Part shown: positions 1-32,000 of the stretch, in pieces
Layout of the letters: the number at the start of each line of letters is the position of its first letter
How positions within the stretch are numbered: position 1 is the stretch's first letter
Assembly (NCBI GenBank): GCA_943789275.1
Contig: CALSTM010000003.1
Coordinates: 90,001-122,000, forward strand
DNA: 32,000 nt
Direction: 5' to 3'
Origin: Candidatus Poseidoniaceae archaeon
Lineage (GTDB): Archaea; Thermoplasmatota; Poseidoniia; Poseidoniales; Poseidoniaceae
Position numbers and translations under genes: made by a program
The notes under the pieces: model-generated
Databases searched by the model: none
Told to the model about the DNA's origin: nothing
What the model saw: only the letters and a program-made list of their open reading frames with translations

Positions 1-78
1 ACGGGATTTCAGAATATCTCGGTGAAGAATTTAGCCGAAGTAATTGAATACAACGATGCCAAGCGGTAGTTGATACCC

Positions 79-372
79 ATGGCGGCAAAGGCACCTAAAG
101 GCTCCCAGCCCAAGAAGAGAAAGCGGAGAATGCGCCTCTCTTTGAAACAAAAGAAAATGAACGTCAAGGCTGACAAATACACAGATTCTCTTGGATGGTC
201 TCAAGATGTTGGGCGCACTCTTGGTGATGCACCGAAAGCTGCTGCACCTGAAACGCTCAAAGTCCAATGCGACATGTGCGGTTCAATGCTAAAAATTCCA
301 AAACCAAAGAAATCTCGTTACACCGTAACTTGTGCATACGCAGAGTGCGGCCACACAATGAACTTCGACTGA
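79..372 (+). CDS. small basic protein with C-terminal zinc-ribbon-like Cys cluster (hypothetical)
   Basis: ORF 70..372. An ATG at 79 follows an SD-like GTTGATAC. The N-terminus is Lys/Arg-rich (PKKRKRRMRLSLKQKK). The C-terminus has CDMCG...(18 aa)...CAYAECGH. A TTG at 70 is an alternative start. Confidence 0.5.
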   Translation: MAAKAPKGSQPKKRKRRMRLSLKQKKMNVKADKYTDSLGWSQDVGRTLGDAPKAAAPETLKVQCDMCGSMLKIPKPKKSRYTVTCAYAECGHTMNFD

Positions 373-381
373 GGCCAGAGG

Positions 382-1146
382 ATGGAACAGGGTTTTGCCC
401 TCCTTGCTCTTTGCATCGGCCTTTTCTTCATTTCTATACTGTATTCGAGCGTTGGTCACGGTGGAGCTTCTGGCTATCTTGCTGTTCTTTCACTGACGAC
501 GTACAGCCAAATGGACAGCGCATGGTTGAAACAACACGCCTGGGTCCTCAACCTCGCTGTGGCCGGCATAGCATTCTACCACTATTCTCAATCAGGTCAC
601 CACACAGTCTCCAAATCTTTACCGTTCATTGTAGCCAGTATTCCCTTTGCTTTCATCGGAGGATATCTCAAGGTTGATGGAGCAGTCTACGACACCCTCC
701 TTTCCCTCACCCTTCTTTATGCTGCGTTACGCCTACTGCTCAATGAAGAAAACTCCACAACTCAAGTCTTCGAACCAAAACCGATTCAAGCGTATTCTTT
801 TGGTGGGGGAATTGGATTTTTGAGTGGGATCATCGGTGTCGGCGGGGGAATTTTCCTCTCTCCAATATTACTCTTGAAAAAATGGGCTACACCGAAATCT
901 GCTGCTGCAACAGCAGCCTTGTTTATCTGGGTGAATTCTGCAGCGGGACTTCTTGGGGCTACAGCCTCTGGGCAACTCACCCTTGAGATGTCCACCCTCC
1001 TACCGTTTCTCTTCGCCGTAGGCATCGGTGGGTTGCTTGGCTCAAAGTATGGTTCACAACGGGCGAGACCGAAAACCGTACAAAACATACTGATTGCAGT
1101 GTTACTCATTGCTTCTGTGAAGCGAATAACAGAACTTTTTGTTTAA
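382..1146 (+). CDS. TauE/SafE (TSUP, DUF81) family anion/sulfite exporter-like membrane protein
   Basis: 254 aa and polytopic. It has a two-halves architecture with SSVGHGGASGYL in the first half and GVGGGIFLSPILL in the second, typical of the TSUP/TauE family. Confidence 0.7.
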   Translation: MEQGFALLALCIGLFFISILYSSVGHGGASGYLAVLSLTTYSQMDSAWLKQHAWVLNLAVAGIAFYHYSQSGHHTVSKSLPFIVASIPFAFIGGYLKVDGAVYDTLLSLTLLYAALRLLLNEENSTTQVFEPKPIQAYSFGGGIGFLSGIIGVGGGIFLSPILLLKKWATPKSAAATAALFIWVNSAAGLLGATASGQLTLEMSTLLPFLFAVGIGGLLGSKYGSQRARPKTVQNILIAVLLIASVKRITELFV

Positions 1147-1185
1147 TTTCATTACCGTGAAAGTCAAACACACCAACCACTTGGA

Positions 1186-2403
1186 ATGTCCATGTCCGAG
1201 GTCCCATACTTTGTTTCGTATGATGAGGCTTTGACCATTCTTCGACAACATACACTCAACATTGGAACAGAAACCATTGCCTTGGACCATCTCTACAACA
1301 GAATTCTTGCCGAAGACATTCAATCGACCGTTGACGACCCCCGATTCGATAATTCAGCAATGGATGGTTTTGCATTTCAATACAGCGATTCCACCCAACC
1401 TCCTGCCGTTTTATCCATCAAACAAACTCTACAAGCAGGTACCGATGAACAACTCACAACCATTGAACCAGGCCAAGCTGTTCGAATCATGACCGGTGCA
1501 CCAATCCCAAACGGTGCAGACGCCATCCTTCCCATCGAACGTTGTTCAATCAGCGATGACGGTTCAGAAGTTACACTGCATGACGAGGGGAAAAAGCACT
1601 TCATCCGAAAGCAAGGGGAGAACCTCAAACGCGGCCAAACCGCACTTACCAAAGGCACACTTTTCTCACCGTCATCTGTCGGTCTTTGTGCTACAATGGG
1701 GCACGCTTCTGCGAAAGTATTCAAGAAAGCAACCATCGGTATTCTCCCTACTGGTGATGAATTGCAGTTACCCGGTGAGGAATTATCTGACAACTCAATT
1801 TATGAATCCAATTCTTTTGGCCTAACCTCACTTGTTCGCATGACTGGACACAACCCAATTCGATACACTTCAGTTTCGGATTCTATGGACGCTTTACGGC
1901 AACAACTGGATGCGGCAGCAGCAGAATGCGATTTCATCCTCACTTCAGGTGGTGTATCGATGGGGGAATGGGATTTGGTGCGTAGGATCATGGAAGAAGA
2001 GGGCGACATTAAATTCTGGCGCGTGAAAATACGACCTGGCTCCCCCCCTCTGTTTGGATACTGGAAAGGCACCCCCTTGTTCGGGCTTCCCGGGAACCCT
2101 GCAAGCAGCCATGTCGTTTTTCGAATGCTTGTTGCACCGTTTTTGCGGGCCTCAACTTCAGAAGGTGGAGTGGAAGAAAAGCGAATTCGAGTGCAATTGG
2201 CTGAACGGTTCAAAACATCCCCTACCGACCTCATTCTTCGCAGAATAGTCATCGATACATCAGGGGAAAACATGCTCGCCTATTCGACAGGATATCAGGG
2301 CTCAGGAAATCTCAACAGTTTGGTTTTGGCAGACGGTTTAACGTTGCTTGAACCGGGCCATAGCGGTGAAAAAGGCACGTGGTGTGACGCACTCATATTG
2401 TAG
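1186..2403 (+). CDS. moeA: molybdopterin molybdenumtransferase MoeA
   Basis: 405 aa. Carries the MoeA signatures NSAMDGFAF, RIMTGAPIP, TSGGVSMGEWDLV and GLPGNPASS. Confidence 0.85.
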   Translation: MSMSEVPYFVSYDEALTILRQHTLNIGTETIALDHLYNRILAEDIQSTVDDPRFDNSAMDGFAFQYSDSTQPPAVLSIKQTLQAGTDEQLTTIEPGQAVRIMTGAPIPNGADAILPIERCSISDDGSEVTLHDEGKKHFIRKQGENLKRGQTALTKGTLFSPSSVGLCATMGHASAKVFKKATIGILPTGDELQLPGEELSDNSIYESNSFGLTSLVRMTGHNPIRYTSVSDSMDALRQQLDAAAAECDFILTSGGVSMGEWDLVRRIMEEEGDIKFWRVKIRPGSPPLFGYWKGTPLFGLPGNPASSHVVFRMLVAPFLRASTSEGGVEEKRIRVQLAERFKTSPTDLILRRIVIDTSGENMLAYSTGYQGSGNLNSLVLADGLTLLEPGHSGEKGTWCDALIL

Positions 2404-2411
2404 GTGGAAAC

Positions 2412-3293
2412 ATGAAATTTACATCATCTCAACAACAAACCCTTCTTGAGGCATTATCGGGTTTCATGAAAGAAACCTCCCGTGGGAAATTACGTAAGAT
2501 GCTTACTGAAGGCCGGATCCAAGTGGATGGAACCATCCAACACAAAGCCAAGTTCCAAGTCGAAGTTGGTATGCAAATTGAAATTTTAAGTCGCGTCAAA
2601 GCCCAAGAAATCACTCCGCCTCCGACTCCGAAGCATAAACGAATCAACCTCAATGTAATCTGGGAAGATGATGCGATACTCGTTGTTGAAAAACCAGCAG
2701 GCCTCCTCTCGATTGCAACCGATAAACTCGAAGTTGACACACTCCATTCCCGATGCGTGGATTATGTGAGGCTCGAAGATGAACGAAACTGGTGCCATAT
2801 CGTTCATCGACTCGATCGAGATACTTCCGGAGTCATGGTTTTTGCACGGCACGAACGTCATAAGGAATACATCCAATCTCAATTTGCTGAACGCGCCGTT
2901 CATCGCACATACCATGCATTGGTCGAAGGCCGTCCCAAAAACAACACCGGTTCGACAAGGGAATGGCTCGTAGAAGACAAACAACTCCACGTCAAGCGAG
3001 TGAAATCGAGTTTTCATGGGGCCAAAGAAGCCATTACGCATTGGAGTGTCACAGAAACTGATAACCAAATTTCACTCATTCAAGTCAGCATCGAGACGGG
3101 TCGCCGTCACCAAATTCGAATGGCAATGAGATCGCTTGGCTGCCCAGTTGTTGGAGATGAATTGCACGGGGCTGAAACAAATCCGTTGAAACGGGTTTGT
3201 CTGCACGCTTCTGCCCTTGAATTTCTACACCCAGAGAGCGACGAGCCAGTTCGTTTTGAAGTTCCAATTCCCCGAGGGTTTCACCCTGCTTAA
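2412..3293 (+). CDS. RluA-family (RluD-like) RNA pseudouridine synthase with N-terminal S4-like domain
   Basis: 293 aa. Catalytic motif HRLDRDTSGVMVFA, plus GRRHQIR and LHA. AGGTGGA SD lies just upstream of the ATG at 2412. Confidence 0.85.
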   Translation: MKFTSSQQQTLLEALSGFMKETSRGKLRKMLTEGRIQVDGTIQHKAKFQVEVGMQIEILSRVKAQEITPPPTPKHKRINLNVIWEDDAILVVEKPAGLLSIATDKLEVDTLHSRCVDYVRLEDERNWCHIVHRLDRDTSGVMVFARHERHKEYIQSQFAERAVHRTYHALVEGRPKNNTGSTREWLVEDKQLHVKRVKSSFHGAKEAITHWSVTETDNQISLIQVSIETGRRHQIRMAMRSLGCPVVGDELHGAETNPLKRVCLHASALEFLHPESDEPVRFEVPIPRGFHPA

Positions 3294-3458
3294 CATTAAA
3301 ATCACCCAATGTGCAACAGGATAAACGTTCCAATCCAACACTTGAAAGAATTGAGAACCACCCATTCTCTACAACCTCATCCTCTTGTTTTAATTTCAAC
3401 AGTTGGAAAAGCAGGACTTGAAGAACCGTTGACGACCCGTCAAGGGTGAGGGGCGTCC

Positions 3459-6395
3459 ATGAGTCAACCAGGTGATGAAGGCTGGATTGAAGTTCGCGGC
3501 GCGCGAACTCACAATCTACAAGACGTGACAGTTAAACTTCCCAGAGGGCAATTTGTAGTTGTTTCAGGAGTCTCAGGCTCCGGAAAATCCAGTCTCGCAT
3601 TTGACACATTGTATGCTGAAGGCCAACGGCGGTATGTCGAGAGCCTCTCTTCGTATGCTCGTCAATTCATTGGGCAGATGAAAAAAGCTGATTGCGATGG
3701 CATTGAAGGACTCTCACCAGCAATATCCATCGATCAGAAACAGGGCTCCCACAACCCCCGCTCTACTGTAGCCACTGTGACTGAGATCCAGGACTATTTA
3801 CGACTGCTTTGGGCTCGAATCGGTAAACCACACTGTCCAACCTGCGGTAGAGAAGTCGCTCGTAGAACGGTGCAAGAAATCGTCGATGACATCGTTTGGC
3901 ACATGGAAGGCCATGCTGTTGTTCTTTGGTCTCCTGCAGTCCGAGCACGTAAAGGAACCCACCAAGACCTCTTCCGCCAACTGGTTGAACAAGGTTACTT
4001 GCACGGCAAGGTAAACGGTCACGAAGTCGAATTTGAAAACCCCCCAGAACTTGACAAGAATTTCCGTCACGATATCGATGTTCGAATTGACCGATTGCGA
4101 TGTACGCGAGAACGCCGCCAACGCCTCACAGAATCAGTTGAAGGGGCGTTGAAAATTGGGGGCGGCACAGTCGCTATTGAAAGCCTTGAAGCGCCACCAG
4201 AAGATGCGGAACTCTCTGAAGGAACGCGTTCTCATTTTACCAAGCAAGGCGATACAGTTGCTTGGTCAGAAGACTTTGCATGCCCAGATCACGGCGCCTT
4301 CATGCCCGAACTCTCTCCGCGAGTGTTCTCTTTCAATTCCCCTCTGGGTGCTTGCGGGGTCTGTCAGGGTCTTGGTGTCGAACGCCAATTCAACATCGAC
4401 CTCATCGTTGATGGAACACTAACCGTATCCAACGGATGCGTCCGCCCTTGGCGCCAATCAATGTCACCGTCATGGTACAGGCGTTTACTCGAACAGGTTT
4501 GCCAACATTATGGTATATCTAGAAACACACCTTTTGAATTGCTTGATGATGACGACAAAGACATCCTGTTAAACGGCTCAGGTTCGACGGTAATCAACTT
4601 CCACTTTGAATCGGATAATGGTTCAGTTTACAAGATGAACAGACCTTGGGAAGGCATCATCGCACGGCTGCAAAAAACCTACACTGAGACCACTTCAGAA
4701 CGTACACGTAGCCGCCTGGTAAGTTGCATGACCGACCTCGATTGTTCTTCATGCGGGGGAGAGAAACTCAACGCTGCTGCTCGGTATGTGTCTGTTGGAG
4801 GAATTCGACTTCCTGAAGTAAGCCGTTGTTCAGTTCACGACTCACTCGCACTCGTTCGCGCCTGGCGCCCAGATGGGGAGGGGGCGCCGGAGAGTTTTGC
4901 CGATGTTCTTGAGACACTCGATGAACGAAGCCTGTTTATTGGAAAAGATATTTTGAAGGAAATTGAAAACCGACTTGGATTTCTCGACAGCGTTGGGCTT
5001 GATTATCTCACCTTAGACCGTAAAGCAAACACCCTTTCAGGTGGCGAAAGTCAACGCATCCGTTTAGCAACTCAAATAGGCAGTCGCCTAACTGGCGTTA
5101 TGTACGTGCTTGATGAACCCTCAATCGGCCTCCATCAACGCGATAACGCCCGACTTCTTGCTACACTGCGAGAATTAAGCGACTTAGGAAATACACTCAT
5201 CGTCGTTGAACACGACGAGGACACACTACGCCAAGCCGATTGGCTGTGCGACCTCGGTCCGGGGGCCGGCCTGGAAGGTGGAATGGTCGTAGCAAACGGT
5301 CCACCTGAAGTTGCTATGAAAAGTAAAGAATCCGTTACCGGCGCGTTTTTGAGCGGTAAACGCTCCATTGAAGTGCCGGCGAAGAGACGTAAACCAAGCA
5401 AAAAATGGATTGAAATTAAAGGAGCTCAACACAACAACCTACAATCCATCAATGCCAAATTCCCAATCGGGTGCATGACTGCAGTTACGGGCGTTTCAGG
5501 TTCAGGTAAATCCTCACTTGTCTCGGGAATTTTAGCCCCTGCCCTCCAACGTTATCTTCACAATTCAGACAGCGTAGCTGGCAAACATAAATCCTTGAAA
5601 GGCTTGGAACACGTGGATAAAGCCATCATTATCGATCAATCCCCTATTGGTCGAACACCACGTTCAAACCCTGCCACATACACAAAAGTCTTCGACGAAA
5701 TCCGTATTCTCTTTTCCAAAACAACGCTTGCTAAGGAACGTGGGTACAAACCTGGCCATTTCAGTTTCAATGTAAAAGGTGGACGATGCGAATCATGCAA
5801 GGGAGCAGGATCTATTAAACTGGAAATGAATTTCCTTCCTGATGTTTGGATTACGTGCGATATTTGTCAAGGTTTGCGGTATACCCGTGAATGTTTAGAA
5901 GTCACTTGGAAAGGTAAGAACATCAACGATATCCTGCAGATGCCAATCGGTGAAGCCGTTGTTTTCTTTGAAAACCACAGGAAGATTTTCCGAACCCTCG
6001 ACACGTTACGAGCCGTCGGACTCTCCTATGTTCGGCTAGGCCAGCCTGCAACAACGCTGTCAGGTGGGGAAGCCCAACGGGTGAAACTCGCCAGTGAATT
6101 GAGGCGCCCTCCAAACAAACACACGGTTTACATCCTTGATGAACCCACGACCGGCCTCTCGTTCTCCGACGTTGAATTGCTCATCAACGTCCTCCTTGAA
6201 TTACGAGAAAAAGGCCACAGCGTTATCGTCATCGAGCACCACTTGGATGTCGTCAAATCTTCAGACTGGGTTCTTGACCTCGGGCCTGAAGGCGGAGAGC
6301 GTGGCGGAACCATACTTGCACAAGGTACACCCGAAGACATTGCGGCACACGGAGACAGCTTTACCGGCCAATATCTCGCGAAACTTCTCAATTGA
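3459..6395 (+). CDS. uvrA: excinuclease ABC subunit A (UvrA)
   Basis: 978 aa. Two Walker A motifs (GVSGSGKSSLAFD and GVSGSGKSSLV). Two ABC signatures (LSGGESQRIRLA and LSGGEAQRVKLA). Cys4 zinc modules (CPTCG, CPDHG...CGVCQG, CESCKG...CDICQG). Confidence 0.95.
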   Translation: MSQPGDEGWIEVRGARTHNLQDVTVKLPRGQFVVVSGVSGSGKSSLAFDTLYAEGQRRYVESLSSYARQFIGQMKKADCDGIEGLSPAISIDQKQGSHNPRSTVATVTEIQDYLRLLWARIGKPHCPTCGREVARRTVQEIVDDIVWHMEGHAVVLWSPAVRARKGTHQDLFRQLVEQGYLHGKVNGHEVEFENPPELDKNFRHDIDVRIDRLRCTRERRQRLTESVEGALKIGGGTVAIESLEAPPEDAELSEGTRSHFTKQGDTVAWSEDFACPDHGAFMPELSPRVFSFNSPLGACGVCQGLGVERQFNIDLIVDGTLTVSNGCVRPWRQSMSPSWYRRLLEQVCQHYGISRNTPFELLDDDDKDILLNGSGSTVINFHFESDNGSVYKMNRPWEGIIARLQKTYTETTSERTRSRLVSCMTDLDCSSCGGEKLNAAARYVSVGGIRLPEVSRCSVHDSLALVRAWRPDGEGAPESFADVLETLDERSLFIGKDILKEIENRLGFLDSVGLDYLTLDRKANTLSGGESQRIRLATQIGSRLTGVMYVLDEPSIGLHQRDNARLLATLRELSDLGNTLIVVEHDEDTLRQADWLCDLGPGAGLEGGMVVANGPPEVAMKSKESVTGAFLSGKRSIEVPAKRRKPSKKWIEIKGAQHNNLQSINAKFPIGCMTAVTGVSGSGKSSLVSGILAPALQRYLHNSDSVAGKHKSLKGLEHVDKAIIIDQSPIGRTPRSNPATYTKVFDEIRILFSKTTLAKERGYKPGHFSFNVKGGRCESCKGAGSIKLEMNFLPDVWITCDICQGLRYTRECLEVTWKGKNINDILQMPIGEAVVFFENHRKIFRTLDTLRAVGLSYVRLGQPATTLSGGEAQRVKLASELRRPPNKHTVYILDEPTTGLSFSDVELLINVLLELREKGHSVIVIEHHLDVVKSSDWVLDLGPEGGERGGTILAQGTPEDIAAHGDSFTGQYLAKLLN

Positions 6396-6466
6396 TTTCG
6401 CCGTATTGTTCAAAGAGCGTAGTCTACGGCATTCTCTACGCCCCCTACGGGGGCGGGTGTAACTCA

Positions 6467-9400
6467 ATGACAATAACACGTGTAGAAGTGACGCCAAAAC
6501 AAGGGGCTGGAATGCGTGATGTCCGTGGCGATGTTGTGCGGCGACAACTCAAAGCAGACCACGGAATTGATGTTACCGAAGTGCGAAGCATAACCGGCTT
6601 TCTGATTAAATCATCCGTACCATCTTCAGATATTTCCGCACGAGTTGACGATTTGTTTTCCGACCCGATTATCGAAGATGCCGTAACAGACACCCTCTTT
6701 CTCACCTCACCTCATCATTTTCCAACTGTTCCTGACGCTGCAATCACTGTTGGTTTCAAACCCGGAGTGACTGATAACCCAGGTAGTGCGGCTTACGACG
6801 GCTTTCGAACCCTCTTCCCTCAACCAGAACCACTGGAAGATGCCTCGGTTTCGACCTATCAAACGTATATTTTCTACGGGCTCCCCGATGGAACCACCGC
6901 AGAATGGCTTGCATCGACCCTTCACAATAATCTCATTCAACGAGCAGTTGTTTCTGATATCGGCGCATGTACTCAGTCACAGTGGCCTGCAATTGACTAT
7001 CCTGAAAAACCACCTCAGACGTTTACTCCACCCCAAGCCATGGATTTGGAAATATCAGATGAAGCCCTCATCGACATGTCTGAATCAGGCCTTCTTGCGC
7101 TTAATCTCGAAGAGATGCAAACAATCCAAGGGCATTATCGAGATGCTGCCGTACAATCGTCTCGAGCAGCAGTAGGGATTGTTGGAAACGCCCCAACAGA
7201 TGTCGAACTTGAGTGTCTTGCCCAAACGTGGAGCGAACACTGTAAACACAAAATTTTCGCATCAAAGATTCATCACATCGATTCCGAGACTGGCGAAGAC
7301 AGCATCATCGATTCAATTTTCAAAACCCACATCATGAAACCAACCCACGATATGCAAAAAGAAGTCGACTGGCTTCTTTCCGTATTCCATGATAACTCTG
7401 GCGTCATCGCTTGGGATGAAAATTGGAGTGTTTGCATGAAGGCAGAAACCCACAACTCACCATCTGCACTGGACCCTTACGGGGGCGCAATGACGGGAAT
7501 TGTCGGAGTTAATCGCGATATTTTGGGAACGGGTCTTGGCGCACGACCAATAGCGAATACCGATGTGTTTTGCTTCGGCCCACCGAATTGGGAAGGCGAT
7601 TTACCAGACAATCTCTTCCACCCTTCACGGGTTCTCCGAGGCGTTCACGCAGGTGTTCGCGTTGGTGGAAACGAGTCCGGCATCCCTACTGTGAACGGAG
7701 CAATAGTGTTCGATGACCGTTACATCGGTAAACCGCTCGTTTATTGCGGCACGGTCGGCATCATGCCACGTTTGCTCCCCGATGGCCGTGAATCTCACAT
7801 CAAGACCCCTACAGCAGGTGATATTGTCTACATGGTCGGCGGAAGAGTCGGCTACGATGGCATTCACGGAGCGACGTTTTCATCGCTTGAACTGACTGAA
7901 GAATCACCTTCAAGCGCCGTTCAAATCGGCGATCCGATTACCCAAAAGAAAATGCTCGACATGGTTCTTGAAGCCCGTGATGCAGGACTGATTACTTGCA
8001 TTACCGATAACGGTGCAGGAGGACTTTCTTCTTCGATTGGAGAAATGGCAGAATACACCAACGGTTGCGAAATTGATTTGGCAAAAGTCCCGCTTAAACA
8101 GCCAGGTTTGTCTGCATGGGAAATACTTGTTTCCGAAAGTCAAGAGCGAATGACAATTGCAGTAAAACCATCAGATTGTTCTGCATTTGAAGCCATGGCC
8201 GACCTCCATGAAGTTGAAGCCACACCGGTTGCAACATTCACCAGCAGTGGAATGTTTCATGTCAAATACAACGACGATACAGTAGCCTACCTCCCCATTG
8301 AATTCCTTCATGACGGTGTCCCTCAACTCCAACTCGAATCCGAATGGCATACCCCACAACCAGCATTATTCAACCCCTCAACCATTGTTTTAGATGAAGA
8401 TGAAAACCACTCTCCCCTTCTCTTGAAGATGCTTGCACGACCAAACATTGCCTCCAAAGAGTCATGGGTTCGCCAATACGACCATGAGGTCATCGCTCAA
8501 ACTGCGGTCAAACCGTTCGTTGGTATTGAACGAGATGGCCCTGGTGACGCAGGCGTCATTGCCCCGATTCACGGCGACCCACACGGATTGGTAATTTCAT
8601 GCGGTATTGCGCCTCGTTATTCAGACCTCGATGCCGGCGCTATGGCAGCAGCTTCCATTGACGAAGCCGTTCGAAACGCAGTATGTGCGGGTGTTGATGT
8701 CGACAAAATGGCAGGATTGGATAATTTCTGCTGGCCAGATTCAATTGAATCGGCCAAAACCCCAGACGGTAAATTCAAACTCGCCCAACTCGTTCGAGCA
8801 AACAGAGAATTGGAACGGGTATGCCGAGCGTACAGACTCCCCTGTATTTCAGGTAAAGACTCTATGAAAAACGACTACGGGAGTGGAGAGAATAAGATTT
8901 CAATTCCACCAACCCTGCTTTATTCGGTCTTCGGCGATCAACCTGATGTACGTTTTACCGCTACAAGCGACTTCAAGGGCGCAGGCGAACGCGTTTACCT
9001 TGTTGGCGTCTCCAAAGAAGAACTCGGGGCTTCCGAACTTGCGTTCATGCTCAAAGAAAGCGGCCATTCAGAAGGCATTGGCGGGCAAGTTCCTTTACTG
9101 CCAAACCCCGAGCAAAACATTACCACATATCGCGCCCTTTCTACGGCTATTCACGCCGGGCTTGTCCAAACTGCTCACGATTGTTCCGAAGGCGGATTGG
9201 CAGTTGCTGCAGCCGAGATGTGTATCGGTGGGAGAGTTGGGGCAGAATTAGACATTGATGGAACCGGTCACTCAAGCGTTTGGTCTCGTCTTTGGGGCGA
9301 ATCACTTGGACGATTCATCATCGGTGTTCAACCCGAGCATGAAGCGGACTTTGTCGAATGGATGTCAGGGCACCCTCTCACTTTCCTTGGAACGGTAACC

Positions 9401-9514
9401 GATTCTCAAGAACTCATAATTTCTGATGGCTACGACGCTCTTGTCAACCTTGAAGTCCCTGCTATGGTTGATGCTTGGCAGAATGCTTTGGACATGACAG
9501 GAGGTGTTGCATAA
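6467..9514 (+). CDS. purL: phosphoribosylformylglycinamidine synthase subunit PurL with N-terminal tandem PurS-like domains (PurS-PurS-PurL fusion)
   Basis: PurL core motifs are present: WSEHCKHKIF, AETHNSPSALDPYGGA, DNGAGGLSS, GKDSM. The first ~190 aa contain two PurS-like units (VEVTPKQGAGMRDVRGDVV...DPIIEDAV and ITVGFKPGVTDNPGSAA...NNLIQRAVV). I prefer the ATG at 6467 (MTITRVEV) to the TTG at 6392, which overlaps the uvrA stop. Confidence 0.9.
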   Translation: MTITRVEVTPKQGAGMRDVRGDVVRRQLKADHGIDVTEVRSITGFLIKSSVPSSDISARVDDLFSDPIIEDAVTDTLFLTSPHHFPTVPDAAITVGFKPGVTDNPGSAAYDGFRTLFPQPEPLEDASVSTYQTYIFYGLPDGTTAEWLASTLHNNLIQRAVVSDIGACTQSQWPAIDYPEKPPQTFTPPQAMDLEISDEALIDMSESGLLALNLEEMQTIQGHYRDAAVQSSRAAVGIVGNAPTDVELECLAQTWSEHCKHKIFASKIHHIDSETGEDSIIDSIFKTHIMKPTHDMQKEVDWLLSVFHDNSGVIAWDENWSVCMKAETHNSPSALDPYGGAMTGIVGVNRDILGTGLGARPIANTDVFCFGPPNWEGDLPDNLFHPSRVLRGVHAGVRVGGNESGIPTVNGAIVFDDRYIGKPLVYCGTVGIMPRLLPDGRESHIKTPTAGDIVYMVGGRVGYDGIHGATFSSLELTEESPSSAVQIGDPITQKKMLDMVLEARDAGLITCITDNGAGGLSSSIGEMAEYTNGCEIDLAKVPLKQPGLSAWEILVSESQERMTIAVKPSDCSAFEAMADLHEVEATPVATFTSSGMFHVKYNDDTVAYLPIEFLHDGVPQLQLESEWHTPQPALFNPSTIVLDEDENHSPLLLKMLARPNIASKESWVRQYDHEVIAQTAVKPFVGIERDGPGDAGVIAPIHGDPHGLVISCGIAPRYSDLDAGAMAAASIDEAVRNAVCAGVDVDKMAGLDNFCWPDSIESAKTPDGKFKLAQLVRANRELERVCRAYRLPCISGKDSMKNDYGSGENKISIPPTLLYSVFGDQPDVRFTATSDFKGAGERVYLVGVSKEELGASELAFMLKESGHSEGIGGQVPLLPNPEQNITTYRALSTAIHAGLVQTAHDCSEGGLAVAAAEMCIGGRVGAELDIDGTGHSSVWSRLWGESLGRFIIGVQPEHEADFVEWMSGHPLTFLGTVTDSQELIISDGYDALVNLEVPAMVDAWQNALDMTGGVA

Positions 9515-10368
9515 TGTCTGCTCCTAAAGTAGCAGTCTTGTTCGGATTTGGAATTAATTGTGACCGAGAGACGGCTGCCGTGTTTGATTTAGTCGGAGGA
9601 AAATCCGAACGTATTCACGTGAATAATTTTGTTCAAGGGAATCGGGTTCTCGAAGATTTTGATATTTTAGCTGTCCCGGGCGGTTTTTCTTTCGGCGACC
9701 ACCTTGGCAGCGGCCGTTTGATGGGAAATCGGATGCGTTTTGCTCTGCGTGAGCAACTCCACGCTTTCGTTGCTGCCGGTAAGCCAATTATTGGGATTTG
9801 TAACGGTTTCCAAGTGCTCGTGAAAACCGGATTACTTCCGGGTCCAAACGCTTCAAATCCATTGCCGGACTTCGTTCAAAGAGCCAGTTTGACCCTCAAT
9901 GATTCTGGCCGATATGAAGACCGTTGGGTTACACTTGAGTTTGATTCTGAGAGCCCATGTATTTGGACCAAAGGCCTTCAACGGATTGATTGTCCAGTGC
10001 GGCACGGTGAAGGGAAGTTCGTTATGCCCTCAACAACAGATTTTGATTCACTCGCGGCGAACCACCAACTCGCTGTTCGATATGTCGACCCTAATACACC
10101 AGTTGGCCAAGGGGCGACCGACGAACCTCTCCCCTTCCCAATTTCACCAAATGGAAGCATGAGAAACATTGCAGGCGTGTGCGATTCGACGGGTCTTGTG
10201 TTCGGGCTTATGCCTCACCCCGAAGCAGTCTACGCCAAGTGGCTGCACCCCCATCACACCAGAGGTTCAGCCCCTGGCCCCACCTCGAGTGAAGCATTAG
10301 GCGAATGGGAAGGTGAAGGGTTGCAAATGTTCCGCAACGCTGTAGAATACGTCCTATCGAAGCGCTGA
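9514..10368 (+). CDS. purQ: phosphoribosylformylglycinamidine synthase glutaminase subunit PurQ
   Basis: Nucleophile motif GICNGFQVL and the His/Glu pair in MPHPE. GGAGGTG SD upstream. The start overlaps the purL stop by 1 nt (TAATG), indicating translational coupling. Confidence 0.9.
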   Translation: MSAPKVAVLFGFGINCDRETAAVFDLVGGKSERIHVNNFVQGNRVLEDFDILAVPGGFSFGDHLGSGRLMGNRMRFALREQLHAFVAAGKPIIGICNGFQVLVKTGLLPGPNASNPLPDFVQRASLTLNDSGRYEDRWVTLEFDSESPCIWTKGLQRIDCPVRHGEGKFVMPSTTDFDSLAANHQLAVRYVDPNTPVGQGATDEPLPFPISPNGSMRNIAGVCDSTGLVFGLMPHPEAVYAKWLHPHHTRGSAPGPTSSEALGEWEGEGLQMFRNAVEYVLSKR

Positions 10369-10372
10369 TACA

Positions 10373-11410
10373 ATGTCACAAACGCTGCGAATCCCACACA
10401 TTGATTCCCTCCGAGGCCTCGCAGTACTTCTTATGGTGATGGTCCATGCGGCAGCGACATGGAATCCATTTGATCAAGTTCAACTGACTCCATTAGCCTA
10501 CATTGTCTCGGGGCTAGGCGGGCTGGCAGCCCCTCTTTTCGTTACTCTCTTTGGGTGGGGTATTGCAAGAGGGAGAATGACGGCCAAACAACGCTTGTTC
10601 CAAGCCGTGTTTCTTTTGATTGCACAAATTGGAGTCAACATGACCTCTCCACATCTGTTTCATTTCTTGACACCAGGTATTCTGTCGCTTATGGCCATCT
10701 TAACGCTCATACTCCCACCTCTTATCGAGAGAGTGAATTTATCCGATGCACGTTTTTTTTCAATGACTGTAGGAATCACATTTGCCCTACAGATGTTGAT
10801 TCCAGAACTTCAAGGGACGGGTGTTTGGTCGGATCACATTTCAGATGAGGCCCCGTCAACGGTCGTCTCAAATCTCTTTTTCACAGGCACTTACCCCGTG
10901 TTTCCATGGTTTCTCTTCGCCCTTTTAGGGGCTGTTGTCTCTCAACAAACATTCTCTGAAGGCCAATCATTGCCCTACACGCCACGGGTTGGTTATTCAG
11001 TCTCAATTGGGGTGCTGTTCTGTATAGCTACCCTTTTGCACTCACAAATGAACGATTTGCTTTGGGCTCATCCTACAGCAGATGCAACCCTTACCTTTTT
11101 TCCAGCAAATCCTCCATTTCTAATTGCAGGAATGACGGGCGTCGTACTGTTGTGGTTGCTCATCCAGCGTTTTGGATTCTTTTTCCTGAACAGTACGGGT
11201 AAGTTGTCTTTGACAATATACCTCATTCATTTCGTGCCCCTAACACTGATGCGTGACTTTGAGGTCACGCACCAGTGGGGATTACAAACATCGACTTTAG
11301 CAGTACTCCTGTACACTTTGGCTTGGATTCCAGTCGCAACACTTTGGTTGCGCCGCTACCCAAGGGCTAGTGCGGAGAACGTTCTGCGGGCGATTCGAAA
11401 ATCACTCTGA
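10373..11410 (+). CDS. polytopic membrane protein, DUF1624 / acyltransferase-3-like family
   Basis: 345 aa with about 9-10 hydrophobic segments. The N-terminal IDSLRGLAVLLMVMVHA is typical of the DUF1624 / heparan-glucosaminide N-acetyltransferase-like family. The family call is from memory of that motif only. Confidence 0.6.
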   Translation: MSQTLRIPHIDSLRGLAVLLMVMVHAAATWNPFDQVQLTPLAYIVSGLGGLAAPLFVTLFGWGIARGRMTAKQRLFQAVFLLIAQIGVNMTSPHLFHFLTPGILSLMAILTLILPPLIERVNLSDARFFSMTVGITFALQMLIPELQGTGVWSDHISDEAPSTVVSNLFFTGTYPVFPWFLFALLGAVVSQQTFSEGQSLPYTPRVGYSVSIGVLFCIATLLHSQMNDLLWAHPTADATLTFFPANPPFLIAGMTGVVLLWLLIQRFGFFFLNSTGKLSLTIYLIHFVPLTLMRDFEVTHQWGLQTSTLAVLLYTLAWIPVATLWLRRYPRASAENVLRAIRKSL

Positions 11411-12226
11411 AGCAGCAAGTGCTTCGGTTGCTTTCTTAGCACCCATCCATGCAACAACACCGAAACCGATCTTGTTGATGATGTCTGCAATGTTGTAAGC
11501 AACAGCCATGTATTCTGCACCGTTATCAACTTCAATCAATTCGACTTCAGGGCTGAAGAGGTAGCCAAGAGGGTAGATGATCCAGCCGACGACAATGAAC
11601 CAGCGTAGTGCGTTAGCGCTCCAGAGGAGTTCTTCTGAAATCTTGCTGTTGTCAACGCCAAGCCCAGAGGACCAAGGAGTACCTGTTGCAACGACAATCA
11701 TTGCCCATCCCATGCCACCAAGTAGGAGTGCGAGGATACCGTTCATCAAACCTGCTTCACCAGCATATCCAAATCCAATCATGATAAGCGCACCGAGGAA
11801 ACAGATTCCAGTGAATCCGAGTCCAGCGAACTTTGCATCGGTAATCGCGCCCTTTCCGACGAGGGACGGGAATTTGAGAGCCATCAATGGGACGGTGATA
11901 ATCCAATCCATGTATCGGTATTCAACGGAGACTTCACCGAAATCTGCGTAAACTCCGCGCATGTAGTAGTAGTGGAATGCAGCAATACCTACAATCAATG
12001 CTGAAATGGTCATTGTTGTTCGGTATTGTGGGGCAACGTTACTTCGCTCACTCATGAAGAAAACGAATGCTGCACCCATGGCGATGTATCCTACAAAGAA
12101 GAGGAAGAAAGTCAATGTTTGCAGACCATCATCAACCTTCCGATAGGAAGGCTGGGAATCCGGTCTCTGCGTCCATTTCGCCGAAGCGGTCCAGCAGCAG
12201 AAACTGTGGACGCCATGCGAGGGCAA
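11402..12226 (-). CDS. proteorhodopsin-type microbial rhodopsin (D-T-K motif, Met at tuning position)
   Basis: Helix C RYMDWIITVPLMALKF and helix G YNIADIINKIGFG with the Schiff-base Lys codon at 11471..11473. Seven hydrophobic helices. The 5' end is uncertain: the only in-frame start-type codons upstream of helix A are TTG 12226 and TTG 12115 (see findings). Confidence 0.85.
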   Translation of the reverse strand: MPSHGVHSFCCWTASAKWTQRPDSQPSYRKVDDGLQTLTFFLFFVGYIAMGAAFVFFMSERSNVAPQYRTTMTISALIVGIAAFHYYYMRGVYADFGEVSVEYRYMDWIITVPLMALKFPSLVGKGAITDAKFAGLGFTGICFLGALIMIGFGYAGEAGLMNGILALLLGGMGWAMIVVATGTPWSSGLGVDNSKISEELLWSANALRWFIVVGWIIYPLGYLFSPEVELIEVDNGAEYMAVAYNIADIINKIGFGVVAWMGAKKATEALAASE

Positions 12227-12287
12227 AGGTTGCGATTAAAAGCAGGCTCGTTGTCTTAGAGAATTTATCTGTAATCATTTTTCTCAT
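12132..12287 (-). CDS. leaderless upstream ORF with signal-peptide-like N-terminus; either the true N-terminus of the rhodopsin (frame-shifted by 1 nt) or a separate 51-aa peptide
   Basis: The ATG at 12287 lies ~26 nt downstream of the centre of a TATTATAA box (12310..12317). The product begins MRKMITDKFSKTTSLLLIATFALAW. The ORF ends at tandem TGA TGA (12134..12129), 1 nt out of frame with the rhodopsin reading frame. Confidence 0.35.
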   Translation of the reverse strand: MRKMITDKFSKTTSLLLIATFALAWRPQFLLLDRFGEMDAETGFPAFLSEG

Positions 12288-12309
12288 TTGGCTGTCGAAC
12301 CCTTCACAC

Positions 12310-12317
12310 TTATAATA
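12310..12317 (-). promoter_or_regulatory. candidate archaeal TATA box (TATTATAA) for the rhodopsin locus
   Basis: This is the only strong TATA-like element in the 150-nt gap between the ABC exporter stop and the rhodopsin. Its spacing to ATG 12287 fits a leaderless transcript. Confidence 0.4.
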
Positions 12318-12375
12318 GGGTGTAAAAATCCATGATGGTTTGTTGGGTTTTTCAACCCCCATCAAAACGGCGAAA

Positions 12376-14244
12376 TCAAGTTATTTTACCGGTTTGAACC
12401 GCCCACATCCTCGAATAAAGGCCTTTTAATTGTACCAAATAATCATGAGAACCGTCTTCAGCAATTTCTCCGTTGTTAAGGACGAGAATTCTGTCCGCAT
12501 TTCTTACTGTAGAGAGCCTGTGTGCGATAATTACGGCCGTCCTCCCTTTTGACAACTTTTCAATCGAGCGCTGGAGTGCAGCCTCAGTTTCGTTATCAAC
12601 TGCGGAAGTTGCTTCATCTAAAAGCAGCAATGGCGCATCCTTGAGAACGGCTCTTGCAATAGCAAGCCGTTGCCGCTGACCCCCAGAAAGTCTGTGCCCA
12701 CCTTCGCCAACGAGGGTACTCCATTTATCTGGAAGCTCTTCAACGAATTCCACAACCTCTGCCAATTGAGCAGCTTCCAAAACCTGTTCATCGTCTGCCT
12801 CCGGCCGCCCGTAGCGGATGTTTTCCAATATCGTTGTTGGGAACAACGTGATGTGTTGGTCGACTAAAGCCATCGACGAGCGCAGTCGCTGTAAATTCCA
12901 TTCAGGCAGCGTTCTTCCAGCCCATGAAACGGATCCACCGTTCGGTTCAGCAAAGCGTAGCAGTAAACGAATCAACGTTGTTTTTCCTGCGCCCGTTGAA
13001 CCGACGACCCCAACTGTTTGTCCTTGAACCAGTTCGAGATTCATGTTCTCAAATACGGGCTCTCTACCAGGATATGCAAAATTGAGGTCAGTGAAAACGA
13101 TCGACGATTGCTCTATTGTTTGGTCGTCCGGTGAAAAATCACCTTGTTCGACTTCAGTGGGCGAAGTCAAAACATCGAGGACGCGGGTCGAACTCGCCAT
13201 TGCTCGTTGGTACAAATCAAATGTCTCCCCGAGTCTTGTGAGCGGCCAAAGTAGGCGTTGAGTCATGAAGACAAGTACTGAATATGCGCCCACAGCAAGC
13301 GTACCGTCCAACGTCATCCATCCACCCAGCAGCAGTGTAGCAGTAAATCCACAGAGGATTGCCATCCGAATTAAGGGTGTGAATGCTGCAGAAAGTCGAA
13401 TCGCCTCTCTGTTTGCTTCCCGGTAATGGTTACTGAGCGCTTCAACCCGTTTCATCTCTCTTTCCTCAGCAGTGAACGATTGAATGGTAGACATTCCTGA
13501 AAGGTCGTTTTCAAGTAGCGCATTCATTGCTCCAGCAGACTTTCTTACCTCTGCATACCTTGGTTCAAGGCTTCTCTGATACTTGAACGACCCCCAAATG
13601 ATGATTGGTATTGGCAATACAGCGAACAATGCAACCTGCCAAGAAATGAACAAGAACACGCCACCAACAACGATAACAGTGGTGCTAACCTGTAACAAAT
13701 CGTTGGCACCTTTATCCAAGAACCGTTCGAGTTGATTTATATCGTCATTGAGGATAGCCAAAATGTCACCTTTCTGCCGCTCATCAAACCATCCCATGCC
13801 TTGTTTTTGCACGTGGTTGAAAGTATCTAGGCGCAACTCATGTTGCACAGTCTGTGCAAGGTTTCTCCACAAGATTCCATAGAAATATTCGAACAGCGAC
13901 TCCAACCCCCAAATGGCGAAGGTGAGCACTGAAAGGAAGACCAGTTGGTGCCACGGATCGACCAGACCATAAGACGCTAGAAACGACTCTTCCTTGAGAA
14001 CAACAACATCAACTGCCAATCCAATGAGGAGCGGTGGGGCCAAATCCCATATTTTATTTGTAATCGAACATGCTGACGCTAAACGAATCGTGCCTCTGTG
14101 AGAACCCATGTGCCCAAGCAGGCGTCGAAATGGTCCAACTTCCGTCACAACTCCGCTACTTCGAGGAGGTATGAGAAGTCTATGCACGCCATTTTCGAAC
14201 CCTTTTGATGCGTAACCCCTATGCTGTGCCCGTTGAACGGTCAT
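12376..14244 (-). CDS. ABC exporter, fused permease/ATPase (MsbA/MdlB-type)
   Basis: Six-TM N-terminal half. Walker A GSTGAGKTT, signature LSGGQRQRLAIARA, Walker B LLLLDEATSAVD, H-loop IIAHRLST. An alternative GVVTEV -> GTG start at 14148 would give a typical MTEVGPFRRLLGHM... N-terminus. Confidence 0.9.
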   Translation of the reverse strand: MTVQRAQHRGYASKGFENGVHRLLIPPRSSGVVTEVGPFRRLLGHMGSHRGTIRLASACSITNKIWDLAPPLLIGLAVDVVVLKEESFLASYGLVDPWHQLVFLSVLTFAIWGLESLFEYFYGILWRNLAQTVQHELRLDTFNHVQKQGMGWFDERQKGDILAILNDDINQLERFLDKGANDLLQVSTTVIVVGGVFLFISWQVALFAVLPIPIIIWGSFKYQRSLEPRYAEVRKSAGAMNALLENDLSGMSTIQSFTAEEREMKRVEALSNHYREANREAIRLSAAFTPLIRMAILCGFTATLLLGGWMTLDGTLAVGAYSVLVFMTQRLLWPLTRLGETFDLYQRAMASSTRVLDVLTSPTEVEQGDFSPDDQTIEQSSIVFTDLNFAYPGREPVFENMNLELVQGQTVGVVGSTGAGKTTLIRLLLRFAEPNGGSVSWAGRTLPEWNLQRLRSSMALVDQHITLFPTTILENIRYGRPEADDEQVLEAAQLAEVVEFVEELPDKWSTLVGEGGHRLSGGQRQRLAIARAVLKDAPLLLLDEATSAVDNETEAALQRSIEKLSKGRTAVIIAHRLSTVRNADRILVLNNGEIAEDGSHDYLVQLKGLYSRMWAVQTGKIT

Positions 14245-14255
14245 TCGGGGATGAC

Positions 14256-15065
14256 ATGAGAAAGGCCGATGCTACCACGCTGGAATATGTGACTTCAACC
14301 AACCAATCCACTCGTCATGTCACTTTGATTGATCCAGCAAAACAAGATGCGAACACTGCCGCAAACCGGGCAATGGTAGCGGTAGAATGCGGCAGCAGCA
14401 TGATTTTTGTTGGCGGTTCAACCGACACTCCAGACGAAGTCGTTCATTCCACCTGTCAAGCAATTCAAGAAGCCTTTGAACTCAGGGCCTTTGCTGCAAG
14501 TCAAGACCCCGAGTCAGACGAATCTCAGTGGCACATACCTGTTGTTTTGTTTCCCGGAGGTGCTCATGCATTGTCGCCGGCAGCAGACGCCATCACGTTC
14601 ATGATGTTGATGAACTCAAAGACACGACGCTTCTTAATCGGAGAACAAGTCCGGGGTGCTCCGTATTTGGAGAAATTCGGAGTTGAAGCGCTACCTACAG
14701 GATATCTCGTGTGCGCACCAGGAGGCCGAGTCGGAGAAGTCGGAGATGCTGAACTGATACAACCAGGGGACGCCGATTTGACCCACGCATATGCACTCAC
14801 TGCTCGCATGTTCGGATTCAAACTACTTTACCTCGAAGCAGGAAGTGGCGCCCACACTCAAGTTCATCCAGCATTGATCGAAAGCGCTCGTTCGGTTGAG
14901 GGGCTAACGCTGGTCGTTGGAGGAGGCATACGTACGCCCGAACAGGCCAAAATCGCAGCACAGGCAGGGGCAGATTGGATTGTTACAGGAACTCTAACCG
15001 AAGATGCCAGCAATCTCGATGAACTGCGTCAGAGAATCAGCGACATTGTAAGTGCGATTCAATAA
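14256..15065 (+). CDS. geranylgeranylglyceryl phosphate synthase (GGGPS/PcrB family)
   Basis: HVTLIDPAKQD, FVGGS, LYLEAGSGA and VVGGGIRTPEQA. I chose the ATG at 14256 because it leaves ~20 aa before the LIDP motif, as in characterised GGGPS. ATG 14208 and TTG 14205 are alternatives. Confidence 0.85.
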   Translation: MRKADATTLEYVTSTNQSTRHVTLIDPAKQDANTAANRAMVAVECGSSMIFVGGSTDTPDEVVHSTCQAIQEAFELRAFAASQDPESDESQWHIPVVLFPGGAHALSPAADAITFMMLMNSKTRRFLIGEQVRGAPYLEKFGVEALPTGYLVCAPGGRVGEVGDAELIQPGDADLTHAYALTARMFGFKLLYLEAGSGAHTQVHPALIESARSVEGLTLVVGGGIRTPEQAKIAAQAGADWIVTGTLTEDASNLDELRQRISDIVSAIQ

Positions 15066-15067
15066 CT

Positions 15068-16333
15068 TCAATCTTCGTCTTCAAAGACGGCAGGATCTCC
15101 TGAGCCGCCAGGCGATGGAGGGCGTACGCCGTCGACATCCATTCCCGGCTCAATAGCGGTTTCATTCACTTCAAGAGAAACTCTTCCACCATCGGCTAGT
15201 TTTGCCATGTCATCGGTGGCGGGGGTAGAAAGCTTCCTTTCCATGTCTGGAGCATTGCTGTAAGCATCCCGCTTCGCTTCACGAGCATCGTGCGTACGAA
15301 CCAATGAAAGGGAGTCAGCAAAGACTCTTCCAACAACTTCTCGGGTCCGCTCTCCCCTCCGAACAGAATCCAATTCATGGACCATCGTCTCTCGTTGTCC
15401 TTCGAGTTCACGCAATTCAGCAGTTCGGTCTTGAAGTGCGGCCTCCATATCCGTGAGTGTAAGTGTGATTTGTTGAATGCGCTCGTCCCGTTCGAAGACA
15501 TCGTTATGCAATCTTCTCTCACGTCGTCGCAATGAATCGTATTCTCGGTTGCGTTCAAGCAATCTTCGCTTCAACTCATCAATTTGTTCAACCAGATAAT
15601 CGTGTTCTGCAGACACGGAACGTGGCCCTTGCATGACCCGCTCAAGTTGTTCTTCGAGTTCTCCCAAACGCCCATCCCGGGCATCCAAGAGGCCACGGAG
15701 GCGGTCCGCAATATCTCGCAGCCGTTGTCGCTCCTCTTCGAGAGCTTTGTTCGCCGCTTGCTCAGCGTCATTCTGAGCCAGAGCAGTATCGAGTTGAGCC
15801 TTCAACCGACGTACTTCCTCAGCCGTGACCGAGGTGAGTCCAGCATCAGCGGCTCTTTCGAGAGCCTCAACCATCTGCGTGATACGGCCTTCCATTTCAC
15901 CAATAACATCGTCTTGCTGTGTGGTTAAGGTCCTCAATTGTTCGACTTCTACGGCAGACGCTGCGCGTTCTTCATGCGACAAGGAAGATTGCTGTGAAGC
16001 CAACTCTTCACGAACATCACCCAATAATCGTTCAAGGTGAATCACTTTTGCTTCACTCTCTTGAAGGGCTGAGTCAGTCTCTGCTAAGCGAGCGACTTCG
16101 GGTGCAACCATGTCTTCACGTTCTGCCAAATCGAGTTCGAGAACACGTAAACGTTGCTTGACCGAAACCATTTCTTCATTCCGAGCAGCAAGCTCATTCC
16201 AGGCAATCAGAACCTCTTCGACCAGTTGCTCAACAGGATAACCCTTGAGCATCCCCTCGAGAGCTGCACGCTCATCTCCACTTGCATCACCAATTCGGTT
16301 GATTCCACTTGTTCCGGAAGAGTCGAGCGTCAT
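15068..16333 (-). CDS. 421-aa coiled-coil protein with acidic C-terminal tail (hypothetical)
   Basis: Long uninterrupted E/R/L/Q/A-rich sequence with heptad-like character from about residue 30 to 340. Gly/Ser-rich N-terminus. C-terminus PPSPGGSGDPAVFEDED. Same strand as the actin-like gene and 94 nt downstream of it. Confidence 0.75.
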   Translation of the reverse strand: MTLDSSGTSGINRIGDASGDERAALEGMLKGYPVEQLVEEVLIAWNELAARNEEMVSVKQRLRVLELDLAEREDMVAPEVARLAETDSALQESEAKVIHLERLLGDVREELASQQSSLSHEERAASAVEVEQLRTLTTQQDDVIGEMEGRITQMVEALERAADAGLTSVTAEEVRRLKAQLDTALAQNDAEQAANKALEEERQRLRDIADRLRGLLDARDGRLGELEEQLERVMQGPRSVSAEHDYLVEQIDELKRRLLERNREYDSLRRRERRLHNDVFERDERIQQITLTLTDMEAALQDRTAELRELEGQRETMVHELDSVRRGERTREVVGRVFADSLSLVRTHDAREAKRDAYSNAPDMERKLSTPATDDMAKLADGGRVSLEVNETAIEPGMDVDGVRPPSPGGSGDPAVFEDED

Positions 16334-16427
16334 ACAAGCGGCTATCGCCGCACAACCACACTTGAACTTTCGCCATCATAAGGAGACTTAGATGGCTGGT
16401 TTTCCACCCTAAGAGCGAGTCCGGCAA

Positions 16428-17432
16428 TCAGTTGATTGCTGTGAACATATCGTCTGGCATTTCGCCAGCGAGTTGAAGAGCGCCAGTAGCAACAGCATTG
16501 ATTGGGTCATCGACACACCATACATTGACATCTCCAATGTCCGAAATCTCGTCAGCCATTCGGGCAGCGATGCCTTCGATGAGGGAACCTCCGCCTGAAA
16601 GGATGATGTTGTTGCGAAGAATAGGTTGGTATTCAGGGTCAGCGCCAGCAACGATTCGCTTGATTGCGTTACCGATCTTCGGAACAATGAGTTCACATGC
16701 CTTATTGACCAAATCGCCAATGTCGACAACTTGCTTCTTACCTTCTACGGAAAGTTCGACCATTGCTTCACGGTCGTCAGCACCGACATAGGATACTTCT
16801 TCCTTCCACTTTCGGACCATGTCCTTTGTGACTTGAGCGCCGGTGTACTTCTTTCGAATAAGTTCCATGAGCTCGTTATCCAACCAGTCTCCAGCTTCTT
16901 GGATTGTGACTTGGTCTTCATCGGTTGGGAACGTTCCGTAAATACGGGCAATGTCTGTTGTTCCTGCACCGATATCGACGACGATTGAACTTGCAATTTC
17001 ACCGATTCCGAAGGCGGTTGCGAACGGTTCTGTGACGACCATAATGGCGTTGACTTGTCCACGGAGGGTAGCAACAAGGTTGGATTTATCTGTGAATGAA
17101 ACGTGACTTGGGGAACAGATGACGCCGAAAACTTCGTCGAATTCTTCAGGGTCTACAGTTTCCAAGAGATGGGAAACGAATGCCTTAGCAGCTGCAAGGT
17201 TTGCTTCATCGTCTTGAGCAACACCAGCAGCCATTGGGCGGTAAAGGTTGCAGGCGAGTTTGTTTTTGAGGGCGTCGTTGCCAAACAAAACATCTCGGCC
17301 GAGGAAGTTTCGTGCGACCGGGTCCTTTGGACGTCCGACGACAGTTTCGATTGTGTGGCTGATTCCAGCACTTGATGCAATTGTAGATTGGTAGGTACCC
17401 AGGTCGATTCCAACGTATAGACGGTCACTCAT
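16428..17432 (-). CDS. MamK-family actin-like ATPase
   Basis: Phosphate-1 motif YVGIDLGT, phosphate-2 motif IVVDIGAGTTDI, adenosine motif IILSGGGS. MamK-like strings include VVGRPKDPVA, LYRPMAAGV, TFPTDEDQVT, DPEYQPILRNN and CVDDP. The ATG at 17432 is preceded by a GGAAGGTGA SD with 5-nt spacing. Confidence 0.8.
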   Translation of the reverse strand: MSDRLYVGIDLGTYQSTIASSAGISHTIETVVGRPKDPVARNFLGRDVLFGNDALKNKLACNLYRPMAAGVAQDDEANLAAAKAFVSHLLETVDPEEFDEVFGVICSPSHVSFTDKSNLVATLRGQVNAIMVVTEPFATAFGIGEIASSIVVDIGAGTTDIARIYGTFPTDEDQVTIQEAGDWLDNELMELIRKKYTGAQVTKDMVRKWKEEVSYVGADDREAMVELSVEGKKQVVDIGDLVNKACELIVPKIGNAIKRIVAGADPEYQPILRNNIILSGGGSLIEGIAARMADEISDIGDVNVWCVDDPINAVATGALQLAGEMPDDMFTAIN

Positions 17433-17437
17433 ATTCT

Positions 17438-17446
17438 TCACCTTCC
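17438..17446 (-). promoter_or_regulatory. Shine-Dalgarno-like site (GGAAGGTGA) of the actin-like gene
   Basis: Read directly on the minus strand as gcGGAAGGTGAagaatATG. It is complementary to the conserved 16S 3' tail core (CACCUCC-type). Confidence 0.55.
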
Positions 17447-17511
17447 GCATTGCGGATATGTCGCCGAGGATGCCACCACCCTTCAAGGTTCACCTTCGAT
17501 TGAATTGCCAG

Positions 17512-17517
17512 TTTAAA
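17512..17517 (-). promoter_or_regulatory. candidate TATA box (TTTAAA) upstream of the actin-like gene
   Basis: It lies in the 113-nt gap between the protease stop and the actin-like start, ~80 nt upstream of the ATG. This would imply a ~55-nt leader carrying the SD. Confidence 0.3.
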
Positions 17518-17545
17518 CCCTCTCTTCGGAGAAATTGTAACGCTA

Positions 17546-20500
17546 TCACTCGTTTTCGCTTGTAGACTCATCCCGCTGAAGCCACTCATCATGTTCAAAT
17601 GCCGGTCGAACCGTTTCCTGAGTTTCACCCCTTCGAACATTCCACCCTAACTGGTACATCAACACAAATCCTCCAAGTAGGCCTAAAACACCCCAAAGAA
17701 GTGCTCGGTTTTGTGAAGCTGCACCTTCGTTTTGGGCATCCTGTGCATCGTCATTCGAGTCGAGCAAAGGATTGTTCCATTGGCTTGAAAAGACAGCATC
17801 ATCCCTGAGAATCAGCGTATCGAGTTTTGCCTCGGGGGAAGAGTTTCGCGACTGCACAAACAGCTCAATCTGCAGGTCAAGCCCCCGAATATCCCATACA
17901 GGGAGGTCCTTTGGTATCTCCCAAGAACACGAAAAATTACCGTTCCCAACATTGGTTTTTGTGCAACTGGTGATTGAGTAAGAGCCGCCTACACTGGAAT
18001 TATTCAAAACATGAATCGCAGCACCAGTGTTGAACAAATCACCGTCGGCATCGTGAACCATCCACTCCACCACCAATTCGTCGAACCAAACTCCACCGTC
18101 GTTTGGCGACAATGTGAAATCAACAACCGGCAAAGCATCCGTTGGCCGACAACCATCGGAATCCACTGGCCAGAAAACGGATACGACCGCAGTGATGCAA
18201 AGGTCTTGGGGGTCCAGCACTCCGTCTCCATCGGTGTCGTCAATACAACCGTCGCCGTCGGAATCGTAATCTTCGGGGTTTGTTTGCGGACACCCGTCGT
18301 TCGGGTCGTTTACAGAATCGCCATCGGTGTCATCGATACACCCGTCGAGGTCGTTGTCCCAGCCAAGTGCGTTTTGGTTTGGACATCCATCGTTCAAGTT
18401 TACAACACCATCTCCGTCTCCGTCACTCCAAGCTTTCGAATCGCGTACAACCCCTTGAATCGCTAGCGCAAAACCCATTCGACCACCATCAATACCTACG
18501 GCGTTTGCCGAGTTACCAGGGGAAACATATCTCGCCCGCACCTCAACATCAATCCACTCGATATTTTCGAGGTCATCTTCAGAGAGTGTTATGGCGATTG
18601 TGGTTTCATTTTTATTTGGAAACGTTGTTGAATTGGAGAAGTTCACAACATCAGAGAGAAAGAGGGTTGAATCCCCATCGTTTTGGTATGTCCCGGCAAT
18701 GGCTTCAGTTCCATCAGAAAGACGTACGACTAATTGCAAATCATCAACCAGATGAGGCTCAGGTGCAGCGGGCCATGCAAGCCTCACATCCAAGCGCCCC
18801 CCATCCAATTCAAACCGTTCAGTCCATACATCGCCTGTTGCTAAGAATGGGCCTTTGGCGCCGGAACCGTTCCATGGTGAGGCCAGAAGATTCTCTAAAG
18901 CCTCTTCATCTCCTTGGCGTTGTGAAAGCCATTCGCTCGGGGTAGATTGATCCAACCGATACGAATCGTGAATCCAAAGGTCGATGGCAGGGGATACGTT
19001 CCCTTGGTGGAGGGCGTTTTCCACCGAAGAAAAATCAACAAGTTCTGAGAGATTTAACTGCCCCCAACCGTCGTGGGGGTTTTGGACAGCATAACCTCCA
19101 CCCCCACCGTTCCTTTCCTCTTGGGGAAGAGGAGTAGTTGCGAGAGATAACAAAGCCCTGAGCATGGGCCCAGATGGAGTAAAACCTTCGGCCAGTTCAA
19201 GATGATTTGTGGAGTTGAGCGCCTCATCAGCCCAGACAGGGCGCAAGGATTCGACCGGGAAAGATGTACGATTTTCATGACCTGAAATCCATCCGTCTTC
19301 AATCATTTGTTGAATTAACGCGGCAGTTCCGGCAGCAGCCGGAGTAGCCATACTCGTTCCCGAAGAAGAACGCAACGCATCGTTGTAAGAGTCGGGAATC
19401 CCATCGGCCCGCGCAGACTGAATCGAAGCACCCGGCGCAAGAGCGAAGATGCCAATCGTTCCGGCTTCAGTAGGTCCAATGGATGAAGAAGGCCAAATCG
19501 CTGCGGATTGGGATTTGACCGATGCCCCGATAGCAACCACATTTCGCCCATTTGACGGTTCCAATAACTGCGCGCCGTTGTTACCTGGTGCAACAAACGT
19601 CAGCGACCAAGGCATTTCGAGAGCCCAAGCATCGAAATCAGCAGTACGAGCGGTGTATTCAGTGGTAGCATCCCCCCATGAATTGGAGTGAATGATTGCT
19701 CCATTTGTCCCAGCCTCAACAAACAAAGAATCGACATCCGGAGGAACCCAACCATCACTGGAAACGATATCTTGGAAGACGAGTTTACTTTGATATGCCA
19801 ATGCTGAGCCATTTTTTGGTTTGGAATCGGCTCGCATATCATACACATTATAGCAAGTAAGAGTGCCAGCCACATGCGTGCCGTGACGATAATCTGAGTG
19901 GCCGTTCGTATCACCAGAATCAAGTGTATGATTGACGGTCAAGATTTTACGATGCTCCACCCCAGGAGACCCAACTCCATCTGTACCGTTCGAACCAACC
20001 GCTCCTGGCGATGTCGCGTTCCGGAAGCAGGCATGGTCGTAGTCGATTCCAGAATCTGCAGCAGCAACCACGACTCCATCGCCATTGATACCGAGTTCCC
20101 ATGCGGGAGATCCCGTCGTTTTCCCGTGCTGAAGAAGAGAACCTGCGAGCACGTTTCGACCTTCTGTTGAAACGACGGGCTCGACCCATAACACACCATC
20201 GATGTTCTCAAACACAGTCGTGTGGGCAAAATTCGCCCAGTCGATAATTTCGATGTGCGGAAGAGCCTTTGAGTATTTATGAGGGTCCGATTCAATGTCG
20301 ATTCCAAACACTTGGAAAGCCTGAACAAGAGATAAAACAGCATCAGCGGGCAGGCGAGGTTCAAACACGACTTTTACGTACTCAACATGAGGCCCGAACC
20401 CCCACTTGTATTCCGTATCAGGCGCCTCCTGAGTAAGTACATCGGACAGCGAAGTGAAATCGGGTGAGCGCCATACGAGAACTTGGTTCGGACTCACCAT

Positions 20501-20677
20501 GCGTAACGGCGTATGGCCTGTTGAGGCAAGAGAATCCCATCGTTCTTGACTCCACACCCCATCCTTGAGTTCAAGAATGTATTCTGCTCCTTCTTCGTTT
20601 GAGCCGGGGACCGTAGGACTCAAGCCTTGTACGAGCGGCAGCAACATCAGCATTGTGATGAACAAAGCAGGTCGCAT
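17546..20677 (-). CDS. membrane-anchored subtilisin-like (S8) serine protease with P-domain-like region and thrombospondin type-3 Ca-binding repeats
   Basis: Signal peptide MRPALFITMLMLLPLVQGLSP from ATG 20677. Catalytic triad contexts AAADSGIDYDH, HGTHVAGT and SGTSMATPAAAGTAALI. Many N-x-S/T sequons. Repeats of the DGDGDGVVNLNDGCP / DTDGDSVNDPNDGCP / DSDGDGCIDDTDGDGVLDPQD type. C-terminal TM segment LLWGVLGLLGGFVLMYQLGW followed by a charged tail. Confidence 0.9.
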   Translation of the reverse strand: MRPALFITMLMLLPLVQGLSPTVPGSNEEGAEYILELKDGVWSQERWDSLASTGHTPLRMVSPNQVLVWRSPDFTSLSDVLTQEAPDTEYKWGFGPHVEYVKVVFEPRLPADAVLSLVQAFQVFGIDIESDPHKYSKALPHIEIIDWANFAHTTVFENIDGVLWVEPVVSTEGRNVLAGSLLQHGKTTGSPAWELGINGDGVVVAAADSGIDYDHACFRNATSPGAVGSNGTDGVGSPGVEHRKILTVNHTLDSGDTNGHSDYRHGTHVAGTLTCYNVYDMRADSKPKNGSALAYQSKLVFQDIVSSDGWVPPDVDSLFVEAGTNGAIIHSNSWGDATTEYTARTADFDAWALEMPWSLTFVAPGNNGAQLLEPSNGRNVVAIGASVKSQSAAIWPSSSIGPTEAGTIGIFALAPGASIQSARADGIPDSYNDALRSSSGTSMATPAAAGTAALIQQMIEDGWISGHENRTSFPVESLRPVWADEALNSTNHLELAEGFTPSGPMLRALLSLATTPLPQEERNGGGGGYAVQNPHDGWGQLNLSELVDFSSVENALHQGNVSPAIDLWIHDSYRLDQSTPSEWLSQRQGDEEALENLLASPWNGSGAKGPFLATGDVWTERFELDGGRLDVRLAWPAAPEPHLVDDLQLVVRLSDGTEAIAGTYQNDGDSTLFLSDVVNFSNSTTFPNKNETTIAITLSEDDLENIEWIDVEVRARYVSPGNSANAVGIDGGRMGFALAIQGVVRDSKAWSDGDGDGVVNLNDGCPNQNALGWDNDLDGCIDDTDGDSVNDPNDGCPQTNPEDYDSDGDGCIDDTDGDGVLDPQDLCITAVVSVFWPVDSDGCRPTDALPVVDFTLSPNDGGVWFDELVVEWMVHDADGDLFNTGAAIHVLNNSSVGGSYSITSCTKTNVGNGNFSCSWEIPKDLPVWDIRGLDLQIELFVQSRNSSPEAKLDTLILRDDAVFSSQWNNPLLDSNDDAQDAQNEGAASQNRALLWGVLGLLGGFVLMYQLGWNVRRGETQETVRPAFEHDEWLQRDESTSENE
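18196..18432 (-). repeat. coding repeats: thrombospondin type-3-like Asp-rich calcium-binding motifs inside the protease gene
   Basis: About 5 successive D-x-D-x-D-G-x-x-D-x-x-D / DGCP units read in the translation. Coordinates are approximate, derived from codon positions. Confidence 0.7.
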
Positions 20678-20746
20678 AGTACGGCTTGAACCGTCAAACT
20701 TTGTCAATCTCTTGGTTGAAATCTTCACATTCTTCGCGACGGCGCG

Positions 20747-20752
20747 TTTAAG
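20747..20752 (+). promoter_or_regulatory. candidate TATA box (TTTAAG) for the LX-pfdA-ftsY cluster
   Basis: Centred ~28 nt upstream of ATG 20778, which has no SD. This geometry fits a leaderless or near-leaderless mRNA. Confidence 0.3.
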
Positions 20753-20777
20753 TCGGGTTTGCGAGTCGCCCACTTTG

Positions 20778-21050
20778 ATGAAGGCCTACCGAGTTTCAGG
20801 AATTGCCCCGTTTGGCAGCGTGCGCCAAGAGTTTTCTTTGGATTTACCAGCATCTGATGCTGCAGATGCTGAACATCGAACGTATTCCATTATGGGCTCT
20901 CGACACAAGGCAAACCGCCGCTCAATCGACATCGTATCCGTTTCTGAGATTGATCCACGAACTTCTACTGAACCGCGCATTATGGATTATTTCCGTGAAG
21001 ATATTGCTGCTGCCGGTGGAGCAATTGCCTCGGATGCCGAAGAAGAGTGA
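20778..21050 (+). CDS. rplX: 50S ribosomal protein LX (L18Ae/L20A family)
   Basis: MKAYRVSGIAPFGSVRQEFSLDL...HRTYSIMGSRHKANRRSIDIVSVSEIDP matches the remembered LX pattern (F/YRV.G.....F......A......GS.H...R..I.I..V.EI.P). The position upstream of pfdA-ftsY is the conserved archaeal arrangement. The longer ORF from 20565 overlaps the protease gene and is rejected. Confidence 0.65.
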   Translation: MKAYRVSGIAPFGSVRQEFSLDLPASDAADAEHRTYSIMGSRHKANRRSIDIVSVSEIDPRTSTEPRIMDYFREDIAAAGGAIASDAEEE

Positions 21051-21098
21051 CCTTCGGGTAGTTCTTCAAGGACCACCTCTACGGACTGTGTGAGACGC

Positions 21099-21647
21099 AT
21101 GGTTGAACGTAGCGAGTTACAAAAGATGGCCCGCACAATTGATGCGCATCGAAAACAATTGGACGACCTCCATTCTCGCATTGACCAAATCACTGCGATT
21201 ATTGATGAACACGAGATCACTTCAAACATTCTTCAGAGTTTGCAACAATCGGTAGAAACCGGTCGAGCAGGCGCACGGCTGTCAATTGGTTCAGGAGTGA
21301 CGCTCCACTACACGCATGAAAGCGAGGTGGAAGGCACCGCTCTGATCGATATTGGCAGCGGCGTGTTCGGAGAAAAACCTTGGAGTGAAGCCCACGCTAT
21401 GACGATTGAACGGAAAGAAGGAATTTCCCTTCTGCACAAGGACTTGAGCGAACAGGCATCAAAGTTGGAACTTAAAATAACTCAACTTGCTCAAGAATTT
21501 AACGATGCAGCAGCATCCCTTCAGCCGGCACAAACACCCCCTCCTGCAGCCACCCCTGCCCCACCTACACCAGCACCTGAAGACAGCCCCCGCCGCTCCT
21601 CTCGTCGCGGTGGCCGATTTGGTAGCGAGCTAACATTAGATGATTGA
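21099..21647 (+). CDS. pfdA: prefoldin alpha subunit with Pro/Ala-rich and RGG-like C-terminal extension
   Basis: Two coiled-coil arms (ELQKMARTIDAHRKQLDDLHSRIDQI and LSEQASKLELKITQLAQEF) flank a beta-hairpin core (ALIDIGSGVFGEK). The tail is PAQTPPPAATPAPPTPAPEDSPRRSSRRGGRFG. A GTG at 21090 is an alternative start. Confidence 0.75.
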   Translation: MVERSELQKMARTIDAHRKQLDDLHSRIDQITAIIDEHEITSNILQSLQQSVETGRAGARLSIGSGVTLHYTHESEVEGTALIDIGSGVFGEKPWSEAHAMTIERKEGISLLHKDLSEQASKLELKITQLAQEFNDAAASLQPAQTPPPAATPAPPTPAPEDSPRRSSRRGGRFGSELTLDD

Positions 21648-21653
21648 GGGTGT

Positions 21654-23084
21654 ATGATGGGGCTTTTTGACAGATTTAGGAAGCGTGTAACTGAGGTTGC
21701 TTCCGAGGTTGATGCCGATGAACTGTCAGCCGAAGAGAATACTCAAGAAGCGAGAGACGCTCTCAATACTGCAGAACATCGAGAACAAAACCCTCGTATT
21801 CCTCTACCAGAGCCACAAACCGTCGAAGCCCCGGTAATCGAAGAAGAATGGGAAGACCTCGATGATATTCCCCAAGCAGTTGAGGCGGCACCCCAAGATG
21901 ACGAATGGGATGATTTTGATGAAGATGAAGAAATCACACTCCCAGTAGAACTTTCTCGCCAAGAAAAGAAGCGACTTGAGAAAAATCATCGAGCCAATGA
22001 AAAACGCCTTGCGAAAGAACGTAAAAATATGAAAAAACGAGGCGCTGTAGAATTGGCCCGACCGAAAGGCTCCAATGTTGACCTTTCCGTCATGAGAACG
22101 ACAACAGGCCGCCAACTTGTCAGTGTTCAAAGTGCGCCGAAAGGTTCGGTCAGTGAAGCGGAAATTGAAACCGAAGCAGGAACGAAAGTCAAGGTTGAAC
22201 TTGGTGGCGGCGTCGTTTCAGAAGGTGGCCGAGTCATCAAGGCTGGCGGCGCTCTTGACAACCTCATTGAGGAATTGGAGTGGGTGTTGCTTGAATCAGA
22301 CATTTCCAGCGACGCTGTAACAGCTGTTACTCAAGCGCTTCGCGACAACCTTGTTGGTGCTCGCTTAAGAAAAGGGGCCGACCTTGCTAAAGTTCTCGAG
22401 GCCGCCCTCAAAAGAGCACTGCGCAACATTCTCTCGGCGGGGTATTGGGACTTTGATGCCAGTGTCAAATCGTTCATTGAGGCAGGAGATACGCCTGTTG
22501 TGGTTATGCTGGTTGGTGTGAACGGCACTGGAAAAACAACGACAGCGGCTAAAATTGCTCAACGGCTTCTCGATCAAAACATCTCAGTCGTAGCCGCTGC
22601 AGGCGATACGTTCAGAGCCGGCGCAATCCAACAATTGGAAAGCCATTGTGAGAACCTTGGTATTCGCTGTATTTCGAGTCAAAGAGGCGGGGATACAGCC
22701 GCAATTGCCCGCGACGCAATCGAATCAGCACGAGCCAAGAACATCGATGTTGTCCTCGTAGATACTGCAGGACGCATGCAAAATAAAGTCAATTTGATGA
22801 ACGAACTCAATAAAGTCCGCCGCGTGGCAAATCCACATTTGACGCTTTTCGTTGGCGACTCACTTGCTGGTAACGATGCTGTTGAACAAGCAAGAATGTT
22901 CCAAGAAATCATGAAGTTCGATGGTGCTGTTCTGACCAAGGTAGATACGGATGCTAAGGGTGGAGCAGGGCTCTCAATTGCCTTTTCAACCGGCCGCCCG
23001 ATTGTATTTGCGGGGGTTGGCCAAGGCTACCACGATTTGAAACAGTTCGACCCTGATTGGCTGCTTGAACAAATGTTCGATTGA
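21654..23084 (+). CDS. ftsY: signal recognition particle receptor FtsY with long charged N-terminal A-domain
   Basis: NG domain motifs VGVNGTGKTTTAAKIA, DTAGR, LTKVDTDAKGG. About 170 aa of acidic then basic N-terminal sequence (EEWEDLDD...DEWDDFDEDEE...KKRLEKNHRANEKRLAKERKNMKKRG). GAGGGTG SD upstream. Confidence 0.9.
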   Translation: MMGLFDRFRKRVTEVASEVDADELSAEENTQEARDALNTAEHREQNPRIPLPEPQTVEAPVIEEEWEDLDDIPQAVEAAPQDDEWDDFDEDEEITLPVELSRQEKKRLEKNHRANEKRLAKERKNMKKRGAVELARPKGSNVDLSVMRTTTGRQLVSVQSAPKGSVSEAEIETEAGTKVKVELGGGVVSEGGRVIKAGGALDNLIEELEWVLLESDISSDAVTAVTQALRDNLVGARLRKGADLAKVLEAALKRALRNILSAGYWDFDASVKSFIEAGDTPVVVMLVGVNGTGKTTTAAKIAQRLLDQNISVVAAAGDTFRAGAIQQLESHCENLGIRCISSQRGGDTAAIARDAIESARAKNIDVVLVDTAGRMQNKVNLMNELNKVRRVANPHLTLFVGDSLAGNDAVEQARMFQEIMKFDGAVLTKVDTDAKGGAGLSIAFSTGRPIVFAGVGQGYHDLKQFDPDWLLEQMFD

Positions 23085-23127
23085 ATCGAAGCGATGAGGA
23101 CTTAGACCCCGACCTGCTGCCAAAGAC

Positions 23128-23505
23128 ATGGCGGGCACTTTCAAAGATGAAGAAACGGAGCAGTTTTTTCAATTGATTCACATGTTTCAGCGTTCATCTC
23201 TTTTACACATGGGACTTTTACCAGACCAAGAAGGAAACATGATGTTCAACCTTGGCGAAGCCAAAGCAGGTATCGATTTGCTTCGAATGCTCCAAGGCAA
23301 GACCAAAGGAAACCTCACCGACCATGAAGAGCGGATGTTGAAGGGAATTGTGAGTGAACTGCAACTTCAATTTCTCAAAGCACCAACTCGACGCAGACAG
23401 GCGGAGAGTGACGCCGCCCAATCAGAGATTATACGCGAAGCCTTCACAAATCCTCAATCAGGGCCAGTTGAAGACCTAACTTCCCCGGAAGATAGCGAAG
23501 AATGA
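23128..23505 (+). CDS. DUF1844-like small protein
   Basis: 125 aa. FFQLIHMFQRSSLLHMGLLP...NLGEAKAGIDLLRMLQGKTKGNLTDHEERMLKGIVSELQLQF resembles the DUF1844 consensus (..IDLL.ML.EKTKGNL..EE...L). The family call is from memory. Confidence 0.55.
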   Translation: MAGTFKDEETEQFFQLIHMFQRSSLLHMGLLPDQEGNMMFNLGEAKAGIDLLRMLQGKTKGNLTDHEERMLKGIVSELQLQFLKAPTRRRQAESDAAQSEIIREAFTNPQSGPVEDLTSPEDSEE

Positions 23506-23526
23506 CCTCATCCGTGCGGTTATTTG

Positions 23527-24237
23527 ATGTGCAATGGCTCCTTCAGCGAACTGATTCACATGGCTTATGTCACGGAGACTGCGGAAGAAACGGCCCCAAC
23601 CGTTCTTCTTGTAGACAACAACCCGATGTCGCTTATGCGTCTTCGTGAAGTGTTCAAAATTCGAGATTTCAATATCGAGGAATGCCAGGACGGCGACCAA
23701 GCCGTTGATGAATACATTCGCCTTGACCCGGAACTTGTTGTGATCGCCCTGGATATTCCCTCACTCGACGGCCACCTCGCTGCATTGGAAATGCGTGAAC
23801 ACGGCGGAGAAAGTCGAATTGTGTTTATTGCCTCAAGGCGAAACGCTCAGTTGGCTGAAGACGCAAGTCATTCAGCAGGCGCAGTTGCTTGGCTGGAGAA
23901 GCCAGTCTCTTCAACGGCAGTTGGCGAACTTTGGGACCAAATTCTCGGCCCGATTCCGGATGCGCCAGGTCTTGAAGATCTCGACCAATTGTACCCTGAA
24001 GACCGGATCAAACCGGAACCAGATGTAGGGCTTATGCCTCTCCCTGCACTACCGGGTATGCCTGAATTACCTCTTTTGAGTGCAGGTATTGAACCCCTTC
24101 CCGAACTTATTGTAGCCCAAATAGAACCGGAAAAAAAACCGAAACGGCGAGTATTCAAACTCCTTCTCCTCCTCTCCTTGGCTGGTGCAGCAGGGTACGG
24201 CGCTTACGCAATGGGCTATCTTAGTGACTACATTTGA
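23527..24237 (+). CDS. stand-alone response-regulator receiver domain with Pro-rich linker and C-terminal transmembrane anchor
   Basis: Receiver landmarks are VLLVDNN, the phospho-acceptor context VVIALDIPSLDG, VFIASR and WLEKPV. The linker is PEPDVGLMPLPALPGMPELPLL. The C-terminus is KKPKRRVFKLLLLLSLAGAAGYGAYAMGYL. ATG 23560 is an alternative start. Confidence 0.75.
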   Translation: MCNGSFSELIHMAYVTETAEETAPTVLLVDNNPMSLMRLREVFKIRDFNIEECQDGDQAVDEYIRLDPELVVIALDIPSLDGHLAALEMREHGGESRIVFIASRRNAQLAEDASHSAGAVAWLEKPVSSTAVGELWDQILGPIPDAPGLEDLDQLYPEDRIKPEPDVGLMPLPALPGMPELPLLSAGIEPLPELIVAQIEPEKKPKRRVFKLLLLLSLAGAAGYGAYAMGYLSDYI

Positions 24238-24464
24238 GGGCCATTTTCCGGCGCCATGACGACCTGTGCGTTATGCGTGATTCGAGTTCCCGCAGGTACA
24301 GCATTCATCTGTGTCACAATAAAACCGTCTTCATCAAGGAGCGAACTGTCGTTTTGAGCAAGGCGTAAATCCAACATTTTTGCTTTTTTACCAGCGCGCC
24401 AAAGTATCCAAATCGGAACTGCGGATGAGCCGAGGGCGAGAAACCACAAGACGACATCCATCAT
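24228..24464 (-). CDS. small membrane protein (hypothetical), translationally coupled to pyrF
   Basis: 78 aa with one N-terminal TM segment (VVLWFLALGSSAVPIWILW). A GAGGT SD overlaps the pyrF stop (cTGAGGTttcATGATG). The start lies 6 nt after pyrF. Confidence 0.5.
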   Translation of the reverse strand: MMDVVLWFLALGSSAVPIWILWRAGKKAKMLDLRLAQNDSSLLDEDGFIVTQMNAVPAGTRITHNAQVVMAPENGPQM

Positions 24465-24470
24465 GAAACC

Positions 24471-25277
24471 TCAGTTGTTTCGTTCGATTAAGGCGTTCCA
24501 TGAGGCTTCAGCATATGCTTCAGCTTGCTGCGCCGGATTCTCCGCTTTGTGAATCCCAGAGCCAACGATGATGCAATCAGAACCGGCCAATACCGCTTCT
24601 CTGGGGTCGCCGTATCGCTGACCCATCTCGCCGTCACCGACGGCCAAATTCACACCAGGTGTCCAAATTAATTTCCCTTCACCGACCGCATTGCGGAGCA
24701 GTGCAAGTTCTTCCGGTCGAGAACCGTTGCCAATGAATCCAAACACACCATCATGGGCTTTTCCTTTGGCCACAACTTGGGACGTGTATTCTGGATTCAG
24801 GAGATTCCCTCTACTGGACATTTGCGCGAGCAGTAAAACCCCCCCGCTCCGACCAACATCCGACCAACCGGCTTGCAACCCATCGACGATATCTGGGCCT
24901 GAGATTAAGTGCGCAGTAACTAGATCAGACCATGCTCTGATGTTGTAGACCCCCGCCATTTGCTTTTGACTGATGCCTCCAATATCGGCAAATTTCCGGT
25001 CTTCGAAAATCAACAAATCAGCAGCCTGTGCGGCTTCACAAAAGCGCCCCCAACTCTCTGCGGTCCAATCGTCGACCAAGTCAACATGTGTTTTCAATGC
25101 AGCAATATACGGCCCAACGGTTTCAATCAAATCAAACAGTCCAGCCATTGTATTCCGGTCTGCTGCGAGGCAAACAAGCGTCTGTTTGCGGCAAGCCACT
25201 TCCATGTATTTTCGCGCCATAAGTAATGAGTTTTCACTCCAACGACGGCCCCATGCCAGTTCAGCCTGCATGAACAT
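24471..25277 (-). CDS. pyrF: orotidine 5'-phosphate decarboxylase (URA3/eukaryote-like subfamily)
   Basis: LVCLAADR, ALKTHVDLV and IFEDRKFADIGG (the URA3-type motif, not the bacterial DLKFHDIP or methanogen DFKVADIP form). C-terminal IIVGSGI. Confidence 0.85.
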   Translation of the reverse strand: MFMQAELAWGRRWSENSLLMARKYMEVACRKQTLVCLAADRNTMAGLFDLIETVGPYIAALKTHVDLVDDWTAESWGRFCEAAQAADLLIFEDRKFADIGGISQKQMAGVYNIRAWSDLVTAHLISGPDIVDGLQAGWSDVGRSGGVLLLAQMSSRGNLLNPEYTSQVVAKGKAHDGVFGFIGNGSRPEELALLRNAVGEGKLIWTPGVNLAVGDGEMGQRYGDPREAVLAGSDCIIVGSGIHKAENPAQQAEAYAEASWNALIERNN

Positions 25278-25295
25278 TCCAACGCGTCGCGCCCC

Positions 25296-26312
25296 TCATA
25301 CCTTACGGCTTAATTCTTCGAAAGATTCCATCGAATCAGTGAGTGTTGAATCTATACTGCGTAGATTGATTCCGAGCATCTGTTCTGTATCTTGGATGTC
25401 GTAGTTAACGTGTCTACCGGTGGATGAACGAACCTGTTTCACTGTTAGTTTCGGGTGAAATCCGGCCATGACAAGAGCAAGTAGGGTTGGCAATCGAGCA
25501 ACTGGCCACTTCCGTTCAGGAAGTATTCGTCTCAAGGCAACACCCAATTCCTTCATCCATAGGCCCGTTTTATGGACAATATAGCGCCCCCCATCTTGTC
25601 CATTTTCAATGGCGTTGACGTGCGCTTGTGCGACATCACGAACATCAACAAAGTTGAGGTGTGCGTTGAGGACAAACGGCATTTTCCCTCTGTAATGTTT
25701 GAGGTAAGCCATCGAACCTCGAGCGTGTCGCTCGTGAAAAATTGGTCCAAACACAATCGACGGGTGGATGGTTACCAGCCGTATTTTTCTTGTAGACGCG
25801 TTGCATTGGTCAATAAACGCTCTCATTTTTCGTTCGGCTTCAGCCTTTGCAAGCCCGTAAGGGTTTGACTGTAACGATGCATCATCGCACCAATCGTTTG
25901 AGGTGAAGGTTTCCCCGTCCTCATACCGAGTGCGCCGTATGGCTGCGACCGAGGAAGTGTGAATGACGGTATGAACTGCGTCGTTTCCTCGTATTGCTTC
26001 ACACAAGTTCTGTGTCCCTGCTACGGACGGGTCAACCACATCGCGTTGAGGGTCTTTGACATCAACCATGAGGCTCGCCGCACAATGAACAACCGTATCG
26101 CAACCGGAAACGGCAGTGTGAACCGAATCAACTTCGAGTAAATCCATTTGGACGATTTCAAGAGATGAATCGGCATGCTGTGGAAACGACTTGAGAAATT
26201 GAGCATTTTGAACATCGCGAACCGTTGCCCTCACATGCCTTCCTTCAGACAACAAGAGATGAACGACATGTGAACCGATAAATCCAGCAGCGCCGGTAAC
26301 CAAGACGACCAT
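25296..26312 (-). CDS. NAD(P)-dependent extended SDR, dihydroflavonol/cinnamoyl-CoA reductase-like epimerase/reductase
   Basis: Rossmann motif VTGAAGFIGSHVV at the N-terminus, catalytic YGLAKAEAE (YxxxK), and HTSS upstream of it. Confidence 0.8.
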   Translation of the reverse strand: MVVLVTGAAGFIGSHVVHLLLSEGRHVRATVRDVQNAQFLKSFPQHADSSLEIVQMDLLEVDSVHTAVSGCDTVVHCAASLMVDVKDPQRDVVDPSVAGTQNLCEAIRGNDAVHTVIHTSSVAAIRRTRYEDGETFTSNDWCDDASLQSNPYGLAKAEAERKMRAFIDQCNASTRKIRLVTIHPSIVFGPIFHERHARGSMAYLKHYRGKMPFVLNAHLNFVDVRDVAQAHVNAIENGQDGGRYIVHKTGLWMKELGVALRRILPERKWPVARLPTLLALVMAGFHPKLTVKQVRSSTGRHVNYDIQDTEQMLGINLRSIDSTLTDSMESFEELSRKV

Positions 26313-26394
26313 GTTCAGCGATACACATCCACCACTTCATTCATGCCATCAATCAAACATCACATTGATGCCAAACCCCCACCTCGGACTTAAC

Positions 26395-28173
26395 ATGCGA
26401 ATCGCAGTATTCCTGTCATTGCTGGTCCTCCTCGGTCCACTTTCAGGATGTATTGGTAGCGATTCATCCTCTACAGTCTCGTCTGAATCACCAGATTATC
26501 CGTCTGAGTGGAATCGCCATACGCTGGACTGGAATTGGACGGACAGCTACTCCTATGTTCTCGAACCGGGGCCTTACACGGCTCTTGAAGTGCAGGAGGC
26601 AACATTTGAGGTCGATACCTCGGATGTTTGGGAGACTGGCCCGGCTACCTCGAACGTCCATCTTTCTTACTGGCTACCATCAAACACAGAATTGGGCGAA
26701 AAAGTCCCAGTCATCGCCGTCGTTAGCCCGTACTTCTCGTTTGGACAGCCTGGCGATGAATCGGGTGCAACGTATGTTGTTGGTGCTGGGCGAGGCGAAT
26801 TCATTTACGATAATTACATCCCCCATGGCTACGCATTTGCTCAAGTGTCCGTTTTTGGTACTGAGGAATCATCAGGTTGTTTTGATTATCGAGGAGAAGG
26901 TGAGGGGTGGGGCATTCACAAGGCAGTTGAATGGCTCGGTACCCAAAATTGGTCGAACGGAAAAGTTGGTCTTTACGGCAAATCCTACGAAGGTGCAACA
27001 CAGTGGGAGGCTGCTGCACTTGGCAGCGAACATCTCGCCACAATCGTGCCCATATCCGGTACGACAGGGCTTCATCCTCTTCTCTACAAAAACGGTAGCG
27101 CAGAAGCAAGAAGTCAAGTTATGCACATGAATTATTTCAGCAGCACCGTTGATTACAACGAGGACGACTTCGATAATATCTGTCCGGACATCATCGAAGG
27201 ATTCTTCGCTGGGCCAGTAACTTACGGTGCTGGTGAACTTGACCCCTATATGTCAAACTATTACGACGAGCGAGAACATTTGTCCAAGGCTTTCCAAAAT
27301 TACAACGGTAGCGTTTACTGGGTTCAGGGGATGCAAGACTGGAACGTCGATCCGCACCAAGTTTTCCCCGGATACCAAATGTTCGTTGATGGAGGTTTTG
27401 AGGTTCGTGGAATGCTAGGGCAATGGGAGCACAATTACCCAGACCAGTGGTCAAAACACAATGCTCAGGACAGTGGGTACGGCGGAGAAGCGATTCATAA
27501 CATGACGCGCTGGGATTGGGCTCAGGACCTCTTTGAATGGTTTGAGTATTATCTCAAAGGCATTGGTGAAAAGCCAGAACTTCATGCTCAAATCCAGCGG
27601 AATGACGGCGAATGGAGGATCGAATCTACATGGCCACCACTCGATGCAGCACCCCTTCCAGTCTCCTTAGCTGATTGCTCTCAAACGGGTCAGCGCGTTG
27701 CTGGTGCCAGCGTCGGTGGCGGCGGCCTTTCGGGAGTAACTTTTGATTGCCCAGCACTGTTCGAGGAACAAGACGCTCACCTTTCTGGTTTGTTTACTCT
27801 GCACTTAGATGTGACCGCTGCAATGGACGGCGGGCAAATCTTTGCTGAAATGCAAGACGCCGAAACCGGACTACGGCTCGGCCATGCCACCATGGATATT
27901 CGATATTACCAAGGCGGCAGCGACCCAACGACCGTACTCCCTGGACAAAGTCTGACTATGCTGATGGAGTTCCAAGCCATTGACGCCATTCTCCCCGCAG
28001 GGCACGGCATCCGACTTGTTCTTACCGAGACAGGAGAGGATTATTTGGCACCAGCGTGCGGTATTCTTTGCCCTGTAACTGTGAATGGTGGGACGTTGAC
28101 CGTTCACCAAATCATCAGAGACGGCAGTATGACGCTCATCACACCTCAAGGTGATGAAGCAGCCAACAATTAG
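26395..28173 (+). CDS. secreted CocE/NonD / X-Pro dipeptidyl-peptidase (S15) family hydrolase with lipobox-like signal
   Basis: Nucleophile elbow GLYGKSYEGATQW (GxSYxG). The signal from ATG 26395 is MRIAVFLSLLVLLGPLSGCIGSDSS. The C-terminal beta-rich region is typical of the family. Confidence 0.8.
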   Translation: MRIAVFLSLLVLLGPLSGCIGSDSSSTVSSESPDYPSEWNRHTLDWNWTDSYSYVLEPGPYTALEVQEATFEVDTSDVWETGPATSNVHLSYWLPSNTELGEKVPVIAVVSPYFSFGQPGDESGATYVVGAGRGEFIYDNYIPHGYAFAQVSVFGTEESSGCFDYRGEGEGWGIHKAVEWLGTQNWSNGKVGLYGKSYEGATQWEAAALGSEHLATIVPISGTTGLHPLLYKNGSAEARSQVMHMNYFSSTVDYNEDDFDNICPDIIEGFFAGPVTYGAGELDPYMSNYYDEREHLSKAFQNYNGSVYWVQGMQDWNVDPHQVFPGYQMFVDGGFEVRGMLGQWEHNYPDQWSKHNAQDSGYGGEAIHNMTRWDWAQDLFEWFEYYLKGIGEKPELHAQIQRNDGEWRIESTWPPLDAAPLPVSLADCSQTGQRVAGASVGGGGLSGVTFDCPALFEEQDAHLSGLFTLHLDVTAAMDGGQIFAEMQDAETGLRLGHATMDIRYYQGGSDPTTVLPGQSLTMLMEFQAIDAILPAGHGIRLVLTETGEDYLAPACGILCPVTVNGGTLTVHQIIRDGSMTLITPQGDEAANN

Positions 28174-28760
28174 TCCGGCGTATTGTTGCTTCTGAGTGCA
28201 CGAATCATATCGATTCGACTGACAAGCCCAACAAGTTCTCCCCGCCGACTCACCAAGAGAAGTTCAGAACTACCCAATAAACGCCGAGCTTCACCAATAG
28301 ACACATCTGCATCAATCAAGGTAAAGTCCACCCTCATCACTTCCTCGACCAGAGCGTTTCTCGAAACGTTCTCTTTCAACAGACTTGATTCAGATACCAG
28401 GCCAATGACTGAACCATCGGCGTTCAATACAGGGAGGTGACTTATCCCTCCAATCACCATCTTGTCGATGGAGGATTGCACAGTATCTGTTTGAGCCAGC
28501 GTCGTAATTTCACTTACCATGATGTCCCCTACTGTGTGGGCTTCTTCCGGGTTTTCTTCTCGCTTGAGTGCTCGAACCATTTTTCTCAAGGTAGACACTC
28601 TTGGGTCGACAACTTCATTTTCGACTTTGGCAATCACCGACTGCGTTAGGCCGGAGCGCTCAGCCAGCATGGCTTGAGTGAGTCCCAATGACTTACGCCA
28701 TTGACGTAAATAGCCGCCCGTGGGGATTTCCATTGTACGGTCCTGGTTGGCGAAGGACAT
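28170..28760 (-). CDS. transcriptional regulator, N-terminal XRE-type HTH plus C-terminal CBS-domain pair
   Basis: HTH region LRQWRKSLGLTQAMLAERSGLTQSVIAKVENE. Two CBS-like units (VGDIMVSEITTL...HLPVLNADGSVIGLVS and VEEVMRVDFTLI...LLLVSRRGELVGLVSRIDM). GGTGA SD 5 nt upstream of the ATG. Confidence 0.8.
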   Translation of the reverse strand: MSFANQDRTMEIPTGGYLRQWRKSLGLTQAMLAERSGLTQSVIAKVENEVVDPRVSTLRKMVRALKREENPEEAHTVGDIMVSEITTLAQTDTVQSSIDKMVIGGISHLPVLNADGSVIGLVSESSLLKENVSRNALVEEVMRVDFTLIDADVSIGEARRLLGSSELLLVSRRGELVGLVSRIDMIRALRSNNTPD

Positions 28761-28998
28761 GAGTTCACCGGTCGGCGCCCAGTTTCAACGAGAAACTCGG
28801 AGGAAAAATCTCCTTGTTCAAATGGTTACGGAACAACATTGTACGCGAACATACGAATAAATTACGACGCGTATGCGCTCCGAATAATAAGCAAATGACT
28901 TACAATAATTTATTATAACAATCATTTGATAAAATAAAACTAAAATTAGTTGAGCGTATGTTTGATATACCGTCTCGACAGGCAACGGGGTGATACCC
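28761..28998. promoter_or_regulatory. AT-rich divergent intergenic region (promoters of the HTH-CBS regulator and the type II glutamine synthetase)
   Basis: This is the only long AT-rich non-coding stretch in the window. It has several TATA-like runs (AATAATTTATTATAA, GATAAAATAAAACTAAAATTAG), an imperfect dyad at 28845..28878, and a GGGGTGAT SD at 28987..28994 ahead of ATG 28999. Confidence 0.6.
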
Positions 28999-30012
28999 AT
29001 GATGGATAAAGCAAAACTAGAGTACATTTGGCTCGACGGATATTTCCCAACTCAGAACATGCGAAGCAAGACACTCGTGAAGAAAGATTTCACCGGAACA
29101 CTCGAAGAATGCCCAATGTGGAACTTCGACGGATCATCAACCAAACAAGCTGAAGGAAACTCCTCGGACTGCCTTCTCAAACCAGTTGCCATCTACCCAG
29201 ACCCTCAGCGATTCAACGGTTATTTGGTCATGTGTGAAGTTATGAATGCCGATGGAACACCTCACGCAAGCAACGGACGAGCTACGATTGAAGACGACGA
29301 TGAAGATTTCTGGTTCGGTTTTGAACAAGAATATTTCATCATGGACACAGAAACCCAACTCCCTCTTGGATTCCCAGTAGGTGGATTCCCCGGACCTCAA
29401 GGGATGTACTACTGTTCAGTTGGTGGCAGGAACACGCACGGGCGTTCTTTAGTCGAAGAACACGCTGACCTTTGCCTTGATGCTGGAATAAACTTTGAAG
29501 GAATCAACCAAGAAGTTGCGTGTGGGCAATGGGAATTCCAAATTTTTGCGAAGGGTGCTAAGAAAGCCGGCGACGAACTTTGGGTCGCTCGATACCTTCT
29601 CGACCGTTTGACTGAAAGTTACGGTTGTTACATTGAATACCATCCAAAACCAGTCAAGGGAGACTGGAACGGGTCAGGAATGCACGCTAATTTCTCCGAT
29701 GGACGAATGCGGGATGAGGGTGGAGAGGAACTGTTCACCAAAATCTGTGAAGAATTTGGTAAGAACATCAAGAAGCACATGGACGTCTATGGCGAATATA
29801 ACGACCAACGTCTTACAGGGCTTCACGAGACCCAATCCATTGACCAATTCTCATACGGCGTTTCTGACCGCGGGGCATCCATCCGAATCCCGGTAACCGT
29901 TCCTGAAGACGGCTGGGTTGGGCGCCTCGAAGATCGCCGGCCGGCATCGAATGGAGACCCATACAAGATTGGCGCTGTGATCATTTCGACCACCAAAGCT
30001 TCTTACAATTGA
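28999..30012 (+). CDS. glnII: glutamine synthetase type II (eukaryote-like GSII)
   Basis: 337 aa. YIWLDG, MWNFDGSSTKQAEG, SDCLLKPV, FGFEQEYF, GQWEFQ, GSGMHANFS and the C-terminal RRPASNGDPY are all GSII hallmarks. The size is too small for GSI or GSIII. Confidence 0.85.
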   Translation: MMDKAKLEYIWLDGYFPTQNMRSKTLVKKDFTGTLEECPMWNFDGSSTKQAEGNSSDCLLKPVAIYPDPQRFNGYLVMCEVMNADGTPHASNGRATIEDDDEDFWFGFEQEYFIMDTETQLPLGFPVGGFPGPQGMYYCSVGGRNTHGRSLVEEHADLCLDAGINFEGINQEVACGQWEFQIFAKGAKKAGDELWVARYLLDRLTESYGCYIEYHPKPVKGDWNGSGMHANFSDGRMRDEGGEELFTKICEEFGKNIKKHMDVYGEYNDQRLTGLHETQSIDQFSYGVSDRGASIRIPVTVPEDGWVGRLEDRRPASNGDPYKIGAVIISTTKASYN

Positions 30013-30314
30013 GATTCAACTTCGTTCTTTCGAACGCGATAGACGCCGAGAATGACGGCACCGATGACCGTTAGGGTCATGATGTTCGCAGCAATCATGG
30101 CAAATGAATCCACGAGGACACCATAGAGTAACCACAGCCCCAGTGCAAACGATACCACGCCAAATGTTGCCAGCGAAATACCGTCATGGCGCTTGTGAAC
30201 CCAGACTTGGATGATTTGCGGAATCCAAGCAATGATTCCGATGACGCCTGCGAGCAAGCCAATCGCCTCAATCCATGCCTCTGCCATATCCATTGCCGTC
30301 GAAGCAACCTTCAT
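30003..30314 (-). CDS. SemiSWEET / PQ-loop family three-helix transporter
   Basis: 103 aa from ATG 30314, with a GAGGT SD 3 nt upstream (TAAcattgtcacGAGGTttgATG). Three TM helices. PQ motif in TM1 (IAWIPQIIQVWVHKRHDGISL). Confidence 0.6.
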   Translation of the reverse strand: MKVASTAMDMAEAWIEAIGLLAGVIGIIAWIPQIIQVWVHKRHDGISLATFGVVSFALGLWLLYGVLVDSFAMIAANIMTLTVIGAVILGVYRVRKNEVESQL

Positions 30315-30331
30315 CAAACCTCGTGACAATG

Positions 30332-31267
30332 TTAGACATTCTTTGCCCACGGAGCGGGTGGCTTTGAGATGTTGATGTGAGTGATGTTCGCCCAATCGAC
30401 TTTGCGTGGAGACTTTTCGCCGACGACGTGCATTTCGAGTTTCAAATCATAGGGGATTTTGGCCACGATGTTCTTGCCGCCTGTTTTGAGCGTCACCTCA
30501 CTTGGGTTGTTTGAAAACAGTGACAAGAGAGAGCGATGGTGGACGGTTGTTGCTTCAACCCCTTCACTTCGAGTGGCGAACCAAGAACGCAATTGGTCCC
30601 CTAATCCCAGCGCATAAACATCACCTTTGAGCATCAATCCCCCGTGCAAATGAACTTCGTCCCAAGTATTGAACCCCTCCAAAGTTTCGACTAAGTCCGG
30701 GTTTATCTCACCTGGAGCCGTTGTTTCCAGTATCTTGATGAAACCGGCTTCATCCACCATTTTCGCAGCTAAATCCTCTGGTATTTCAGGCCAGTCAAGC
30801 CGTTGATGCGTCATGGCTACAATGACGTCAACCTCCAACGGGTCTTGTTGGTGTGGAGTCGCAGGAGGTTCCAACCGTTTGTTATGCAGCGCGGTGAGGA
30901 TCTTTGCTTTGCGTGCGATTCTATCAGCAACGCCATCGTGATTGTGCTGCGTACCGTTGTTTCTGTTTTGGACGAAGTGATGTTCCTTGGTAATGATGAA
31001 TGAGCCAGCCCAGTGCTTCTGTTCAACCACCAGCATTGTGTTTCCACCAATGACAACCATGTCAATTTCACGTCGTCCACCGTCAGGGTCGGGTATTCGT
31101 ACAGATTCGTAAATGCTCCATCCGTTTTCTCGTCCAGCAGCTCTGGAAAGTTTACACAAGCGCATTTCAGCCAAATCGCCCGCGCGGTGTATGTCGTCAG
31201 GTGGGTGTTTCAAACGTCGTGAACGCCACCAATTCCACCGAACCTTGAACGACATAAGCCACATCAC
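30332..31267 (-). CDS. NERD (nuclease-related) domain protein with uncharacterised C-terminal domain
   Basis: The NERD core GDLAEMRLCKLS...REIDMVVIGGNTMLVVEQKHWAGSF has the E-x-K nuclease-like signature. The start region GTGATG overlaps the stop of the upstream HAD gene. ATG 31264 and ATG 31255 (7 nt after GGTGAT) are alternative starts. Confidence 0.7.
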   Translation of the reverse strand: MMWLMSFKVRWNWWRSRRLKHPPDDIHRAGDLAEMRLCKLSRAAGRENGWSIYESVRIPDPDGGRREIDMVVIGGNTMLVVEQKHWAGSFIITKEHHFVQNRNNGTQHNHDGVADRIARKAKILTALHNKRLEPPATPHQQDPLEVDVIVAMTHQRLDWPEIPEDLAAKMVDEAGFIKILETTAPGEINPDLVETLEGFNTWDEVHLHGGLMLKGDVYALGLGDQLRSWFATRSEGVEATTVHHRSLLSLFSNNPSEVTLKTGGKNIVAKIPYDLKLEMHVVGEKSPRKVDWANITHINISKPPAPWAKNV

Positions 31268-32000
31268 CGTAACAATTCGTCCACGCTCTTGACGATGACG
31301 GTTGGCTGCTGTTCTGCACCGTCTGGGAGTTCGTTGACATCGTCCATGGTCGCTTCACCTGAGAGGACCAGTACGCCAACACAACCCGCACGGCTCGCCA
31401 TGGCGAGGTCGGTGTACAAACGGTCGCCAACCATGGCGCAACGGGCAGGGTCGAGGCCTAAGGCTTCGATTTTGTGAAGAATCATTCCAGCGTTGGGCTT
31501 TCCAGAAATGTGAACAGGGTCAACTCCAGTTGTTGCTTTGAGCATGGCTAAGTACGCTCCAACATCCGGCAATCCTCCATCAGGAGATGGGCAGACCATA
31601 TCCGGGTGACTTGCCACTAAGGGTACGCCAGAGTGCATGAATATGCTGGCTTGAGATATTTTTTCATACGAAATTTCAGTATCGTATCCAAGTACAACGT
31701 ATTGGGGCTCTTGACTTTGGGTTTCTATGCCCTTTTCTTCAAGCATTTCTCTCATGCCTTCAGTTCCGATTAACCATGTTTTTGTGATGCCGTTTGAGTC
31801 GAGCCAAGAGAGCAAGTCATGCGTCGATAGCAAAACATCGTCGGCTTCTGCAGGTATTCCAAACGCTTGCAACTTCTTCACATATTGCTTGACTGAACGG
31901 CTTGAATTGTTTGAAAGAAAGTATCGTTTCACGCCCTTTTCATCGCAGCGGGCGAGGAAGTCAAGCGCGCCCTCAATGAGGTTTCCACCCAAATAAATCG
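31264..32000 (-). CDS. HAD-superfamily subfamily IIA phosphatase (NagD/PNPase-like), 5'-truncated by the window edge
   Basis: FLSNNSSRS, SGKPN and MVGDRLYTDLAMASRAG. The reading frame stays open to position 32000 (..IYLGGNLIEGA), so the DxDGT motif lies outside the window. Confidence 0.8.
   Translation of the reverse strand, partial: IYLGGNLIEGALDFLARCDEKGVKRYFLSNNSSRSVKQYVKKLQAFGIPAEADDVLLSTHDLLSWLDSNGITKTWLIGTEGMREMLEEKGIETQSQEPQYVVLGYDTEISYEKISQASIFMHSGVPLVASHPDMVCPSPDGGLPDVGAYLAMLKATTGVDPVHISGKPNAGMILHKIEALGLDPARCAMVGDRLYTDLAMASRAGCVGVLVLSGEATMDDVNELPDGAEQQPTVIVKSVDELLR

Follow-up and report, generated by a model that had tools for sequence, protein, structure and literature searches.

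The window, a stretch of 32,000 nucleotides of DNA, carries on its minus strand what is, to judge by its sequence, one ordinary Poseidoniaceae (Marine Group II, MGII) clade-B proteorhodopsin precursor gene. Unlike other MGII clade-B proteorhodopsin genes, it has its first ~50 codons split across three frames, and this in the window record only; the lineage itself has an intact rhodopsin gene in at least five independent assemblies. Three indels lie in a 101-nt patch that is a fine-scale mosaic of two real alleles. We infer from the assembled sequences that this patch is very probably a consensus artefact, made from mixed haplotypes by the assembler rather than by nature; the genome is a metagenome-assembled genome (MAG) of three contigs.

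The rhodopsin matches PF01036 (Bac_rhodopsin) with an E value of 3e-31 over profile positions 3–222 of 224, and PF01036 matches identify only this one rhodopsin in the 2.11-Mb, 3-contig genome. The rhodopsin frame ends with a stop codon at 11402–11404 on the minus strand. The body contains the D-T-K motif, with the counter-ion pair Asp97/Thr101 in helix C (RYMDWIITVPL, aligned to RYIDWLLTVPL of proteorhodopsin, PR) and the Schiff-base lysine in helix G (ADIINKIGFG, aligned to ADFVNKILFG of PR), while the segment ...PLMALKF places Met at tuning position 105 and Lys at donor position 108. Lys or Glu at position 108 together with Met at position 105 are the criteria for the green-tuned clade B of MGII (PMC6336850), and Met105 predicts green tuning of the window protein. 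All of these features (PF01036, the Asp97/Thr101 equivalents, Lys108, Met105 and the Schiff-base Lys) are shared with the 'Archaea clade B' proteorhodopsins of MGII (Poseidoniales; Tully 2019, PMC6336850). Amino-acid identity to same-genus rhodopsins is 83–98%, and the gene neighbourhood is that of the clade-B relatives, with an ABC exporter on the upstream side and an acyltransferase, in convergent orientation, on the downstream side. The best matches among solved structures include green proteorhodopsin (8cqc; E 5e-35) and Exiguobacterium sibiricum rhodopsin (ESR, 4hyj; E 7e-33). The green-light-absorbing proteorhodopsin (PDB 8cqc, 2l6x) and ESR have the fold and the RYxDWxxTVPL helix C in common with the window protein, but are only distantly related to it in sequence, and the archaeal acidic N-terminal tail after the signal peptide is longer. 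ESR likewise has Lys at the donor position. From the family, we take the precursor to have an inward-facing Sec signal peptide cut after VSA and an acidic extracellular tail, with light-driven proton export as the predicted function. The normal layout would run from a start at ATG 12278 through a Sec-type signal peptide (MITDKFSKTTSLLLIATFALAMASTVSA, cut before A) and a short acidic extracellular tail to seven helices with the D-T-K motif.

The features of the locus, in the order in which they begin along the gene, are as follows.

12310..12317, minus strand: archaeal TATA box TATTATAA(G), conserved ahead of the rhodopsin start among same-genus orthologues
12285..12287, minus strand: upstream ATG, lineage-specific, taken as the start by the sequence-only reading; CTG or TTG in most other species
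12276..12278, minus strand: start codon of the rhodopsin precursor (M-I-T-D-K-F...), conserved as ATG in every aligned orthologue
12217..12278, minus strand: segment 1 in frame A, MITDKFSKTTSLLLIATFAL(A), comprising the signal-peptide n- and h-regions; identical to orthologue N-termini
12137..12237, minus strand: anomalous 101-nt patch; 13 substitutions and three indels relative to same-population contigs
12216..12217, minus strand: indel 1 (-1), loss of one base between GC and ATG; all comparators have GCN-ATG
12190..12216, minus strand: segment 2 in frame C, MASTVSAAG, the c-region with the VSA-A cleavage motif; matches orthologues
12183..12191, minus strand: indel 2 (+4, or 2 missing) in GGACCGCTTC; same-population contigs have GGTGTT
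12135..12182, minus strand: segment 3 in frame A, GEMDAETGFPAFLSEG, the acidic extracellular N-terminal tail; matches orthologue GEMDAETGLPAFLSD(N/G)
12135..12140, minus strand: indel 3 (-2, or 1 extra) in GGAAGGTTG; same-population contigs read GGATAATGTTGATGAT
11402..12136, minus strand: rhodopsin body in frame B, VDDGLQ...helices A–G...stop; PF01036
12129..12134, minus strand: tandem TGA TGA closing frame A; in the orthologue frame, bases within V-D-D

The frames described in the sequence-only reading were confirmed as drawn. Frame B, that of the rhodopsin, is open back to TTG 12226 and has no ATG or GTG ahead of helix A, so that TTG 12226 and TTG 12115 are its only start-type codons there; frame A contains a 51-codon ORF from ATG 12287 to TGA TGA (12134–12129), and TATTATAA lies at 12317–12310. 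That reading saw a single 1-nt offset at TGA-TGA and missed a third open frame, frame C (ATG 12216..12112), which begins with MASTVSAAG. DNA alignment with orthologues reveals three frame changes at the locus, along the path A to C to A to B, and the orthologous protein is found in the order MITDKFSKTTSLLLIATFALA in frame A, MASTVSAAG in frame C, GEMDAETGFPAFLSEG in frame A and VDDGLQ onward in frame B. With three indels, skipping the T at 12134 would not restore the protein. The n- and h-regions of the proposed signal-peptide ORF do match orthologues, but its seemingly protein-like continuation, WRPQFLLLDRF, is an out-of-frame reading of the conserved MASTVSAAG.

The TATA box reads TATTATAAG in same-genus orthologues (TTTATATG in a few). 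Its conservation supports the predicted role of TATTATAA as the promoter, and its position would fit a very short 5' leader. The leaderless geometry proposed earlier is reasonable as to the TATA box; the conserved start codon, however, is not ATG 12287 but ATG 12278, 9 nt downstream. ATG 12287 is present in the same-population contigs, where gene calls mostly begin at the next ATG; one 294-aa gene call starting at ATG 12287 exists. A conserved TGAGAAAyATG is found at the start, with window positions 12279–12286 directly upstream of ATG 12278 and ~25–30 nt downstream of the TATA box; this stretch may mark the start of transcription, or the initiator region, of an mRNA that is nearly leaderless.

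A query with the rhodopsin returned rhodopsins of Poseidoniaceae (Marine Group II) in the thousands, the majority 285–305 aa long. The orthologue N-termini read M-I-T-D/E-K-F-S-K-T-T-S-L-L-L-I-A-T-F-A-L-A-M-A-S-T-V-S-A-A, followed by a variable acidic tail and G-L-P-A-F-L-S-D-G-x-D-D-G-L-Q-T-L-T-F-F. Start codon, signal peptide and helix A lie in one frame in all orthologues and not in the window. Alignment with orthologous loci, the check named in the sequence-only reading, gives signal peptide and helix A in a single frame in 14 same-genus genomes, in several metagenome contigs and in many database proteins.

Five contigs from other assemblies represent the population of the window, and each contains an uninterrupted 291-codon rhodopsin gene. 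L091 (JGI Ga0206126_10105381) was found by a 27-mer from a lineage-specific intergenic region, and L095, L096 and L097 were reached through its intact 291-aa product, P0177. The public protein P0208, carried by L099, was found by exact look-up; the amino-acid sequence of its body is identical to that of the window and is joined to an intact N-terminus. Comparison of four of these contigs with the window gave the following.

L099 (ENA ERZ23491308 scaffold_773, 39 kb), same population: 10,880 aligned columns, 29 differing, 20 of them in patch 12137–12237 and 9 outside (0.08% of ~10,780), no indels outside
L095 (ENA ERZ807187, 62.8-kb SPAdes contig), same population: 5,880 aligned columns, 29 differing, 20 in the patch and 9 outside (of ~5,775), no indels outside
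L096 (ENA ERZ27295564), same population: 1,224 aligned columns, 27 differing, 20 in the patch and 7 outside, no indels outside
L097 (JGI Ga0206123), same population: 1,203 aligned columns, 26 differing, 20 in the patch and 6 outside, no indels outside

The same patch positions differ in L091, where 20 of the 31 differing columns fall within 105 of the 1392 columns (binomial P = 1.3e-15); the 20 patch columns are identical among L091, L095, L096 and L097 as the set in which the window differs. All three indels separate the window from the same-population contigs, and no other indel separates it from L099 over ~10.8 kb.

L091 has TT at window position 12419, where the window and orthologues have TTT, which shifts the frame of the last 14 codons of its ABC exporter; at the intergenic position 12361 it carries G6, against G5 in the window. 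Neither L095 nor L099 departs from the window at these two positions. Because of these two differences, L091 is not an error-free comparator. Broken rhodopsins occur at the locus in other assemblies as well: in L094 (JGI Ga0494222_0163, a 292.6-kb contig) the gene at 1501–2375 is split into 165-aa and 126-aa products, and in L092 (ENA NODE_2584, coverage 1.7) the ABC exporter is split and the C-terminus of the rhodopsin is shifted.

These alignments bear on two biological explanations raised by the sequence-only reading. The first divides the locus into two cistrons, of which the upstream one (from ATG 12287 or 12278) would encode a small secreted or membrane peptide and the downstream one a rhodopsin initiated at TTG and lacking a signal peptide. 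Both ORFs are indeed open in the deposited sequence, but the arrangement is present in no orthologue, and both WRPQFLLLDRF and PSHGVHSFCCW..., the N-terminus from the TTG, arise when conserved orthologue sequence is read out of frame; in exact look-ups neither the small ORF (51, 48 or 77 aa) nor a TTG-started rhodopsin was present in a 15-billion-protein collection. We regard this arrangement as very improbable. The second, which we consider least credible of all, is a programmed +1 ribosomal frameshift at GGT-TGA-TGA that joins the leader ORF to the rhodopsin. The resemblance to the programmed +1 frameshift of prfB (RF2) lies in an in-frame UGA at the junction where the downstream frame takes over, that frame being open across the overlap. 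In contrast to prfB, the site is not conserved and three frame changes are present instead of one; because there are three indels, one shift would leave the signal-peptide cleavage region out of frame. Two cistrons and programmed frameshifting are both refuted, because the 14 same-genus orthologues and the five same-population contigs read signal peptide and helix A in one frame.

An assembly or sequencing indel had been the third suggestion. It was of the right kind and wrong in detail, as the patch contains three indels and 13 substitutions in 101 nt rather than one indel. At the site of indel 1, GCN-ATG is found in 14/14 orthologues and 5/5 same-population contigs, and the missing base is one at which two allele classes differ (T versus A). 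The site of indel 2 reads GAACCGCTCC in the allele class of the orthologues L012 and L008. Indel 3 gives rise to the TGA-TGA stop in frame A. None of the three is a simple change in homopolymer length, and a plain homopolymer-error explanation was rejected.

The substitutions in the patch follow the orthologue frames. Eight of the nine clean substitutions (those not adjacent to an indel) are synonymous along the frame path A–C–A, at 12237, 12234, 12231 and 12219 (frame A), 12211 and 12199 (frame C) and 12180 and 12171 (frame A); those at 12211 and 12199 are synonymous in frame C only. The ninth changes Leu to Phe. It follows from the eight synonymous changes that the patch sequence evolved as coding sequence in the orthologue frames and that the indels are later or artificial. 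In a three-way alignment of the patch, 46 columns match the local allele only, 16 match the L012 type only and 9 match neither. The 5' third of the patch and an ACCGCT.C insertion match the L012/L008 allele class (AMAGTVSAAEPLPTGDNGLPEF...) and other stretches match the local allele, with about five alternations between the two in 100 nt. Indel 1 (12217/12216) is located inside an L012-like tract, and indels 2 and 3 are located at length differences or clusters of mismatches between the classes.

The tail between signal peptide and helix A (window 12135–12195; orthologues L002–L018) varies in length and sequence within the genus, with variants such as AAGVGEMDAETG.., AADITPGAMDANTG.., AAEPLPTGDN.. 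and AADAAIPYEKSSD..., and keeps a (D/N)GLPxF(L/I) motif; the gene body is 83–98% identical among same-genus rhodopsins. The recurrence of tail allele classes across species suggests recombination. The rhodopsin locus is also a hot spot of micro-diversity. Outside the patch, 6–7 of the 9 differences from L095 and L099 are in the ~1-kb rhodopsin locus (window 11402–12320) and 2–3 in the 5–10-kb flanks, and the G/S (11938) and E/K (11533) variants occur in all combinations in public data. One ENA protein of 258 aa, P0168, shares the signal peptide and the beginning of the tail (MITDKFSKTTSLLLIATFALAMASTVSAADFTPGDMNEDTGLPAHLYDSAG...), after which it goes on, in place of a rhodopsin, into unrelated protein sequence that contains Cys and is very acidic and basic; either the contig is chimeric or the leader also serves a different secreted protein.

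The consensus-artefact explanation would account for the patch as follows. Long-read, strain-collapsing metagenome assembly or polishing would have merged reads of two co-existing haplotypes into a garbled consensus over the end of the signal peptide and the tail, in which the same-population allele (AAGVGEMDAETGLPAFLSDNVDDG) is mixed with a second allele class of the genus (AAEPLPTGDNGLPEF...), and the consensus would have gained three small indels exactly where the two alleles differ in sequence or length. One in-frame haplotype expected among the merged reads is GCTATGGCATCC...GGTGTTGGAGAAATGGAT...GGATAATGTTGAT. Strain-oblivious long-read assemblers are known to collapse co-existing strains into one consensus, and the resulting indels break ORFs (Strainberry, PMC8302730); three contigs for 2.1 Mb suggests that the genome is such a long-read MAG. 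The patch resembles consensus indels described for strain-collapsed long-read assemblies (PMC8302730; proovframe preprint 10.1101/2021.08.23.457338) in being a short heterogeneous stretch between perfectly matching anchors, in mixing two allele states and in having indels that break an otherwise intact gene. The putative errors are within the heterogeneous patch and the flanks are near-identical to the population (0.08%, no indels, over 10.9 kb of L099); the patch itself combines two real alleles on a fine scale, and its indels lie where these differ. This is the appearance expected of a majority or bubble consensus built from two mixed haplotypes, and three independent real mutations in 85 nt, with the other 245 codons unchanged, would hardly produce it.

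The frequency of frameshifts in the genome (G000) was assessed by reciprocal tblastn against 563 kb of a relative (G005), a comparison in which the N-terminal 'junctions' of stop-to-stop ORFs are ambiguous in either direction. The core genes proved clean: about one clear mid-gene frameshift was seen for ~590 genes. That frameshift, outside the window at G000:C3:289127-290285, is an extra G (CAGGAT versus CAGAT) relative to an intact 386-aa ORF of G005, in a locally diverged stretch. A generally error-ridden assembly was rejected on this count; the errors, if such they are, would be local to variable regions rather than general.

The main competing explanation is that the patch is real: two N-terminal allele classes would recently have exchanged sequence in patches, by gene conversion or recombination, and the resulting mosaic would have been out of frame, leaving a rhodopsin that is freshly inactivated or poorly expressed from TTG 12226 without its signal peptide. 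We consider this unlikely. Among species, the N-terminal tail has many natural indels and a mosaic make-up, its allele classes being related by shifted alignments; most SNPs between the window and the same-population contigs sit in the rhodopsin locus, so that a distinct haplotype does exist; and the assembly is accurate elsewhere. A real allele nevertheless requires three separate indels in 85 nt and none in the other ~10.8 kb, with one of them a deletion within a donor-like tract, at a biallelic site and away from a junction. The remaining 245 codons show no decay and are identical to the intact public protein, and the gene is the only rhodopsin of the genome and is read in a single frame in every same-genus genome with a readable 5' part. 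In its specific form, a mosaic created by short-tract gene conversion between tail allele classes that circulate across Poseidoniaceae species, we find the proposal doubtful.

A truncated product of 225 aa (P0191), called from the internal ATG 12079 (11402–12079) and without most of helix A, favours a real allele to the extent that it is recorded on six contigs (NCBI, ENA). The longest of these, at 704,698 nt, is the contig of the window, whose public annotation apparently calls the rhodopsin from ATG 12079, and the six may be copies of one assembly. If some of them were independent assemblies with the same indels, the case for a real allele would gain weight. Another 225-aa call (P0192), on a different contig, was set aside as a contig-edge truncation. 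Searches for the frameshifted form itself, in the protein collections and, for the indel-2 junction, in JGI contigs, count against a real allele. The AAGPL.GEMDAETGFPAFLSEG allele was in no protein in an N-terminal search of the read-through protein against 5.8 billion proteins, and a scan restricted to JGI metagenome contigs gave no match to the indel-2 junction of the window with in-frame length variants allowed. As a point against an artefact, no in-frame form of the patch allele carried by the window turned up in the 5.8-billion protein set or in the JGI contigs.

For annotation and quality control, the danger of the 225-aa call is that a species-representative genome would seem, wrongly, to encode a photoprotein that is truncated or has no start. 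The case indicates that the errors of this 3-contig MAG, accurate as it otherwise is, cluster where strains vary, and other 'frameshifts' in the genome are to be read likewise. Were the mosaic real, the exposed acidic tail would be a hot spot of recombination or diversification, for example under viral or surface-interaction pressure, and the MAG would represent a dominant clone just after the loss of its sole rhodopsin. On the consensus-artefact explanation, the observation is real as sequence and not as biology: the locus holds no new recoding or leader-peptide biology, and the source organism most likely makes a normal, signal-peptide-bearing rhodopsin.

Follow-up and report, generated by a model that had tools for sequence, protein, structure and literature searches.

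The gene pair described here lies on a chromosome of an uncultured member of Poseidoniales (Marine Group II, MGII), the most abundant archaea of the surface ocean. Both genes are encoded on the minus strand of the 32-kb stretch of DNA that was analyzed (hereafter, the window). The first (16428..17432) encodes actin A, a MamK-like actin-fold ATPase of 334 residues counted from the ATG, assigned from profiles, a PDB match and an AF2 model. A TTG start would lengthen this frame to 352 residues; most orthologues have 334. The second (15068..16333) encodes a segmented coiled-coil partner protein of 421 residues (CC), which is an orphan specific to Poseidoniales. They are separated by a 94-nt spacer (16334..16427) whose length is held across loci. 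Both reading frames lie where an initial reading of the letters without database searches (the sequence-only reading) had placed them, and the archaeal neighbors that it had listed, GGGPS/PcrB, ribosomal LX and prefoldin, are present; further neighbors are an S8 protease, an ABC transporter, a rhodopsin and FtsY. Magnetosome genes (mam, mad) are absent from the window, as had also been claimed, and no mam genes were found in the related loci examined. Neither mreCD nor rodA was found near the actin A gene, and centromere-like repeat arrays, which were sought near the locus, were not found.

A promoter-type box, GGTGAACCTTGAAG, lies 48 nt before the actin A ATG (17481..17494, minus strand). It is conserved in an alignment of 19 orthologous loci, with the consensus GGTGAACCTT[G/C]AAG, and is also present in L081, a locus discussed below. 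The TTTAAA box at 17510–17515, originally proposed for this gene, lacks conservation across the orthologous loci. The proposed Shine-Dalgarno sequence, GGAAGGTGA (17438..17446, minus strand), is borne out: its GGTGA core is conserved, with unchanged spacing, in almost every orthologous locus. Single-sequence folding suggests a candidate hairpin in the 5′ leader, TCCGC-AAT-GCGGA, abutting this site (17444..17456, minus strand). Such a hairpin is predicted singly in most loci with differing stems (TGCCC/GGGCA in L018, GCGCA/TGCGT in L023), and folding of the alignment with alifold gave no consensus leader hairpin and no statistical support.

Within the spacer, conservation is highest (17 loci) in a second promoter-type box, GAAAGTTCAAG, which lies 27 nt ahead of the ATG of CC (16361..16371, minus strand). 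This distance fits a leaderless mRNA, and no oligo-T terminator was seen in the 94-nt spacer. In L081, whose CC gene is 4 kb away from the actin gene, the box is kept as GAAGCATTCAAG. As CC has a promoter-type box of its own, the pair does not necessarily form one operon and co-transcription is not required. The window contains three exact matches to GAANNTTSAAG, of which two precede the actin A and CC genes. This pattern was considered as a module-specific operator and rejected: three matches also arise in 12 of 100 shuffles, and similar, looser TTSAAG boxes are found upstream of several other window genes. It is better read as the local promoter type.

The motifs GIDLGT, VVDIGAGTTDI and LSGGGS, from which the actin fold had been recognized, are confirmed in actin A, and the MamK strings that had been cited for comparison match true MamK sequence (PDB 5jyg) residue for residue. 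The top NCBIfam family is MamK (NF040964; 338.8 bits, E 3e-101), with residues 5–332 aligned to profile positions 1–329 of 335, followed by BeeR (NF053558; 213.5 bits against a cut-off of 530) and MreB (88 bits). The top PDB match is MamK 5jyg (E 2e-63), compared to an E-value of 5e-14 for MreB. Judged from sequence comparison, the affinity to MamK is far above chance. The MreB models score well under their cut-offs (NF010539, 88.5 versus 293; TIGR00904, 77.9 versus 366; MreBH, 72.9 versus 515), as do the salactin model NF053533 (33.8 versus 400) and, narrowly, PF25229 (26.6 versus 27.1); ParM models give only 12–22 bits, and the MamK profile is far above Hsp70 as well. The top Pfam match, and the only MreB model whose threshold is passed, is MreB_Mbl (PF06723; 94.9 bits), a broad family covering MamK as well as MreB. 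The assignment to the MamK family therefore stands in a broad sense only: at 339 bits, actin A is below the curated NF040964 cut-off of 400 bits and in a Poseidoniales clade apart from magnetosome MamK. By comparison, a genuine MamK scores 533 bits, and relatives from Omnitrophota, KSB1 and Sulfobium score 412–424 bits.

The AF2 model of actin A (pLDDT 90.5) has the MamK filament subunit 5ljv as its top match in a Foldseek search, and superposes onto 5ljv_A with TM-scores of 0.94/0.96 and an rmsd of 1.5 Å over 325 columns. With only 5 residues ahead of the first strand, the protein lacks an N-terminal extension. Motifs for phosphate-1, phosphate-2, adenosine and the catalytic Glu are all present. 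The ATP-binding and catalytic residues D10, G12, T13, E135, D153, G155–T158 and G280–S283 are conserved, with those for catalysis and phosphate binding invariant. The position of the non-polymerizing MamK mutation A278D was considered as an indicator of polymerization and dropped. It is occupied by proline in actin A, aspartate in actin B (see below) and Ser, Lys, Glu, Asn or Gln elsewhere, and this variability across the family permits no inference from the residue found there.

A neighbor-joining (NJ) tree with 200 bootstraps does not place actin A with MreB, which is the outgroup. MGII genomes contain a second MamK-like actin, the paralogue actin B, located beside a different orphan partner with a zinc ribbon. 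The A and B groups each have 100% support and their union 96%; the KSB1-type sister group is weak (61%). MamK of AMB-1 falls in a different sub-clade from the Poseidoniales actins. Since the NJ backbone is unresolved, we limit the claim to these actins not grouping specifically with MamK. Many non-magnetotactic lineages carry MamK-like proteins, and no CC homologues were found beside the distant MamK-like genes of Planctomycetota, Omnitrophota, Nitrospirota and Methanoperedens; the wider family shows no general tendency towards coiled-coil neighbors. The nearest relatives outside MGII (KSB1-type, P0243–P0256) carry N-terminal extensions of 190–900 residues with their own conserved helical domain. 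These extensions show homology neither to CC nor to the zinc-ribbon partner, and a Rosetta-stone relationship was rejected.

The coiled-coil nature of CC is confirmed by its long AF2 helices and by a heptad power of 0.85, compared to 0.19 ± 0.06 for shuffled sequences. Four helices (residues 34–117, 120–163, 171–235 and 240–357) form helical rods in the AF2 model, together with a small C-terminal element; residues 1–17 and 398–421 are predicted to be disordered. The protein is strongly acidic, with a net charge of −37. Searches of Pfam, NCBIfam and PDB gave no family above noise (best E-value of the CC profile against PDB, 0.056), no DNA-binding domain was detected in the family and PDB searches, and no homologue is detectable outside Poseidoniales. 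SMC/Rad50 models match only through their coiled-coil regions (18–26 bits versus cut-offs of 567–1000), and an ABC-type ATPase head domain is absent, which sets CC apart from SMC/Rad50-like proteins.

CC orthologues are 48–99% identical and nearly all 417–426 residues long. Behind a variable, disordered N-terminus (conservation 0.52), an N-terminal motif, ERAALEGMLKGYPxEQLVEEVL (residues 21–50; 16184..16273, minus strand), has a mean column conservation of 0.87 in 25 orthologues. The most conserved core, including a GPRS helix break (residues 201–345; 15299..15733, minus strand), reaches a mean of 0.82–0.92 across MGIIa and MGIIb, which is above the expectation for a mere spacer rod. The orthologue alignment also contains a conserved, predicted disordered tail behind a variable linker, PPSPGGSGDPAVFEDED (residues 405–421; 15071..15121, minus strand). 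In MGIIa, the tail follows the pattern PGG[ST]GDP-hydrophobic-[FY]-acidic; in MGIIb, it reads PGGTAPATM[VI]DIDDDPE; and in L081, it is PGGSAVPAVVDEK with a basic run. The conservation of these three regions far exceeds the needs of a rod.

The two genes are tightly linked. Among loci whose actin is at least 73% identical and whose sequence extends far enough, all 26 have CC directly downstream of actin A and in the same orientation; this set spans Poseidoniaceae and Thalassarchaeaceae. Of 28 orthologous loci, drawn from both MGII families, 27 have a spacer of 83–102 nt. In contrast, the distances flanking the pair range from 114 to 1955 nt (S8 to actin) and from −1 to 1452 nt (CC to GGGPS); insertions reach about 1.9 kb and occur on both sides, but in those 27 loci never between the two genes. 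Two rare lineages depart from this adjacency. L081 still has a CC orthologue (E 5e-165), parted from the actin gene by a 4-kb insertion, and in L028/L029/L083, a lineage of low GC, no CC was found within 6–10 kb of actin A. Evolutionary rates of actin A and CC covary with r = 0.93, the highest among all pairs, and with a partial r of 0.71 (p = 2e-4) when GGGPS is controlled. The partial r for actin A and GGGPS is 0.66, so that this covariation is positive and not discriminating for the actin A-CC pair.

The tests suggested in the sequence-only reading that were carried out here, by profiles, structure, phylogeny and synteny, all came out in its favor, with the qualifications given above. We propose, with reasonable though far from complete confidence, that actin A and CC constitute a chromosomal actin-like filament module conserved throughout the order Poseidoniales, consisting of an ATP-polymerizing actin and a filament-associated coiled-coil protein. 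Actin A, a MamK-like ATPase, most likely polymerizes with ATP into filaments: it closely resembles the MamK filament subunit in sequence and structure, and its residues for nucleotide binding and catalysis are intact. There is a precedent in BeeR, which is related to MamK more distantly and polymerizes with ATP (PMC11929497). CC most likely forms a long, segmented coiled coil, probably as a dimer, and associates with these filaments, which it would cross-link or regulate, or for which it would serve as an adaptor. Its conserved termini would make the contact, and the prime candidate is the PGG-hydrophobic-acidic C-terminal tail behind the variable linker, which may act by analogy to arcadin-2 with crenactin or ParR with ParM; the tails of both bind the actin groove (PMC5173319). 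The polymerization, the physical interaction and the cellular role are all what we infer from these similarities. To what extent shape could be involved can be judged from the cells themselves: archaea, to our knowledge, have no peptidoglycan, and in 0.7-μm cocci without such a wall, intracellular organization (the placement or segregation of some cellular component, or support of division) would be likelier than rod-shape determination. The size and shape of MGII cells, cocci of about 0.7 μm, are from PMC6864105.

Known systems provide partial parallels. MamK (NF040964; PDB 5jyg/5ljv) is the best family over the full length, at about 35% identity, and actin A shares its subdomain architecture, has no insertions and retains the ATPase residues. 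It differs in belonging to a Poseidoniales-only clade and in its archaeal host without magnetosome genes, and CC is unrelated to MamJ, McaA/B or Mad proteins. BeeR of Verrucomicrobiota (PDB 8r2n; PMC11929497) is likewise a MamK relative outside magnetotactic bacteria, conserved lineage-wide and of unknown function. However, it is more distant from actin A (TM-score 0.87), has a disordered N-terminal extension, forms three-stranded tubes and has no described dedicated coiled-coil partner. Crenactin and the arcadins, from the ‘arcade’ cluster of Thermoproteales (PMC5173319), represent another archaeal actin gene beside lineage-specific partners. Arcadin-2 resembles the CC tail in having a conserved C-terminal peptide after a non-conserved linker, which binds the hydrophobic groove of the actin, and arcadin-4 is a coiled-coil protein of SMC/Rad50-like type. 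In contrast to actin A, crenactin belongs to the eukaryote-like actin branch rather than the MamK/MreB-like branch, and its hosts are rods whereas MGII are cocci; CC shows no detectable sequence homology to the arcadins, and its Rad50/SMC matches are at noise level. In deep-branching magnetotactic bacteria, MamK and Mad28 act together with soluble coiled-coil Mad proteins, which interact with the MamK-type actin and organize a cellular structure (PMC12748827). Unlike CC, these are bacterial, comprise several different coiled-coil proteins within magnetosome gene clusters and have no homology to CC detected by family libraries. Salactin and volactin of haloarchaea (PMC10746226, PMC10869688) are archaeal actins of the MreB/MamK-like branch, from a different lineage and with no equivalent coiled-coil partner known.

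Actin A and CC could instead be mere neighbors in a conserved chromosome stretch, with actin A forming filaments or acting on its own and CC performing an unrelated job such as chromosome organization or membrane scaffolding. The S8-actin-CC-GGGPS block is syntenic as a whole, and part of the adjacency may thus stem from a general conservation of gene order. The separate promoter-type box and probable leaderless mRNA of CC, the lineages in which the pair is parted or no CC lies near the actin gene, and the distant MamK-like genes devoid of such partners all agree with independence. Against this, insertions flank the pair and never enter it in 27 of 28 loci from two families, the CC family is confined to the lineage that has actin A, and the two proteins have the top distance correlation. 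Paralogue B also keeps a dedicated neighbor, suggesting that partner-pairing is the rule for these actins. We consider mere proximity unlikely.

Less probable still is chromosome or DNA segregation of the ParMRC or salactin type, in which actin A filaments would move DNA and CC would be the filament-DNA adaptor. The actin-then-adaptor gene order matches parM-parR, coccoid cells make a role in shape unlikely, and salactin, whose nearest reported subfamily is MamK, affects DNA partitioning (PMC10746226). Public pipelines label CC a ‘chromosome segregation ATPase’, but this label derives solely from coiled-coil similarity to SMC (26 bits versus cut-offs of at least 567). The weak ParM scores, the lack of a detected DNA-binding adaptor domain in CC and of repeat arrays near the locus do not agree with ParMRC-type membership, and the strongly acidic character of CC also argues against a DNA adaptor.

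JGI and NCBI name actin A ‘rod shape-determining protein MreB’, and its top Pfam match agrees with this name; an MreB orthologue setting rod shape is, however, very improbable and already contradicted by the profile scores (73–88 bits on NCBIfam MreB models, 339 on MamK), the PDB matches, the outgroup position of MreB and coccoid cells lacking peptidoglycan. A genuine magnetosome MamK, which would imply that MGII have magnetosomes or remnants of them, would explain why MamK is the best-matching family and structure, and is contradicted here to the point of being virtually dismissed by the missing mam genes, the score under the cut-off, the clade separate from MamK of AMB-1 and the occurrence of such proteins in many non-magnetotactic lineages.

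No description of the actin A-CC pair was found in the literature searched, and the filament module that we favor is probably an undescribed internal filament system in tiny round cells. The theme of an actin with a lineage-specific adaptor is already known, and the pair alone resolves no long-standing question. The finding extends the MamK/BeeR actin branch into planktonic archaea and indicates that ‘MreB’ annotations in MGII genomes are misleading. A core-genome actin, its orphan partner and a second paralogous system offer expressible targets for polymerization, structure and heterologous imaging. Coccoid hosts also provide a counter-example to the reviewed correlation of archaeal actins with rod shape (PMC7613921). 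More tentatively, Poseidoniales may possess an ancient, lineage-specific actin cytoskeleton made of a pair of paralogous MamK-like filament systems that arose by duplication ahead of the MGIIa/MGIIb split. Each would have its own invented partner (a coiled coil for A, a double zinc ribbon for B), and in 0.7-μm cocci the two would serve central functions of the cell cycle, such as segregating chromosomes or positioning the division site. If this possibility is true, a two-system cytoskeleton in cocci would break the accepted rule that links archaeal actins to elongated shape.

The gene for the actin-fold ATPase (actin A; 16428–17432, minus strand, 334-aa product) is followed, after a gap of 94 nt on the same strand, by that for the coiled-coil protein (CC; 15068–16333, minus strand, 421-aa product), and both ORFs sit where the sequence-only reading had placed them. 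As most actin A orthologues are exactly 334 aa long, the ATG at 17432 is favored over an upstream TTG. Other genes in the window encode TauE, MoeA, a pseudouridine synthase, UvrA, PurL/PurQ, a rhodopsin, an ABC exporter, GGGPS/PcrB, a 1075-aa S8 protease, ribosomal LX, prefoldin, FtsY, OMP decarboxylase and glutamine synthetase; the window contains no tRNA and, as claimed earlier, no magnetosome genes. Close homologues of actin A and CC lie on contigs labeled Poseidoniales, Poseidoniaceae or Thalassarchaeaceae, and the locus belongs to unremarkable chromosomal sequence of a Marine Group II (MGII) archaeon. The bacteriorhodopsin-family gene (11402–12226, minus strand), located 3 kb from the actin A–CC module, is of the proteorhodopsin type expected for MGII and is consistent with a photic-zone host. 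The GGGPS ORF as listed has a TTG start and a 40-nt overlap with the end of a convergent-looking ABC gene (14205–14244); since orthologue alignments begin only at residues 14–18, its true start is probably further downstream.

Actin A matches only the broad MreB_Mbl family in Pfam (94.9 bits); the NCBIfam models discriminate among actin subfamilies. It scores 338.8 bits over its full length with the MamK model (E 3e-101, cut-off 400), compared to 213.5 bits for BeeR (cut-off 530), 73–88 bits for the MreB models (cut-offs 293–515), 34 bits for Salactin (cut-off 400) and 22 bits for ParM (cut-off 417). Thus, actin A is nearer to MamK than to MreB or ParM, as had been proposed from MamK-type strings, whose MamK counterparts agree with PDB 5jyg in alignment. 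Searches of PDB sequences gave E-values of 2e-63 for MamK, 4e-39 for BeeR, 5e-14 for MreB and ∼1e-8 for eukaryotic actins. The AF2 model of actin A, based on a 40-sequence alignment, is confident (pLDDT 90.5, pTM 0.87), and Foldseek matches it best to 5ljv_A, the MamK subunit in its filament state (TM 0.94/0.96, rmsd 1.5 Å, 35% identity), followed by monomeric MamK, BeeR (TM 0.87), actins and MreB. Family alignments show no variation at the phosphate-binding, adenosine and catalytic-Glu positions.

An assignment to MamK proper was rejected, since the 339 bits of actin A fall below the 400-bit cut-off, compared to 533 for genuine MamK. On the same model, relatives from Omnitrophota, KSB1 and Sulfobium score 412–424 bits, those from Planctomycetota and Methanoperedens 393–399, and ANME-2 371. 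When 1.84 billion cluster representatives were searched exhaustively, the family proved to be small (132 representatives at E ≤ 1e-30), and in it the whole MGII group is essentially one 50%-identity cluster. In a distance-based neighbor-joining tree (130 sequences, 333 columns, 200 bootstraps, MreB outgroup), the Poseidoniales actin A orthologues form a single clade (100%), sister (96%) to that of a second Poseidoniales paralogue (100%). Bacterial proteins of the KSB1 type, which have long N-terminal extensions, are weakly sister to both (61%), while AMB-1 MamK and BeeR fall in other sub-clades of an unresolved backbone. The below-cut-off score and the tree placement indicate that actin A is a distinct archaeal subfamily within the broad MamK/BeeR-like branch and not an orthologue of magnetosome MamK. 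In the nearest non-archaeal relatives (P0243–P0256, one labeled candidate division KSB1), the MamK-like domain is fused behind 190–900 aa. This extension has a conserved helical domain of ∼90 aa at its N-terminus, a long disordered region that is acidic and rich in proline, and a basic patch directly ahead of the actin domain; no homology to either MGII partner protein was seen in it.

The coiled-coil nature of CC, also part of the sequence-only reading, is borne out by a hydrophobic heptad periodicity of 0.85, compared to 0.19 ± 0.06 for shuffles and 0.14–0.34 for controls (actin, GGGPS, S8), and by its AF2 model (pLDDT 73). The model consists of four long helices (residues 34–117, 120–163, 171–235 and 240–357), whose breaks coincide with the conserved motifs AGLTSVTAEE and GPRS, a low-confidence β/α element (364–393), and predicted disordered ends (1–17 and 398–421). 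No family in Pfam, NCBIfam or the PDB rises above generic coiled-coil noise, which is all that lies behind the name “chromosome segregation ATPase” in public databases. Mean column conservation among 25 orthologues is 0.52 for the variable N-terminus (1–20), 0.87 for the ERAALEGMLKGYPxEQLVEEVL motif (21–50), 0.82–0.92 for the core (201–345), 0.63 for the linker (346–400) and 0.72 for the conserved tail (401–421), which ends PGG-[ST]-G-D-P-hydrophobic-[FY]-acidic or, in Thalassarchaeaceae-type loci, PGGTAPATM[VI]DIDDDPE. A short conserved terminal peptide after a variable linker is likewise how arcadin-2 binds the hydrophobic groove of crenactin, and ParR that of ParM (PMC5173319).

On balance, we favor a model, inferred in its polymerization, interaction and function, in which actin A would assemble an ATP-driven filament and CC would bind it as a cross-linker, adaptor or regulator, the conserved CC termini being the likely contact points. 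DNA segregation similar to ParMRC is possible but unlikely, since CC has no detectable DNA-binding domain, this adaptor is very acidic (net charge −37), and centromere repeats were not found near the locus. Under the filament–partner model, positioning, segregation or division support would be a more likely cellular role than rod-shape determination. MGII cells lack peptidoglycan. As they are also 0.7-µm cocci (PMC6864105), the annotation “rod shape-determining MreB” is implausible.

That actin A and CC are merely neighbors seems unlikely. Among the 80 loci returned by a survey of one genome per species, CC lies directly downstream on the same strand in all 26 Poseidoniales loci with actin identity of at least 73% and enough downstream sequence, Ca. 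Thalassarchaeum and Poseidonia included, which favors the synteny that the earlier reading had proposed to check. The actin–CC spacer is 83–102 nt in 27/28 loci (the one exception stems from a start-calling artefact), whereas the flanks vary from 114 to 1955 nt (S8 to actin) and from −1 to 1452 nt (CC to GGGPS); thus, insertions occur on either side of the pair, not inside. In L081, a rare lineage with 57% GC, ∼4 kb of genes (MsrA, VIT1, others) separate actin (1610–2614) from CC (6570–7826), which is retained beside GGGPS (56% identity; profile E 5e-165) and whose tail closes with a basic run, KKSKRKSKKK, in place of the acidic one. A low-GC lineage (L028, L029 and L083; 35% GC, actin 64–65% identical) has MsrA after actin, and no CC was detected within 6–10 kb, profile search included. 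Profile searches found no CC homologues beside distant MamK-like genes, and coiled-coil neighbors are not a family-wide trait. Pairwise-distance covariation peaks for actin–CC (r = 0.93; partial r given GGGPS = 0.71, p = 2e-4) and is supportive only, since the control A–GGGPS partial r given S8 is also 0.66.

The second Poseidoniales actin, paralogue B, is 44–49% identical to actin A (358 bits on the MamK model), and at least six MAGs with actin A also hold it on another contig. In 24/24 B loci there is a 352-aa orphan protein that carries zinc-ribbon motifs at its two ends, and in 23 it is encoded directly upstream on the same strand (for example, L038, 4799–5857 and 5995–7017; also L031–L060). 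Dedicated lineage-specific neighbors are therefore the rule for both Poseidoniales actins, which strengthens their reading as functional partners. Some clearly Poseidoniales contigs (L016, L030, L048 and L039), with actin A 74–87% identical or paralogue B plus partner, carry bacterial names (Verrucomicrobiales MAG ARS100, “Deltaproteobacteria” SAG AH-558-G13, Yoonia sp. MAG) and are probably mis-binned or mislabeled.

The TTTAAA box earlier assigned to the actin gene is not conserved in orthologous loci. A promoter-type box, GGTGAACCTT[G/C]AAG (17481–17494, minus strand), is conserved 48 nt before the ATG; the leader after it contains a small hairpin and a conserved GGTGA Shine-Dalgarno, the latter an element that the earlier reading had called strong. 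The 5-bp hairpin (TCCGC-AAT-GCGGA; 17444–17456, minus strand) adjoins the Shine-Dalgarno; its stems vary in sequence, yet pairing holds in many orthologous loci (TGCCC/GGGCA, GCGCA/TGCGT), and an alignment-based consensus fold gave nothing. A related box, GAA[A/G]GTTCAAG (16361–16371, minus strand), is positioned 27 nt ahead of the CC ATG, a distance that suits a leaderless mRNA. Both boxes are also kept in L081, with its separated genes. As looser TTSAAG boxes precede other window genes and the paralogue has a CTTCATAAA box ahead of it, they look like a local promoter type. Boxes of the CTT[G/C]AAG or GTTCAAG type, conserved across orthologous loci, occur 25–56 nt upstream of several start codons, also those of UvrA, ABC, prefoldin, RR and HTH-CBS genes, and are possibly the promoter (TATA-equivalent) consensus of the lineage. 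No oligo-T terminator was seen in the actin–CC spacer, and the two genes may share one transcript, have separate ones, or both.

Our literature search found nothing combining MamK with Poseidoniales, although subscription journals could hold a description, and the MGII genome papers searched do not mention actin, MreB or cytoskeleton. MamK-type actins are absent from a review of archaeal cell biology, which ties archaeal actins to elongated shape (PMC7613921). MamK has been reported to be the closest match for salactin (PMC10746226). Clusters that combine an actin with partner proteins have already been described, both archaeal (crenactin with arcadins) and bacterial (MamK with Mad proteins, PMC12748827), as have MamK relatives in bacteria that are not magnetotactic (BeeR, PMC11929497). 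What is new here is a subfamily of MamK-like actins in archaea whose predicted coiled-coil partner is lineage-specific and non-homologous.
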